Below, piece after piece: positions 1-64,000 of a DNA stretch of 64,000 bases (the stretch's first letter is position 1; every line of letters starts with the position of its first letter). Source of the stretch: Nitrosopumilaceae archaeon (GTDB lineage: Archaea; Thermoproteota; Nitrososphaeria; Nitrososphaerales; Nitrosopumilaceae); contig CBDCCK010000002.1 of assembly GCA_965214835.1 (NCBI GenBank), forward strand, positions 832,001 through 896,000, given 5' to 3'. Below the pieces are notes generated by a model that saw only the letters and a program-made list of their open reading frames with translations, did no database searches and was not told the origin of the DNA. Made by a program: the position numbers and the translations under genes.

Positions 1-293
1 GGTCTCCTCTGCGCCCTCCGGCATGAACTGGCGCAGTTCCTTTGGAACCTCGATTTCCTTGCCTTGCACGATCGCAAGATCGGGTGATCGCTTATAATCC
101 TAGCCCGCAGCGAAAATGCAGCCCTGCCGTTTTTCATGCCTAGGCGCACAGCTCAGGACTTGATCCATTGCAGGCTGTTCCGGGGCATTCTGGGCCAAAC
201 CCCGCCTCCCGGGGGCTTTGCGGGCCGTATCTTGCCTGATCCGCCACGTGTTCTAGTCCCTACCTGCATTGAAAATTTAAACCGGGCCGTATC

Positions 294-1532
294 TTGCAAG
301 TTGTGCTCAAGATAGGCCAGTTCATCTATCCATGGGGTGGCGGACACTACTCGCGAATGATGAGGCTGGATGACGAGCTGCCAGACTTTATCAGGGACGA
401 TTTCGAGGTTCATTACTGCAGCAAGGATCACGTGTATCAAAAGCTGCTGGACAGGTTTCCCTCCAAGCGGGACAGGATCCACGAGATTCTGATGCCGACC
501 CCGATTGACGGGGATTTTGGTCCGAGCATTACGCTGTCGATGATGAACCTGCTGGTGCCGGTATCAAACCAGCCGCCGCTCGTAAAGCAGATTGCAAGCT
601 ACCTGAAAAAGGAGGGGAAGCTGTACGACAGGGAAAAATTCGACCTGGCCATCAATGACGGGGATATGGGCTCCAACATACTGGCAGACAGGAGGGGCAT
701 CCCGAGCATGTTTGTGACAAACCAGTTCAAGCCAAGGCTGCACAAGTCAAGGGTTTGTTTTTATCCGTCGCTGGTATTCATTGCAAAGCAGATTTCACGC
801 GCGACAAGGATCATCGTCGCAGACTCCCCGCCGCCATACACGATGTGCGAGTACAACCTGAACTTTACAAGAAGTGTCGAGGACAAGGTGGAGTATGTCG
901 GTCATTTTACCGCAAAGAGGAGAAAAAACATCCGGCAGACCAGTCTTGGAAGGCTCATCGACGGGGAGGATTTCGGTTACTGGATGAGGACCGGAAACAG
1001 GTCAACAAACGATGCAACGGGGAGGAGATACGCGGATGTCTTCCGGCAGGATGAGATGCGCAGGGAGAAGAGGATCGTCTCGCACGCAAGGGATGATCCC
1101 TCGATAAACAGGGTGATGGGGGCAGATGGGGGGTCGTATTCCGTAGACGAGGCCCTGGAGAGAAAAATCGACTGGATTCAGATAGACGTTGGCTTTTTGA
1201 GCGATGATGAAAAGGATGCCGTCCTCTCGGGGTGCAAGTATGCGGTGGTAAACGGCTCGCATACCGTAATGGGCGAGATCATGGGCGACAAGTCCAAGCC
1301 CATAATCGGACTGCCGGTCTACGACGAGCACGTCAACCAGATCAGGTGGGCCCAGGAAAAAAACCTGGGCATGCTTGCAAACGACACGGGGCAGGTGCTT
1401 GCGGCAATATCAAGGATCAGGGAAGAGTATTCGGCGTTCGGGGACTCCCTGAGGGACTTTTCGAGGAATTTTGTGGGGGACGGGGCCCGCAACGCGGCCA
1501 GGATTGCCGCACAGATGCTGGACAAGACATAA
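294..1532 (+). CDS. GT-B glycosyltransferase (GT28/MJ1255-like)
   Basis: N-terminal GGGHYSR motif; C-terminal NGSHTVMGE...PVYDEHVNQ sugar-donor motif. Confidence 0.75.
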   Translation: MQVVLKIGQFIYPWGGGHYSRMMRLDDELPDFIRDDFEVHYCSKDHVYQKLLDRFPSKRDRIHEILMPTPIDGDFGPSITLSMMNLLVPVSNQPPLVKQIASYLKKEGKLYDREKFDLAINDGDMGSNILADRRGIPSMFVTNQFKPRLHKSRVCFYPSLVFIAKQISRATRIIVADSPPPYTMCEYNLNFTRSVEDKVEYVGHFTAKRRKNIRQTSLGRLIDGEDFGYWMRTGNRSTNDATGRRYADVFRQDEMRREKRIVSHARDDPSINRVMGADGGSYSVDEALERKIDWIQIDVGFLSDDEKDAVLSGCKYAVVNGSHTVMGEIMGDKSKPIIGLPVYDEHVNQIRWAQEKNLGMLANDTGQVLAAISRIREEYSAFGDSLRDFSRNFVGDGARNAARIAAQMLDKT

Positions 1533-1764
1533 TAGATTTGATCCAGGTCTGGTATCTGTCTGGCATGCGGTGTTCGATGGGCGAACTGACCGAAAGGGAT
1601 GACGATACAATCCGTATGCCGGACGTGCCTGTTTTGTGCGAGGGTCCGGGCCCTCTCCCCGAGATGCGGCTCGAAAAGCACGGCCATAAAGGCCCCGATC
1701 GGCGGTGCCGCCCGGGGGTAAGATCCCGCTTGTCGTGGGAACGCTTTTATGGAAAAAATCTTGC

Positions 1765-2082
1765 ATGTCATCATTGCCTAACTGCCCGGAGTGTACGATG
1801 CGCGAAAAGAAAAAGGTTCAAGCAAGATACGAGGAGGACGTCCCCGATGAGGATCGGAGCAGGGATGATCTGTTCAAGCTGTTCGACGAGATAGAGTACC
1901 CGATGGAAATGGACAAGAGGACAAAGCACTTTATCTGCAAAAAGTGCGGCCTGTACGCGACAAGGGAGCAGGTGGGGGACATCAGGGAGAGGCTCAACAG
2001 AAGGGAGAGGACCAGGGAGGACAAGCATGACGACTATCTGAACTGGTGGCAGAAAAGCAAGAAAGACAAGATCGAAAACTAA
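1765..2082 (+). CDS. Small zinc-binding hypothetical protein
   Basis: CPEC and CKKC pairs; ATG at 1765 is the likelier start within ORF 1705..2082. Confidence 0.65.
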   Translation: MSSLPNCPECTMREKKKVQARYEEDVPDEDRSRDDLFKLFDEIEYPMEMDKRTKHFICKKCGLYATREQVGDIRERLNRRERTREDKHDDYLNWWQKSKKDKIEN

Positions 2083-2094
2083 CCGTGATTTTTT

Positions 2095-2484
2095 ATGGCC
2101 AAGAAGAAAGACGAGATTCCAGACTGGGTTTCCGACGAGATACAAAACGCAAAGTTTGAGAGTCCGAGGACGGAGACGAGAACCGGGTATATCCTGGAAA
2201 TCTACGAGCCTGACGGCAAGATGGACGTCCAGCTGTACGAGCCCGTGGAGGACGGGCGGCACATCGTGACGGTGGATCTCAAGGACGTCAGGCCCGGGGA
2301 CCTGCAGAGGGGGGTCGTCTATGCGTTCACCTTTGATCAGCTGAGGGCGCCGCTCGGCGACAGGGTAGTCGAGTACCTGCAAAGGGAGAAGGAGATCGAC
2401 ATGCAGGCGATCTATCAGTTCGAGCTGAGGGGCCTGGAGCTCATAGACGAGGGCTCGGACCAGGCCGCATCCGGCGGCAAATGA
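2095..2484 (+). CDS. Conserved hypothetical protein (beta-rich, acidic)
   Basis: 129-aa ORF co-oriented 12 bp after the previous gene; core-like codon usage. Confidence 0.7.
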   Translation: MAKKKDEIPDWVSDEIQNAKFESPRTETRTGYILEIYEPDGKMDVQLYEPVEDGRHIVTVDLKDVRPGDLQRGVVYAFTFDQLRAPLGDRVVEYLQREKEIDMQAIYQFELRGLELIDEGSDQAASGGK

Positions 2485-3279
2485 TCACCCGGATTCCTCC
2501 AGCTGTCTTCGAAACGACCTTCCCATGAGGTGATTGACGGCAAACGGTACGGTGTGCTTTAGCCACACCGCCCCCCTGACCGCAGACGGTACGATGATTT
2601 CCAGGCGGGGCGACGATGCCGCCCTCACCACTGCCCTTGCAACGGTCTCGGGACTGAGCGATGCGGGGGAGTATCTCGGCATCCCTTCAAACGACGGGCC
2701 GTCAAAGAACTCGGTCCTGACCATTATCGGACTGACCACCGTCACCCCCACGCCGGTCCCGTGCAGCTCGTGCTTTAGCCCCTCGGAGAATCCGAGCATT
2801 GCAAACTTTGATGCGCAGTATGGGGCGATTCCGGGCAGTCCGAAGCTTGCGGCCACGGACGCCACGTTGACGATGTGGCCGGAGTTCTGCCCAAGGAGCG
2901 CGGGAAGGAAGTTCTTGGTACAGTATACCATTCCGAGGTAGTTTGTGTCCATCTGGGACTCGATGTCCTCGATTGACATGTCCGATACGGGGCCGTATAC
3001 CGCAAAACCCGCATTGTTTACCAGGACGTCTATGCCCCCGAATCTCTCGAGGACCTGATCGCTCATGAACCTCACCTGCGCCTTGTCTGAGACATCGCAG
3101 GGGACGGCCAGGACCTCTATACCGTACCTGCCAAGCTCCCCCTCAACCCGTGCAAGCCTCTCCCCCCTCCTGGCAACCAGCACCAGCCTGGAGCCTCTCC
3201 TGGCAAACTCGACTGCAGCCGCCCTTCCGATTCCGCTTGAGGCGCCGGTTATGACGACGACCTTGTTTTTAAAATCCAA
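2485..3279 (-). CDS. Short-chain dehydrogenase/reductase
   Basis: TGASSGIG, NNAG and YCASK motifs. Confidence 0.92.
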   Translation of the reverse strand: MDFKNKVVVITGASSGIGRAAAVEFARRGSRLVLVARRGERLARVEGELGRYGIEVLAVPCDVSDKAQVRFMSDQVLERFGGIDVLVNNAGFAVYGPVSDMSIEDIESQMDTNYLGMVYCTKNFLPALLGQNSGHIVNVASVAASFGLPGIAPYCASKFAMLGFSEGLKHELHGTGVGVTVVSPIMVRTEFFDGPSFEGMPRYSPASLSPETVARAVVRAASSPRLEIIVPSAVRGAVWLKHTVPFAVNHLMGRSFRRQLEESG

Positions 3280-3288
3280 GACCTCCCC

Positions 3289-4305
3289 CTACGCCACCGG
3301 CTCCCTGTCGTATCTTGTCAGTGCCAGCCTTATCAGGAGGAACCAAGTCACGCCTATCGGGACGTAGTATGTCGCAATCCTCCACGCGATTACGGCGTTC
3401 CACTCGATCGTCCGCTCCACCGCGCCAAAGTCAAACGGGTTGAGGTCGTTCAGATAGGCCACGATTCCAAACTCGGCCAGGCCCGAGCCGCCCACGGTAA
3501 TCGGCAGGTTCCCAATCGCGTTGGCGCCCATGACGGCCATGACGGAGTCAAACGCGCCGATGTGGTATCCGATTCCCGATGCTATGATCATAAACGAGAT
3601 TCCGTAGAATATCCACGAGGCCATGGACATTGCAAAGCTCTTGGCAAAGACGTCCTTGGACTCTCTTTTGTGGAGGTTCTCCCTGCTCATCGTACAGATC
3701 TCCTCCATCCACATGTTTGACTGCTCGATGTACCTCCTGCCCTTCTCCTTGCCGAACCTTTCGGTCAGGCCCGCGATCACCCCCGGAACCTGGAACGTCC
3801 GCTTTGAGGACAGGAAGAACAGCGCCATCCAGAGGGTGGTGACAAACACGCTCGTTCCCAGGATTACTATGCCGACTACATATGCGCCGTGGACCAGCGC
3901 AATGACTCCGGCGATTATCGACAGGATTCCCCCGGCCAGTACCTCAGTCACGATGTCCAAGATTGCGACCCACATGGCCTTTGAGGGCTGGATCCCCTTC
4001 TTGTGCATCCAGTAGATCACGACGAATTCGGCACCTACAAACATCGGGGTTGTAAACTTGATGAACTCGCTGCCCACCCTGACGCCCGCCATCCTCCACA
4101 CGGAGTCTATGCCCCCAAGGTAGTGCCTGGCTATATAGCTGAACTTGAAGCCCTGGATTGCAAGCTTTGCCATCATTGCAAAGACCGCCGCGGCAAACGG
4201 AACGGCGCCGATTGCAAACACGTCCTCGGCCCGGATGTCAAACTGGATCGCGATGATTATGATCGGTATCATGCTTGCAGGGATGGCCGCTATTCTCCAG
4301 TTCAT
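3289..4305 (-). CDS. Flippase-like membrane protein (UPF0104/LPG-synthase TM family)
   Basis: About 8 TM segments; TPMFVGAE, PITVGGSGLAE and WRIATYY motifs. Confidence 0.8.
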   Translation of the reverse strand: MNWRIAAIPASMIPIIIIAIQFDIRAEDVFAIGAVPFAAAVFAMMAKLAIQGFKFSYIARHYLGGIDSVWRMAGVRVGSEFIKFTTPMFVGAEFVVIYWMHKKGIQPSKAMWVAILDIVTEVLAGGILSIIAGVIALVHGAYVVGIVILGTSVFVTTLWMALFFLSSKRTFQVPGVIAGLTERFGKEKGRRYIEQSNMWMEEICTMSRENLHKRESKDVFAKSFAMSMASWIFYGISFMIIASGIGYHIGAFDSVMAVMGANAIGNLPITVGGSGLAEFGIVAYLNDLNPFDFGAVERTIEWNAVIAWRIATYYVPIGVTWFLLIRLALTRYDREPVA

Positions 4306-4400
4306 TTACCATCTTTTCATGGATTCAAATATGAAAGTTGGCCAAATTTTATTGGTTTAGCTCCGGCTAAATTTTTTTAACTCTAAACGGGATCGTGCCT

Positions 4401-4528
4401 AAATCAGGCGGCGGGTTGTTTCAAGGTCGCCGTTAGATGCCCGGGTATTGAAGGCGCAATCTTCCCCAAACGTACCTGGCTCACGGCAGTGCATACGGCG
4501 ACATGCGGATTTGCAAGCGGCCTGATTT
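4401..4528 (+). ncRNA. Candidate structured non-coding RNA (rod-like)
   Basis: Nested stems AAATCAGGC/GCCTGATTT, GTCGCCGT/ACGGCGAC, CCGGGTA/TACCTGG and GAAG/CTTC; TTTTTAA box about 25 nt upstream. Confidence 0.35.
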
Positions 4529-4790
4529 GAATTGTTTCGAAATTTGGAGCCGTTTTATTGTGTACTTTCGGGAAGACTGAACATCGCGCTCACTACGTGT
4601 AAACGCGCAGGACAGACTACATTGGCTAGACCCACACTGTTTTAGGAACAAAATTGGTTTCAGATTTTATTCAGCAGTGTAATTGAGTTGAATAATTAGC
4701 TCCAAAATTTAATGAAAATAAAAAACAAAAATTAAAAATAGTCGACACCATGTTGATCATATCATGCAATTAGCTTTTGATGACCATTAC

Positions 4791-5310
4791 ATGAGAACAC
4801 TGCCTGATCTTGTACAACCCGGAATGAAAGCTGTATTCGTCGGAACAAATCCCGGCGAAGTCAGCGCAAATAGGACATTATTTTGCAGGTAATAGCAACA
4901 TGTTTTGGAAATTATTATACGAATCCAATCTGACGGAAGAGCGACTAACAACAGAATCAGATAGAATGCTGGCTGCATGTGGTTACGGGCTAACAGATGT
5001 AGTAAAACAGCCTACACGTTCAACATCAGATCTACGAAGAGACGATGGAAATGGCGCAAGAAGTCGTCTGGATTCCATAATAGCGAAAAATAAGCCTGAA
5101 ATAGTTGCATTTGTTGGCAAAACCGGTTTCAGATGCTATCTTGATGAAAATGACAAGCCTGTCAAGTATGGCATACAAAAACTTAAAATTGCAGAATCTT
5201 CCGTATATCTTCTTCCATCTACCAGTGGTCAGAGTTACGCAGATACAAGATATAAAGAAAAATTATTTTGGTATAGAAAATTAAAAAACTACATCATGAA
5301 TATCCTCTAA
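4791..5310 (+). pseudogene. mug: G/U mismatch-specific uracil-DNA glycosylase (Mug/TDG family), frameshifted
   Basis: MRTLPDLVQPGMKAVFVGTNPG continues in another frame as GHYFAGNSNMFW...LPSTSG; one A missing at about 4868. Confidence 0.8.
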
Positions 5311-5586
5311 ATTGAGGGAGTTCTTGGTACAGCGACAAAATGTTTTGTGAGAGTTTGTTCTGCCATGCCAGTAAAAAATCCGAATAAACAAAATGTGAAG
5401 CCAATCATTAGGACGCCAGGGTTGTCCAACTTTTGCCAGACGGTGCCCGTCCGCCTCGCCTCGTCCCCCGGATGTGGGCGGTTCCGGACGCCGTACGGGA
5501 TGTTTTTGGACGTTGGGCGGTCTCCGACGGCCGGAACAGTACAAACAGCAATGCAAATATCCATGTGAGCCATACCTTGCGGTATA

Positions 5587-5668
5587 GTACATGCATCAAA
5601 AATTGCAACATAATTTTGACATATCGTGCCTATTTCGATAAGAAAATATCCCATTTTCAACTGTGCGC
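5587..5668. repeat. Dispersed IS-end-like segment; inverted copy at about 52143-52224
   Basis: CATAATTTTGACATATCGTGCCTATTTCG...TTTTCAACTGTG matches the reverse complement of the 52.15-kb segment. Confidence 0.55.
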
Positions 5669-5670
5669 AT

Positions 5671-5843
5671 TACATCAAGTACTATAACGAACGTAGGCTG
5701 CACTTTGGGCCGGACATAGCCAACCGCCAGACGCCCATCATGGCGTTCTCGGACAAGACGGCCACGGATGCGATCAGGAAATCCGACCCAAAATGGAGGG
5801 GAGGGACACCAATGACTAGCGAACCTAATTTTCATATAACACA
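5671..5843 (+). mobile_element. IS481-like transposase 3' remnant with right end
   Basis: YIKYYNERRLH motif; end ATGACTAGCGAACCTAATTTTCATATAACACA identical to the copy ending at 15091. Confidence 0.7.
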
Positions 5844-5854
5844 TTACACTAAAG

Positions 5855-5947
5855 GTACGGGGTCACCTACCCTCATCAGCCAGGCACGAATCAGCATGCA
5901 TGATTGTGATTTTCGTGCCTAGATAGCAGGGGGACGTGACCACATAC
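5855..5947. mobile_element. MITE family A (93 bp, IS66-type ends)
   Basis: Ends GTACGGGGTCAC...GTGACCACATAC; perfect 8-bp TSD CACTAAAG; near-identical copy at 34015. Confidence 0.9.
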
Positions 5948-5996
5948 CACTAAAGGCCTCAAGGCTTTTTATACCACCACTCGTTATGTTAACAAG

Positions 5997-6476
5997 TTGA
6001 CCCTGCCTGGCAAACTAGCAGTTTTGTTCCAGACAATAGGTAAAGATCCATCCATGAAACAATTTGATGACAAGCTCAAGGTTCAGAAGATCGTTTATCT
6101 CGCCCAAGAATATGGTGTTGATTTTGGATATGCGTTTGCATGGAATAGAAGGGGACCGTATTGCAAGCAGGTATCAGAACACGCACATACGATCTTGGAT
6201 TCTGATGTCGGTATTGACGCTCAGTTCGAAAATGAAAATAAAGAAAAGCTGCAAAAATTTGTAGCAGTAATGAAGCCTTACCTTGATGAGACTGATTGGC
6301 TGGAGATTGCAGCATCATTAGTATATCTGCGAAAGGATAGCTATGAAGGCATGGAGCTAGATCGGATAATTGGGTATCTTATCGAAGACTTGACATACGG
6401 ATATAAGAACTTCAATGAGACACTAGTAAGAGGCGTGATTGCTGAAATGTTAAGCATGGGGATTTTTACGCGATAA
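5997..6476 (+). CDS. YwgA-like/DUF4065-related winged-helix protein
   Basis: LKVQKIVYLAQ...YAFAWNRRGPYC...WLEIAASLVYL pattern; low GC. Confidence 0.65.
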   Translation: MTLPGKLAVLFQTIGKDPSMKQFDDKLKVQKIVYLAQEYGVDFGYAFAWNRRGPYCKQVSEHAHTILDSDVGIDAQFENENKEKLQKFVAVMKPYLDETDWLEIAASLVYLRKDSYEGMELDRIIGYLIEDLTYGYKNFNETLVRGVIAEMLSMGIFTR

Positions 6477-6499
6477 GAATATGAGATCGCCTCCCCCAA

Positions 6500-6617
6500 C
6501 AGTCTTCCCAGAGGTTCCCTACAAAGCGGCTTCAAACTCGAAGCGGTCCAAGCAAAGCTGCCTACAGATCCGCATATGATCGTCTGCACCCCCACGAGTC
6601 GGTTACTGGGAAGACTG
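6500..6617. mobile_element. MITE family F (about 118 bp, CAG ends)
   Basis: TIR CAGTCTTCCCAG/CTGGGAAGACTG; diverged copy at 26324-26445 shares GCTGCCTRCAGATCC. Confidence 0.7.
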
Positions 6618-7039
6618 CGATAAGGGTTCTGTGTAAAATTGGGGATATGGAATTTCACCGTCTCTGGATCATGTCGATGGTTCGGGGCTTGACGGTGAAG
6701 AGGTGCTCCCTGACACGTATCGCATTGCGTCAGAACACAGGAGCGGCAATGCGCTATGCCGGATCTCGCTGTACAGACTACCGCGCTGCGTCCAAATGCC
6801 AAGTATGCGACTGTTTTCAGTCTGCTGATTTGGAACCGGGATCTGTTCTTGCAGTATCTGACATGGCAGGGCCCAAGGCCGAGCTGGTACGGCCGGAATG
6901 TGACCTGGGATCTGTTGGTGGTTTGGAAGAAAACCCAGATCTCGTGAATTTAACGGCGAAAATCCCATGGTCACGTATTCTCAAGCGTCAGAATTGTTAG
7001 TTTGAAATATAGGCCAATAATGAACAATATGGCAGTAGA

Positions 7040-7798
7040 TTGAAGTCAATTTTTGTAACCGGGACGGCAGGCTCGGGAAAATCACTCCTGTCCTCAAAGC
7101 TCCACGAGTATTATACCAAAAACGGCGCATTTTCTGCCGTACTGAACCTGGATCCCGGCGTTGAGAGCCTGCCCTACACCCCGGACGTTGACGTAAGGGA
7201 TCATGTTGACCTAGTCTCGATAATGAAGCAGTATGACCTAGGGCCCAACGGCGCATTAATCATGGCAAGTGACCTGATTGCGTCAAAGTTTGACGGCATA
7301 CACGACCAGGTACAGGGCGTGAATCCGGACTATCTGATTGTGGATACGCCCGGACAGATTGAACTGTTTGCATACAGATCAAGCGGCCCCTTCATTCTGG
7401 ACAGCATAATGTCAGATGAGAGGACGTCGGTCTTTCTTTTCGACGGGGCGCTGATCACTGCGCCGGTAAACTTTGTCTCAGTTGCACTGCTTGCAACATC
7501 AATCAGGCTGAGGCTGAACTTGCCGACAATCAATGCGGTTACAAAATCGGATCTCATCGGAGATAGGCTAGGTGAGATTCTAAGGTGGACGACGAACCTC
7601 AGGGCACTGGAGGATGCAATTTCCGAGCATGCCGACGGTGATACCTATACCCTGACTACAAGTATTTTGAGGGGAATGAACCTGGGAGGTTTTGCACAGG
7701 GGCTGATTCCGATATCAAATGTTACCGGCGAGGGCATGACTAACCTAGAGGGCGCACTAAGCAGAACCATAAATCTAGGCGAGGAGGTGGAAGACTGA
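7040..7798 (+). CDS. GPN-loop GTPase
   Basis: GTAGSGKS, NLDPG, LGPNG, DTPGQIE and TKSD motifs. Confidence 0.93.
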   Translation: MKSIFVTGTAGSGKSLLSSKLHEYYTKNGAFSAVLNLDPGVESLPYTPDVDVRDHVDLVSIMKQYDLGPNGALIMASDLIASKFDGIHDQVQGVNPDYLIVDTPGQIELFAYRSSGPFILDSIMSDERTSVFLFDGALITAPVNFVSVALLATSIRLRLNLPTINAVTKSDLIGDRLGEILRWTTNLRALEDAISEHADGDTYTLTTSILRGMNLGGFAQGLIPISNVTGEGMTNLEGALSRTINLGEEVED

Positions 7799-8727
7799 TG
7801 GCAGACAGCATTACGACAAGGGCCCCGTCATCTACTGCAAACCTGGGTCCCGGCTTTGACGTGTTCGGCCTTGCCGTAAATGCGTTTTATGACACCGTAA
7901 CTGTTACAAAGAAAGGGCGAGGGGGAATCACGATCATGTCGGGGGATGACGTGCCTTCCGCAGTATCAAAAAACACCGCCGGGCTGGTAGCCCGGAGCAT
8001 CGCAAAAAAATTCAGGATCAGGTCAGGCTTGGAAATTAAAATCAAGAAGGGGGTTCCCGCCGGACTTGGCATGGGCAGCAGCGCCGCATCTGCTGCCGCA
8101 GCTGCCGTGGCCATGAACGGGTTATTCGGGTTGAAAATGTCCGATAACGAGCTGGTGGAGTCTGCAGGAACGGGTGAAAAGGCCTCGGCAGGCGCGATTC
8201 ATTACGACAATGTCGCAGCCTCTGTGCTAGGAGGCTTTGTAATTGTAAGGACAGACCCGCTGGACGTAATCAAGGTTCGGCCGCCGCCTGACTTGGTAAT
8301 GTGCGTGGCCATGCCAAAACTCGAGGTTCCCAAGAGAAAGACCATGGTCTCAAGAGGCGCAATCCCGTCCAGGGTGCCGCTGAGGGACTCGATAGCCAAC
8401 CTCTCAAATGCAAGCTCGATCGTTGCAGGATTTCTCAGAAAAGACCCTGTAATCATAGGAAGCTCGGTTCGGGACGTGATCGTAGAGCCGGCAAGAAAAC
8501 ACATGATTCCGGGATTTGACAGGGTAAAGAAAAACGCGATAAAGGCCGGGGCCCTGGGGGCAACGATCAGCGGGGCGGGGCCCTCGGTCATCGCGTTTTG
8601 CGGGCCCAAGTCAAGCACAGAAAAAATTGCCAGGGCGATGGAGCTCGGATTTGATTCGGCAGGAACAGAGTCCCGGGCGGTGATCTGCAGGCCCAGCACG
8701 GGTGCCAAGATAGTCAGACGGGGGTAG
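7798..8727 (+). CDS. thrB: Homoserine kinase
   Basis: PSSTANLGPGFD, GLGMGSSAAS, HYDN and ISGAGPS GHMP motifs. Confidence 0.95.
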   Translation: MADSITTRAPSSTANLGPGFDVFGLAVNAFYDTVTVTKKGRGGITIMSGDDVPSAVSKNTAGLVARSIAKKFRIRSGLEIKIKKGVPAGLGMGSSAASAAAAAVAMNGLFGLKMSDNELVESAGTGEKASAGAIHYDNVAASVLGGFVIVRTDPLDVIKVRPPPDLVMCVAMPKLEVPKRKTMVSRGAIPSRVPLRDSIANLSNASSIVAGFLRKDPVIIGSSVRDVIVEPARKHMIPGFDRVKKNAIKAGALGATISGAGPSVIAFCGPKSSTEKIARAMELGFDSAGTESRAVICRPSTGAKIVRRG

Positions 8728-8737
8728 GTTTTGCGAG

Positions 8738-9415
8738 TTGGTCAGAAGGGCGGTAATCATATTCAGCGGGGGAATGGACTCGGCCTGCTATGCCTCGCAG
8801 CTGGGGAAAAAATACGACCTGTACGGGATCACGTTTTCCTACGGGCAAAAGGCAGGCCAGGAGATCAGGACTGCAAAAAGATTTGCAAAAAAGATCGGGT
8901 TAAAAAGGCACAGGGTTGTGGATATCGGGTTCATGAAAGAGCTCTACGGGGATACGAACGTCCTGACGGGCCCCAGCAGGAAAATTCCCGGAAAATTCGA
9001 GTATTCCATAGTGGTTCCGATCCGAAACGCCATATTCCTCACGATTGCGGCTGCATGGGCATATACGCTCAATGCGTCAATAGTAGCATATGGCGCGCAT
9101 ACCGGGGATGCCCATTATCCGGACTGCAGGCCGGGATTTGCAGCAAAGATCCAGGACGCGCTAAACGAGGGGGAGGTTGACGGGATCAAGATGGGAATCA
9201 GGCGGCCGGTCAAGGTTCTGTCCCCCTATATTGAAGGGTATTCAAAGAGCGACCTGATAAGACTAGGATACGGGAACCTGGGGGACGGGATTTTCAAGAC
9301 GTGGAGCTGCTATGCGGATAAAAGCGCGCATTGTGGCAGGTGTGAATCGTGCAACAACAGAAAAAGCGCCTTTAAGAGCCTGGATCTCGTTGACAAGACG
9401 GCATACTTGGGCTAG
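8738..9415 (+). CDS. queC: 7-cyano-7-deazaguanine synthase
   Basis: SGGMDS, YGQK, VPIRN, YPDC and SCY...CGRCESC motifs. Confidence 0.95.
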   Translation: MVRRAVIIFSGGMDSACYASQLGKKYDLYGITFSYGQKAGQEIRTAKRFAKKIGLKRHRVVDIGFMKELYGDTNVLTGPSRKIPGKFEYSIVVPIRNAIFLTIAAAWAYTLNASIVAYGAHTGDAHYPDCRPGFAAKIQDALNEGEVDGIKMGIRRPVKVLSPYIEGYSKSDLIRLGYGNLGDGIFKTWSCYADKSAHCGRCESCNNRKSAFKSLDLVDKTAYLG

Positions 9416-9669
9416 CCCGCATAGCGGTTTCCAAGAATCGGTTTTTTGAAGACTAGTGCGCGCAGGATCAGATACCATCCGATGAATATCCCGCCGACGA
9501 TTCCAAAGAACACCCAGTTTTGCACGTCGGGGGCAAGTCCCTCGATGGAGCCTACGATCTCCCGTGAGACCAGCATGGAGACTGCCAGTACGATTCCAAA
9601 CTCGATTGCATACCAGGTCCAGACCGGCCAGGATTCCTTTGGGATGTGAACGTTGTTGTGTGCCCCCAT
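9412..9669 (-). CDS. Small membrane protein
   Basis: Two hydrophobic helices, 85 aa. Confidence 0.65.
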   Translation of the reverse strand: MGAHNNVHIPKESWPVWTWYAIEFGIVLAVSMLVSREIVGSIEGLAPDVQNWVFFGIVGGIFIGWYLILRALVFKKPILGNRYAG

Positions 9670-9710
9670 TGGTCTTGCTCTAAGAAAAAGGGTATTTAAT
9701 TTTTGACTGC

Positions 9711-10262
9711 CTAGATCGGGGCATTAGGCTTGCGGATCATTGCCAATACGCCCTCCTTCTCCTCCCGGTTCTCATAAATGCCTCGAAACGCCGACGAGGT
9801 CATCCTAGCGTCGTTTCTGACGCCGCGCATCTTCATGCACAGGTGCTCTGCATCGGCGACTACGACCACGCCCTTTACGCCCTGGCCGTAAAGCTCGTCT
9901 GCAATGTTTTTTGTCAGACGCTCTTGGATTTGCAGTCTTTTTGCATATTTTTCCACTAGGCGTACGAGTTTTGATATTCCAAATACCCTGCCGTTTGGGG
10001 AGTATGCGATGTGGATTTTTCCAAAGAAGGGCAGCATGTGGTGCTCGCACATTGAGTAAAACTGTATGTCCTTTGCCACCACGACGTCGGAATCCTCGGA
10101 GAACTGGACGGACAGCTCAGAGTCAGACTCGTATCCGCTAAAGATCTCGTTATACATGCTGGCCATGCGCCGGGGCGTTTCGCGCAGCCCCTCACGGGTC
10201 GGATCCTCGCCCAGCTCAATGATTAGCTCCCTGACGAGTTTTTTGACCCTGTCCTCATCCAT
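9711..10262 (-). CDS. folE: GTP cyclohydrolase I
   Basis: SMCEHHMLPF, GISKLVR, RLQIQERLT and HLCMKMRG motifs. Confidence 0.96.
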   Translation of the reverse strand: MDEDRVKKLVRELIIELGEDPTREGLRETPRRMASMYNEIFSGYESDSELSVQFSEDSDVVVAKDIQFYSMCEHHMLPFFGKIHIAYSPNGRVFGISKLVRLVEKYAKRLQIQERLTKNIADELYGQGVKGVVVVADAEHLCMKMRGVRNDARMTSSAFRGIYENREEKEGVLAMIRKPNAPI

Positions 10263-10320
10263 GTGATCTATTCAGGATTCCGGTGCTATTTGAAGCTAAG
10301 CCGCCTCTTGCACGGGTGCC

Positions 10321-11031
10321 CTAGGGGGCGCCAATGAGCTTGTGCAGCTGCGGAACAATGCGCACGTCGGGATATCTCGGGTATGCCAAATCATAAAACT
10401 CCATCAGCTGTCCAAGCGGGGGCTCCTCTGTCCCGTACGTGGGCTGTATGACAAAGCCCGAGATGCCGCCTGTCGTGACGTCAAAGACCCTGCCTGCAAG
10501 ATCCTCAAAGTCATCTGGGGTGGTTCTGGCGCTCACGACAATCTTGACGTAGGTCCGCTTTTGGGAGGATATTGCGCTCCTGAGGCACGCTACGGCGTTT
10601 TCTATCAGGCCGTCATAATGCCTGTCGTCTGCAAATTCAGAGTCGCGTGTCTTCAGCTCGATTTTTGCAATGTCGATAAACGGCAGCACGTGATCAAACC
10701 TTGCAGAGTCAAAGCATGAGGATTCAAGGTAGGTTGGAACCCCCCTGGACTGTACGTGTCTGGCCAGCTCTGCCACGGCCCGGTGCTGCAGCAGCGGATC
10801 GCCCCCGGTGAAGTTCACCTTGAACGTGTTTTGTACAAGGCTGTCATCGATGAGCCTGCAGGCCGAATCCACGTCATACTCGGTGCCAGAGTCAGGAGGC
10901 AGGGCCTCGGCAGTATCGCAGTAAAAGCACGTGAACGGACATCCTGCCAGCCTTACAAAAAGCGTCTTGGTTCCGTAAAACAGCCCCTCGCCCTCGACGG
11001 ACGTGAATACCTCAAACAGTCTGACCTTCAA
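10321..11031 (-). CDS. queE: 7-carboxy-7-deazaguanine synthase (radical SAM)
   Basis: SVEGEG, FVRLAGCPFTCFYCDT, TGGDP and PQLHK motifs. Confidence 0.94.
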   Translation of the reverse strand: MKVRLFEVFTSVEGEGLFYGTKTLFVRLAGCPFTCFYCDTAEALPPDSGTEYDVDSACRLIDDSLVQNTFKVNFTGGDPLLQHRAVAELARHVQSRGVPTYLESSCFDSARFDHVLPFIDIAKIELKTRDSEFADDRHYDGLIENAVACLRSAISSQKRTYVKIVVSARTTPDDFEDLAGRVFDVTTGGISGFVIQPTYGTEEPPLGQLMEFYDLAYPRYPDVRIVPQLHKLIGAP

Positions 11032-11072
11032 GCAGCTTGTATGGGACTCCTCGTTATTTATTCAGTGGTTTT

Positions 11073-11267
11073 CTAGTGCATCACGGGTTCCTTGGTATAG
11101 AACAGTCCCGCAATAAAGAAGACGACTCCCAGAATTCCAATCAGGCTGCCAACGAATTCCACCGTCGAGCCCATCTCAGGCTCGGCTGGCGCCCACAGCA
11201 TCGCCATGAGTGCGCCAACGGCAATCATCGGAATGCCCACGCCGGCAGTAATGGGCTTGGAGGCCAT
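11073..11267 (-). CDS. Small two-TM membrane protein
   Basis: Two hydrophobic segments, 64 aa. Confidence 0.6.
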   Translation of the reverse strand: MASKPITAGVGIPMIAVGALMAMLWAPAEPEMGSTVEFVGSLIGILGVVFFIAGLFYTKEPVMH

Positions 11268-11306
11268 GCTCAGGGTCTCTGGAAAATGTATATGAAGCTT
11301 GTGACG

Positions 11307-12131
11307 TCAGCTCGCGGAGCTTTCGATTTGTCTTGCCAGCTGGATCAGCTCGCGGAGGAGTCTCTTGGCGTCCTCAATCTCGCCTCCCGCCATCATGGTT
11401 CTGATTTCATCGATCAGTCCGCGTGCCTCCCCGATCTGCGATGGATCGGCGCCGGCATCTGATGCCCCGGTGATCCTTTCGTCAATTCCGCCAAGCTGCC
11501 TTTCAACGAACTGCCTTGCCCTGTCCGAGGCGCTGCTTGAGGCATGCTCGCGAATGTCCTTTTTTATGTCCTGAATCAGGCTCCTGATCTGGTCGACGGT
11601 TGCAGCCGGATTTCCCGTTCCATGTGTGATCTCAGAGCGGGCCCGATCTATTAGCGAATCAATCCCGCCAAAGCTGATTCCGGTATCATGCCTGTCAGAT
11701 ACCTGCCTGAGGCTGTCTACGTACCTGACCAGCCTGTTGAGCTCGCTCAGGGGATCACGATCTGCTGCCTGGGCGGGGGATGCCGTTCCCTCCTCGGCTG
11801 CCCGGGGGGCAATCATCCTGGTAATCTCCTTGAAATGCCTCATTGCAGAGAGGAAATGGCCTCTGGCCTCCTCGACATCGGAGGATTCCAGGGATTCCCC
11901 GAGCAGCACGACCTGTTGGCCTCCCAGCTCAAATTCCTCTTTGACCTGGGGGGGTGCTGCATCATAGCCGTCGTAGGTTCCCCGGATCTGGTCTTCGATC
12001 TGGGCTTGGGCCTCCTCTGCAATGCGCTTGAGGATGTCCGGATCATTTTGGGCAAAGGCGCCATCAGTCAGGGATGTGAAAAGGGCTCCTGCCGCCAATG
12101 CGGAGACTGCAAGCAGTGCCAGCGTCCTCAT
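11307..12131 (-). CDS. Secreted alpha-helical bundle protein
   Basis: Signal peptide (AFA) followed by amphipathic helices; overlaps the stop of the upstream gene. Confidence 0.7.
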   Translation of the reverse strand: MRTLALLAVSALAAGALFTSLTDGAFAQNDPDILKRIAEEAQAQIEDQIRGTYDGYDAAPPQVKEEFELGGQQVVLLGESLESSDVEEARGHFLSAMRHFKEITRMIAPRAAEEGTASPAQAADRDPLSELNRLVRYVDSLRQVSDRHDTGISFGGIDSLIDRARSEITHGTGNPAATVDQIRSLIQDIKKDIREHASSSASDRARQFVERQLGGIDERITGASDAGADPSQIGEARGLIDEIRTMMAGGEIEDAKRLLRELIQLARQIESSAS

Positions 12132-13135
12132 TCCCCTTCCCCCGTGTTTTTACGCAGCTTTACCAGGTTTTGCATGTTTTTCTTTTCTGTTTCTACGATG
12201 CCACTTCGCTCTAGCCGCCTGACTGCACGCCACATTGTAGTTCTTGGCTGGAGGAATTTTTTACGCAATTCGCTTTCAAGTGCTTGGCCCCCGTTATCAG
12301 AGATAAACTTCACTATCTCTTTATCATCATCACGAATGTCAGGCCTCGCCTTGAGGACTGCCTCGATGTCGGCAGTCTCGGATTTTGCGGTTGTTTTGGC
12401 CGCCTGAGGCCCGGTTGTCGGTGCAGATGGTTTTTGCCTCTTTGAAACTGCAATGATTCCAGCTGCTGCGGCCGCACCGCCAATCATTCCATACAGCACG
12501 ATGTCCGGGATTGCGGGGCCGGTGGCCTCGGTGGCCTCGGGTGTAGAGCTGAACAGATAGTCAATTTCGGAGTCTCCTGCAGGCAGTGTCAGCTGGTTTT
12601 GATTGTTGACTATTTCCATGTTGATTGGGAGGTTGGTCATGCCAACGATGGCGGAATTTTTGGGCAGGAGCAGTGTAAAATCAGCCGGGGAGTCAAGCGA
12701 GAACGTCCAGATTCTTCCAGTTTTTGAGACTAGGTCGTGGATGTCATATTTTACGGTAATTGTAGATGAGCCAAACGTCTCGATTAGCGCCTTGCTTCCA
12801 ATAATCTCAGAGTGCAGCAGGAATCCGTTTTCTCCCACGGCTACAAGATTATCCACGGTTGAACCATGCAGTTCTAGCTCGTGGCTGGCATCAAGCGGGT
12901 CCACATCGATCTCCGCGGAGACGTACACAGACCCGTCAGGATAAACTATCAGATCCAGCGTCCGTGTGGAGCTGAACGAGGGCTGAATCGGCATTATCGC
13001 AGCCACAATTATCACGCTGGCTACTAGCAGCGGTGCCTTGACCATTGTTTCGGAAATACCATCAGTCCTTACAAAAAGCATTCTGTCTTCGGGGAGCTCT
13101 TCCTGTCCGGGGTACGGTACGGCTTTCAGATCCAC
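12128..13135 (-). CDS. Membrane-anchored winged-HTH protein with extracellular domain
   Basis: Signal peptide, beta domain, TM helix, C-terminal wHTH (ESELRKKF..PRTTMWRAVRRLERSG); true start may be about 13045. Confidence 0.75.
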   Translation of the reverse strand: MDLKAVPYPGQEELPEDRMLFVRTDGISETMVKAPLLVASVIIVAAIMPIQPSFSSTRTLDLIVYPDGSVYVSAEIDVDPLDASHELELHGSTVDNLVAVGENGFLLHSEIIGSKALIETFGSSTITVKYDIHDLVSKTGRIWTFSLDSPADFTLLLPKNSAIVGMTNLPINMEIVNNQNQLTLPAGDSEIDYLFSSTPEATEATGPAIPDIVLYGMIGGAAAAAGIIAVSKRQKPSAPTTGPQAAKTTAKSETADIEAVLKARPDIRDDDKEIVKFISDNGGQALESELRKKFLQPRTTMWRAVRRLERSGIVETEKKNMQNLVKLRKNTGEGE

Positions 13136-13137
13136 GG

Positions 13138-13425
13138 TCAGTACCTCAGATTCATGCCTTCGACGAGGGTCCGGAACCTCTTAAACTCCCGGAAAAACTC
13201 CAGGCCCTTTGAGGTAATCAAGAAGACCCTGTTTCGGTCATTTTTGACGGATTCTACCAGGCCGGCAGAAACTAGTTGTTCACATTTGTCCAGGACAGCA
13301 TAGTGAGAAAGATTGGCTCTCCTAGATATTGCAGACACAATGACTCCGTTGCGCCCGCCTTCAACGGTGACATCCAGGATATCACCCATTATGCCCATTT
13401 CGGACCTGTATTGTTGCTTTGACAT
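13138..13425 (-). CDS. Archaeal winged-helix transcription regulator
   Basis: RS.M.I..DIL...RANLSH....L...GLV....F.IT.KG pattern. Confidence 0.85.
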   Translation of the reverse strand: MSKQQYRSEMGIMGDILDVTVEGGRNGVIVSAISRRANLSHYAVLDKCEQLVSAGLVESVKNDRNRVFLITSKGLEFFREFKRFRTLVEGMNLRY

Positions 13426-13687
13426 GGCATGCTGTGCGGTGCCCCGGTTTATCAGGGATGTCTTGAAACCCCGTGGCGGAACGCAAGGCGGAACGGCCGT
13501 TCCGGGCCGGAATTTGGGCGTTTTTTGGGGCCTTTTTGTGCGCGGGCAAGATGGGGGATTTTGCTGGTTTTTGAACCCAGAATTTAGTTTTTCAGAGTAT
13601 TGGAGGTTGCGACGTCATCAGTTGGATCCAGGTCCCTCCAGAACCGGTCAAAGGACAAAATGCCATGTATCTAGATTCCAGGTGCTG

Positions 13688-14658
13688 TCACGACAGTTCG
13701 GGTATGCCTATGTCGCGAAGATAGGCATATGTCTTATCATAGAATGCGGGAAGCCGTGTATGATCGTTTATGTCTCCATGAGGTAAAAAGATCACCAGTC
13801 CTTGCCTTGCTCGCGTCAGCAAAACCCGATACGCGTTTTTCAGGTATGACATCCTAGCATCCTTTCTGATATGGGTCCATTTTGATCCCCTAAACTCGCG
13901 ATATATCCAGTCCTTGGCAGAGCTATATCTAAGGTTGGCATCCCATGCAACACATGCCCAGTCAAGCTCAAGCCCCTGTACATGAAACTCCGTAGCAGCG
14001 TATTCAAGACTGTACGATGAGCGGTGATCATTACGCTCGTTAAGAAACCATTTTGTGGCATCGACTGTAAGCTCGACGTATATTCCGTGCGGCTGCAGTC
14101 TGTACGATTTTGCGCTTGCCACTATTCCGAACCTCTCGCTTCCACGTGCCTTCTCGCGCAGCCACTGCTTTGCGCGCTCAAAGTCCCGCGTCATTACTAT
14201 CGGATACCGATCCAGCATCCCCAATACATTTCGTGCGTCTTCTGTATTGCAATCCAAAAGCACCTTCACAAATTCTGACACACGCTCGCTACGAAACGAC
14301 CTGATTGATGTGCTCAGATGCAGATCTGGAACAGACGTACACTTTGTGTCGCCTACAAGATCGATCATGTTCTGATTACCTGTGTATTCGGCGTCTGTTA
14401 TCTTTGTGGATATGTAGACGTTCCAGTCCGGGTAGTGGTTGCGAATACTATCAAACCACTCTGTCAGCCCTGCCTCGCCGGTGTTGATCTCCTGGCCTCC
14501 TCCTACTAGGCACACGATCACCGCCCATCCCTCGTGCCTGTCTAGGACACTGATCAGAAACTGGGGTTCGGACATGTTAAAGTTCTTTATTCTCTTCTTG
14601 CTTGCCATAAAACGGGTCGTTTGTTCCTTGTTCCATGCCCGTTGTGCCTCGTCAAATG
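13688..14658 (-). pseudogene. DUF2075 (Schlafen-group helicase) C-terminal half, 5'-truncated
   Basis: FDEAQRAW, GGGQEINTGE, TSIRSFRS, TEFHVQGLELDW and NAYRVLLTRARQG motifs; Walker A and nuclease regions missing, ORF start lies in a MITE. Confidence 0.85.
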
Positions 14659-14720
14659 AGACTGGTAAGTTAGCGGGAGCTGATTTCTTCTGGAAGCATC
14701 GGGAGCTGCTATGGGCATTA

Positions 14721-14798
14721 GACCTTATGCATAATCGGTTCAGAACTAGGATTATTACGAACAAATTCATCACATTCAGGTCGATTACGCATAAAGCC
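14721..14798. mobile_element. MITE family E (78 bp), TA-flanked
   Basis: GACCTTATGCATAATCG...CGATTACGCATAAAGCC flanked by TA on both sides; same end at 52121-52138 and about 15777. Confidence 0.75.
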
Positions 14799-14802
14799 TA
14801 CC

Positions 14803-15091
14803 GGACCGTAGCATCGGGCTGACAAGCTCTAGGCCATACCGCCCGGAGACCAACAGCAAGCTAGCAAGATTTCACGGTAGTATAGAGGCCAAAATCCACC
14901 ACTATGCGAGTCTGGCTGTATACGTGGAATACTATAACGAGCGCAGGCTACACTTTGCAATGGATATCGACAACTGTGAGACGCCGTTGCAGGCCTTCTC
15001 GGCAGAGGCCACAGAAGCGATCAGAAAAAGCAACCCAAAATGGATGGGGAGGGACATCAATGACTAGCGAACCTAATTTTCATATAACACA
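14803..15091 (+). mobile_element. IS481-like transposase remnant
   Basis: SRPYRPETNSKLARFH...YVEYYNERRLH; same right end as the copy ending at 5843. Confidence 0.75.
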
Positions 15092-15105
15092 ACTCCAAAT
15101 CCCTG

Positions 15106-15530
15106 TTGGTGAGAAGATCATACTATTCTGGAACCATACAGGAGTTCTTGGCGGCCGACGGAGGCAAGATACTAGACGAGATCCGTGAGAATGACACCTT
15201 CAAGCCAGACAGGAATCAGACTGATGCGTGGAGGGAGCAGATCCTCATACTGAAGGATCAGCTCAGGGATCTTGGGCGTGGCCATGTCATCTTCGAGTAT
15301 ACCATTCCTAGGATGGGCAAGAGGGTAGACACCGTGGTGATCCACTCTGACTTTGTATTTGTCATGGAGTTCAAGGTCAACAAGAAGAGATTCGAAAGGC
15401 AGGACGAGGATCAGTGCACCGACTATGCGCTGGATCTGAAGAACTTCCACGAGGACAGCCATTGCGCCTCGATAGTGCCGATCCTCGTATCCACGGAGGC
15501 AGACAGCCCGGATCATGAGACGCCAGAAAA
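15106..15530 (+). pseudogene. DUF2075 helicase-nuclease, N-terminal nuclease part (interrupted)
   Basis: FEYTIPRMGKRVD...VMEFK...QCTDYALDLKNFH; joins in frame to 17842..19357 once the insertion is removed. Confidence 0.85.
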
Positions 15531-15800
15531 GTACAACTTCAGGTCCTATTTATACTGACTAGGGAACTTTTTGCCCGGAACTTTTTGATCCTTCCGCATC
15601 CGTTGTGACAGACCCGTTGCATCACGGTTCTGTGTAATCTTGGTGATATGAAATTTCATCGGGATCAGGAATGCCCGACAATCTGACCTTTCAGGTTGTT
15701 CTGTGTAATCTTAGGCACCTGAGGCTGGATCTTCTGATTGAAATGATGATGTTCTGGACACAATGCGTCATAGTCAGACCTTATGTGTAATCGGCACTGA

Positions 15801-15926
15801 TCAAAAAAACCAGGCAGCTTTTACGTAATTTTTGGAAAACTCCGTCTGTTCCAGGGTCTTGGCAGCCCGGCCCTTGATGGTTGCCACGCACGTCTTTTTA
15901 TGAACGTCTATTCCTATGTTGATCAT
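15801..15926 (-). pseudogene. IS110-family recombinase N-terminal fragment
   Basis: MINIGIDVHKKTCVATI (DEDD-domain start) after a GGAGGTGA RBS; truncated. Confidence 0.7.
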
Positions 15927-16437
15927 TATATCACCTCCCTGTTGATCAAAGTGTGTGTGCCCAACTGTGCGGAAAACTCCCATTCGCCCTCGATGTGGCA
16001 TTTCGTTGTCCGCCTACTCTGAGCCAGTCTCTTACGCGCTCTCATATGTGGCAAGTTTACTTCGGCTCTTGGGCCCAACATGGATAGTATGGCATCCGCT
16101 ACAGATAAGATTTGATATAACGTCTCTTACCAGTTGGGTGTATTTCCGCGACGATAATATCGCGGCCCATTGAAGTTTGGGAGCACCAGTACGGGATTCG
16201 ACTGTAAGATGTTGCTTTCCGCGACGTTGTTGCGATCCCATTCAAGCAAAGGCTTTAGGATTTTCAGGATCTCGTTGGCGGCACTGCCGATCAGGATCTT
16301 CATTACCATGCCTCCTGTGCAGTATCCGCTGGATCGGGTAAACCTTCACCCGGCATCCTCCTCCTGGCACCGTCTGTACCGTCGTGAACCAGGCGCATTT
16401 GGGATGACTGAAAACGAATCATTATAAGATACTTGGT

Positions 16438-17052
16438 ATGAGTATCTTCATGCCGGCCAACAAGCTGAAGAGGATTGTAGGGGATGAATTTTTTTCACAG
16501 TTCGAACATGATTTGGAAAAACTGATTGAATCCGGACCAAAAACGTGGGACATGCTGTTTTCTGTATATGAAGACATGGAACATCACCAGCAGTACAACT
16601 TTTTGTTGAAGAAAAAATGTGCGGCGCATGGAGGATCATACGACGACATAGTGCGGTTGTCTTCACCATTTCGCTATCTCATACGGCTGATGTTGAACGG
16701 AATATTGGAGAAAAACGACATCAGGAATGCCATCCTGGACAGCACAGACCACTCAAATGTAGACGCGTTTTGCGATGAGCTGGCTTCCAAGTTTGATTCA
16801 TGTCGTGATAAACTCAAGGTGGCCAATGCTGTCGGAATGGCATTTAATCATGACATATCCCTGCTGGAAGACATTAGGGTCGATACTGGAGTGAGAAGCG
16901 TAGTGGTGGATTCTAGCACAGTTAAAAAGCCAATAATAACAATAAGCCTGGATGAAGTTGTGTTTAACTGCACCAAGGGAGATGTACACATTTTAATTGA
17001 CATTTTAAAAAACGCATGTAAGGTGATAGAGGATGAGTACGAGAAAAACTAG
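16438..17052 (+). CDS. Hypothetical protein, COMM-domain-like (COMMD-like)
   Basis: 204 aa; helical N-domain, then strand-strand-strand-helix pattern LEDIRVDTGVRSV..KPIITISL.EVVFNCTKGDVHILIDILKNA. Confidence 0.55.
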   Translation: MSIFMPANKLKRIVGDEFFSQFEHDLEKLIESGPKTWDMLFSVYEDMEHHQQYNFLLKKKCAAHGGSYDDIVRLSSPFRYLIRLMLNGILEKNDIRNAILDSTDHSNVDAFCDELASKFDSCRDKLKVANAVGMAFNHDISLLEDIRVDTGVRSVVVDSSTVKKPIITISLDEVVFNCTKGDVHILIDILKNACKVIEDEYEKN

Positions 17053-17404
17053 GCTGAAGAATGCTCACGGCAGGCTGTCGTATGAACCCGGTGGCGGCCT
17101 GATTAAAATCAGGACGAATGAGGAATCACGTGAAATGAGGTTGGAGTTTCCAAACAAGGAGATGTATGTCAAATTTTATGATTTTGCAACAGAAAACTAT
17201 GACAGGTACAGGATATATCAAGATCACCAGGGTTTCAGCTTCCCCAAAAAATCCGCCGCATTCGTCGGCACCAGCATAGCTGCAAGCCTGGGCCTGATTA
17301 TGCTGGTTGCGCACCCGCTAGGTATCATATCCGCATCCGCGTTCATATGCCCGGGGTACATGCATGGAAAGTCAATTTACAACTGGTTTAGAAACCGCAG
17401 ATGA
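17033..17404 (+). CDS. Hypothetical membrane protein
   Basis: Soluble N-terminal ~70 aa plus two C-terminal hydrophobic segments; overlaps the upstream gene by 20 nt. Confidence 0.6.
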   Translation: MSTRKTRLKNAHGRLSYEPGGGLIKIRTNEESREMRLEFPNKEMYVKFYDFATENYDRYRIYQDHQGFSFPKKSAAFVGTSIAASLGLIMLVAHPLGIISASAFICPGYMHGKSIYNWFRNRR

Positions 17405-17622
17405 ACCAAAGACAGTTTTTAACCTGTTTTATTGGAACTGTGGGTACAATGGCATTTACCACGTATGCCGTCACATTTGACATGAATGATATGGAGACCG
17501 AAATCACGCTGGAAAAACTGAAGATAACAACGCCGCTGGATCTGGTCCTCCCGTTCATGGTCTTGTGCGCAGGCACGATAGGATGTATAATCCGGAGTGA
17601 TGCTGGGCCGTCGGCCAAGTGA
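17401..17622 (+). CDS. Small two-TM protein
   Basis: ATGA overlap with the previous stop; two hydrophobic segments. Confidence 0.55.
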   Translation: MNQRQFLTCFIGTVGTMAFTTYAVTFDMNDMETEITLEKLKITTPLDLVLPFMVLCAGTIGCIIRSDAGPSAK

Positions 17623-17635
17623 AATGTATAGTGAC

Positions 17636-17767
17636 GGGGGTTGTCGCCTAATTCCATTTATCTGGCTCTACCTGCACATTTTTCTGAATTTCCGCCCTTT
17701 TACACGCCTGATCCATATGGCAACTCAATAGTTTTCAGGAATTCTAATGAATTAGGCGACAACCCCC
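17636..17767. mobile_element. MITE family D (IS256-like ends)
   Basis: TIR GGGGGTTGTCGCCTAATTC/GAATTAGGCGACAACCCCC; homolog at 19382-19630. Confidence 0.85.
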
Positions 17768-17841
17768 ATCTGATCATAAGATGCTGCCCAGGAAATGCCT
17801 GCCTGTCAGTATAAAAAGGACCTGAAGTTGTACCCAGAAAA

Positions 17842-19357
17842 GTATGTCGACTGCGTATATCACACGATCCGCGCAAACAAGGACGAGATACGCGATACCA
17901 TGAGGCGCGTCTCCTCCTCAGACGAGGCCGGATGCCGCGTGACGGCCACAAAGTGGGAGGATTCAATGTACCGCCCTACACCTACGATAACTGAGGCCGC
18001 CACCGCGCTGTGCGGCGGCATCTCGGGCATTGACGACCTGATGCACTCTGATGCAGGCAAGATAAACTTGGACGTTACTGCAGGTGCCATAAGCGGGATA
18101 ATCGAGAAATCAAAACGCAATGGCTCCAAGTCCATCTGCTTTGTAACCGGGGTTCCGGGATCCGGCAAGACGCTTGCGGCGCTGAACCTGGTGTGCGGTG
18201 CCCATCGCGAGAAGGACGGGCGGGCCGTGTTACTGTCCGGAAATCAGACACTGGTGAATGTACTCAAAGAGTCACTCGTACGGGGAGGCGGATGCATAAC
18301 AGAATACGAGGGCAAGGCAGCAGCATCGCTGATACAGCACATACCCAAGTTCAGAAATAACATCAGCCCCGACAAGCCGTCATTGGAGAGGATTATGGTG
18401 TTTGACGAGGCGCAGCGGGCATGGTCTGCCGAGAAGCTTGCAAAATCACAGAAAACCAAGAACCTTGACTATCACGGAATGTCGGATCCGGAGCTGTTGA
18501 TAGGGTCGATGGCCAGGCACAAGGGGTGGGCCGTGATAGTGTGCCTGATAGGGGAGGGCCAGGAGATCTACGACGGTGAGGTCGGTCTATCCGGGTGGCT
18601 GGAGGCCATAAGGAACAGGTACCCCAAATGGAATGTATACCATTCGGCGAGGATCGATGATCCACGCTACGGCAAGGATGTACCGGCCCTGCTTGAGGGA
18701 ACTCGACACGATGCGGTGAAGGGACTGCATCTGGACACGTCAATCAGGTCATTCCGTGCCGAGAGCCTGTCGATGCTCGTATCCAGAATCCTAGATCGCG
18801 ACGCGGAGGGCGCACAGGAGGTCTGGAGAGGCATCAGCGACAGGTATCCCATTGCCATCACGCGCGACATCAACAAGGCAAAAAAGTGGGTAAGGGGGAG
18901 GGCGCGCGGAACCGAAAGGTACGGCATCGTGGCAAGCTCGGAGGGATACCGACTTGGGCCGCATGGGATATTCGTAAAGTCCGACATCAAGCCCGTCCAT
19001 TGGTTCATGGCAGGCAAGGACGATATACGCTCGTCGTATTATATGGAGAAAGTAGCCACCGAGTTTTACATACAGGGGCTGGAGCTTGATTGGGTGTGCC
19101 TTGCATGGGATGCAAACTTGAGGTATATAGACGGGGACTGGCAGGCGCACAGGTTCCGCGGGAGCAGCTGGGGATCCATAAAGACTGAGAAGGCTCGCGA
19201 GTACCTGCTGAACTCGTACCGCGTGCTACTCACCAGGGCCCGTCAGGGGATGGTGATATTCGTCCCGGAGGGAGACGACCACGACGCCACTAGGAACCCG
19301 GAGTTCTACGACGGTACGTACGAGTATCTCAAAGGCATCGGGTTTGAGGAGATATGA
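17842..19357 (+). pseudogene. DUF2075 helicase-nuclease, C-terminal part
   Basis: Walker A GVPGSGKT, FDEAQRAW, QGLELDW and YRVLLTRARQG motifs; separated from its N-terminus by the 15531-17833 element. Confidence 0.88.
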
Positions 19358-19381
19358 TCCGAGTCTGGAATTCCTGTTTGG

Positions 19382-19630
19382 GAGGCTGTCGTCTAATTCC
19401 CTTTGCTTGACTCAATCTGCACGTTTTTCTGAATCTCCACGCCCTTTGCACGCCTAATCCAGACGACACCTCATAGTTTTCAGGTAACAGCTCGGACTTT
19501 GGAAGTGACTTGTGATTTTAGGCACGAATTACATCTGCGGAGGCCTCTTTGGTGGTAAAATTCATGCCTGAACTTCCAGAGCCCGACCTGTTACGTTTTC
19601 AGGAATTTTGATGAATTAGGCGACAATCTC
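19382..19630. mobile_element. MITE family D copy with a nested family B MITE
   Basis: GAGGCTGTCGTCTAATTC...GAATTAGGCGACAATCTC; 9-bp near-TSD CCTGTTTGG/CCTGTCTGG. Confidence 0.8.
19484..19594. mobile_element. MITE family B (111 bp, IS66-type GTAA ends)
   Basis: GTAACAGCTCGG...CCCGACCTGTTAC; 8-bp TSD GTTTTCAG. Confidence 0.92.
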
Positions 19631-19971
19631 CCTGTCTGGAGACTGCAGAAAGCCCTCGAGTCTGTTTGCGTTCTTGGAGGTGGAGGCTCCATTTCAGGCA
19701 TCTTGAATACGATGGGCGTATTGAACTTTTTTTGTACACATCTATGAAAGCATCAACATATGAGAAAACACTGAAAATTCAAAAAAATCTTAAGGGCATC
19801 AAGTCCAAAGAATATCATCAAAAAATATGACATGGTTGTTCAGGATCAAGGCGATTCTGTAGGATTATTTTCCCATAGCCTCAAGCCAGAAAATTTGACT
19901 CTTGAAATGGCTTTTCAGATACGAAGATGGGTAGTTAGAACCAAAAGGACAATCATAACAAAAGTTTTGAC

Positions 19972-20082
19972 GTAACTGATCGGGTTCTGGAAGCTGTTTC
20001 TGATTTTAGGCACAAATTCTGTTTGATCGGCATTCATTAACGATAAAATTCATGCCTGAACTTCCAGAGTCCGACCTGTTAC
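19972..20082. mobile_element. MITE family B copy without TSD
   Basis: 111 bp with the same ends; flanks differ. Confidence 0.85.
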
Positions 20083-20163
20083 CTCTGTCGTTTATCTTTT
20101 GAGCAATAGTTGAAAAGGTGCACGGTTGATGGTGAAGGTTAAGAAAACCAAATTTCTGGCAAG

Positions 20164-21483
20164 CTATTCGATTGGGGCTATTTTTGAAAGATCTACGTCA
20201 AACCTGTCTGATATCTGCGATGCGATTTTCTTCCTGATTTCTTTATCTGCAGGTCCATATATCAAAAACTTGTCTACATCCCTGCCTGAAATTGGCGAGA
20301 ACGTATCAAAGTCATAAACATCATCACCGACCCTAAACAATATCTCCCCTTTTTTGAACAGCTTGTTCTTTATTGTTGATTTAAAGAAAATCACCTCATG
20401 TGGCTCTAAATTAAGAGAATTGCTTATTTCAAGCGCAATTTCGTTAAAATCACCTGACTTCATTTTCATAAACCTTCCCTCTACATCTGCTGCGTTTTCT
20501 AGATCCTTTGGAGCAAACTCACAGGCACGTTTGAGCAATTTTCTCTTCCTGATGTTGACGAGAATCAGCTTGGATGTTTTTGCATCATCGCTATCAATGA
20601 TTTTGTTGTAGGTTGAATAATCATCAAGGGAGGTGTAAAATTTCAAAAATTCTGGGTTGTCTTTATCTGGGTTGAATTTTAGTAGATTTTCATCAAAAAT
20701 CTTTTCATCGTAAATTGCAATTTCAAGTGCCTTGAGAAACATCTGGTCTGCGGCCAGCCTTGCATGGTGCGTATAGACTTGAACATGCATCAAGTATCGT
20801 GCCAGCCTGTAATTTTCAAGTGCGTCCTTTCCTTTCTTGCTGATGCAAATTCTAGAACCTTTTGGTGTTGAAGTAAGCGTGTGTAAAATTCGGTTAAAGT
20901 CAAACTGCCCATATGCAACACCAATATGGTATGAATCTCGCCTGAGATAGTCTAACTTGTCTGCATCAATACCGCTTGAAATAATGTCTGCCTGAAGTGG
21001 CTTTTCGGATTCTTTGTAGGATTCCTTTTTTTCTAGCAATTCTATGATTTCGTTTTTCTTTTCGCCTAGAATTGAGTCTAATTCTGAGTCTTCTTTAATT
21101 ATGATTCTTGAAATTTTTTCATGGGATTCTGAAATCGTAGGATTAGCCTTCTCTATTACTGCCTCAAACAAGTGAGAGAATGGACCATGGCCAAGATCAT
21201 GCATTAGGCACGAACATCTGATTCTTTCAATATCGTCTCGTTTGGTAAATCCCAGCTCGCGTGCCATTATGTTTGATACATATAATGCCCCTATGGAATG
21301 CTCAAATCTGGTATGTACTGATGACGGATATGCAACATATGCATGGGAAAGCTGTTTGATAAACTGTAATCTTCTAAAGACTTCTGCGTCTATGATTTTG
21401 GTTTCTAGTTCTGAAAGATCAACAAATCCGTAGAGAGGATCTCTGATTGCTTTGGCTCTAAAATAGCTGTTAGGCATAGACAA
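20164..21483 (-). CDS. HD-domain phosphohydrolase, SAMHD1/YwfO dNTPase-like
   Basis: RDPLYG, RRLQFIKQL, HTRFEHSIG, HDLGHGPFSH, DADKLDYLRRD and VYTHH motifs; low GC, intact. Confidence 0.9.
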   Translation of the reverse strand: MSMPNSYFRAKAIRDPLYGFVDLSELETKIIDAEVFRRLQFIKQLSHAYVAYPSSVHTRFEHSIGALYVSNIMARELGFTKRDDIERIRCSCLMHDLGHGPFSHLFEAVIEKANPTISESHEKISRIIIKEDSELDSILGEKKNEIIELLEKKESYKESEKPLQADIISSGIDADKLDYLRRDSYHIGVAYGQFDFNRILHTLTSTPKGSRICISKKGKDALENYRLARYLMHVQVYTHHARLAADQMFLKALEIAIYDEKIFDENLLKFNPDKDNPEFLKFYTSLDDYSTYNKIIDSDDAKTSKLILVNIRKRKLLKRACEFAPKDLENAADVEGRFMKMKSGDFNEIALEISNSLNLEPHEVIFFKSTIKNKLFKKGEILFRVGDDVYDFDTFSPISGRDVDKFLIYGPADKEIRKKIASQISDRFDVDLSKIAPIE

Positions 21484-22021
21484 GGTTCAGATTTTGAAGT
21501 AGTTCGAGTCCAGTCATTGCATCCTCTTGAGAAATATTCCAGTCAAAGTCTTTTGCAATTGTTTTTACGTCTTCTGCTGAAAACTTGTCTTTGAGTCGGG
21601 ATTCTGAATTTATCAAAATGTAGTGGGCCTTTGCTGCATATGATAGCGGTGTTGGCCTTAGTTTGCAGTGTTCTTTGCATACGCGGACGGTTTTAGAAAT
21701 TGTTTCGTATTCTTTTGGGTATTTTCTCATTGCAGTTTCGGCGTATTTGATTCCGTCTTCTGTTAACTTGTAATTGTAGGTTTCATAGTAGCCTGAAATG
21801 ATGTTTTGATCAATGTATGAAAATTCAGACATGTCTTCCAGTGCGACTGATACTTCCCTGCTGAACGGACCATAGAAATAATGAGTATAGCCTGAAATGT
21901 CCAGATTCTTGATCGTAACTGTATGAAAGTAGACCAGTTTCTGAATTGCTGTTCTGCCTGCCATTTTGTCACCATTTGCATGAATAGTCAGTGCAATAGC
22001 GTCAAAAACATCCAATCCCAT
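21470..22021 (-). CDS. YwgA-like winged-helix protein
   Basis: GRTAIQKLVYF...YFYGPFSREV...YKLTEDG; overlaps the HD gene. Confidence 0.7.
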   Translation of the reverse strand: MGLDVFDAIALTIHANGDKMAGRTAIQKLVYFHTVTIKNLDISGYTHYFYGPFSREVSVALEDMSEFSYIDQNIISGYYETYNYKLTEDGIKYAETAMRKYPKEYETISKTVRVCKEHCKLRPTPLSYAAKAHYILINSESRLKDKFSAEDVKTIAKDFDWNISQEDAMTGLELLQNLNLVYA

Positions 22022-22474
22022 GCAACATCAAAAAGAATTGTGCGGATTTAAGACTATTGATGGCTTTTTATTTGATATGAATGTAACCGCAGATTGACAA
22101 AGCATGGGTCATATTTCTAGGTGGGACTGATGCCGGCGATGTTCTCTTATGCAAAAACTAGATCCGCCTAAAACCAAGATGATGATCGCCAAATGCCTGA
22201 GACCGTATTGATCGCGCAAAGACGCGGTATGGAGAATGACGGCCAAGGGGCCAATACGCCGTGCGTGGCAATGAATTGGAAAGAGCGTCAGAAAGAGTCA
22301 TCCTACAACCTGCTCTAGGACTTTTCCCCAATGAATGCATTCATCCCAGTCTTCTTTGGCTCCCGGTCTTCCGTTTTTGCCAGATTTTTCAGCACATTTT
22401 GCCTTTAACTGAATCATTGGGGTTCTGTGTAATCTTCGTGATATGGATCTTCTGAATTGAGCCTAACCTGTTCT

Positions 22475-22583
22475 CTTGGGTACTCTGGTAAATCTCCGGG
22501 GTTTTTCAGCACGTAAATGACATTGAGGGCATATTCTACTACAGAGCTTGGGTACTCTGGTAAATCTCCGGGGTTTTTCAGCA
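22475..22583. repeat. Two identical 37-bp direct repeats separated by 35 bp (mini-array-like)
   Basis: CTTGGGTACTCTGGTAAATCTCCGGGGTTTTTCAGCA at 22475-22511 and 22547-22583. Confidence 0.9.
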
Positions 22584-23550
22584 GGGTATTAAGTTAGGGG
22601 TTTGTAGCGTTGACTTAGGGAGCTGTATGTGACTCGGCCGTGGACTCGTCCCCAAACAGCCGTTTCTGCCCAGATCCGTCAAGGGTGTTCTGGAGCCCGG
22701 ATTTCCTTCTGTTCTTTTTTGCGACTTTTGCTTTTTAGGATGCTTGGATTTTCTCGCTTGTGGTTTTTTCTCTGTCTTGCCAATGCTGGCATCTGACTTG
22801 CCAAGGTATGACTCGGACTGTTTTCCCCAGGGCATTCGTTCAAGATCTCGGCGCAACCTCATCGTCTCTACAGAGACCGTGTTCACCCTTTGGAGTAGGT
22901 CTATGACGTGCTCCTTATGATCGGCAAATTTGTACGTGTTGAATTCTTCTCGGACGCTAGGATCATCACAGGATTTTCCAGATATGACGTTTTTTGGTTC
23001 TTTGTAAAACTCTAGGATCCATTCCAGTGCGCATTTTGAGTTGAATTTGTATTGCAACGCTTCTTTTGGCACTCCTTCAAGCATCGTATTATCATCAATC
23101 ATTATGGCAAAATTCGTAACAGCTCGGGCTCTGGAAGTGATTTATGATTTTAGGCACAAATTACATCTGCGAAGATCCCTTTGGCGATAAAATTCATGCC
23201 TGAACTTCCAGAGCCCGAGCTGTTACCAAAATTCTGAGAGTTGTCTTCTTCTTTCGGTTTTTTCAGCATGAGTCGGGTTTGATTTTTTGCAGTCTTTTTG
23301 TCTGCTCGCTTCAATGGATACTTTTTGGCACATTCAAAGTTGACATGGAGATCATACAGTTTCCTGCCTATCTTCACCCAATCATCGAAATCCTCAGCTA
23401 GTGGAATTCTTAGGAATCTGCGTTGCAGATCATACTTGTATTTTTCTTAGTATTTGGGATCGCTGAAAATGGCATAGGTGTAATAGAATATGTCCTCGTC
23501 TGCTATCGCTTTGTTCCTGTAGTGTTTTTGAAATAACTCCAAACCAAAGT
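22578..23550 (-). pseudogene. Type ISP restriction-modification enzyme, C-terminal specificity-domain remnant
   Basis: EDIFYYTYAIFSDPKY*EKY..DL...F.RIP...GRKLYDLHVNFE...GVPKEALQY...ALEWILE...VIDLLQRV.TVSVET; nonsense codon plus MITE insertion. Confidence 0.8.
23116..23226. mobile_element. MITE family B inserted in the type ISP remnant
   Basis: Perfect 22-bp TIR GTAACAGCTCGGGCTCTGGAAG; 8-bp TSD CAAAATTC. Confidence 0.93.
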
Positions 23551-23683
23551 CAATAGTTCCTCGATGTACTTTTGCAGGCACGATAATTACGCATTGCCGA
23601 TGCGGCCGACTCGTTTGTAAACGATCGCGGAAAGTAGCAGTGGTGCCGTGCCGGGTCTGCAAAAGTACATCTAGGAAGTACTG
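23551..23683. mobile_element. MITE (133 bp, CA ends) at the DUF2075/type ISP fusion junction
   Basis: CAATAGTTCCTCGATGTACTTTTGCAG / CTGCAAAAGTACATCTAGGAAGTACTG; no TSD. Confidence 0.8.
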
Positions 23684-24013
23684 ACATTGGACTATGTCAC
23701 TTTGTAGGTATTGCTTTTCGCCTACCTTGAACTCTATAACAAACACAATGTCTGAGAAGATCAGTATGACATCTGCCCGCTTTCCCATTCTGGGAATGGA
23801 GTACTCAAAAATGATGCTTCCTGAATCCATGCCCCGTAGCTGCTGCTTTAGGATGTCGATCTCGGACATCCACGCATCCACCTAATTTGAGTCCAGATTC
23901 TTATGCTCGTTCCTTGATGTTAGGATGCCAAGTATCTTGCGTGCATCGCCGTCGTTGCCATCACCTAGAAATCTTTTCAGTTCAATAGAATGGTATGATC
24001 TGTTTGCTCTCAA
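23684..24013 (-). pseudogene. Second DUF2075 N-terminal nuclease fragment
   Basis: RSYHS...LDSN*VDAW..EIDILKQQL...FEYSIPRMGKRAD...VIEFK; internal TAG stop. Confidence 0.8.
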
Positions 24014-24327
24014 TCGAAACAAGGTTCTTGGCATGTTGCACAAAAATAAGTCTATTGATAATCCCGACAGTTCCGATTGTGTCTAAAAACACAGCAAAAT
24101 GACACATTTGGTGATTAGCTGTCCCATAGGCAACAGGTAGGGTATAAACCCCAAAAAACCGTCCTGATCCGCTAAGGAAATATCTGCTGAGATGGCATAG
24201 TCAGAACTGCTGTCTGTACCAATATCGGTAGCCTTCTTTTTGTCAAAAGATGTGAAAAAGTACGCTATATTGTTAGCTTTGTGCTTTAGTCTAGCTTTTT
24301 ATTCAGATAGCAACTAGTAATTGTCAG

Positions 24328-24834
24328 ATGTTTGATAGGTTCAAGCGCAATGAAGAGGAAGGAGTAGAGATGACTACCGAAAGAGAGGAAATCCCAGGTG
24401 TCCAGGACACACAGTCCGGGGCGGCATCCGAAGAGGCCGCACCAGAGAGGGTTCCAGACTCGGAGATCGGGATTGTAGGCCTTATTGACAAGAGAGCCAA
24501 GCTCGAAGAGGCCATCGATTATGTCGGCTTGATGATCAAGAGTCTCAAGGACAAGAGGACCAATTTGGAAAAAGAGATCGAGGAGGAATCCGTAGATATC
24601 AAAAACCTCAAGGAAAAGCTAGAGAAGGTAAGTGCCTACATTGAGGAAGAGAACAGGGGAATTCAAGACTTGGCAACAAAGCGCTCAAATGTTGAACAGG
24701 AGGCAGACGAGGTTGCCACTCTGATTAATGGATTAAAAAACCGGCTTTCTGGAATCGACCAGGTAATTGACTCAGAAAAGGCCAATATAAAGAAACTAAA
24801 AGACTCTAAAGAGAATTCAGAGTCGGCATTCTAG
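24328..24834 (+). CDS. Coiled-coil protein
   Basis: Long E/K-rich heptad pattern. Confidence 0.75.
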   Translation: MFDRFKRNEEEGVEMTTEREEIPGVQDTQSGAASEEAAPERVPDSEIGIVGLIDKRAKLEEAIDYVGLMIKSLKDKRTNLEKEIEEESVDIKNLKEKLEKVSAYIEEENRGIQDLATKRSNVEQEADEVATLINGLKNRLSGIDQVIDSEKANIKKLKDSKENSESAF

Positions 24835-25466
24835 AAGACCTTGCTATCGATGGATGGCGATGCCGGCATGTCAGGAAACTTGTCGCTGACAGAGTTTTCT
24901 GCAATGGCTGCTGCCTCCCTAAGAATTCTGTCGGTCTCCTCGTTGCTTGGCGTGTCAACGCCAAATGATGCCTCGCCGGAGAACGTGTCAACCATGAATC
25001 CTCCCAGCATCTCTGCCATGCTGTTGATCTCCTGATCCGCGCCCGGCATGAATTTTGCCAGTGATGACTTCATGCTCTTCATCAGGCCGATTGTCGGCAT
25101 GATTGTCGTGACCGTATCGCCAAGATCGTGGTAGGTGGTCAGCCTCAACTCAATCTGCTCTAATGCCATTCTTGCATTGCCTAAAATTTTAGTGACCTTT
25201 CTGATTTCAGCTAGTTCATTTGATAGAACCTTGCTGGTATGAGCATCATGCTGCTGTGTCGCCTCGACAATTCTTTGAAATATTTTAGAGTCCCTTTCCT
25301 GCAGCTTGTTTAACATGGAATCTAACTTTGAAATTTGCTTTTGCAGCCTCTGTATTGCATTCTGGACTCTGGGCTTGAGCGCGCCCTTTGGTTTGATAAC
25401 ATCTGCAATCTTGTCAGATACAGATGGGGAGGGCGTCTTGGACCACTTGTTCTGGATTCCAGTCAT
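24831..25466 (-). CDS. cdvB: ESCRT-III/Snf7-family CdvB paralogue
   Basis: NELAEIRKV...ALEQIELRLTT..DLGD....PTIG...MP.A..EI; acidic C-terminus. Confidence 0.88.
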   Translation of the reverse strand: MTGIQNKWSKTPSPSVSDKIADVIKPKGALKPRVQNAIQRLQKQISKLDSMLNKLQERDSKIFQRIVEATQQHDAHTSKVLSNELAEIRKVTKILGNARMALEQIELRLTTYHDLGDTVTTIMPTIGLMKSMKSSLAKFMPGADQEINSMAEMLGGFMVDTFSGEASFGVDTPSNEETDRILREAAAIAENSVSDKFPDMPASPSIDSKVF

Positions 25467-25634
25467 GCCTGATGTTTTTGAAATTTGTACTTAATTTCCG
25501 GTGTCAAAGATGGTTCACCGCACATAAAATTTGGCTAACCACGCCTAAATCCAGCTAAGTGAAAAGTACCCCAGCCAGGCAGAAAATCAAGAAATTTAGG
25601 CCATCCTGACAAAACCGGCAGATGCAAACGGATC

Positions 25635-25726
25635 GTATGAGGTCACCTACCCCTGTCAATCAGGCACGAATTGATATCTATGACATGATTTTCACGCCTA
25701 GTCAACAGGGGGACGTGGCCACATAC
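25635..25726. mobile_element. MITE family A diverged copy, preceded by a lone family C end at 25552-25572
   Basis: GTATGAGGTCACCTACCC...GGGGGACGTGGCCACATAC; no TSD. Confidence 0.8.
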
Positions 25727-25817
25727 GAAAAATTTGTTTACATCCCTATTTGTTCACGCCTGATGAATTAAAAAACAGATCAGAAGAGTTTAAAGAAATA
25801 CAAGGTATTCTAATTAT

Positions 25818-26030
25818 ATGAACACACAAGATAAAACATACACTGTAATCATAGAACAAGATGAAGATGGCATGTATATAGCAAAGGTTCCAGACATCTC
25901 AGGTTGTTACACACAGGGAAAAACAGTGACAGAAGTAACAGAAAGAATCAGAGAAGCTATATCAGCTTGTAGTAAAGATGAAAATATTCAACCATTAAAA
26001 TTTGTAGGGCTACAGCAGATTCAAGCATAA
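25818..26030 (+). CDS. hicB: HicB-family antitoxin (short form)
   Basis: YTVIIEQDEDG.YIA.VPDISGCYTQGKT..E....IREAI. Confidence 0.88.
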   Translation: MNTQDKTYTVIIEQDEDGMYIAKVPDISGCYTQGKTVTEVTERIREAISACSKDENIQPLKFVGLQQIQA

Positions 26031-26259
26031 TGAAACTAAATCTTTATCTGGTAAAGATATGTGTAAAATTGTGGAGAAAGTAGGCTTTACAAAAATTCAT
26101 CAAACAGAAAGTCACATAAGATATGTTCATCCTGATGGTCGTAAGACAGTGATTCCAGTACACGGTAATGAAATGCTAGGCAGAGGCTTGATTAACGAAA
26201 TTCTCAGACAAATCAGATTATCTAGAGAAGAATATGAAAAACTCAGACAAAAAATGTAA
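26030..26259 (+). pseudogene. hicA: HicA-family toxin with 5' frameshift and GSH>ESH change
   Basis: ATG overlapping the hicB stop is out of frame by one A (MKL-K-SLSGKDMCK); HPDGRKTVIPVHG...LG.GL..IL motif. Confidence 0.8.
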
Positions 26260-26323
26260 CTCATTAAAAAATCTAAACTATTCAAAGTATTCTTCGTCAA
26301 TCTTCTTAATCTTTGTGTTCTTC

Positions 26324-26445
26324 CAGTTTTCTCAAAAGTCCATCACAGGACGGCTCCAAACCCGAAACAATTCAGGTTAGGCTGCCTGCAGATCCACACG
26401 TCACCATCTGCACCGCCACAAGTCGGATTACATCTAGGAAGACTA
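26324..26445. mobile_element. MITE family F diverged copy
   Basis: Collinear similarity to 6500-6617. Confidence 0.6.
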
Positions 26446-26528
26446 ACCGTTCACCAACCAGGGAATTGGTTAAAAGCGTGCCTGGAGATCAGGGATCTGT
26501 TTACAGGCAGACTGTGTGACGTATATGC

Positions 26529-27005
26529 ATGTACGACAGGCCGATGCCGTCAAACCAAGACATAATGGACGAGGCAGTCAGGAGGCTGATGGATAAAAGC
26601 CCGAGCACGATGTCCGACGAGTCGATCCGCTCCAATTTTTCACATTCCGTCGAGACGCTCTTTAACACCGCATACGAGATATACCGATGGTACGCCCAAA
26701 GGGAGAAGGAGGCCACAATATCCAAAAAGGTAGACAATCTGAGGAAGGACAAGTATGCCGGGGACGAGGTAAAGGCCTTGCTCAGAGAGACGATGGTGGA
26801 CGCGGCCAAGCTGGAGATAAGTCACGAGCAGTCAAGGGAGTCAAGGGCCGACAAGTTATTTGAGATCATAGTAAAGTACCTCCTTGACCGGCTGGGCATA
26901 CCAAGCGAGAGTGTGACGAGGGAGGACAAGGGGTTGGATCTGCGCCACACAGATCTAGTCATCCCCGACAGGGCTGACTTCATCAATTGCTGGCTACAGG
27001 ATTGA
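26529..27005 (+). pseudogene. EcoRII-C-like restriction endonuclease fragment
   Basis: QSRESRADKLFE (compare SRKSRAG..FE)...LGIP...DLVIP; C-terminal catalytic part lost. Confidence 0.6.
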
Positions 27006-27259
27006 ATATGTCGGGGAAACCCTATTCTTATGTCCGGGCGGGTGAGCTCCCTAGCAAGTGCATCCAGAAGGTGTATTGATTTAGAGATTCCCAGTTACCT
27101 AAGGGAAGGTGACCCATACGGAATATCGGCAATCGCTTTTGGTAAAACTAAACGGCGTGAGAGACATGGTCACTAGGTTCTTATCGGCAGTGCCATCTGG
27201 GAGGCAGGTTCTTGCCCGAATCCGGCTAAATTTATTATGGATTCGGATCAATCAGGACT

Positions 27260-27688
27260 ATGAGGGGGAAAATTGCCGTGGCGGCAGGCATACTGGCAGT
27301 CATCGTCGCATTTGTAGGCATCACATCCCTGGATGACGAGGCAAAAGAGGCGCCTCCGTTCCACGTGACCCTGGCAGACCCCACGCTTTATGTCAACGGG
27401 GAATATACGGAGGAGATCAGGCTGGATCAGGGCAGCTACAGGTTCGGATTTGTCCCAAACGGGGACAGTCCGCAGACCCTTTCAATCAGGATTTCAGGAG
27501 AGTCGTTTTCATTCGAGGAGGACTTTGAGCTCAGGGGCACCCTTCATGATACGGGGATCTCGCAGTATCATACCTGGGAATACCTGGGGCAGGATCGGAT
27601 AGAGGTCTCACAGTCCCAGACCCTGCAGATCACAGTCAATCCAAACGGGAACCTGCTAGGCGCAGTATCAGTCAGCCTGATGAGATAA
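27260..27688 (+). CDS. Secreted or membrane-anchored beta-rich protein
   Basis: N-terminal hydrophobic signal; core-like GC. Confidence 0.7.
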   Translation: MRGKIAVAAGILAVIVAFVGITSLDDEAKEAPPFHVTLADPTLYVNGEYTEEIRLDQGSYRFGFVPNGDSPQTLSIRISGESFSFEEDFELRGTLHDTGISQYHTWEYLGQDRIEVSQSQTLQITVNPNGNLLGAVSVSLMR

Positions 27689-27695
27689 AAGGTGG

Positions 27696-27781
27696 GCGTG
27701 ACCCCCCATACAGAACCTCCAGAGATTGCCTCTGATGCAGGATTTCATACCTGCGCCCGTTTTCGTTCTGCGGGATCACGC
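27696..27781 (-). ncRNA. Candidate three-way-junction structured RNA
   Basis: Minus-strand stems GCGUGAUCCC/GGGGUCACGC, GCAGAAC/GUUCUGU, GCAGG/CCUGC and CAGAG/CUCUG; G-U wobbles only on the minus strand; U-tract follows. Confidence 0.5.
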
Positions 27782-27956
27782 AGTTTTAGTCGATAGGAAT
27801 TATATCCATCGGCATTATTTATTATAGAAAATATAACTATTTAACATTTAACCTGATATCTCATATATTATAGCTGGGTTTCTTGTAAAATTTTGGTCTT
27901 AAAACCAAGTTTGTTGAATTTGGAGTAAAAGAAAGTGAAAATTTCACGCCTTTTGA

Positions 27957-28469
27957 TTATTTGACGGTTACCACGCCGACGCGCCATGGATGCAGGGTAC
28001 AAAAGTAGTTGTACACTCCCTCGTCCTCAAAGGGATGCGCGAATCTATCACCGGTCTCAAGAACATCGCTGTTGAAAAAACCGACGACGTTTCCCTTGCC
28101 GTCCTGGCTCTGTACGGTGTGCTCGACCACGTCATCGTTTATCCAGATTACGGTTGTTCCGGCGGCAACCTCCAGGTTCAATGGAAGATAAAATCCCGCG
28201 TTGCCCATGCCGGAGTTTCCATTCGGGATTGTAACGGTGGCGGTCTTGGACTTTGGACTGTCCTGCATGTCTATCACGATCACCCCATGCTCGATCAGGT
28301 ACTTTATGGCGGCAAGAAACTCAGCCTCCGATATGATTCCGTCCCCGTATGCCTTGGCAGTATCCCTGAAAAAATCAGGTACGGACTCGGCAGATATCGC
28401 ATAAGACGTGCCCGTAATCAGGACGGCGCATGCCACAATGACGGTAATTTTGAGGGCATTATTCACCAT
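27957..28469 (-). CDS. Secreted cupredoxin (plastocyanin-like) with thaumarchaeal helical domain
   Basis: WINDD..EHTV...YNYFCTLHPWR copper motif; IS.AEFLAAIKYLI domain. Confidence 0.88.
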   Translation of the reverse strand: MVNNALKITVIVACAVLITGTSYAISAESVPDFFRDTAKAYGDGIISEAEFLAAIKYLIEHGVIVIDMQDSPKSKTATVTIPNGNSGMGNAGFYLPLNLEVAAGTTVIWINDDVVEHTVQSQDGKGNVVGFFNSDVLETGDRFAHPFEDEGVYNYFCTLHPWRVGVVTVK

Positions 28470-28519
28470 GGTTGCTGCTGCATCACGGGATGGATCAAAT
28501 TAGTATGTTTCGCACCATA

Positions 28520-28637
28520 CAGCTAGAAATGTTCTGAAAAATCGGACAAAAACAACAGCTGGGAAAGAAACACGGCGCCTCAAATAAGCCCAGTAACAAG
28601 ACAGAAGCAACAACCCCGTTTACATTTCACTGAGTTG
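28520..28637. mobile_element. MITE family C diverged copy
   Basis: Collinear with the reverse complement of 52943-53053; end TTTACATTTCACTGAGTTG. Confidence 0.65.
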
Positions 28638-28642
28638 CTATA

Positions 28643-29331
28643 CAGCTAGGCCGGGCGTGTAAGCCCGATGCCGGGCGGGCCCCGCAGGGGATCCGTCCGG
28701 CCGCCTGCACGCCTCCCTGAATTTCTGACTCCGGCCAGTACGCGCCCCGCTTGGTTGTGATGGGATGAAGCCTTGTTTCAGAGGGCCGGCTTTTCTGACC
28801 CATCATTGGCAAAATATCCCAGAAGGATTATCGCGTTAAGAAAGACGGCATCCGCTGAAATTCCTGCACTGTTCCGTCAAAAACCACAGACTCTCGGACT
28901 CATTTACAGCGCAGTCAGGAAAAGGCATCCAGAGAACTGTGATGATTCTGTGACTTGCACTTGTGGCAGCAAAGCACAAAAGCCAGAATGGAGGCATCAG
29001 ATACGATGGGCGCTGTAGGATCTGAGGTGTGCCAGAAAAATCAATTACAATAAGGAAACAGGGGAATACTCGGCATGAGGGATCATGTTCCCCCTGCCGG
29101 CTGGGCATGAAAATCACGGCCGTATGCAGTCCGTGCCTGGCTGCCAAGGGGGTGACCCCGCATTCCTCGAGGATCGAAGCTGAATGCAGGATTTGAAGAG
29201 CCTGCAGCAGGCATGAAGGCGGCCCTCGGGCAGCACGGAGTCAGAGCATGCGGCACTGTCCGCTTGCAGGCGGCCGATACGCGCACCGGACGGATCCCCC
29301 TGCAGGGCCCGCCAGGCATCCGGCCTAGCTG
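28643..29331. repeat. Segment bounded by ~90-bp imperfect GC-rich inverted repeats
   Basis: CAGCTAGGCCGG..GATGCC.GGCGGGCCC.GCAGGGG.ATCCGTCCGG..CCGCCTGCA..TCTGACTCCG at 28643-28732, inverted at 29236-29331. Confidence 0.75.
28820..29075 (+). pseudogene. Winged-helix domain remnant of the type found in restriction/HNH enzymes
   Basis: L..IY.AV.K.HP..CDD...C......PEW.HQIRWAL*DL; internal TAG stop. Confidence 0.45.
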
Positions 29332-29362
29332 CAAATTAATAGCCTGTCAGAGAAAAGGAACC

Positions 29363-29581
29363 ATGGGATCAGGACGCAGGAGCAAGGCAAGGCTGATAGT
29401 CCTGCTTGCAGTGATCTGGTTTGTCATAACCCTGCCGCTGCCGTTTATCATAAACAACCCGGACGTCTCAGAAAGGCAGTTTTACACAATCATGGGAATC
29501 ATTGCCATAATGTCGGTTCCGTTTATAGTCCTCGGCACGGTATGGACCATAAGGCCGGAGCTGACCAGGGAAAAGGCATGA
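29363..29581 (+). CDS. Small two-TM protein
   Basis: Two hydrophobic helices; ATGA overlap with cysQ. Confidence 0.65.
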   Translation: MGSGRRSKARLIVLLAVIWFVITLPLPFIINNPDVSERQFYTIMGIIAIMSVPFIVLGTVWTIRPELTREKA

Positions 29582-30390
29582 AAACCCCGATCTCAAATCC
29601 AAGGCCGGAGCTGCAGCTGGCGATCGATGCGGCATTAAGGGCGGGGGATGCCATACTGGAGGTATATTCAGGGGAGTTTGCGACAAAGACAAAGGCAGAC
29701 GAATCCCCGATTACGGAGGCAGACGTTAGGAGCAACAGGATCATCAAGGAGGTGCTGGGCCGGTCAGGACACCGGATTCTTTCCGAGGAGGACAGCGACG
29801 ACAGGTCCAGGCTCGGACAGGATTTCGTCTGGATAGTTGATCCGCTTGACGGGACCAGCGACTTTGTAAAACGAACCGGCGAGTTTACCGTGATGATATC
29901 GCTGGTTGAAAGGAACATCCCGGTCATCGGCGTCATATACTGGCCTGCTGAGAATACCGTGTTTGTAGCACAAAAAGGCTCGGGTGCATACAGAAGGGCC
30001 GTAGGTGTCTGGAAGAGGATCCGGGTTACCAGGGAGGCGGAGCTGGAAAACTGCAGGGCCGTAGGCAGTAGAATGCACCTGTCAGAGGGGGAAAAGTCCC
30101 TGCTGCAGGGACTGCGGGTAAGGGAGTTCACCGGCATAGGCAGCTCGTTGAAGGTGGGAAAGATAAGCAGCGGCGAGGCCGAGATTTACATCACTACAAC
30201 CGACAGGATGAAGGAGTGGGACACGTGCGCGTCATTTTGCATAATTACCGAGGCCGGGGGCAGGATGACAGACATCCTGGGAAACGTGCTGACATACAAC
30301 AATGAGACGGTCAGCCATCCCAACGGGGTTGTGGCCACCAACGGCGTAATCCATGACAAGGTAATACAGGGCATGAAAAAATCAAAGTAG
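29578..30390 (+). CDS. cysQ: 3'(2'),5'-bisphosphate nucleotidase
   Basis: SPITEAD, ILSEE, WIVDPLDGT and EWDT motifs. Confidence 0.92.
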   Translation: MKTPISNPRPELQLAIDAALRAGDAILEVYSGEFATKTKADESPITEADVRSNRIIKEVLGRSGHRILSEEDSDDRSRLGQDFVWIVDPLDGTSDFVKRTGEFTVMISLVERNIPVIGVIYWPAENTVFVAQKGSGAYRRAVGVWKRIRVTREAELENCRAVGSRMHLSEGEKSLLQGLRVREFTGIGSSLKVGKISSGEAEIYITTTDRMKEWDTCASFCIITEAGGRMTDILGNVLTYNNETVSHPNGVVATNGVIHDKVIQGMKKSK

Positions 30391-30894
30391 GTTTTTGGAT
30401 TTAAGATGGTCCAGGATTCTAGCCACGCTCTCATCCAGTGACTCCCCCTCTGTATCTACGACAAGGTCGGGGTTTTCCGGCACCTCGTACGGATCGTCCA
30501 GTCCGGTAAAGTTCTTGATCTCGCCTGCCCTTGCCTTTTTGTACATTCCCTTGACATCACGCTCCTCGCATCGATCCAGGGAGCACTTGACATAGACCTC
30601 CAAGAACCGGTCGCCTGCATCGATGATCCTCCGTACATTTTCCCGATTTGCAGCGTACGGACTGACCAGGGATACGCCGACCGGGACCTTGTGCCTGAGG
30701 AGTAGCTTTGCGACATGCGCGACCTTTTTGTTGTGCTCGTCACGGGCCTCCCTGGAAAAGTCCTTGGGGGACAGCCACTCCCTTAACTCGTCGCCGTCCA
30801 GCATGGCAAGGTTTGGAACACTTTCCTGCATTTTTCTCAGGATCGTGGTTTTTCCAGAGCACGGCAGTCCGGTCATCCAAACTACAAAGCTCAT
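30382..30894 (-). CDS. cysC: Adenylylsulfate kinase
   Basis: TGLPCSGKTT, LDGD.LR, RDVKGMY and FTGLDDPYE.P motifs. Confidence 0.95.
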   Translation of the reverse strand: MSFVVWMTGLPCSGKTTILRKMQESVPNLAMLDGDELREWLSPKDFSREARDEHNKKVAHVAKLLLRHKVPVGVSLVSPYAANRENVRRIIDAGDRFLEVYVKCSLDRCEERDVKGMYKKARAGEIKNFTGLDDPYEVPENPDLVVDTEGESLDESVARILDHLKSKNLL

Positions 30895-30936
30895 TTCATT
30901 TCATAGGCTTTAAGGGCGGTTTTAAAGAGCTTGCGA

Positions 30937-31485
30937 TCACAGTCTTCCCCTGTACCATGGCCGGCTCTCCAGGAATTCTATCTCCTTGATCATCTCTGCC
31001 ACCGTCTTTGTTTCCGTCATTACGGATCGGAACTGCTCGTACATCTGGGCCTCCTCCTCGGGGGAGAGGACGTTTTTTTCGGCCTCGTCAAAGAACGCGT
31101 CCTCCTTTGCCAGGTGATCGGTGAGATAGACGTGATACGTACGCATGAACCTGGATACGGGCTCGCGCGAGTCCCTGCCCGACTTCCACTCCTGCAGGTG
31201 CCTTGAGATGTTTCTTGCAACCCTCCTTCCAAACTCATGCTCGATCAGAAACCGCCTGATTTCCTCGTTGAGCCCGCCATAGCCTGCGACACACGCAAAA
31301 TAAGAGTTCTCCTCGCGCTCATAATGGATGGAATCCAGGAACTCTGAGATTACCAGGGTGATTTTGTCCATGTCAGAAAACGGGATGTCGCGTCCCTCCT
31401 CCAGGCAGGTATAGCACCTAAGGACTATCCTGCCCAGCCTCCTGACCTGCCTGTGATCGTTGCGAAGAGTCTCTGTTCCGCTCAC
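30937..31485 (-). CDS. Hemerythrin/HHE-domain protein
   Basis: H...HYEREE...EH...HLAKED pattern. Confidence 0.85.
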   Translation of the reverse strand: MSGTETLRNDHRQVRRLGRIVLRCYTCLEEGRDIPFSDMDKITLVISEFLDSIHYEREENSYFACVAGYGGLNEEIRRFLIEHEFGRRVARNISRHLQEWKSGRDSREPVSRFMRTYHVYLTDHLAKEDAFFDEAEKNVLSPEEEAQMYEQFRSVMTETKTVAEMIKEIEFLESRPWYRGRL

Positions 31486-31571
31486 AGTCCTGATTGGGCT
31501 TGCGCATTAATTACTATTCACTAGGTGATTTTGTGAACAGGTCTTGACAGCTTTGCCTTTTATCTGTCGAT

Positions 31572-32996
31572 TTGGAGGTTCAGTCAGTGATACCCGTATT
31601 TCTGAGCCTGTTGGATGTGATCAGGGACCATTTTGGCCAAGGCGCGCCTCCGGTCAGGACGCAGGACATGGGCTTCAACTCGCTGGTGGGGGGCCTTGTT
31701 GACCTGTGGGAGGCAGTCGTCGGCCTGTCGTCTGAGGCCGCGCCCATTGCAGAGGCGCACGTGGTCCTGCTGGCAGCCGGAACCGTGATCTTTTTAGGGG
31801 TTGCCGGGGAGGCCTTTTTCAAAAAGACCGGGATACCGGATATTGCGTTTTTGATGGTCTTGGGGGTCATAATCGGCCCCCTGCTGGGAATCATCCAGGC
31901 CGAGGTCGTGGTTCAGATCGTTCCGTTCTTTGCGGCAATTGCGCTGATTATCATCATGTTTGACGGCGGACTGAACCTCGACTTTAAGCACATGGCAAGA
32001 ACTGCGCACTTTGCCTCCGTCCTGGCGTTTGTAGGGTTTGCCGTATCGGTCACAATCGTTACCCTGTTTGCACATTACGGCCTCGGATGGGAGTGGATGG
32101 ACAGCATCCTGCTTTCAGTCATCGTGGGAGGCAGCAGCTCGGTAATCGTGTTTGGCCTCGTCAGGAATCTCAGGATTTCCGAGGAGGCCAAGTCGATGCT
32201 GAGCTTCGAGTCCGCAGTAACCGACATCCTGGCCACAATCATCGCCTTTATCCTGTTTGAGGCGATTCTGACAGGCCAGTTTGACATGAACCTGCTCGGG
32301 GAGACTATAGGCAGGGCAGTCGTTGTCGGCCTGATTCTGGGATTCGGCGTGGGCATTCCCTGGATGTACGTTACGACAAAGCTTGGAAACGCACAGCACT
32401 CGTACATGCTGACGCTGGGAATCCTGTTCGTGCTGTTCTTCATGGCAAACACGCTCGGGGAGTCGGGGGCGCTGACTGCGCTGGTCTTTGGCCTGATGCT
32501 GGGAAACAAGCAGCACTTTGCAAGGTATCTCAAGTTCAGGCTGCCCAGGATCGAGAGCAATGACTCCATGCACAGCCAGCTGACGTTCCTGGTCCGGTCG
32601 TTTTTCTTCGTGTTTGTAGGACTGCTTGCCAGCTTTGGCCAGATAGAGTACATAGTGTTTGGGATACTGGCAACGGTTGCAATCTACATCGGAAGAATGG
32701 CGGTGGTCAGGACGACGCTGACAAGGCGGTTCTCCAGGCTGGACAAGAGTGTCACAGGCGTCATGATCCCAAGGGGTCTGGCCGCCGCAGTGCTTGCGAC
32801 CCTGCCGATCACCTACGGCCTGCCAAACGCAGAGGCCTATCCGCAGATTATTTTCTTTATAATTTTATCATCGGTGATCATGACGACGGTCGGGCTGGGA
32901 AGGGCCAAGAAGATACCACCTCCGGAGAGTCGCGAGGGCGGATACATCAAAGAGCCGCCGGACGACGGCGGGGATCAGCCACAAAACAGCGTCTGA
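31572..32996 (+). CDS. Cation:proton antiporter (CPA1/NhaP-like)
   Basis: 12-13 TMs; FDGG, LSFESAVTD and IPRGLAAAVLA motifs; true start may be 31668. Confidence 0.88.
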   Translation: MEVQSVIPVFLSLLDVIRDHFGQGAPPVRTQDMGFNSLVGGLVDLWEAVVGLSSEAAPIAEAHVVLLAAGTVIFLGVAGEAFFKKTGIPDIAFLMVLGVIIGPLLGIIQAEVVVQIVPFFAAIALIIIMFDGGLNLDFKHMARTAHFASVLAFVGFAVSVTIVTLFAHYGLGWEWMDSILLSVIVGGSSSVIVFGLVRNLRISEEAKSMLSFESAVTDILATIIAFILFEAILTGQFDMNLLGETIGRAVVVGLILGFGVGIPWMYVTTKLGNAQHSYMLTLGILFVLFFMANTLGESGALTALVFGLMLGNKQHFARYLKFRLPRIESNDSMHSQLTFLVRSFFFVFVGLLASFGQIEYIVFGILATVAIYIGRMAVVRTTLTRRFSRLDKSVTGVMIPRGLAAAVLATLPITYGLPNAEAYPQIIFFIILSSVIMTTVGLGRAKKIPPPESREGGYIKEPPDDGGDQPQNSV

Positions 32997-33014
32997 TAAA
33001 AAGCAAAAAGGGGG

Positions 33015-33929
33015 TTAGATGTTAAGAGAGTCCTTCAATCCCTTGTACCGGTTTCGGATCGTAACCTCCGTTACGTTTGCAGCCTCTGCAATATCCCTCT
33101 GGGTCTTGTCCTCGCCGTTTTTGACGCAGGACAGGTACAGTGCAGCCGCGGCCAGGCCCATCGGATCCTTTCCTGCAGACACCTCGTTTTCCTGGGCGTC
33201 CTTTAGGACCTTGATTGCATAGCGCTTTGTCTTTTCCGCAATTCCGATCCTGCTTGCAATTCTGGCCACGCATTGAATCGAGTCCGTAACGGGCATCTTC
33301 AGATCCAGCTCCTTGACCAGGAGCCTGTAGCATCTTGCAATGTCCTTTCTTTTGATGTTTGCCGCCTGTTCAACATCCTTTAGGTTTCTAGGTGTTGCAG
33401 TGTCCCTGCATGCGGCATACAGTGCCGAGGCCATGAGTGCCGAGATGGATCGTCCCCTTACAAGGCCCTTGTCAAGTGCCTTCCTATAGATGTAGGCCGC
33501 CTTTTCAATTACAGAGTCCGAGATTGCGAGCTTGTCTTTTAGGCGGTTTAATTCGCTGAAGGCCTGCCTAAAGTTCCTGTCGACCGGCTCATGGACCTGG
33601 CTCCGGCTGTCCCATGTTCTGAGGCGCTCGATGGTGCTCTTCATAGAGGCAGTCAGCGGTCTTCCGGACGCGTCTTTGTTTACGGGATTGATGATTGTCG
33701 CAAGCCCCATGTCGTGCATCGTCAGCGAGGTCGGAGCTCCCGCCCTTGCCCGGTCACCGTGCTCGTCCTGTGTAAATGATCTCCATTCCGGACCCGATTC
33801 CTGGATCTTCTCAGACAGAACGAACCCGCACTTGGAGCAAAACATCTCGCCGGACTCGTTGTCGGTGACGAGCTTGCCCTTTGCACAGCGCGGGCATAGT
33901 TCCTTTGGATTGGATGCTTGTCTTACCAT
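33015..33929 (-). CDS. tfb: Transcription initiation factor IIB
   Basis: Zn ribbon CPRC/CSKC, GPEWRSF, cyclin repeats and VTEVTIRNRYK. Confidence 0.97.
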   Translation of the reverse strand: MVRQASNPKELCPRCAKGKLVTDNESGEMFCSKCGFVLSEKIQESGPEWRSFTQDEHGDRARAGAPTSLTMHDMGLATIINPVNKDASGRPLTASMKSTIERLRTWDSRSQVHEPVDRNFRQAFSELNRLKDKLAISDSVIEKAAYIYRKALDKGLVRGRSISALMASALYAACRDTATPRNLKDVEQAANIKRKDIARCYRLLVKELDLKMPVTDSIQCVARIASRIGIAEKTKRYAIKVLKDAQENEVSAGKDPMGLAAAALYLSCVKNGEDKTQRDIAEAANVTEVTIRNRYKGLKDSLNI

Positions 33930-34014
33930 TGTTGTTCTATGGGGTAAAATCCACTACTATTTATGAATCAATAACTTTTTTAATATGATTTTTAGGCACA
34001 TCGGCCGTTTTTGG

Positions 34015-34107
34015 GTACGGGGTCACCTACCCTCATCAGCCAGGCACGAATCAGCATGCATGATTGTGATTTTCGTGTCTAGATAGCAGGGGGACGTGGC
34101 CACATAC
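34015..34107. mobile_element. MITE family A upstream of tfb
   Basis: 93 bp, near-identical to 5855-5947; 8-bp TSD GTTTTTGG. Confidence 0.92.
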
Positions 34108-34164
34108 GTTTTTGGACGCCCTGCACAACAAAGCCTTCTTTAGGGGAAAACGGGGATTGATGTT

Positions 34165-35112
34165 GTGACTGTCAAGTATGGCCTGCTTTTGGCTGCCTTC
34201 ATGGCAATTGTGATCCCCTCCGCATACGGCGAGACGCTCAGGCAGGCCATGGAGGGGGGGGTTGATGTCACCATCACATACCCCGAGTCAGTGATTTCCG
34301 GGGATGCCTTTTCAATCACCATACTAGTTGAGAACAACGGATGGGAGGATAAGCAGGACATACGGTTTGACTTCAGGCCAAGCTCCGCGCTGGCTGCAAG
34401 CCAAGACAGGCTGGTCATCGATAGAATTGCAGAGGGTGGATCGTTTGGTGAGACGATTGGCTTTGACGCATTTTCAGAAAGTGGGAATGACTATTTTCTA
34501 AACATAGGGTATTCACAGGTTTTGGTGCAGGACAATGAGACTCCACTGGAGCCGTTTACGACAGACTTTGCAATTCCAATTACGGTCAAAGACGAGCCCA
34601 GAATCCTGATACGGACCACCACGCCGGAGTCAATTTTCACCAATGCGGAGTTTCCTTTTGAGGTAGAGGTTCTCTCTGAAGACATTGACCTGTATGATGT
34701 AAACGTAAGAATCATTGCGCCCAGGGATATCGAGTTCAGGGGGGAGACACTGCACACCTTTTCAAGCGTGGATAAAAACGAGGCGGTAAACATCAGGGCA
34801 GAGATAATCACGCCAAGAGAGGAGGTAAATACGCAGCACAGGCTGCCGTTTGAGGTAATAGCCACGTACAGGGATCATCGGGATGACGAGAGGACAGAGT
34901 CGAAAATCGTCCCGCTGGTATTGCGTCCGCGAACATTTATGGAGGTGACGACTGACGGGGGGATCTGGGTGGGCAGTTTCTTTATTGCGCCGTACGTCAG
35001 CCTGGGTACCATCATAGGGATTCCGGCCGGGGCCATCCTGTCAGTACTCATAAGAAGGGCCCAAAACAACCCAAAAAAGCGCACCAGGGGAAAAGGTAGG
35101 AATAGCCCATGA
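34165..35112 (+). CDS. Membrane-anchored Ig-like/S-layer-associated protein
   Basis: Signal peptide, two beta-sandwich-like domains, C-terminal TM and basic tail. Confidence 0.7.
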   Translation: MTVKYGLLLAAFMAIVIPSAYGETLRQAMEGGVDVTITYPESVISGDAFSITILVENNGWEDKQDIRFDFRPSSALAASQDRLVIDRIAEGGSFGETIGFDAFSESGNDYFLNIGYSQVLVQDNETPLEPFTTDFAIPITVKDEPRILIRTTTPESIFTNAEFPFEVEVLSEDIDLYDVNVRIIAPRDIEFRGETLHTFSSVDKNEAVNIRAEIITPREEVNTQHRLPFEVIATYRDHRDDERTESKIVPLVLRPRTFMEVTTDGGIWVGSFFIAPYVSLGTIIGIPAGAILSVLIRRAQNNPKKRTRGKGRNSP

Positions 35113-36647
35113 TAAGACTCTCGATAGTCCTGCTAATGGCAGTCTCGCCCGGCATCATTCATGAGGCATGCGGACACGGAGTGGGCGCCGAGACACTGCC
35201 TCCGCAGAGGCTGGGAGACAGGCAGGTCTTCATCGAAGTCAATGCGGTAAGCACAGAAGACCCCGGCATTGATCAGCAGCTTACCTTCCGGCTGATGGAT
35301 GCGCAGACAAGCGAGGCCGTAGGGGGCGTGACGTACGAGATCAAGGCATCAAAGCAGGATATCGTTTTATTTGATGAAAGGTTTGAGAGCGGATCCGGCA
35401 CCCTGGCAGTTGACTTGGTGCACTCGGACTCTGGCGGGATCAGTGTGGAAAAGCGGGCCTCGGGAATATTCGGGTTTATTTCGGGCGATACGGATCTGGC
35501 AAGGGTGACAGGCCCCTACTTTGACTATGGCGGACTGTACCGGTTCGAGATAGGGGTTCTGACCGCAGGCGGCTTTTCAAACAGCCTTGATCCGCCGCTG
35601 GAGTGGAGCTCCGGGGTCTCCATAGCAGACACGACAACCTATGATATCGAGGATGCAAACTATGGAAGGCAGACCCTTACACACATCTCGTACTACGACG
35701 TCATTGAGGACTTTAGCTACGATCCCCTTACAAGCAGCGTCTCGTTTGAGATGCCCTTTGATGGAAGCCTTGACTCGATAAACCAGACCTCCGTCGTCCA
35801 TGAAGAGTTTACAGTGTCAAAGGAGTTCGGGGATCTGATGGTCTCAGACATGTCAGCCTCCGTCAACGGGGTCGTTATGCCCCAGGAGGCGGTTCAGATT
35901 GATGATTTTACAGAGGGCAGGAGAATCGTTCATCTGACCGTCGTCAAGAGCAATATTTTGGAGCTGTACGATCAGGGCAGGTTTCGGGAAGACAGGATGA
36001 GCTTTGTGATCGGCCCGTCACAGGATGGGCTGCCCCTTGCCACCGTGACAAGGAACGGCCAGTTCAGGGTAGTCATGGAGACGGATCCGGCGGAGGCCAG
36101 GTCGGGGCAGGAGCTGGAGGTAAGATACAAGCTGCTTGATGTGTTTCTCAAGGATCGCCCCGTCAGGGTAGACTATGACCTGTATGTGGTGCAGGAAGAC
36201 AGGATGCTGTTTTCCACGAGGGGGGCAAGCAATGACGAGGCCGGAAGGTTTGACTCTGTCAGGTTTTCTGTCCCGGAGCAGTCTGCGGGAATAATCTATG
36301 TTCATTTTGAGAATCTTGCCGGAAACTCGCTGGCATCGGCAAAGCTGCCCATTGCCGTAGACAGGATCCCGCCCACGGCAGCCAGCATTCCGGAATGGAT
36401 AAGGGACAATGCAGGGGCCTGGTCTGCGGGAATTATTGGCGACGAGGAGTTTGTTGCGGGAATCCAATGGCTGATCTCAAAGGACGTCATAATGATTCCA
36501 CAGACACAGGCGGCCGCCGGCCCGGCAGGTGCGATTCCGTCATGGATAAGGTCTGCCGCACATGCGTGGTCCATGGGAATGACCAGCGACGAGGAGTTTG
36601 TAGCCGGCATTGAATTCCTCGTCTCCAACGGGATAATCAGGGTCTGA
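35109..36647 (+). CDS. Secreted thaumarchaeal protein with two C-terminal IPxWI..A..W..G.I.D.EF..GI repeats
   Basis: Signal peptide followed by HG; duplicated helical domain. Confidence 0.8.
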   Translation: MIRLSIVLLMAVSPGIIHEACGHGVGAETLPPQRLGDRQVFIEVNAVSTEDPGIDQQLTFRLMDAQTSEAVGGVTYEIKASKQDIVLFDERFESGSGTLAVDLVHSDSGGISVEKRASGIFGFISGDTDLARVTGPYFDYGGLYRFEIGVLTAGGFSNSLDPPLEWSSGVSIADTTTYDIEDANYGRQTLTHISYYDVIEDFSYDPLTSSVSFEMPFDGSLDSINQTSVVHEEFTVSKEFGDLMVSDMSASVNGVVMPQEAVQIDDFTEGRRIVHLTVVKSNILELYDQGRFREDRMSFVIGPSQDGLPLATVTRNGQFRVVMETDPAEARSGQELEVRYKLLDVFLKDRPVRVDYDLYVVQEDRMLFSTRGASNDEAGRFDSVRFSVPEQSAGIIYVHFENLAGNSLASAKLPIAVDRIPPTAASIPEWIRDNAGAWSAGIIGDEEFVAGIQWLISKDVIMIPQTQAAAGPAGAIPSWIRSAAHAWSMGMTSDEEFVAGIEFLVSNGIIRV

Positions 36648-37268
36648 TCATCTTCGTCTTATCGCTACTGCCGAGGTGGCAATTGCGGCTATCCCGATTC
36701 CCACCGCCACATGCTCGATTCCAAGACCGGGCTTGGATGATTCAAGCCTTTGGATGGAGTTTTTGATTTCGGCCAGCTCGTCTTCAAAATTTTCATGCTC
36801 TGCCATGTTTGGATCCTCGGGCAGGGGGGGGAACTGGATGTACTCCTTGTTTTCTATTTTTGGGGCATGCAGTGACAGACTGACCGGGGTATCATTGATC
36901 TTGCCAAGAACGTTGACCTGGTAATATCCGGGGTTTGTGGGCTCCACAAGGGCAAAGTACTTTCCGGGTATGTGATCCGGCTGCAGGGGAAGGGTGACCG
37001 TAGTCCCGTTTTGTACCAGCTGGATCTTGAGATCCCTGTACAGCAGGGGTATGCCGTCCTCAAAGTCCTGCTCCTCGGGGGGCAGCGACGGATCCAGCGG
37101 ACTGACAAACAACTCAATCCCGTTTGGGGTGTTTGAAACCGCAGGCTCGTTCATCCAGCCTATCTGGATGCGGTACTCCCCCACATAGTCAATCTGATGT
37201 GCGTGGGCAGCAGGCACCAAGGTCACGAAAAGCAGTGAAAGCACGACAGGCGCGGTCTTTGGCTTCAT
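36648..37268 (-). CDS. Secreted, C-terminally anchored protein (mature N-terminal His, possibly Cu-binding)
   Basis: AHA|H signal cleavage, IGWMNEP motif, C-terminal TM + RRR. Confidence 0.7.
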   Translation of the reverse strand: MKPKTAPVVLSLLFVTLVPAAHAHQIDYVGEYRIQIGWMNEPAVSNTPNGIELFVSPLDPSLPPEEQDFEDGIPLLYRDLKIQLVQNGTTVTLPLQPDHIPGKYFALVEPTNPGYYQVNVLGKINDTPVSLSLHAPKIENKEYIQFPPLPEDPNMAEHENFEDELAEIKNSIQRLESSKPGLGIEHVAVGIGIAAIATSAVAIRRR

Positions 37269-37337
37269 GATTTTTTTGAAAGGTCAGGATATTAAAAACA
37301 TTGGAAAATCACCGTGCGTGGATTGATGGTTGTACCA

Positions 37338-38783
37338 CTAGGCATCGGTGTACATGGAGACCTCCCACGGCGTGGGGGTCTGGGCAAATGCGACGTACTC
37401 TTGTTGCTTCAAGTCAACGTATTTCTCCAAAAAGTCCCTTGTGAACACCTCCTCAAGAAACGACGAGTCGCCGCCTAGTGCGTCCAGTGCGCCCTTGAGC
37501 GATACGGGCAGCGAGCCAATCCTGTATTCGCGCTTTTTTTCTGCAGATAGCTTGTAGACGTTTTCCTCGACCGGATCGCCCGGATCCAGCTTTCGCCTGA
37601 TTCCGTCCAGTCCGGCCAGCAGCAGGGCGGCCTCCAGGAGGTAGATGTTTGCAGTCGGATCCGGGACCCTGTATTCGATCCGCTTGCTCGTTTCCTGGTT
37701 CCTATAGTACATCGGAACCCTGATTGCCGCAGAGCGGTTTCCCATCCCCCAGCACACGTTGACAGGCGCCTCAAAGCCAGGAACCAGCCTCTTGTAGGAG
37801 TTTGTCGTGGGGTTTGTTATCGCACACAGTGCCGATGCGTGCTCCAGTATTCCGCCAACGTAGTACCTGCCGATCTGACTAAGCTGCGCAACGCTGTCGT
37901 CTGGATCATACATGGCATTGGTGCTGTTATTCCAAAGGCTCTGATGGGTATGCATTGCAGACGCATTGTCCCCAAAGATCGGCTTGGGCATGAACGTCGC
38001 CACCTTGTTTCGCTTCTTGGCCTTGACCTTGACGACGTTTTTGACCGTAATAACATTGTCTGCCATTCCCAGCATCTCATCGTATGCCAGGTTGATTTCA
38101 CACTGGCCGGAGGTGGCTACCTCGTGGTGTTCTGCCTCGATTTTGATTCGGAAGTACTTGTAAAGATCATCGCAGATGTCCTTTCTAAAGGTCTCAAGCG
38201 TGTCCTTTGGCTGGGACGGATAGTATCCCTCCTTGATGTCTATCGCGGTGCTGATGTTTCCCTTGGCCCACGGGGACTCCTTTGACTCGATAGAGTATCC
38301 CGAGCCGCCTCCCGAATGCGTTGCAGCATAGGGCGACGGGTATACGTTGATGTTGTCAAAGACAAAGAACTCAATTTCTGGCCCCCAGTTGGTATGGGTC
38401 AGTCCGAACTCCCCTAGCCTGCCTGCAGCCTTGTGGGAGATCCCCCTAGAGTCCCTGTTGTACCTGGATTCCTCCGTGGTGTTTCCCTCATAAAGATCAC
38501 AGATGATTCTCGCGTTTTTCCTGCGGCCGTTGTCATATTCGGGGGGCAGGATTCTAAACGTGGATGGATCCGGCTTTAGGATCATGTCTGACTTGTTGAT
38601 GGATTTAAAGCCTGCAATCGAGCTGGCATCAAGCTTTTCCAGGCCGTTGGTGAAGCTAGAGTCGTCAATGGCATAGCTGGGCATTCCCATTCTGTGCAGC
38701 TCGCCAAAGATGTCTACGAACCAGAAATCAATGAATACTATATTCTCGTCCTGAATCGTTTTGAGGACACCGTCGACATTCAA
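37338..38783 (-). CDS. glnA: Glutamine synthetase type I, second divergent paralogue
   Basis: LDASSI, GPEIEFF, HHEVA, FMPKP, NSYKRLVPGFEAP, NRSAAIRVP and RIEYRVPD motifs. Confidence 0.93.
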   Translation of the reverse strand: MNVDGVLKTIQDENIVFIDFWFVDIFGELHRMGMPSYAIDDSSFTNGLEKLDASSIAGFKSINKSDMILKPDPSTFRILPPEYDNGRRKNARIICDLYEGNTTEESRYNRDSRGISHKAAGRLGEFGLTHTNWGPEIEFFVFDNINVYPSPYAATHSGGGSGYSIESKESPWAKGNISTAIDIKEGYYPSQPKDTLETFRKDICDDLYKYFRIKIEAEHHEVATSGQCEINLAYDEMLGMADNVITVKNVVKVKAKKRNKVATFMPKPIFGDNASAMHTHQSLWNNSTNAMYDPDDSVAQLSQIGRYYVGGILEHASALCAITNPTTNSYKRLVPGFEAPVNVCWGMGNRSAAIRVPMYYRNQETSKRIEYRVPDPTANIYLLEAALLLAGLDGIRRKLDPGDPVEENVYKLSAEKKREYRIGSLPVSLKGALDALGGDSSFLEEVFTRDFLEKYVDLKQQEYVAFAQTPTPWEVSMYTDA

Positions 38784-38856
38784 TGAGATAGATTGCCTTC
38801 CGGCCTACTAATGCTAGCAAGTAAGATAGTTTTAGCTATGTTGTTAAGAGTAAAAG

Positions 38857-40212
38857 TCAGTCTTTTTTCAGGCTTTTGGCGTGGCCGTACTTTTGCTCCA
38901 GTTCATCGGCAAAGAAGAACCTGTCCCCGTAGGCAGGCTTTAGGTCATCAAGCCAGATGGCATTCTCGTCGTATTGGGCATAAAACGGCCTTTGAACCCA
39001 GTCGGGGTTTCTTCCCTGAATAAACCTAAACGACATCACCCTTTTGCCGTTGATCGTGGGGGTTCCGTCAATCATGACCTTGCCTGGCGTGGCAGACATG
39101 CTGGGCCCCCTGACGGTCCTGCACAGACCGCTTGTCCTCATGTAGGCGCTCCTGAAGATTTGGTGTGCCCTGACCAGGGGGACTCCAAAGTAGTGTTGTG
39201 CGCCGGTATCGCGGACGACGAACATATAGTACGGGACGCACCCAAGCTGGACCTGTCTTCTCCACATTTCTGACCACATGTCGGCATCGTCGTTGATATG
39301 GGCAAGCAGCGGGGACTGGGTCCTGATTTCCGCGCCGGTCTTTCTGACCTCCCTTATTGCGGCCTTTACGGAGCCCGTTGACAGCTCGACGGTGTGGTTG
39401 AAGTGGGCCATAAATGCCAGGTGTAGTCCCCTTTGGGTCACGCGGGAGAACAGCTCCAGCATGTCAGAGGCATCGCCGTCTGTCAGGAATTTGTACGGCC
39501 AGTATGCAAGGGATTTTGTCCCGATTCTGATGGTCCTAAGGTTTGGAATGTCGGCCTCCAAGAGCGCATCGACGTAGGTCTTGAAGATCTTGGCCTTCAT
39601 GATCATGGGATCCCCTCCCGTAAATAGAATGTCGGTGATTTCAGGATGCTCGGTTACATACCGGACAAGCTCGTCGCTTTCCTTCATCGCAAACTTCATT
39701 TCATCCATCCCTACAAACTGCGGCCATCTAAAGCAGAAACTACAATAGGCATGACACGTCTGGCTTTGGCTCGGGAAAAACAGGCAGGTCTCCTTGTACT
39801 TGTGCTGCATGCCGTACAGCCTTGTCCCATCGGACAGGGAGGGCACGTTTAGCTCCATCTGGCCCGCAGGATGGGGGTTCAGCTGCAGGCGGATTTCGTT
39901 TGCAACCTCGGCAATCTCTTTTTTATCGGCGCCTTTTTTCAGGGTTGCGGCCATTCGTTCAAAATGCTGCGGCCTCAGCATCCCCTTTTGCGGGAATGTC
40001 AGGACATAGATTGGATCGTTTGGGATGTTGTTCCAGTCAATCAGCTGCTCTACGACATAATTGTTGGCCTTGAAGGGCAGAACGTTGCCGACAACCTCCA
40101 TTTCAAACTGCCTTTCCTCAGAAAGGCCCTGCATCTGCGGCAGATCTCGAAAGTTTGCAAGCGTGTATGATTTTAGCGATGGCGATTCATCCCAGACGGT
40201 TTCTAGAGCCAA
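38857..40212 (-). CDS. KamA-family radical SAM/PLP 2,3-aminomutase
   Basis: HKY, CHAYCSFCFR, TGGDP, IRIGTK, HFNH, QSPLL..IND and PGKV (PLP Lys) motifs. Confidence 0.9.
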   Translation of the reverse strand: MALETVWDESPSLKSYTLANFRDLPQMQGLSEERQFEMEVVGNVLPFKANNYVVEQLIDWNNIPNDPIYVLTFPQKGMLRPQHFERMAATLKKGADKKEIAEVANEIRLQLNPHPAGQMELNVPSLSDGTRLYGMQHKYKETCLFFPSQSQTCHAYCSFCFRWPQFVGMDEMKFAMKESDELVRYVTEHPEITDILFTGGDPMIMKAKIFKTYVDALLEADIPNLRTIRIGTKSLAYWPYKFLTDGDASDMLELFSRVTQRGLHLAFMAHFNHTVELSTGSVKAAIREVRKTGAEIRTQSPLLAHINDDADMWSEMWRRQVQLGCVPYYMFVVRDTGAQHYFGVPLVRAHQIFRSAYMRTSGLCRTVRGPSMSATPGKVMIDGTPTINGKRVMSFRFIQGRNPDWVQRPFYAQYDENAIWLDDLKPAYGDRFFFADELEQKYGHAKSLKKD

Positions 40213-40373
40213 CTAGTACAGTCAGTCCCTAACCCTTGTTAAAGGTTACAGGCACAAAATCGCCCAAAATGCGGCTTTTTTGCCCAAAATCAGTAAAAAA
40301 AATCTGATACTATACAACAACTAGTGTTAACCATGACACCTAACTTTTGCCTTGGGAGACAGATTGTAGGCAC

Positions 40374-42137
40374 ATGGCAGAAGACGAGATTATAGGCGTA
40401 GTATCAAGCCAGGTAGGGCAGTTTGATACGTTGTCGCAGCTCCTGGCATCGTCAACGTCGCTTCAGATGGCATTCATCATCCTGGTTGCGGGAATCATAG
40501 CGATCGTCCTAGTCTACCACAAGTTTTCAAGCTGGGTAAGGTCGCAAAGGTTTTACTATCACAGGCCGCACCTGTCCAAGTTTGTCCGGGTGGCCATTCT
40601 TCCGTTTTTTGCCATAGCCCTGATCTCGTCTACCAATGCCTACATCCAGACGTTTGAGCTGTTCGGCGAGGACGCAGAGCGCATGGCAGTCCTGGAAAGC
40701 GACGCAATGACGGTAAGCGAGACCTTTGCAAAGATCCTCAATACGATGAATGTCCTGGTCATCGGATACACCATAGCGCACCTGATCCCCGTGGTCATGG
40801 CCAAGCGGGAAAAGTCGGTCTTGGAGAGGGAGGACTTTGAGGAATGGAAGGAGATGAGGGGGTTTCCCGACGATGACGGCGACGTGTTTCACAGGTTCTA
40901 CAGGTGGGTCGCGCCCACGCAGGTACCCGAGGACATTACGGGGGAGGAGTTCGAGGAGAGACTGAAGACCGAGAAGGGGAGGAGGTACCTTGAGGAGTAC
41001 AGGACTACAAAGGGGATTCCGATAGGAAGCTTTGAGGAGCTGGTAAAGGACCCGTTTGAGGAGTGGAAGAAAAACGAGAGGATAAAGTACCAGAAATACT
41101 TCAAAGAGTGCGTCTCGGGGGATAACCAGGCGGGCAAAAAACTGCGCACGGGACAGGACGTCGAGGAGATCTATCCCATAGATGTCTGGAGGGATGAAAA
41201 GAGAATCGGTGGGTTTGATTCCATCAATCCGGGAGCAAGGCCCCCTGGACATGCATTGAGAAAGAGAAAGGATCTGCCAAAGTCAGTCTCCCAGATCCTG
41301 CCACTCGGGATCTTTGTTGCAGTGGCAATCGGCGTAGTCAGCTGGTGGGGAATCGATCTGGTGGTGCTGGCAACGGCCACCGGCGGACTTGCCATCGGCA
41401 TAGGCTTTGCACTGCAGGAGACGATGCAGAACTATTTTGCATATGTGCTGATCAGAAAGGACAAGATTTTTGTCGAGGGGGATCGCGTCAAGCTGGATAC
41501 GGGGTACAACGGATATGTGCACAAGATTACCCCGAGGGTCACATACCTGCGTCACGCATTAAACGAGTCGTTTGCAATAATTCCCACAAGGCAGCTGGTA
41601 AACGCGCAGATAGTCAACTTTTCAAAGGACATCAAGATGGTTCCGGCCGTCGTCGAGGTAGGGGTGTCATACCTTAACAATCCCAGGCAGGTCGCGGCAA
41701 TCCTGGTCAAGGTCGGAAAGAAGGCGATGAAGGAGGTCAGGGACACAAAGGGCAGGCATCTGGTCAGGCAGGCCAGGTGCCCGTATCTGGACGAGAACAG
41801 GCCAAGCTGCGGATGTGACAAGGATATCCACACGGATATAAACCAGCCAGTGGTCCGCTTTACAAAATTCAACGACTCCTCGCTGGACTTTACGCTGTGG
41901 GTGTATGTGAGGGACTATGGCTCCCAATACAAGACCAAGACTGACATGCTCATGTACATCTACGACGAGTTCAAGAGGAACGATATCAGAATTCCATGGC
42001 CGATCCGTACGGTCTACCAGGGAGACGAGAGGCGGGAGGCCGAGGAGATCGGCTCGCTTGACGCCCAGAGGAAGGCAATCATCGACGAGTACGGGCTAGG
42101 AGACATCAACCGCGGGGATGCAGACGCAGGCGACTAG
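40374..42137 (+). CDS. mscS: Small-conductance mechanosensitive channel (MscS family)
   Basis: GGLAIGIGFALQET..N.FA, GDRV, VGVSY, FNDSSLDF.L and I.IPWP motifs. Confidence 0.88.
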   Translation: MAEDEIIGVVSSQVGQFDTLSQLLASSTSLQMAFIILVAGIIAIVLVYHKFSSWVRSQRFYYHRPHLSKFVRVAILPFFAIALISSTNAYIQTFELFGEDAERMAVLESDAMTVSETFAKILNTMNVLVIGYTIAHLIPVVMAKREKSVLEREDFEEWKEMRGFPDDDGDVFHRFYRWVAPTQVPEDITGEEFEERLKTEKGRRYLEEYRTTKGIPIGSFEELVKDPFEEWKKNERIKYQKYFKECVSGDNQAGKKLRTGQDVEEIYPIDVWRDEKRIGGFDSINPGARPPGHALRKRKDLPKSVSQILPLGIFVAVAIGVVSWWGIDLVVLATATGGLAIGIGFALQETMQNYFAYVLIRKDKIFVEGDRVKLDTGYNGYVHKITPRVTYLRHALNESFAIIPTRQLVNAQIVNFSKDIKMVPAVVEVGVSYLNNPRQVAAILVKVGKKAMKEVRDTKGRHLVRQARCPYLDENRPSCGCDKDIHTDINQPVVRFTKFNDSSLDFTLWVYVRDYGSQYKTKTDMLMYIYDEFKRNDIRIPWPIRTVYQGDERREAEEIGSLDAQRKAIIDEYGLGDINRGDADAGD

Positions 42138-42149
42138 CCTGCAGGCGGT

Positions 42150-43448
42150 ATGAAAATGGCCCTCACAGAACACATCAGGAGGAACTTGTGGCTTCAGGTG
42201 GTAATCTCCCTGCTTGCCGGACTGGGGGTGGGCGCGATCCTGGGAGGCGGCCCGGGTGCCGGGATAAGTGACGACGTCATGGATTACCTGTCGTCGTATC
42301 TGAAGATTCCGGCCAACATATTCTTGAGTGTGATCATGATGATCATCGTCCCGCTGATTTTCACGTCAATCGTGGTGGCCATTACCAACCTGGGTGCAAA
42401 GGAAAGGCTGAAAACCCTCGGGCTGGGAATCGGCGCCTACTTTGTGATAACGACTACAATTGCAATACTGATAGCGGTATCTCTTGCGACGGTAATAGCC
42501 CCCGGAAGCATCCTGGATCTGACGTCACTTCAGGAGACCCATGACCTCTCCGAGGAGGATCTGCGGGTCACCGACGGCTTTTCAATAGACGACATTCCAA
42601 GTGCCGTATCGGGCATAATTCCAAGAAATCCAATATCCTCCTATCTTGAGGGACAGATGTTTAGCATTCTGGTGATGGCAGTCATCGTTGGCCTGTCAAT
42701 GGCGGTTCTTCCCAAGGAGTCGGTGAGGCCGCTGCTGAGTCTGCTCGAATCGATCCAGCGGGTAACACTGCATATCCTGCTGGTTGCAATGAAGATCGTG
42801 CCGTTTGCGGTTTTCGGCCTGATAGTCGGCATGGTTGCAAAGGCGGGGGTGGAGACGATGGGCGGACTGGGGGTATACATGGGTACGGTGGTCGCCGGCC
42901 TTGGAATCATGCTGCTGGTATATGCGGTGATCCTGAAGCTGGTGACAGGAAGGTCGATATCGTCCACATTCTCAAGATTCCGCAATCCTCAGACCCTGGC
43001 CTTTTCAACGGCCAGCTCGATGGCCACGATGCCGGTTACGCTAAAGACTGCAGAGGAGGATCTGGGGATAGATGCGCGGGTGTCAAAGTTTGTAATCCCG
43101 CTTGGAACCACCGTGAACATGGACGGCACCGCGCTGTACCAGGTCATAGCAGTCTTCTTTCTGGCACAGCTGTTTGCAATCGAGCTGAGCATGGTATCCA
43201 TGCTGGTAATCATCATAACCTCGCTACTGGCATCCATCGGGACCCCGGCCGTGCCCGGTGCGGGGGTGATTGTCCTGTCGACCATACTCATAACGGTAGG
43301 AATCCCCCCGGTCGGAATCCTGCTGCTGCTTTCGGTGGACAGAATTTTGGACATGATCAGGACCATGGTCAATGTAACCGGTGATCTTACGGCATCCTGT
43401 GTGTTTGACAGGGTGGCAAGAAGGCAGTTTGCCGGATCTGCACGCTAG
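42150..43448 (+). CDS. Dicarboxylate/amino acid:cation symporter (GltPh family)
   Basis: AFSTASSMATMP, PLGTTVNMDG and DRILDMIRTMVNVTGD motifs. Confidence 0.93.
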   Translation: MKMALTEHIRRNLWLQVVISLLAGLGVGAILGGGPGAGISDDVMDYLSSYLKIPANIFLSVIMMIIVPLIFTSIVVAITNLGAKERLKTLGLGIGAYFVITTTIAILIAVSLATVIAPGSILDLTSLQETHDLSEEDLRVTDGFSIDDIPSAVSGIIPRNPISSYLEGQMFSILVMAVIVGLSMAVLPKESVRPLLSLLESIQRVTLHILLVAMKIVPFAVFGLIVGMVAKAGVETMGGLGVYMGTVVAGLGIMLLVYAVILKLVTGRSISSTFSRFRNPQTLAFSTASSMATMPVTLKTAEEDLGIDARVSKFVIPLGTTVNMDGTALYQVIAVFFLAQLFAIELSMVSMLVIIITSLLASIGTPAVPGAGVIVLSTILITVGIPPVGILLLLSVDRILDMIRTMVNVTGDLTASCVFDRVARRQFAGSAR

Positions 43449-43477
43449 TCAAAATTTAAGAGGGCCACCTCCAACGT

Positions 43478-44368
43478 GTGTTATTGGCAGCATATACCGT
43501 AATCGGCGGAAGCTCGTCGCAGGATCTGGCCAGAAGGATCTCAAGAAGGCTCAAGGCAGAGTACATCAGGGCCGAGCTGCGGGTTTTTCCGGACGGGGAG
43601 CAAAAAACCACCCTGTCTGCAAAGCCAAAAAAGGGTACAGTCGTGGTGGTCCAGTCGGCATCCCCGCCGGTGGACTCGAATCTGATCCATGCGCTGTCAT
43701 TGATTCACAAGGCAAAGGAGCACGGCTCGAGGGTTTTTGCGGTCATCCCGTACATGGGGTATGCAAGGCAGGACAGGGAGTTTCTGCCGGGAGAAATCGT
43801 CACCATGAAGGTCATTGCCGGCTTGCTAAGATCTGCTGGGGCCTCTAGGATTTTTGTTGTGGACATACACAGCAAGACCGCGCTGAGGCAGTTCAAATCC
43901 GTGGGGCGGGACGTCTCGGCGGTTCCCGACCTGGCAAGGCACCTGAAGAGATTAAGGCTCAAGGATCCGCTCGTCGTGTCACCCGATGAGGGGGGGAGGG
44001 AGAGGGCCGGGCAGTTTGCAAAGCAATTCGGCTCCGACTTTATCGTACTGCAAAAGAAGCGGGACAGGAGAACGGGCAGGGTGAGGATCATCTCGCCTGA
44101 CCTAGACGAGGCAGGGAACCGTGACCTGATACTAGTCGATGACATGATAAGTACCGGCGGCAGCATAGTCAGGGCCACGGAGTTTTTGAAAAGGCAAAAG
44201 TGCAGGCGGGTCTTTGTGGCATGTACGCACGCGTTGCTCATAAACGACGCAGAAAAGAAAATCAGGGGGGCAGGCGTGACAAAAATCGTCAGCACAAACA
44301 CAGTGCCGGGCGAGACATCCACGGTAGACGTGTCAGGCTCCGTTGCAAGGGCAATCCAGAATGCCTGA
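43478..44368 (+). CDS. prs: Ribose-phosphate pyrophosphokinase
   Basis: FPDGE, PYMGYARQD, VDIHS and VDDMISTGGS motifs. Confidence 0.95.
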   Translation: MLLAAYTVIGGSSSQDLARRISRRLKAEYIRAELRVFPDGEQKTTLSAKPKKGTVVVVQSASPPVDSNLIHALSLIHKAKEHGSRVFAVIPYMGYARQDREFLPGEIVTMKVIAGLLRSAGASRIFVVDIHSKTALRQFKSVGRDVSAVPDLARHLKRLRLKDPLVVSPDEGGRERAGQFAKQFGSDFIVLQKKRDRRTGRVRIISPDLDEAGNRDLILVDDMISTGGSIVRATEFLKRQKCRRVFVACTHALLINDAEKKIRGAGVTKIVSTNTVPGETSTVDVSGSVARAIQNA

Positions 44369-45305
44369 AAACTTTTTTGTGGTGTCCAAGGGAAACCTAG
44401 AGCTTGCAGTAGACGAGATCATCGCAATAGCCAGGTCGTATGATCGATCTGCAAGGATTGAGGTTCACACAAATCTGGTTCTGGTACAGACCAAGACCCC
44501 CTGGCAGAAAATCCACCGGCGGGCATCATACGTTAAAAACGCAGGCCAGGCTGTAAAAAGGCTATCAGACCTGTTCCCGGACGGTGATGCCGGGAAGATC
44601 CTTTGCAAGTCAGGAACCTTTGCCTGCAGGGTTTTGAATCTGTCGGGGGATCGTTTTGATCCCTCAGGCGTGGAGAGGCTCGCGGGGGATGCGATCTCAA
44701 GACACTCCAGTGCTAGGGTCTCGCTAAGGAATCCGGATTTTGTCATATACGTAATAATTGCTGAAGAATGCAGCTTTTTTGGATTTTCAACCGGGGTGCG
44801 CAAACACGGGCGTCCAAGGAGGGCCAGGGCCCATCCCAGTCAGCTGGATTGGAGACTGACCAGGGCGATGATCAACCTCTGCGGCCTGAGGGAGGGGGAG
44901 ACCGTCTGTGACCCGTTTTGCGGCACCGGCACGACCCTCCTGGAGGCAGAGTCAATGGGCGTGCACGGCATCGGGATAGACATCGACGGGAAAATGTCAG
45001 ACATGGCAAGGAAAAACGTCGCATGGAACGGATACGGCTCGGAGATCATAAACGATGACTTTAAGCGCGTTGCAGGAATCCTTGACAGGGTCGACGGGGT
45101 CGTCACCGACATCCCATACGGCCGGAACTCGAAGGTTCCGATAGCGCCGGAGGTTCTGATCACGGACCTGATGAGGATGCTTCCAAAAAAGAGGTTTGCA
45201 ATAATGTGCAAGGCCGAGCTTGCCGAGCAGGTAAGGCTGAAAAATATCAGGAGATACTCAATCTATAGGCATAAAAGCCTGACTAGGACAATACTGGTAA
45301 GATGA
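44361..45305 (+). CDS. THUMP-containing tRNA m2G10 methyltransferase (Trm11-like)
   Basis: [17 protein letters not shown] and HKSLTR motifs. Confidence 0.82.
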
Positions 45306-46201
45306 AGCTTGTGTTTTTGGGCACGTCTGCCGCACAGCCGACCCCGGACAGGGGCCTGACCTGCGTCTGCCTGGAAAGGGACGGGGAGATCCTCATGTTT
45401 GATGCGGGGGAGGCGGCCCAGATTGCATACATGAGGTCGGGGCTGGGCTGGAACAGAAAGATGAGGATCTTGGTGACGCACATGCACGGGGATCACTGTA
45501 TCGGGATCCTTGGACTGCTGCAGACAATGTCGATGCAGGGAAGGACCGAAAGGCTGGAAATCTTCGGGCCAAGGGGGATTGACGAGTTTGTCTATGCAAA
45601 CATCAAGGTGTTAAACTTTGGACTGACGTTTCCGATCATGATCAGCATCATCGAGGAGGGGATGATCGTAGATGAGGAGGCATATTCCATCCATGCCTGC
45701 AAGGCCAGTCACTCGGTAACTGCATACTCGTACAGGTTTGACGAAAAGGGCAGGCCCGGGAGGTTCTTCCCCGAAAAGGCAAGGGAGCTGGGCATTCCGG
45801 AGGGGGAGCTGTGGGGCAGGCTGCAAAACGGAGGCGAGGTCGAGTTCAACGGCAGGAAGGTCTTGCCGTCACAGGTGCTAGGCGAGAAAAGGCCGGGCAA
45901 AAAGATCGGAATCTCGGGGGATACGCGTCCGACGGACGAGCTGAGGCGGTTCTTTGAGGGCTGTGACTATCTGACGTTTGATACGACGTTTTTGGAAGAG
46001 CTGAGAGACAAGGCGCTAGAGACGGGGCATTCCACGGCGGCCGAGTCCGGCAAGTTTGCCCGTGATGCAAACGTTGGAACCCTGATCATGACGCACTTTT
46101 CTGCAAGATACTCAGATGCCGAACCGCTGGTATCGGAGGGCAGGCGGTTTCATGACTCGGTAATTGCAGCCGAGGATCTTCTGGAAGTCGAGGTAGGGTG
46201 A
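45302..46201 (+). CDS. rnz: Ribonuclease Z
   Basis: [16 protein letters not shown], exosite, SGDT, GHST and THFSARY motifs. Confidence 0.96.
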
Positions 46202-46923
46202 TGTACCTCGATGCGGTAAAACCGCGCCTGAGAGAGGCCAAAAGGGTCGTCTTTGTGACCGGTGCAGGCATATCCCAGGAAAGCGGCATTCCCACATTCA
46301 GGGGAAAGGACGGCCACTGGAGAAATCATGATCCCATGAGGCTGGCCACCATCGACGCGTTTTATGATGATCCAGAGCTTGTCTGGGAGTGGTATGATGA
46401 GAGGAGGCGGAACATTCTTGCGGCCCAGCCAAACGCGGGCCACAGGGCAATCTCGGAGCTGGAAAAGTTTACCGAGGTGGTCGTGCTGACGCAAAACATC
46501 GACGGACTGCACAAGAGGGCCAAAAGCTCGAACGTCCTGGAGCTGCACGGCAGCATAGTCAGGATAAAATGCACGGTCTGTGACTATCACGACGAGGTTC
46601 GGACCGGGTTTGAATCCCTTCCCCCCATGTGCGGGTGCGGAAACATGCTGCGCCCCGACGTGGTATGGTTCGGGGAACCCCTTCCCCAGGGGGTCTGGAG
46701 GGAGGCCATGAACCACGCAAGCAATGCAGAGGTAATGATAATTGCCGGAACATCGCTTGTCGTATCGCCGGCAAATGCGCTGCCGATGTATGCCAGGCAG
46801 AACAATGCCCTGCTAATAGAGATCAATCCCGAAAGGACCGCAATGTCAGACGGGATGGACGTCTCCATACGGGAGACGGCATCCGCTGCGCTGCCCGAGG
46901 TACTGGAAGTCTTCAGGGACTAG
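46198..46923 (+). CDS. cobB: Sir2-family NAD-dependent deacylase
   Basis: [36 protein letters not shown] and GTS motifs. Confidence 0.95.
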
Positions 46924-46949
46924 GGCTGCGGTTGTGAGCCTGCAAGGAT

Positions 46950-47228
46950 TTACGGCGCCCCAATCTCCGAGAGTCCCCCTTTGATGTTCTCAGTCACAAA
47001 GGCAGTCGAGTCTTCCGCAAGCTCGCCCAGCTTTGTATTGACGCTGCCGATTCCACCGTCAATCTTTTCGTCAAAGCCTTCCAATACAGAGTCCCTGATT
47101 CCGTCAAGATCCTCCCCGACGGAGGACAGCGAGCCTACGGAGTTTGGAAACGTCTCGGCCAGCTCGCTTGAAAAGAGGACTCCCCCCGCCAGCAGGACTG
47201 CGCCTATTATTGCCAGCTTTATTATCAT
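46950..47228 (-). CDS. Small secreted or membrane-anchored protein
   Basis: Hydrophobic N-terminus with an acidic helical remainder. Confidence 0.6.
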   Translation of the reverse strand: MIIKLAIIGAVLLAGGVLFSSELAETFPNSVGSLSSVGEDLDGIRDSVLEGFDEKIDGGIGSVNTKLGELAEDSTAFVTENIKGGLSEIGAP

Positions 47229-47313
47229 GAAAGAAACTCGAGGAGCCGTCTTTTTATCAGGCTGCTGAAAAAATTGATCTGAATGGGTTGATTTTTTTCA
47301 CATGTGCGGGGGA

Positions 47314-47709
47314 TTACGCCTGAACGAGCCACGCAGATACGGAGGCTATCTGCCTTGATATGACAGATACCTTGATCGGCCCCATGGGGGACTCGTCATC
47401 ATGCTCGCACAGGGCCGCAACGCCTGCAAAGGCCGCCTGCCTGTTGAGATAAAACCAGAAGGAGTCGTCGTGCGTGTTGAGTCGAATCTGCCTTCCAAGC
47501 GACCTTTGGGACTGCCTGTTGTGAATCTCCTCGCACAGACGGGCCAGACACCCCAGATCGGTTGAGGTGCTCTGCATTCTGTGGTTTTTTTCCCCGAAAT
47601 CCATCTCAGGGAAGATGTTGGCAAGGGCGTGGCGGACCTTTTGAGAGTCCTCAGACGGGCTCACCGAGCAGTCGACATGTACTCTACAGGAGACCTTTGG
47701 AGCCTCCAT
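47314..47709 (-). CDS. DUF54 RNA-binding protein
   Basis: PSED..KV..AL.NIFP, LNRQAAFAG and PMGPI motifs. Confidence 0.85.
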   Translation of the reverse strand: MEAPKVSCRVHVDCSVSPSEDSQKVRHALANIFPEMDFGEKNHRMQSTSTDLGCLARLCEEIHNRQSQRSLGRQIRLNTHDDSFWFYLNRQAAFAGVAALCEHDDESPMGPIKVSVISRQIASVSAWLVQA

Positions 47710-48260
47710 TACAGCCAGTCCTGGATGATTTGGTTGGCCCTTGCAATCAGCTCCTCCTTGCTGAGGTTGTTGTTGGAGATGGACTCGTCGGCCAGTGCAA
47801 TCGAGGTGGATATTCCAACCTTGATCTCGCGGTTATCGCGTTCTTCAAAATTATCCTTGTCCTGCGGATCATCAAAGCGCCCCCGCTTTGAAAGAAAGTC
47901 AAACCTCGTGTCAGTTGAGGCATGAATTGAAAGCAGCCTTACCTGGCAGAGCTTCCTTAACACCTCGATTTCCGCATTGGAGCGTATTCCGTCAATCAGT
48001 ATTACGCCAGAGTCCGATCTTAGAATTTCCGGCCTGATGAGCTCTGCAACTGCTCCCTGGCCGTTTTTTTCACGCAGCTCCAGCATCAGTCTTCCTAGGT
48101 TCTTACCGGTAGGCTCGAGGTTTCTGCTTGCGGCCTCGGATCGTACCGCATCGCCCATGTTGATCGTATGATATCCCTTTGACCTGAGGCCGTCAGCTAT
48201 TGTTGATTTTCCGGCGCCGGGCATGCCGGTAAGGCACACAATCAGTTTTGCCATTGGCAA
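47709..48260 (-). CDS. UPF0200 P-loop nucleotide kinase (dephospho-CoA kinase-like)
   Basis: GMPGAGKS, MGD.VR, IDGIRS..E and RD.RE..G motifs. Confidence 0.85.
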   Translation of the reverse strand: MPMAKLIVCLTGMPGAGKSTIADGLRSKGYHTINMGDAVRSEAASRNLEPTGKNLGRLMLELREKNGQGAVAELIRPEILRSDSGVILIDGIRSNAEIEVLRKLCQVRLLSIHASTDTRFDFLSKRGRFDDPQDKDNFEERDNREIKVGISTSIALADESISNNNLSKEELIARANQIIQDWL

Positions 48261-48327
48261 AAAGCGCCGTTTCTGCTCTATGAAGCTTGCCGGAAATCAT
48301 TATAAAGACGCCGGCAAAGGCGTGGTA

Positions 48328-48867
48328 ATGCGAGTTTTTGTGGCCGTGGAGATCCAAGACGGGGACGTTTTGGGGTCGATCCGGGACGTTCAAAACGAGC
48401 TGGGCATAAGGGCAAGGCCCGTTGCAACACAAAACATGCATTTTACCCTGCAGTTTTTGGGGGAGGTATCCGAGGACAGGATTCCCGGCATAACCTCTGC
48501 GCTGAGGACTGTCAGGTTTTCCCCCTTTGGACTGGAAATTCGGTGCATCGGCGCGTTTCCCAGGCCAGAGATGCCAAGAATAGTCTGGATCGGCACCGAC
48601 AGGGAGGGAGGAGAAAACATGGCAAGGCTGGCCCGCAGTGTGGAAAACGTGCTAAAACCGCTTGGCTTTTCACGGGACAGGGCATTCAGGCCACATCTGA
48701 CCATCTTTAGGATTAAAAGCAGGATCGGAGACATTACAAAGGACTTGGACAGGTTCGAGGGGACAAAATTTGGGAGGGTCGTGATCTCTGAAATAAGGCT
48801 AAAGCAGAGCAGGCTGGCCCCGTCCGGCCCGACGTATTCCGACTTGGAGGTAGTCAGGGCTGAGTGA
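48328..48867 (+). CDS. thpR: RNA 2',3'-cyclic phosphodiesterase
   Basis: Two HxT motifs (HFTL, PHLTI) and GP.YS. Confidence 0.93.
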   Translation: MRVFVAVEIQDGDVLGSIRDVQNELGIRARPVATQNMHFTLQFLGEVSEDRIPGITSALRTVRFSPFGLEIRCIGAFPRPEMPRIVWIGTDREGGENMARLARSVENVLKPLGFSRDRAFRPHLTIFRIKSRIGDITKDLDRFEGTKFGRVVISEIRLKQSRLAPSGPTYSDLEVVRAE

Positions 48868-48892
48868 CATCGAGCGGAGGATCACAAGGCAG

Positions 48893-50197
48893 GTGATTCC
48901 ATCAAAAAAAATCCAGAGGGAAAAAAGGGAGATTGCAGACTCGGTAATCGGGCTGATCGAGGGGGAGATTGCCACGCTATCTGAAATCGTAGATGTCGAG
49001 ATCGGCGGCTCGTATGCAAAGGGTACGTGGCTTGCAGAAGATGCGGACATTGATGTGTTTGTCAGGTTCAGGGAGGATATCCCGGATGAGAGGTTCCGCG
49101 AGTTGGGTGAGGGGATAGGACTTTCCGCACTGGAAAAGTTCAAGCCATGCATAAGGTATTCCGAGCACCCATATGTCGAGGCCACGATCAGGGGCACGAA
49201 GGTAAACGTCGTTCCATGCTACAAGGTAATGCGGGGGGAATGGAAGAGCTCCGCGGACCGCTCCCAGTTCCACACGAAATTCATGCGTGCGGAACTAGAC
49301 GAGCGCGGGCAGAACCAGGTAAGGATCCTAAAAAAATTCCTCAAATCCAACGGTCTCTACGGTGCGGAGATCTCCAAGCAGGGCTTTAGCGGATACGTCT
49401 CGGAGGTTCTGGTTTGGAACCTTGGAGACTTTAGGGGGGTTCTTGAAAGGTTTGCGCGAATCGGCGAGTCAGACGTCATAGGGGAGACGGATAGAAAGTT
49501 CCACACGCCAGTCACCATAGTTGATCCCGTCGACAGGAACAGGAACCTTGCAGCTGCAATCTCCAATGAAAACATCTCAAGGCTGATCCTGGCTGCAAGG
49601 GCATACCTGAAAAGACCCGCCGCGGACTTTTTCAAGCCAAGAAAGGCAGCGGATGCAAGACGGGCCCTAGAGCATGTCATTACGGTGGATTTTGAGTATT
49701 CCAAAAGGAGTCCGGACATAATGTGGGGCCAGATCAAAAGGGCATCCTCGTCCATATCTAGGCAGCTGGGCATGGGGGGGTTCAGGGTTGTTCGAAATAC
49801 GGCATTTTCAGACGAAAACGGCAGGTCTACGCTTGTCTTCATGATAGAGTCGGTGAACATCCCCAAAAGGGAGGTAAGGCGGGGGCCCGACATCTTCAAT
49901 GAGGGGGACTCGGCAAGCTTTGTGGCAAAAAACCTGAAAAAATCCCAGATGATGTGGGTAGGCAGGGACAACCGCATACTGTCATTGGAGGAGAGGGAGT
50001 TTGATGATGCCGGAAGGTTCCTTGAGAACCTGCTTACGGCCGGGATAGGCCGCTCCGGCCTGCCCAAGGGCCTCAGGGCAGACTTTGAGAAGGGGTTTAG
50101 GATCTCGGTGGCGGGGAGGGGACTGCGAAAGTCAATTAAAGAAGACCTTTTGGAGTTTGTTACAACCGATGAGAGGATCTTTTCTTCCAACCAGTAG
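48893..50197 (+). CDS. cca: Archaeal CCA-adding enzyme
   Basis: GGSYAKGTWL..DIDVF, EHPY, GFSGY.SE and DPVD..RN.AAA motifs. Confidence 0.95.
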   Translation: MIPSKKIQREKREIADSVIGLIEGEIATLSEIVDVEIGGSYAKGTWLAEDADIDVFVRFREDIPDERFRELGEGIGLSALEKFKPCIRYSEHPYVEATIRGTKVNVVPCYKVMRGEWKSSADRSQFHTKFMRAELDERGQNQVRILKKFLKSNGLYGAEISKQGFSGYVSEVLVWNLGDFRGVLERFARIGESDVIGETDRKFHTPVTIVDPVDRNRNLAAAISNENISRLILAARAYLKRPAADFFKPRKAADARRALEHVITVDFEYSKRSPDIMWGQIKRASSSISRQLGMGGFRVVRNTAFSDENGRSTLVFMIESVNIPKREVRRGPDIFNEGDSASFVAKNLKKSQMMWVGRDNRILSLEEREFDDAGRFLENLLTAGIGRSGLPKGLRADFEKGFRISVAGRGLRKSIKEDLLEFVTTDERIFSSNQ

Positions 50198-50927
50198 GCT
50201 GCTTGACCAGCCATACTCGGGGATACTGGGGTTTCCAAGGGCTACAAAACGACAGCTCCGGTCACGGGCGGGGGAGCTCGAGTCCCTGGGGGTTACGGGG
50301 GTTTCATTCCGGGGCCCGGTCAGGATAGGAACCCTGGGGATCCTGGGCAAGGGATATGTGGGAGTCGTGGTCCTGGGCAGAATGGGAAACAAGACCGTGG
50401 CAGTAAAGATCCGGCGCACGGATTCCCAGAGACGGACGCTGGCAGGGGAGGCAAGACTGTTGAGAAGGGTCAACGAGGTCAAGGTCGGGCCCAGATTCAT
50501 TGCAGGTAGCAGGAACTTTCTGGTCATGGAATACTTGGACGGTCAGAAGATATCGGACTGGATTGCAGGTGTCAGGGGCAGGGGAGCTGCAGGGGAGGCA
50601 AGGGCCGTAATAGCAAAGGTTCTTCAGGATTGCTTCAGGTTGGATGTTTCAGGGATCGATCACGGGGAGTTAAGCGTGATTTCAAAGCACGTCATTGTTG
50701 GGAAAAAGACGACCGTGATAGACTTTGAAGGCTCCAGTACCAAGAGGCGGGTCTCAAACGTTACCTCGGCGACGCAGGGAATCTACATAGGCTCGGGAAT
50801 CGCAAAAAAGGTCTCCAGAATCTACAGGGTTCCGCCCAGGCAGGAAATCATCAGTGCGTTAAGGGACTACAAACGGAATATTTCAAGGGAAAACTATGAG
50901 GGTCTGCTAAGGGTCTTGAAGTTATGA
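50169..50927 (+). CDS. RIO/Bud32-like Ser/Thr kinase
   Basis: LGKGYVG.V, VAVKIRR, GIDHGEL and IDF motifs. Confidence 0.85.
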   Translation: MRGSFLPTSRLLDQPYSGILGFPRATKRQLRSRAGELESLGVTGVSFRGPVRIGTLGILGKGYVGVVVLGRMGNKTVAVKIRRTDSQRRTLAGEARLLRRVNEVKVGPRFIAGSRNFLVMEYLDGQKISDWIAGVRGRGAAGEARAVIAKVLQDCFRLDVSGIDHGELSVISKHVIVGKKTTVIDFEGSSTKRRVSNVTSATQGIYIGSGIAKKVSRIYRVPPRQEIISALRDYKRNISRENYEGLLRVLKL

Positions 50928-50931
50928 TGTA

Positions 50932-51005
50932 TGGGATCGGCAGGATTCGAACCTGCGACCACTTGTCCCCCAGACAAGTATCATACCAAGCTAGACGACG
51001 ATCCC
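50932..51005 (-). tRNA. tRNA-Pro(GGG)
   Basis: GGGATCG acceptor stem, anticodon arm CTTGT-CTGGGGG-ACAAG, T arm GCAGGTTCGAATCCTGC. Confidence 0.95.
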
Positions 51006-51060
51006 GTGTAATTCATGGACAGGATGAAATTATTAAATCGTGGGATGTCCCCGTAATATC

Positions 51061-51267
51061 ATGAGGATTTGCTCCATATGCGGCAGGATTTCAGGCAGCG
51101 GGCAGGATCACCTGGACTGCACCGAAAGGCGCCGCGTCGAGCTGGAGGACGAGGACTTTAAGGGTAAAATTCCGGATAAGCTGGACGTCTCGGGGGGCTC
51201 GGAGCTGGCCAAGGAGGTCAGGGCAATCATGGAGCACATGGCCAAGGACAGGGAAAGGCAGTCCTAG
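51061..51267 (+). CDS. Small hypothetical protein with CxxC...HxxC
   Basis: MRICSICG...DHLDC; TATA-like element upstream. Confidence 0.6.
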   Translation: MRICSICGRISGSGQDHLDCTERRRVELEDEDFKGKIPDKLDVSGGSELAKEVRAIMEHMAKDRERQS

Positions 51268-51430
51268 CGTGTTTTTTAGGCCGGGCCCAGAATCAGTGGC
51301 TCCCGTCATGGCCTGAAAATGTAGCAAAATGGCATATAATCATCCAGGGAGGGCCCAGGGCCCGGCCGAGCAACACAACCCGAAAATGACAAAACGTGTC
51401 AGTGTCCGTTGAGCCTCAGGGGATGGACGT

Positions 51431-51521
51431 GTTGGATAGCCCTGGCCTAGGCAACAATCAGGCACGAATCTGCCTGCAGTTGTGATTTTCATGCCTGACC
51501 TGTAAGGGACGTGGCTCCAAC
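51431..51521. mobile_element. Degenerate family A-like MITE
   Basis: GTTGGA...TCCAAC ends; core CAGGCACGAATC...TGTGATTTTCATGCCTG...GGGACGTGGC. Confidence 0.6.
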
Positions 51522-51529
51522 TCTAAGCA

Positions 51530-52138
51530 GGGGTTATTCCGTTACGATGGATGTACTGGATTCTGGCACATAAGGCCAAGATGCCCAAGTCCGCCCTGCT
51601 GCGCTCGGTTCTGGCAGGTTCTGGATTGCCCAGATGGTGTCAGAACACAGGGGAAACGATGACGTCTCACCAATGTTCAAAGAGGCAAAAAAGAGGGCAG
51701 GCAAAGTCCCCTTAACGCTAATTTCCGACGGGGCAGCAAACTTTCACCATGCCTAGAGGGAGCAATACCGCTCAAAAAACTTCCTGCACAAGGATATGGA
51801 ACACCACAGGCACATCCACATGACGGGCGACATGAACAACAACCAGATGGAATCCTTCAACGGCGACACGCTGAGGGCGAGGGAGAAGGTGATCCGTGGG
51901 ATCAAGAGGGATGACTCTGCAATACTCAAGGGGATGCAGATCCATCACAACTACATCCGCCCGCACTAGGGACTTGACGGCGACACACCGGCAGCAAGGG
52001 CCGGAATCAGAATAACCGGTGATAACAAATGGAAGACGGTAATACAGAATGCCGCTAAATCCGATCTACCGACATGTCCCACGAAGAATCATCTGCCGTA
52101 AACGTCCCAGTTCCTCTGGACCGATTACGCATAAAGTC
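51530..52138 (+). pseudogene. IS6-like DDE transposase remnant with right end
   Basis: LISDGAANF, NNNQMESFNG.TLR.R.K and HNYIRPH*GLDG.TPA motifs; two TAG stops; end CCGATTACGCATAAAGTC shared with MITE E. Confidence 0.8.
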
Positions 52139-52296
52139 TAGTGTGTACAGTTGAAAACTGATTATTTTTTTAACGAAATAGACACGATGTGCCAAAATTA
52201 TGATCCATTTTTGGTGTGAGTACTGTGAACCCAAGTAAATTCAATCAAAGCATTCCTTTTACTTGATACACTACATCGTATATTTCTGAGAATTAA

Positions 52297-52581
52297 TTAC
52301 AACACACCGATATCATTGCAGTCCATAAAGTACAATTTTTTGTCATCGCAATCAGGCCTGATTAAAATTTCTACTCTGCTACCCAGTATAAACAACATGT
52401 GGTTTTTGCTTTTTTCAACATGGTTGCATGGCACATAATCTTCATGTTTTGATATCTCGTCATATGTCACAATTTCTTGTTTGAAATGCTCTATAAGATC
52501 TATTGAAGGTTCTGAGAGATAACGGATTTTTTTATAATACTCAGAGTTGGAGGTAGTCTTACAATTCCAAAAAATCTCCAT
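52297..52581 (-). CDS. Low-GC hypothetical protein (weakly RelE-like)
   Basis: 94 aa in an AT-rich patch; C-terminal strand-DDKK-strand pattern. Confidence 0.4.
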   Translation of the reverse strand: MEIFWNCKTTSNSEYYKKIRYLSEPSIDLIEHFKQEIVTYDEISKHEDYVPCNHVEKSKNHMLFILGSRVEILIRPDCDDKKLYFMDCNDIGVL

Positions 52582-52753
52582 GAAACAAATGAAAAAGTAT
52601 CAAACTAAATATCTATCTCTTCGCCCTGAGTATTATCTCGGAACATTTTGTCAGACTTTTCTGCCATACGATAGTGGCGCTCTTCCCATTTATGCTCTGT
52701 TTGTTTCATATTATAATAATACAATACAATGTTTATATATGTATCAGCTAGGT

Positions 52754-52936
52754 CAGCTAAGTGAAAAGTACCCCGGATGAAATCAACAGGAAGCTGAAAC
52801 AGCGCTATAAAATCCTGGCATGTCCTGTACCCCAGCGTGGTGATGCCTGCAGCATGTATGGAGGGCATGACGGCTTATCTCAGGGAGTCCAAACCCCCTC
52901 CATGACGTCAGATCCGGGGTACTTTTCACTTAGCTG
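52754..52936. mobile_element. MITE family C (CAG ends, ISH3/IS4-like), 183 bp
   Basis: 25-bp perfect TIR CAGCTAAGTGAAAAGTACCCCGGAT; TAGGT on both flanks. Confidence 0.9.
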
Positions 52937-52942
52937 TAGGTC

Positions 52943-53053
52943 CAGCTAAGTGAAATGTAAATGAGATTTGTTGTTTTGCCTTGCCGTTGAGGCGTCGTGC
53001 CGCATGCCCGGTTTCTGTTTTTGCTCGATTTCATGGTACTTTTCACTTAGCTG
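52943..53053. mobile_element. MITE family C, 111-bp variant in tandem
   Basis: CAGCTAAGTGAAATGTA...TACTTTTCACTTAGCTG; TAGGTC on both flanks. Confidence 0.88.
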
Positions 53054-53063
53054 TAGGTCAGCG

Positions 53064-53444
53064 GTACGAGGTCACGTTCCTAAACCAGTTTCATGACCTC
53101 ATCTGCTACGGATCTGCCCCTTGCCCTCCATGTCAGTATGCACGTCATAAACTGCGACCACCTCCTCATCCAGAGTTCCCCTCCCTTGATCTGCCCGCTT
53201 ATCTTGCGGAAGACGACGGCGTAACGGAGGGCACGCTCTGCGGCGTTGTTTGTGGGATGCACGTTGTCGTGCTCCAGGAACGTAAACAGGTGCGGCAGCG
53301 AGCTTGTCAGTCTGCGCAGTACCGGGCCCAGGACGGGGTCGTCCGTGCCTTCCCGGTACCCGGACAGTATGTTGCGCAGCTAGGACTCGAACCTTCTGCG
53401 CAGATCCTTGCCCCTGTCCTTCCTCCTCCTAGGTGACCTCGTAC
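53064..53444 (-). mobile_element. IS66-family transposase C-terminal remnant
   Basis: LFTFLEHD.VHPTNNAAERALR.AV..RKIS motif; 12-bp IR GTACGAGGTCAC/GTGACCTCGTAC resembling family A ends. Confidence 0.8.
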
Positions 53445-53684
53445 GCTTGGGCGTCTCAAAGGATTCCATGCACTTGGGGCAGGCGTACGTCAGGATCCGG
53501 AACTCGTTTGGTTCCCGGGCGCGCTCAGCTGCGGATAATACACCAGCTGGGCACCGCAGTCGATATAGAAGCGCTTGACGGTGGCCATTATCTGAGAAGC
53601 GATTCTTAATTAGCAGATTTTGACCCACTTGGGCACTAATCTATGCCTGACGGATCAAAATACCTGTAAAACCATGTACAAATC

Positions 53685-54341
53685 ATGTGTTTGATCGATA
53701 GACTGACAAAAAACCCACGGACGTTCCGGATGTTTGCAGGAATGACCGAGGCAGAGTTTGACCAGCTGTGTACCGAGGTGCAAAAGAAATTTCCAGATAC
53801 CGAGAAGAAGAGGCTCTCAAGGCCCGACCGTGTGCGGGATATAGGCGCAGGCAGGCCCTTTGCCCTGGATCTGAGGAACCGCGTACTGCTGGTCTTGTTC
53901 TACTACAGGACGTACGTCTCCCAGGACGTGGCTGGCGCCATGTTCGGTATAGGACAGGCGTCGGTCTCGCGCTCCATAAGCCTGACTGAGCCCCTGCTAA
54001 AACAATGCCTGCCGATCCCCGAGAAGATCTACAAGGACTCCAAGAGGATCTCCTCAGTCGAGGAGCTGGCCGAGATCTTCCCGGGGATGGTGTGCCTGAC
54101 TGACGCCTCCGAGCAGCCCACAAACAGGCCCAAGAGAAAGGACATGGAAAAGTCGCATTATTCGGGCAAGGCAGGCACGCACACGGCCAAGGTCGTAACA
54201 GCTCGGGCTCTGGAAGTTCAGGCACGAATTTTGCCATCAAAGAAGGCCGATCAAACAGAATTTGTGCCTGAAATTGTAAATCACTTCCGAAGCCCGAGCT
54301 GTTACCCAAGGTCCAGTATACGGTCAACATACACGGGGTAA
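53685..54341 (+). pseudogene. IS5-family (ISL2-like) transposase, MITE-interrupted and truncated
   Basis: F..FAGMT..EFD.L, HTH region, DASEQP..RP...YSGK..HT.K motifs. Confidence 0.85.
54195..54305. mobile_element. MITE family B (opposite orientation) inside the IS5 transposase
   Basis: 111 bp; 8-bp TSD CCAAGGTC. Confidence 0.93.
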
Positions 54342-54608
54342 TTATTTTAATTTTTGCCCCATTACATCCGGCCACAAGCTGGATGCTAGGCGAACTCGGA
54401 TCCGGGAGGCGGCGGGCCGGGATCTCCGCTGATCTGTCTGCAGTGCCTTCAGGCTTTGATCCAGTCAACACACATTTCACTTGACTGCCGTAGGACAAAC
54501 GGTTACGCAGCCGGGCAGTTGAAGAAAAGGAAAAGCGTATGGGGTTGCCTACCCAAGATCCCGGGTAATGGAAAACGCCATCCAGGATTACGACATGGGA
54601 AGCTTCCC

Positions 54609-55349
54609 TCAGCGCTCCTGCGCCACAGGCCTGATCAGGATCTCGTTTACGTTCACGTGCGGGGGCGAGTCGACCGCGTACAGAATCGCCTCGGCAATGT
54701 CCTGCGCCCGCAGCGCGTCCATTTTCTTGGAGCTCTCGACAAACCCCCGGAGCGACTCGTCGGTGATCGTATCGGTGAGCTCCGTCGCCACGACCCCCGG
54801 CTCGATGCACGTCACCCGGATGTTCGAGCGCGCGCTGAACTCCTGCCTGAGGCCCTCGCTGAGCGCGGCAACGGCGTGCTTTGTCGCACAGTAGACGCTG
54901 CCGGCGGGAAACACAATCCTTCCCGCAACCGACGAGACGTTTACAATGTGGCCGGATTTTTTCTCCCTCATGTGGGTGATCACGGCGCCCGTGGCGTACA
55001 GGACGCCCCTGATGTTGACATCTATCATCCTGTCCCACTCGTCTACCTTGAGGTTCTTGAAAAAGCTCAGGGGCATGAGGCCCGCGTTGTTCACCAGGAT
55101 GTCAATCGCGCCCCACTTGTCTAGGACCGCCCCCGCAAAGGCATCGCACTCGGAGCGCCGGGTGACGTCCAGCTTTTGGTAAAAGGCCTCCCCGCCGCTG
55201 CCGGCGATCCGCCCCGCGAGATCCTCGAGCCTGTCTGTCCGTCTTGCCCCGATGGCGACCCTTGCGCCGGCCCTTGCAAGCGTCTCCGCCGTGGCATGCC
55301 CGATTCCGCTGCTTGCACCCGTAATCACGGCAACCTTTCCGTCCAGCAT
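54609..55349 (-). CDS. SDR oxidoreductase (NADP-dependent, YdfG-like)
   Basis: TGASSGIG, NNAG, YCATK and IEPG.V.TEL motifs; ATG at 55349. Confidence 0.9.
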   Translation of the reverse strand: MLDGKVAVITGASSGIGHATAETLARAGARVAIGARRTDRLEDLAGRIAGSGGEAFYQKLDVTRRSECDAFAGAVLDKWGAIDILVNNAGLMPLSFFKNLKVDEWDRMIDVNIRGVLYATGAVITHMREKKSGHIVNVSSVAGRIVFPAGSVYCATKHAVAALSEGLRQEFSARSNIRVTCIEPGVVATELTDTITDESLRGFVESSKKMDALRAQDIAEAILYAVDSPPHVNVNEILIRPVAQER

Positions 55350-55433
55350 AAAACTCACTGGTACTCGGCGCAGACCGTAAATATATTTTCTCAGCCGCAC
55401 CGGAAGGCCCCCTAGCTGATTTATTAAAAGCAG

Positions 55434-55676
55434 ATGCGTACCGTGTCTGTGAAACAGGAAAAGTGCGCCTATTGCGGAGACCTGACGGACATGCCCTTTC
55501 AGTGCAACTATTGCAAGGATCACTTCTGCCCCGAGCACAGGCTGCCCGAGGAGCACCGATGCGTGAGACTGACGCAGATCAGGGCAAGAAAGTTCGGGGA
55601 GAGGGGGGTGATTCGCGACGGCGGACGGAACAAGCCGGGCCTGTTCAGCCGCCTTTTTGGAAGGAAGAGGGGCTAG
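55434..55676 (+). CDS. AN1-type zinc finger protein
   Basis: CAYC...PFQCNYC...FC.EHRLPEEH.C. Confidence 0.88.
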   Translation: MRTVSVKQEKCAYCGDLTDMPFQCNYCKDHFCPEHRLPEEHRCVRLTQIRARKFGERGVIRDGGRNKPGLFSRLFGRKRG

Positions 55677-55954
55677 TAGGGGGACTTGTCAGGCGAGATC
55701 TTGGCCCGCCTTCCCTGGTATGCCAGGGCCACTGCCAGCGCCAGCAGCACCACCGCCGTCAGCGGCAGGCTCTCGTCGCCGGGAAACGTAAGGTATGCGG
55801 CTGCAAACCCGGCAGATACCACCGCCTGTGCCCACAGCTTTGCCCACTTTGGCGCCCCCACGGCCCTGCTGGCCATCTCCACTGCAAAGATGCCGGCCAC
55901 CGGATAGATCGTAAGCAGGAGAAAGTCAAAGACCTCGACGCCGGTATGCGACAT
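55673..55954 (-). CDS. Small membrane protein
   Basis: Three hydrophobic segments. Confidence 0.65.
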   Translation of the reverse strand: MSHTGVEVFDFLLLTIYPVAGIFAVEMASRAVGAPKWAKLWAQAVVSAGFAAAYLTFPGDESLPLTAVVLLALAVALAYQGRRAKISPDKSPY

Positions 55955-55980
55955 GCCGTCCTTCCGGCACCGAGTAATTT

Positions 55981-56532
55981 CTAGTCTTCCAGGCGCACCC
56001 TGACGACTGCCTGCTTGGAGATCAGTGCCTGGGCGTTGTCGTAGGGGATTGTGGCCAGATCCTCGGTCTTGTAGGGCCCGTACTTGGCAAAGTCAGCGCC
56101 CACAAACTCCTCGATATCCTGCAGGAACCTGACGGTTATGGGCCTGGTCTTGTGGTTTTCAGAGATCGAGTCCAGCAGCTTGGACTTGCCGTTGAGCATG
56201 GCCGACAGTATGACCTCGGTTCTTTCCTGCCGCTCCTCCTCAGAGTCCAGTATGTATTTTTCCTCGTCAAGCAGGTTGACAGGGTCGAGGTTGTTGATGT
56301 TCTTTTCCAGCCGTATGTTGACAAGCAGCGTGGTCAGCTCCGTGGCCATGCCGACCAGGGCCTCCTTGATTTTGCTTTCAACGTTGTCAAACTCCTGCCG
56401 CTTGAGTTTTCCTATGAACTCAGCTATGCTGTCATACAGGCCGGGATCAAGCTCCTGGACCGCCTCGCTTTGCACCTCGCGGACAACTATGGAGTAAAGC
56501 GAGTTGATTGTGATCTCCTTTGATTCAGACAT
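55981..56532 (-). CDS. GINS subunit, Gins51 type
   Basis: Helical A domain followed by B domain VRFLQDI.EFVG.D...YGP....D...IP..NA..L. Confidence 0.85.
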   Translation of the reverse strand: MSESKEITINSLYSIVVREVQSEAVQELDPGLYDSIAEFIGKLKRQEFDNVESKIKEALVGMATELTTLLVNIRLEKNINNLDPVNLLDEEKYILDSEEERQERTEVILSAMLNGKSKLLDSISENHKTRPITVRFLQDIEEFVGADFAKYGPYKTEDLATIPYDNAQALISKQAVVRVRLED

Positions 56533-56586
56533 ATCCTACCTAATCCTTAAATGACAGGTGTATTTGTGTTAGCTTGACGTATAAAA

Positions 56587-58047
56587 TTGCCGTATAAAGT
56601 CAGTCATGGAAAGCCGATCCAGATCACATACTCCCCCGACGAGGTGTTTTCAAAGATCCAGCACGACGAGATAAAGTTCATCGACCTGCAGTTTACCAGC
56701 CTGACTGGAAGGTACCACCACACCACAATCTCCGCAGACACGTTTTCCCCCGAGCAGATGAGGGACGGGCTTCCAAAGCTTGACGGCTCCTCCATCGTGG
56801 GCTTTACGAGCATTGATGACTCGGATCTGATTCTAAAGCCGGATCCAAACACGTATGCAAAGATTCCCTGGTATACGGAGAACAACACCGGCAGGCTAAT
56901 CTGCGATGTCTACTGGGGCGAGGACAGGGGACGGCTCTCAAGGGATCCCAGGGGAATAGCGCAAAAGGCAGAGGGACACCTGAAGGCGCAGGGCTTTGAG
57001 ACCAGCAACTGGGGGCCGGAGGTCGAGTTTTTCGTATTCGACGAGGTTCACTGGGACGTGCTGACCCCGTACAAGGGCCAGTCATACAGCATCGAGTCCA
57101 AGGAGGCCCCGTGGAGCCAGGAGGGAAAGGGCTATCCGATGGGGCTGCAGGAGGGATACTATCCAAGCACGCCTTCAGACACCCTCTCGCCGTTTAGAAA
57201 CGAGTGCGTCAACATCCTAAACGAGGAGTTTGGGATTCTGTGCGACAACCACCACCACGAGGTCGCCACGGCAGGACAGTGTGAGATCGACATCAGGTAT
57301 GATCACCTGACCAATGCTGCAGATGCGGCACAGTCCTACAAGTTCGTCGTAAGGAACATTGCCCAAAAGTACGGAAAGATTGCAACCATGATGCCAAAGC
57401 CGATCTCGATGGATTCGGGCTCCGGCATGCACACAAACGTGAGCCTGTGGAAGGGAAAGCACAACGTGTTCTATGATCCGGATGCCGAGGACGAGCTGAG
57501 CCAGCTGGGAAGATACTTTTGCGGCGGAATCATCCACCACGCAAAGGCGCTGTCTGCGATTTCCAATCCGACGACCAATTCGTATCACCGGCTGGTTCCG
57601 GGCTATGAGGCCCCCGTATACATCGCATGGAGCGCAAGCAACAGATCCGCGATTGTCAGGGTTCCAAAGCACTTCAAGGGAGCAGGCTATGCGCATTTGA
57701 AGAGGCTGGAGTTCCGGGCGCCGGATCCCTCGGCCAACCCATACCTAGTATTTGCATCGGTCCTGTCGGCCGGCCTGGACGGGGTCAGAAAGAAGATGGA
57801 TCCGGGCGACCAGGTCCGCGAGGACATATTCAAGATGACAAAGGCCGAGAGGGTAAGGCGCGGAATCGGCGTCCTGCCTGCAAGCCTGGGCGAGGCGTTA
57901 GACGAGCTGGAGAGCGACAGGGAGTTCCTGCTTCCAATCTTCACAGACGACGTAATTGACACCCTCATAGCAATCGAGAGAAAGGAGCAGCGCGAGATCT
58001 CAATCAGGCCCCATCCGCACGAGTTTTACCTGTACTTTGACGTATGA
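56587..58047 (+). CDS. glnA: Glutamine synthetase type I
   Basis: LDGSSI, GPEVEFF, HHEVATAGQCEI, MPKP, SGMH, PGYEAP, NRSA and LEFR.PD motifs. Confidence 0.96.
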   Translation: MPYKVSHGKPIQITYSPDEVFSKIQHDEIKFIDLQFTSLTGRYHHTTISADTFSPEQMRDGLPKLDGSSIVGFTSIDDSDLILKPDPNTYAKIPWYTENNTGRLICDVYWGEDRGRLSRDPRGIAQKAEGHLKAQGFETSNWGPEVEFFVFDEVHWDVLTPYKGQSYSIESKEAPWSQEGKGYPMGLQEGYYPSTPSDTLSPFRNECVNILNEEFGILCDNHHHEVATAGQCEIDIRYDHLTNAADAAQSYKFVVRNIAQKYGKIATMMPKPISMDSGSGMHTNVSLWKGKHNVFYDPDAEDELSQLGRYFCGGIIHHAKALSAISNPTTNSYHRLVPGYEAPVYIAWSASNRSAIVRVPKHFKGAGYAHLKRLEFRAPDPSANPYLVFASVLSAGLDGVRKKMDPGDQVREDIFKMTKAERVRRGIGVLPASLGEALDELESDREFLLPIFTDDVIDTLIAIERKEQREISIRPHPHEFYLYFDV

Positions 58048-58362
58048 TCAGACCCTTCCCGTCAGCTGAAATATGTAGAAAAGCGATATGGCAACCAGGC
58101 CGAATCCGGCTCCCAGGTAGATCATCCTTCTGGATTCGGAAACGGTGGCCTTGTAAAGCAGGATCCCGCCTGCAAGGCCTACAAAGAGGACCAGCGTTCC
58201 GGTCACGACGCCGTCAAAGCTGGTTTTCGTAATAAGGGGGTAAAAGAATCCCGACAGCAGGACAAAGAACGCCGCTATGTAGACATACTTGAGGCCCGAC
58301 TTGATTCTCGAGCCGGAGGTCTTTGGGGGCGGAACGTTCCTGGCCTTTTTCCGCTTTTTCAT
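58048..58362 (-). CDS. Small three-TM protein
   Basis: Basic N-terminus plus three hydrophobic helices. Confidence 0.65.
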   Translation of the reverse strand: MKKRKKARNVPPPKTSGSRIKSGLKYVYIAAFFVLLSGFFYPLITKTSFDGVVTGTLVLFVGLAGGILLYKATVSESRRMIYLGAGFGLVAISLFYIFQLTGRV

Positions 58363-58501
58363 CGGGATTCCTCAATCAGGCAATCAAATAAACTTTTGAC
58401 GGCGGAGGGTGACGTGGCTCCGTACGTGCTACCGGCAGGCAAGGTCACAGATACATGCAGGATAGTGCTTGGCTGGCTGGGGACGGGCGGGTTCCGTACC
58501 A

Positions 58502-60199
58502 CTACATCATGCCGCCCATATCAGGCATTCCGCCCATGCCGGGCATTCCACCGCCCATTCCCGGCGGCATTCCGCCTCCCATGCCGCCTTCGGCTCCCGG
58601 CGGGGGTCCGGCGGATTTTGCGGTCTGAACCACGTCGTCAATTCTTAGAATCATGCATGCGGCCTCTGTTGCAGCAGATACGACCTGGTGCTTTACCGAT
58701 AATGGCTCTACGACATCGCCCGAGTTCATGTTTCCAATCCTGCCGTTCATGACATCAATGCCAGTCCATTTTTCCCCCTTGAGCTGTTTTGCCCTCAGTG
58801 AGGTCAGGGTGTCAATTGGATCCATTCCCGCATTCTCTGCTAGGGCCAGCGGAATCGCCTCAAGGGAGTCGGCAAACTTTTCAACTGCCAGCTGCTCGCG
58901 GCCCTCCAGGGATTTTGCCCAGCTGCGCAGCTTGGTCGCAGCATACGTCTCGGGGGCCCCTCCCCCCGCCACGATCGACGGCTCCTCCATCACGTCCTTG
59001 ACTACCATTACGGCGTCATGAACGGATCTGTCAACCTCGTCAACCACCCTCTGTGATCCTCCGCGTAGCAGTATGGTGACGGATTTTGGATGCCTGCATC
59101 CCTCGACGAAGACCCACCTGTCCTCCTCGATTTTACGCTCTTCTACGGTCTCGGCGGCGCCAAGATCCTTGTCGAACAGGTCGTCAAGGTTGGTGACGAT
59201 TCGGGCGCCCGTGGCCTTGGCAAGTTTTGTCAGATCGCTTTCCTTGATCCTTCTGACTGCTATGACGCCTGCCTTGGCAAGATAGTGCTGGGCCATGTCG
59301 TCGATGCCCTTTTGGCACAGTACGACGTTGGCGCCTGAGCCAATCACCTTGTCAACCATGTTTTTGAGCATCCTGTTTTCCTCATCCAGGAAGCTCTTCA
59401 TCTGTTGGGGGTTCTGGATGTTGATTTTTGCATCGGTCTCGGTCTTGCTGATCTCCAGTGCCGTGTTGATCAGTGCGATTTTTGCATCAGAGATCTTTTT
59501 TGGCATTCCGCCGTGTACGATCTCCTTGTCCAGCACTATGCCCTGGATGACGCCAGAGTCTCCAATCGAGCCTCCCGCCTTTTTTTCCACCTTTATATCA
59601 TCAATATCCACGTCATACCTGTCGCCGTTTCTCTCCGCCACTGCAAAGACGGACTGTACGGCGAGGTCGGCTAGCAGGTCAGAGTCCTTTCTGACAAGCT
59701 TTGTCTGCATCGAGGTCTTTGCGATTTTTTTGAGGACTGCCTTGTCGCCTGCCGTGATTTTGTCTGCAATGCCTTCAAGGTACTGCCTTGCCTTCTTTCC
59801 TGCCTTTCTATAGCCGTCTACTATAATCGTCGGGTGAACGTCCTGTTCTATTAGCGACTCTGCATTCTCTATCAGCGCCCCGCCCAAGACCACGGCGGAC
59901 GTCGTCCCGTCGCCTACCTCGTTGTCGGTGGTCTTGGAGATCTCGACCATCATTTTGGCTGCAGGATGCTGCACGTCTATTTCCTTGAGAATCGTCGCAC
60001 CGTCGTTTGTAATCGTAACATCGCCGAGGGAGTCCACCAGCATTTTGTCCATCCCCCTTGGACCCAGGCTGGTATGAACGATCTCCGCTATGATCTTGCA
60101 TGCAGAGATGTTGTTCTTTTGAGCATCACGTCCCTTGCTTTCGGAGGCACCGTCCTTTAGTAACACAACTGGCATGCTGCCCTTATTGGTCGCACTCAT
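58502..60199 (-). CDS. Thermosome (group II chaperonin) subunit
   Basis: [23 protein letters not shown] motifs; GGM-rich tail. Confidence 0.97.
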
Positions 60200-60310
60200 C
60201 GGTCTCAAAATCCCAAATTCCCCTTTTTATATCCTTCCTTAATCCCACACTCCGCAGATCGGGCGGGCCTCAGACGGTGTTTTTAAATTGGGAAATCCCC
60301 GCCCTAACGC

Positions 60311-61633
60311 ATGGCCAAGTCAGCAAGTAGAAGGTCCTACGACATGATCTTTGGAAAGCTGAGGGACCACAACAGGTGGTTTGAGAACTCCATCCCATTG
60401 ATTGCAAGCGAGAACGTTCCCAGCCCGGCAGTCAGGGAGGCGATGATCTCCGACTTTGGAAACAGGTACGCAGAGGGCTGGCCGGGGGAGCGGGTTTATG
60501 CGGGATGCACGTACATCGACGACGTGGAGGTCGAATGCATGAGGCTGGCAAGGAGGCTGTACAAGGCAAGGTTTGCAGATGTCAGGCCCATTTCAGGCGT
60601 GGTGGCCAACCTGGCAATCTACTCGGCATTTACCAATCCAGGCGACGTGATGCTTGCGCCGTCAATCCCGGCAGGAGGCCACATCTCCCACGGGAAAAAA
60701 GAGCATGCGGGGACTGCAGGCCTAGTTCATGGCCTGGAAATCGAGTTTTATCCATTTGATGCCGGAGAGATGACCATTGATGTGGACAAGACCAAGCAGA
60801 AGGTAAGGGATCTCAAAAAGGCCGGCCGTCTGCCCAGGATGGCGATGTTTGGCGGCTCGTTGTTCTTGTTTCCCCACCCGGTAAAGGAGCTATCAGACTT
60901 TTTGAAAAGCTACGACATGCACATCAATTATGACGCAGCGCACGTTGCCGGCTTGATTGCGGGCGGCCGGTTCCAAGATCCCCTGAGGGAGGGGGCCGAC
61001 ACCATGACAATGAGCACCCACAAGACGCTCTTCGGCCCGCAGGGGGGCCTAGTTTTGGGCGGAGAGGAGCATGCCGAGGCAGTCAAAAAGGCAACGTTCC
61101 CCGGCCTGACAAGCAATCACCACATCCATCACATGGGCGCAAAGGCAGTAGCATTTGCCGAGGCGCTGGAGTTTGGCAGGGACTATGCAAGACAGGTTGT
61201 TAAAAACGCAAGGGTGCTTGCCGGTGCCCTAAGCGACCGCGGCTTTAAGGTCCTAGGAGAGGGTGTGGGGTACACCAAGTCCCACCAGGTTGCGGTCAAC
61301 GTTTTAGACTATTCAGACGGCGGAAAGGTCGAGGCCGACTTGGAAAAGGCCAACATCATCGTCAACAGGCAGCTGATTCCGGGGGACATCAGGGACGGAA
61401 GGAACTACTTCCACCCCGGAGGGATAAGGCTGGGCGTTTCTGAAATAACCAGGCTGGGTATGAAGGAGGCCGAGATGCAGGACATTGCAGAGTACATCAA
61501 GGGGGTGGTCATCGAAAAGAGGGATGCGGGGAGGGTTCGATCCAAGGTAAGGTCCCTGAGAAAGGACTTTCAAAGGGTTCATTACTGCTTTGACAAAAAG
61601 CTGGGCGCGTATGAATACGTCAGGCTAAGATAG
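60311..61633 (+). CDS. glyA: Serine hydroxymethyltransferase
   Basis: LIASEN, RYAEG.PG.R.Y, GGHISH, DAAH and STHKT..GPQGG motifs. Confidence 0.96.
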   Translation: MAKSASRRSYDMIFGKLRDHNRWFENSIPLIASENVPSPAVREAMISDFGNRYAEGWPGERVYAGCTYIDDVEVECMRLARRLYKARFADVRPISGVVANLAIYSAFTNPGDVMLAPSIPAGGHISHGKKEHAGTAGLVHGLEIEFYPFDAGEMTIDVDKTKQKVRDLKKAGRLPRMAMFGGSLFLFPHPVKELSDFLKSYDMHINYDAAHVAGLIAGGRFQDPLREGADTMTMSTHKTLFGPQGGLVLGGEEHAEAVKKATFPGLTSNHHIHHMGAKAVAFAEALEFGRDYARQVVKNARVLAGALSDRGFKVLGEGVGYTKSHQVAVNVLDYSDGGKVEADLEKANIIVNRQLIPGDIRDGRNYFHPGGIRLGVSEITRLGMKEAEMQDIAEYIKGVVIEKRDAGRVRSKVRSLRKDFQRVHYCFDKKLGAYEYVRLR

Positions 61634-64000
61634 TCAGGAATAATCGGTAAGCAGCAGCTGATCCCCGGCGTTTTTGCCAAAGACCAGATCTATCTCGTCT
61701 GCCAGCGCCCTGATTCTTCCGGCCTGGTACTGGCCCACATCATATTTTTGAACCAGTCTTTTTGCAAGCTTTAGGTATTTTTCGACCGAGGCCCGGGTGA
61801 TGGTCTGGATTAGCTTGTGTCCGCACACGCAGTTTTGGATCAGCGGCGTCCTTCGATAGCTGCGTCCGCATGCCGTGCATCGGAAGCTCTGCCTGGCATA
61901 CGAACGGAGGTTTCCCATGATGTCAGGCACCAGGTGTGTGGAGATTACGTTGGATACGATCTCTGCAGTGTCGACTGCCTCGATCAGATCGGCGTTTTTG
62001 ATCTGCATGTCAAGCTTGTCAAGCATTGATCCAAGGGTGGAGTATGCACTGCGTGATTTTGACGTTGTCAGGCCGGATGTGGGGTGGGTAAAGTGATAGC
62101 CGTAAAACTGCTCGGCCGTCTCCAGCCTGCTTTTGATAATCTCCACGGAATCAACGTTTGATGCCTTTTCTTGCCTGAGCGTATCCTCAAAGAACCGCCT
62201 TGGGAATGATTTTGCCACCTCCAGGTTGTGTGCCTGGGGCTGGGACTCGTGGGGCAGAACAAGCGGTTGTATGAGCAGTGGGGCATCCATCAGGCCCCCG
62301 ATTTTGTCCGACAGGAACTGCCTTGAGAAGTTCAGGAGGCTGTCCATTAGCAGCATGATAGAGTCGGCATCGCCGTCTGCGTCACGCCTTTTTGCCGAGT
62401 GCCAGTTCGGGGTTCCAAAGCACACGTGGGTCTCGGTATATCCGATTATCCTGCCGACGATTCCCACCGAGGTGTGCGGGGCCAGTCCAATGACCAGGTG
62501 TCCAACCAGCTCGTCGGTGTTTTTTACGTTATAGAACGGACTCTTTTCGTAGAGTTTGATCATCTCCGAGTCGATGTACCTGCACGTGTCAACGAGGTAC
62601 TTTCCACACTCGTGTGGTATTATCACGTCCTGCATGCGAATCTCCAGGATCTGCTCTTTATTGGTCAGGGGCTCCCCGTCAGCATCATGCGTGTATCCCA
62701 ACTCCCTGAGTCTTGAGATGGGGGTTCCAATCCACGAGGGCTTGAAGTGGGTCAGGGGCGAGTTTGTAGCGTCATATCTTACCGTGCCGTCCTTGAATAC
62801 CGTAAGTCCGTGACTTTGCCTCATCAGGCCTTTTTCCAGGGGCTCGGCAATCTTGTCCTGGTTGATCATCTCCCTTACCCCCTTGAAGGGCTCCTGGGCG
62901 CGAATGCCGGTTTTTTCCTGGGCCGCCATCAGCTTGTTCTTGAGAGGAAATGCGCGGTACGAGTATGTCTGTGTTTTTCGCTTGCATTTTTTACAATAGT
63001 CCGAATCCACGGTGTTCTTGCATGCAAAACACCTGTAGGAGATGGCAGTCTTTTCTCCGCAATGCTGGCATCGAATTCCAATCGAGGGCACGCCGCAGCT
63101 CTTACACATCCTGTTGGAAATGCTTGTGTAAAAGTCGGGCCCCTGTGACGCCTTGAGCAGATCCCTGGTAATGCCGCCCTTGTCACCAACAGGGAACAGC
63201 GCGTGAATCGGGGGCTTCATCTGCCGCGGTGCCGCCTTTTCAGGCCTGCCTATTCTAACGCCTATGGCAGTCGAGAACTTGTTTCTAATGGCGATGCCGG
63301 AGGTTTTTGAGATGTTCTCAGCTGCCGACAGACTGGAATCGATGTCAAGCCTGTTTCGAAACAGCAGGTTATAGAAAACCTTGGACTCGGTGCCTTCCAA
63401 GACTATTCTGCCGTCTTGGTTTTTGTGGGGAACCCCCAGGTTTTCGAGGATTTTTTTGGCAGACTGTGGGTATAGGGTTTGGTGGTTTTCTACCTTTCCC
63501 CCAAGAAGGACCTTGAGATCCCCGTTGGTTATCTTGTCCCAATAGTAAAGATATTGGGGATGCAGTGGGATTTTGAATTTTAGTGCAAGATCAACTGCCT
63601 CGTCGGGGCCCGGTGGCCTGTCAAGAAACTGCCTGAGCGACTCGTCGCCGGGTGTGTGCTTTGAGAGTTGGGCTTTGAGATCCTCCGTCCAGTATTCCTC
63701 AACATAGGCAGTCGGTACGAGCTGCGCGTTGTTTTCTAAAAAGTCCCCAAACGAGATCAGGACATCGCCCAGGTGGAGGATTCTCTCAATTTCGGGCTTT
63801 AGCGATATGCCGTGATGGACGTCCCTTACCTTGACAACGTCGCCGTTTTTGAGCCTCACGGTGGGAGTATCAATCGAGTCTACAAATGCCACAGTGGCGC
63901 CCTTTCCGGGCATGTCAATTTTGACCTGTGTGCCCACGGTGATGGTATGATCCAGGATTTCGGCGATTACGGGATGGAATCCGATCGAGGCAAATCCGGT
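61634..64000 (-). CDS. polC: DNA polymerase D large subunit DP2 (5' part lies outside the window)
   Basis: RIGRPEKA, FKDGT.RYD, GLAPHTS, AKRRDADGDAD and GNLR.Y.RQ.FRC motifs. Confidence 0.96.
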   Translation of the reverse strand, partial: TGFASIGFHPVIAEILDHTITVGTQVKIDMPGKGATVAFVDSIDTPTVRLKNGDVVKVRDVHHGISLKPEIERILHLGDVLISFGDFLENNAQLVPTAYVEEYWTEDLKAQLSKHTPGDESLRQFLDRPPGPDEAVDLALKFKIPLHPQYLYYWDKITNGDLKVLLGGKVENHQTLYPQSAKKILENLGVPHKNQDGRIVLEGTESKVFYNLLFRNRLDIDSSLSAAENISKTSGIAIRNKFSTAIGVRIGRPEKAAPRQMKPPIHALFPVGDKGGITRDLLKASQGPDFYTSISNRMCKSCGVPSIGIRCQHCGEKTAISYRCFACKNTVDSDYCKKCKRKTQTYSYRAFPLKNKLMAAQEKTGIRAQEPFKGVREMINQDKIAEPLEKGLMRQSHGLTVFKDGTVRYDATNSPLTHFKPSWIGTPISRLRELGYTHDADGEPLTNKEQILEIRMQDVIIPHECGKYLVDTCRYIDSEMIKLYEKSPFYNVKNTDELVGHLVIGLAPHTSVGIVGRIIGYTETHVCFGTPNWHSAKRRDADGDADSIMLLMDSLLNFSRQFLSDKIGGLMDAPLLIQPLVLPHESQPQAHNLEVAKSFPRRFFEDTLRQEKASNVDSVEIIKSRLETAEQFYGYHFTHPTSGLTTSKSRSAYSTLGSMLDKLDMQIKNADLIEAVDTAEIVSNVISTHLVPDIMGNLRSYARQSFRCTACGRSYRRTPLIQNCVCGHKLIQTITRASVEKYLKLAKRLVQKYDVGQYQAGRIRALADEIDLVFGKNAGDQLLLTDYS

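Follow-up and report, generated by a model that had tools for sequence, protein, structure and literature searches.

Prokaryotic COMMD-like proteins have already been published (Liu et al. 2026, Nat Commun, PMC13392464; an Asgard set in PMC12962969). They are proteins of about 200 aa, encoded in one copy per genome, in which an HN domain is followed by a COMM-type sheet and a long helix (PDB 9q6a/9q6c), and as they have no sequence similarity to eukaryotic COMMDs, they are recognised by structure alone. In PMC13392464, the COMMD-like proteins tested were measured as rings of 8 or 10 subunits, no partner was predicted in any COMMD-like gene neighbourhood, and no prokaryotic CCDC22, CCDC93 or Retriever partner was known. 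Both papers trace the eukaryotic COMMD ring back to prokaryotes and state the prokaryotic function to be unknown. Concerning mobile DNA, insertion sequence (IS) derivatives with passenger genes are described as mobile insertion cassettes (MICs) or transporter ISs (PMC3129680).

The window analysed here, a stretch of 64,000 nucleotides from a Nitrosopumilaceae archaeon, contains three overlapping open reading frames (ORFs) on the + strand, as the initial annotation had claimed, with overlaps of 20 nt between genes 1 and 2 and 4 nt between genes 2 and 3 (Table 1). Overall, the best explanation, to which we assign a probability of about 0.6, is a COMMD-like operon carried as mobile cargo, whose first product would form a ring with membrane partners. 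The gene 1 product is read as a relative, strongly diverged, of the ring-forming COMMD proteins of eukaryotes; its match to the COMMD fold, the conservation of gene order, the element anatomy and the empty site are all considered highly probable. The initial annotation had proposed an undescribed system, in a defence island, of a COMMD-like ring and membrane effectors, and it was supported in part: the COMMD-type architecture and the linkage to the membrane-protein genes stood, whereas the undescribed status and the argument from the defence island did not. The fold class is not new, since prokaryotic COMMD-like proteins were already described in PMC13392464.

Table 1. Positions of the COMMD-like operon, its carrier element and the interrupted gene in the window.
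Feature	Position	Strand	Evidence
Transposase-less IS66-type element (mobile-insertion-cassette type), 2303 bp, operon as cargo	15531..17833		29-nt inverted repeat I1; outer 95 bp and 67 bp common with canonical element; X5 contig
Left terminal inverted repeat, 29 nt	15531..15559	+	Inverted repeat I1
Right terminal inverted repeat, 29 nt	17805..17833	-	Inverted repeat I1
Target-site duplication, left copy, 8 bp, CCAGAAAA	15523..15530		Sequence, flanks
Target-site duplication, right copy, 8 bp, CCAGAAAA	17834..17841		Sequence, flanks
5' end fragment of IS110-family element inside the cassette element	15832..16130	-	8 other copies, 87-98% identity
Putative archaeal promoter region: TATA-like TTATAA (16422-16427) and 10-mer GTATGAGTAT (16436-16445)	16422..16445	+	Sequence compared with L016:8138-8158
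Gene 1, COMMD-like protein (HN domain and COMM-type domain), 204 aa	16438..17052	+	AF2 model, Foldseek, VIA-align, language-model neighbours, family alignment A1
Gene 2, 123 aa: basic N-terminal part of ~70 aa, hydrophobic hairpin 74-107, basic tail	17033..17404	+	Kyte-Doolittle; homologues P0013, P0015, P0016; remnants in G437, G286
Gene 3, 73 aa: acidic loop between two hydrophobic helices	17401..17622	+	Kyte-Doolittle; weak G415 match, E 0.017; 63-70% identity to G437 remnant
MITE, 138 bp, 22-nt inverted ends, 10 bp after operon stop codon	17633..17770		Inverted repeat I2; genome copies
5' part of PDC-S41 candidate defence gene (NERD-like N-terminus), cut by insertion	15106..15530	+	PADLOC PDC-S41 profile 2-140, E 1.2e-46; weak NERD match
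3' part of split PDC-S41 gene (Schlafen-group-3-type helicase domain)	17834..19357	+	PADLOC PDC-S41 139-653, E 9e-188; Pfam SLFN-g3_helicase E 1.6e-71

The terminal inverted repeat of the carrier element, for which no occurrence was expected by chance (100 shuffles), had 26 matches in the genome and none in the reversed control. It is common to a canonical full element of 2051 bp that encodes a 526-aa DDE_Tnp_IS66 protein (Pfam E 8.3e-17) in a single long ORF, without separate small accessory ORFs, a difference from the IS66 family. Only the two outer segments, at 96% (95 bp) and 100% (67 bp) identity, are common to both copies; the interior of the window's element (96-2236) showed no similarity to the canonical interior and, unlike the IS66 family, possessed passenger genes and no transposase. 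The only transposase trace within it was a fragment of about 31 codons of an unrelated IS110 element, of which a full copy (L002:498-1670(-)) encodes a DEDD_Tnp_IS110/Transposase_20 protein. For the MITE downstream of the operon, the scoring of 40 out of 240 initial candidates gave at least 32 further copies elsewhere in the genome. A target duplication was present at two of the seven repeat-bounded copies examined, the second likewise of 8 bp; a duplication of this length and terminal repeats beginning with GTA fit the IS66 family. As the interior is a patchwork in which further repeats accompany the IS110 fragment and the MITE, the original insertion may have been that of a full IS, its interior being replaced later.

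Like MICs, the element has IS-type terminal repeats and a target duplication that enclose genes with no role in transposition, lacks a transposase of its own and has intact cognate transposases elsewhere in the genome. The IS110 fragment and the MITE make this element messier than a textbook MIC, and no archaeal IS66-family MIC came up in the literature consulted. Presumably the element could be mobilised in trans, since many full copies in the genome encode an intact transposase. A COMMD-like operon as cargo of an IS66-type derivative is new.

The insertion split the candidate defence gene at positions 139/140 of the PDC-S41 profile. In silico removal of 15531-17841 restored a single frame of 646 codons without stops, and the corresponding empty site was found elsewhere: a 361-nt contig of public run X5, which comes from a different study than the runs containing the whole stretch, joined 15522 to 17834 with 0 mismatches at a depth of 77, skipping 2311 bases (2303 + 8) at the element site. 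The insertion is thus real, as the uninterrupted gene is present on a contig from an independent public run. As the cassette sits in an IS-derived insertion that splits a candidate defence gene, the defence-island setting is incidental, and the earlier argument from this setting is weak, the cassette being no native neighbour of the defence genes.

Wherever any part of the cassette was found in another genome, the linkage of gene 1 to two membrane-protein genes recurred with the gene order unchanged. The cassette was intact in one of 400 sampled genomes of the archaeal family, with remnants in two more. In the intact copy (G415), genes of 185, 129 and 76 aa were found in identical order, one junction being a gap of 3 nt and the other an overlap of 11 nt. 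The remnant in G437, a genome of the same genus, was 76.5% identical over the last 34 codons of gene 1 and was followed by frameshifted genes 2 and 3, while G286 possessed the C-terminal half of gene 2 (E 1e-12), then a 69-aa two-helix ORF. The conservation of the operon is therefore that of two intact and two decayed copies, all from one archaeal family. Between the two intact copies, the COMMD-like proteins were 22% identical, and the pairwise similarity of the membrane proteins was marginal (E 0.057 for gene 2 and 0.017 for gene 3). The cassette flanks of the two genomes had little DNA in common beyond the TATA-like box and the 10-mer GTATGAGTAT, which the G415 cassette also has, just 5' of its start codon. 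The recurring order of a COMMD-like protein, a hairpin membrane protein and a two-helix membrane protein is new. Weak gene 2 profile matches in G277 and G647 were unconfirmed by tblastn, and a perfect 16-nt inverted repeat around the G415 cassette, initially taken for its own ends, proved to consist of abutting ends from two distinct ISs with the common terminus TGACCTCATAC. Two remnants against two intact copies show that the cassette is frequently lost, a pattern as compatible with a dispensable or selfish role as with a beneficial one.

A compact, patchy, mobile gene set of low G+C content has traits common to defence and addiction modules. An undescribed antiviral system of the abortive-infection type, or a toxin-antitoxin-like one, in which the ring would sense or restrain and the membrane proteins would damage the membrane, is nevertheless doubtful. 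The compact operon of overlapping genes, the last of which encode small membrane proteins, its rarity among the sampled genomes, the IS elements flanking both intact copies and a G+C content of 42-47% in the cassette versus 52-56% in the split gene all point towards it. Against it, none of the three operon proteins matched any PADLOC-DB 2.0 family at E up to 0.1, and the collection of viral contigs yielded no relative (queries A2, A7 and P0002). Moreover, the defence-type genes nearby are not the native context of the operon, one of them having been broken by the element, and the G415 cassette is flanked by IS elements and housekeeping genes, without defence genes.

The COMMD-like assignment of gene 1 was upheld by the AF2 model, Foldseek, VIA-align and language-model neighbours. 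The AF2 model, built from an alignment of only seven sequences, had a pLDDT of 87 and a pTM of 0.73. In this model, DSSP assigned helices at 9-136, strands at 146-157, 160-171 and 174-178, and a helix at 180-203, in agreement with the layout of helical N-domain, strands and helix that the initial annotation had read from the letters. The predicted C-terminal part is the three-stranded antiparallel sheet with an extended helix of prokaryotic COMMD-like proteins, and the predicted N-terminal part an all-helical HN domain of COMMD topology. Against the PDB, the best 11 Foldseek matches listed were without exception to human COMMDs or to the COMMD-like octamer from bacteria (9q6a/9q6c), at E values from 3.6e-4 to 8.8e-3, the next match being at 0.11. 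VIA-align, which is independent of Foldseek, likewise placed only COMMD or bacterial COMMD-like chains at ranks 1-7 among 48,161 representative PDB chains. Its best eukaryotic COMMD chains were 8f2r_D (Z 10.1 over 183 residues), 8p0w_E (Z 9.2) and 8f2u_H (Z 8.1), and the bacterial 9q6a_A reached Z 7.8 over 179 residues.

At the domain level, the COMM domain alone matched Commd9 (6bp6; Z 6.6, rmsd 2.7 over 67 residues) and 8esd_F (Z 6.6 over 65), and the HN domain alone matched COMMD9 (4oe9_B; Z 6.3, rmsd 3.9 over 111 residues) and Commd10 HN entries (Z 5.3-5.5). As these HN values are middling for helical domains, the HN assignment rests mainly on the full-length matches (167-183 aligned residues). 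Whole-chain superpositions gave an rmsd of 9-15 Å and Foldseek TM scores of 0.33-0.41, since the two domains are placed differently in the monomer model. Among language-model neighbours, clusters bearing the Pfam COMM_domain scored 0.87, 0.85 and 0.84, which, being under the 0.9 line, are a lead only.

Convergence on a simple fold, with gene 1 an analogue comparable to the dimerising sheet-plus-helix C-terminal modules of CT584/Cpn0803 (Chlamydiales) or Pur-alpha/Whirly/PC4, is improbable. No sequence signal to COMM domains was detected: none of the seven family members matched the Pfam COMM_domain (PF07258) at E up to 10, the gene 1 protein had no Pfam match, COMM_HN (PF21672) included, and the family profile retrieved no COMMD chain from the PDB at E up to 10, not even the solved bacterial COMMD-like protein, a difference from the published proteins. 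The missing Pfam match is no argument against the structural class, however, as the published prokaryotic proteins are also said to escape sequence methods. For the C-terminal part, VIA-align also listed Cpn0803 (Z 5.1) and Pur-alpha/PC4 (Z 4.2-4.8), and PMC13392464 warns of superficial likeness among such families. These scores, with less coverage, are clearly below the Z values of 10.1-7.8 of the COMMD and COMMD-like chains, whose two domains both match in the right order with 183 of 199 residues aligned; Pur-alpha and PC4 lack an HN domain, and the language-model neighbours do bear the COMM_domain. CT584 assembles as hexamers through its N-domain, according to the same paper.

A COMMD-type relative is the preferred reading of gene 1. 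It shares the two-domain architecture of eukaryotic COMMD1-10 (Commander/CCC complex), from which it differs in being a single gene rather than ten paralogues and in its 6-16% identity to eukaryotic COMMD chains in structural alignments. The exhaustive search of 1.84 billion representatives gave 10 matches, the window's own protein among them, and six of these were full-length distant relatives (22-31% identity, 184-199 aa), so the ORF is more than a chance one. One of them, P0004, is identical in sequence to the ORF of the G415 cassette. P0005 (2221 aa) was excluded from the family, the common part being a motif of 18-26 residues that recurs every 56 residues, as were P0008 (858 aa) and P0010 (1019 aa), with matches over short stretches or none. 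The word-index search with the single protein returned itself alone (1 match among 178 candidates), and the family-profile search returned P0009, P0007 and the window's own protein, with nothing further (3 of 2135 candidates). No locus related to alignment A2 was found in genome, metagenome or viral contigs, no metagenome contig matched the window's gene 1 protein, and a 47-residue match of P0002 in a Pelomonas contig was treated as spurious. The gene had one match in genome G000 (one copy per genome). So far the relatives belong to one family of ammonia-oxidising archaea and to unplaced metagenome contigs, and they are a new, tiny and very divergent COMMD-like subfamily. Six Nitrososphaerota taxids checked were absent from the accession table of PMC13392464, in the mapped part of that table. 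For gene 1 itself, a start at the second ATG (16450; 200 aa) is likelier than one at 16438, as the 200-aa form is present in a public protein collection (P0001) and TTATAA lies about 26 nt upstream of 16450.

Genes 2 and 3 are predicted to encode small membrane proteins. Kyte-Doolittle windows gave, for gene 3, a hydrophobic stretch at 42-66 and a weaker one at about 6-26. The three relatives of gene 2 in the protein collection indicate that this ORF, too, is more than a chance one; two of them, P0015 and P0016, are on contigs of 1755 and 8923 bases, which match in size no contig of a COMMD-like homologue. The AF2 model of gene 2 was unusable (pLDDT 50), and no usable match was obtained in the Atlas. 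By the positive-inside rule, basic segments of membrane proteins lie on the cytoplasmic side, and we place the basic N-terminal part of gene 2 in the cytoplasm from its charge. By the same rule, only the acidic loop of gene 3, of about 20 residues, could face outward, and the N-terminus of the gene 1 protein is not hydrophobic (hydropathy of at most 0.84 over 19 residues). Both observations argue against a eukaryote-like symbiont protein interfering with the Commander-dependent trafficking of an animal host, which is highly improbable: P0004 is recorded as coming from a sponge-associated archaeon, and COMMD proteins are the core of the host endosomal recycling machinery (PMC13392464), but COMMD-like proteins are widespread in free-living bacteria and archaea (same source) and the identity to eukaryotic chains is low. 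It is equally hard to regard the three ORFs as functionless passengers decaying in the junk DNA of nested mobile elements, as the patchwork interior and the two broken copies out of four might suggest, since intact frames would not survive in two genomes at 22% COMMD-like identity without selection, the AF2 model of gene 1 is confident, and genes 1 and 2 have further intact relatives in metagenomes.

The reading preferred here, a COMMD-like operon as mobile cargo, may work as follows. Gene 1 leads an operon of three translationally coupled genes that is accessory, rare and mobile, and the IS66 derivative, in which only the ends of the full element are kept, made the 8-bp duplication and split the PDC-S41 gene on insertion. 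By analogy with the solved COMMD-like proteins, the gene 1 product would form COMM-mediated dimers closing into a ring of 8 to 10 subunits, which would dock on the membrane from the cytoplasmic side by way of the N-terminal part of gene 2, with genes 2 and 3 forming a small integral-membrane partner. Such a membrane-docked ring, proposed by analogy, falls somewhat short of even odds. As to function, an element-borne conflict or addiction module is the leading guess, and a tentative one. The fuller proposal, in which the COMMD-like ring joins both small membrane proteins in one membrane-embedded complex that serves mobile DNA as a gated conflict or addiction module acting on the membrane, is rather unlikely.

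The locus gives a concrete candidate partner set for a prokaryotic COMMD-like protein, namely two translationally coupled membrane proteins whose order is kept across 22% identity, whereas no partner was predicted in PMC13392464, the Tables S4 and S5 of which may bear on membrane-protein neighbours. Also in contrast to the published proteins, the gene rides an IS-derived element, so a COMMD-like gene is able to travel as cargo of an insertion-sequence derivative. The element has naturally inactivated a candidate defence gene, and another sample still has the intact allele. If the membrane-embedded complex is true, prokaryotic COMMD-like proteins would already act at membranes with integral partners, foreshadowing the membrane-cargo handling of Commander, and the operon would offer the first functional handle on a family whose prokaryotic role two recent papers call unknown (PMC13392464, PMC12962969).

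The three genes of the cassette overlap as the initial annotation had claimed, by 20 nt between the COMMD-like gene and gene 2 and by 4 nt between genes 2 and 3. None of the 204-, 123- and 73-aa products had a meaningful match in Pfam, and none was matched by a PADLOC model. By hydropathy, the 204-aa protein lacks a membrane segment. In the product of gene 2, residues 74-107 (about 34 residues) form a hydrophobic stretch that has a proline in its middle and is bordered by basic residues on either side, and in that of gene 3 an acidic loop lies between two hydrophobic segments. The positive-inside rule would place the N-terminal part of the gene 2 product (about 70 residues) in the cytoplasm. 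When 1.84 billion representative proteins were searched exhaustively with HMMER, 10 matches to the 204-aa protein were returned (E up to 0.001), including the protein itself and six full-length relatives (P0002, P0003, P0004, P0006, P0007 and P0009; 184-199 aa, 22-31% identity). Three long proteins matching over short or repeated stretches only, P0005 among them, were left out of the seven-sequence family alignment (A1), in which 13 columns were invariant. Three relatives of gene 2 were found (123-130 aa). The three cassette genes are real genes. P0005 (2221 aa) is a giant protein of 56-residue repeats, each with an 18-residue motif resembling the conserved HN-domain helix (W..L..VYE..E.HQQ), a likeness that is probably due to chance or confined to the motif level.

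The AlphaFold2 model obtained from A1 is confident (pLDDT 87, pTM 0.73): residues 9-136 are helical, three strands follow (146-157, 160-171 and 174-178), and a further helix spans 180-203. In the Foldseek search against the PDB, the best 11 rows listed (E 3.6e-4 to 8.8e-3; next row E 0.11) were all human CCC/Commander COMMD chains or came from the COMMD-like octamer of bacteria, 9q6a/9q6c, and VIA-align, run without Foldseek on 48,161 representative chains, placed only COMMD or COMMD-like chains at ranks 1-7 (8f2r_D, Z 10.1 over 183 residues; 8p0w_E, Z 9.2; 8f2u_H, Z 8.1; 9q6a_A, Z 7.8). The rmsd of the whole-chain superpositions was high (9-15 A) because the HN and COMM-type domains take up a different relative orientation in the modelled monomer; taken alone, the C-terminal domain matched the Commd9 COMM domain with Z 6.6 (rmsd 2.7 over 67 residues) and the N-terminal domain the COMMD9 HN domain with Z 6.3 (rmsd 3.9 over 111 residues). 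The nearest neighbours in a protein-language-model search were COMM_domain-bearing clusters, with scores (0.84-0.87) below the 0.9 line and therefore a lead only. None of the seven family members matched the Pfam COMM_domain, and the family profile found no COMMD chain in the PDB. The earlier structural guess that the protein is of COMMD type was right according to the AlphaFold2 model, Foldseek and VIA-align, and the modelled structure shows the 204-aa product to be a COMMD-type two-domain protein.

This fold class is not new, since it is already in print: prokaryotic COMMD-like proteins, with less than 20% identity to eukaryotic COMMDs, have been described (PMC13392464), so that the label "undescribed" does not apply to the class. 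Most of their measured homo-oligomers are octamers or decamers, and ring structures have been solved by crystallography and cryo-EM (PMC13392464). Asgard homologues are reported in a second paper (PMC12962969). Liu et al. state that the function in prokaryotes is unknown, and no interaction with a neighbouring gene product could be predicted in their study (PMC13392464). Their main text makes no mention of Nitroso-/thaumarchaeal organisms, transposition or defence, and six Nitrososphaerota taxids checked are absent from their accession table, which has 111 archaeal taxids (PMC13392464).

The genome of the window (G000) encodes an archaeal AmoA (E 1.4e-115), and the organism is therefore an ammonia-oxidising archaeon. 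The A1 profile matched none of 400 other genomes sampled from the order, one of 400 sampled from the family (G415) and none of 151 from the largest genus of the family; these samples overlap and none is exhaustive. In G415, the gene for a COMMD-like protein of 185 aa (identical to P0004) is followed, after a 3-nt gap, by a gene whose 129-aa product shares the hairpin and the basic tail, and which a gene for a 76-aa two-helix protein overlaps by 11 nt. Pairwise similarity between the membrane proteins of the window and G415 was marginal (E 0.057 for gene 2 and 0.017 for gene 3); the gene 2 family alignment holds together, and its profile matched six of 401 genomes in the family sample, counting G000. 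Gene 2 was confirmed by tblastn in G415, G437 and G286 but not in G277 or G647. G437, from the window's genus, carries a remnant 76.5% identical to window positions 16947-17609 (34 codons from the 3' end of the COMMD-like gene, gene 2 spread over three frames and gene 3 over two), cut off upstream by a repeat also found beside the window's IS110 fragment. In G286, the C-terminal half of gene 2 is present without a start codon (36% identity, E 1e-12), and a 69-aa two-helix ORF follows it with an overlap. In this region (L038 960-1800), the gene 2 remnant also has a tandem expansion of four IIVAS units, and the DNA next to it is full of short tandem repeats open in several frames. Across G415, G437 and G286, the gene order is thus the same wherever any part of the cassette was found, and the proposed linkage of the COMMD-like gene to the membrane genes is real. 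The cassette is often lost, two of its four copies being decayed.

Features of the cassette, its carrier element and the surrounding genes (window coordinates)
Feature	Position	Strand	Evidence or detail
Second PDC-S41 gene	13688-14773	-	PADLOC positions 316-653, E 6e-148
PADLOC match, 5' part of PDC-S41 gene	15106-15558		PADLOC PDC-S41 positions 2-140
Terminal inverted repeats, 29 nt	15531-15559 and 17805-17833		97% complementary
COMMD-like gene, 204 aa	16438-17052	+	ORF listing
Gene 2, 123 aa	17033-17404	+	ORF listing
Gene 3, 73 aa	17401-17622	+	ORF listing
MITE, 138 bp, 22-nt inverted ends	17633-17770		At least 32 other places in G000, 85-93% identity
PADLOC match, 3' part of PDC-S41 gene	17795-19357		PADLOC PDC-S41 positions 139-653
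HD / DarG-type gene pair	20164-22021	-	
Type ISP fragment, 174 aa	22578-23102	-	

The two PADLOC matches on either side of the cassette are continuous in the profile and therefore represent one PDC-S41 gene split by about 2.3 kb. No 29-nt inverted repeat is expected by chance (100 shuffles), the direct repeat CCAGAAAA flanks the element on both sides, and in silico excision of 15531-17841 yielded a single open frame of 646 codons. Allowing up to 3 mismatches, the 29-nt repeat was found 26 times in G000 and its reversed control not once. A canonical copy of 2051 bp has a gene for a 526-aa protein that carries a DDE_Tnp_IS66 domain. A second copy also has a duplication of 8 bp; in total, two of the seven copies examined carry one. 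Only the outer 95 bp (96%) and 67 bp (100%) are common to the element and the canonical copy; the interior consists, in order, of a short repeat, an IS110-family fragment (the first 300 bp of that element, with 8 other copies in G000; the full copy is at L002:498-1670), the 1.5-kb operon-bearing stretch (single-copy in G000 except for one 39-nt match) and the MITE. Longer IS copies (3.3 and 3.8 kb) are canonical elements that contain further, nested ISs and kept the transposase. Among the copies seen, the window's alone lacks a transposase. The element shows the same anatomy as a mobile insertion cassette, as outlined in PMC3129680, and the operon with its two small membrane proteins is carried on a non-autonomous IS derivative. 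With this MITE, 26 repeat ends of the IS66 type and at least 8 copies of the IS110 element in 3.2 Mb, G000 is unusually rich in mobile DNA for the family (about 1.6 Mb typical).

Logan contigs from four public runs were aligned to window positions 14900-18500. Runs X1 and X3, from one study, gave a contig identical to 16101-17699 at a depth similar to that of the flanking gene. X5, from another study, gave a 361-nt contig (depth 77, 0 mismatches) that joins 15522 to 17834 and skips 2311 bases (2303 + 8); it represents the empty site, and an uninterrupted PDC-S41 allele therefore exists. Low-depth contigs of X5 (2.4-3.3) also matched parts of the COMMD-like gene and of genes 2 and 3 at about 91-92% identity, so that a diverged cassette copy is present there at another place. 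The G+C content of the cassette (42-47%) is lower than that of the split gene (52-56%) and that of the window (51.7%).

The G415 cassette is flanked by an IS630-type element (DDE_3 transposase) and an IS66-like 5' end (the latter by eye), with a perfect 16-nt inverted repeat on either side that corresponds to the abutting termini of these two elements and recurs in several IS and MITE families of G415 and G000. Housekeeping genes lie beyond the flanking ISs, and the cassette is therefore IS-flanked in both intact copies and untied to defence genes. The terminus, TGACCTCATAC, is present at many places (e.g. L016:8109-8124 and 9333-9348) and ends unrelated repeats (a MITE of about 75 bp, the IS630-type element and, by eye, an IS66-like sequence) in these distantly related genomes, with 47 and 32 matches in G415 and G000 when up to 2 mismatches are allowed (reversed control, 0-1). 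It seems that distinct elements have a common end sequence or a common target preference. At G000:C2:1055112-1055436, a variant of the 16-mer occurs four times on one strand, about every 100 bp, and may form a tandem array. The 10-mer GTATGAGTAT (window 16436-16445 and L016:8149-8158), 4-5 nt ahead of the likely start codon of the COMMD-like gene, is common to both intact cassettes despite the low identity (22%) of their COMMD-like proteins. This 10-mer is similar to the shared IS terminus (GTATGAGGTCA); it may have a regulatory function, be left over from an element end, or match by chance.

Defence-type genes occupy 13.6-23.1 kb of the window, with queuosine-pathway, TFIIB and other housekeeping genes on the flanks. 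The second PDC-S41 gene, head-to-head with the split one, is 5'-truncated and lacks the first 315 or so profile positions; a short ORF between the two (14924-15067, +) looks by eye like a transposase tail and had no Pfam match. The genes for the 439-aa HD / HD_assoc_2 protein (weak match to PADLOC dGTPase) and for a 183-aa protein overlap by 14 nt; the 183-aa protein matches the PADLOC DarG model (C-terminal part, E 2.4e-8) and, weakly, LmuC. Together the two genes form a possible toxin-antitoxin or defence pair. The match of the 174-aa ORF is confined to about the last 60 positions of the C-terminal specificity domain of a Type ISP restriction enzyme, and the ORF is likely a fragment of a gene. 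Guilt by association with nearby defence genes weighs little, as the cassette was brought in within a transposable element, and the defence-island context invoked by the initial annotation is an accident of transposition, the cassette having come within the element that split PDC-S41.

By analogy with ten other measured COMMD-like proteins, COMM-mediated dimers would close into a ring of 8-10 subunits. Topology and translational coupling suggest that the N-terminal part of the gene 2 product may hold this ring at the inner membrane face, with the gene 3 product as a putative second membrane subunit. A conflict or addiction module would fit the rarity, mobility, compactness and small membrane proteins of the cassette and is the leading, though doubtful, guess at its purpose, none of the results pointing to it specifically. 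Since the three proteins would expose almost nothing on the outside, a secreted, host-directed role is unlikely. What is new is a very divergent COMMD-like subfamily in ammonia-oxidising archaea, a conserved pair of predicted membrane-protein partners with the COMMD-like gene, and carriage by a transposase-less IS66-type element for which the empty site is documented.
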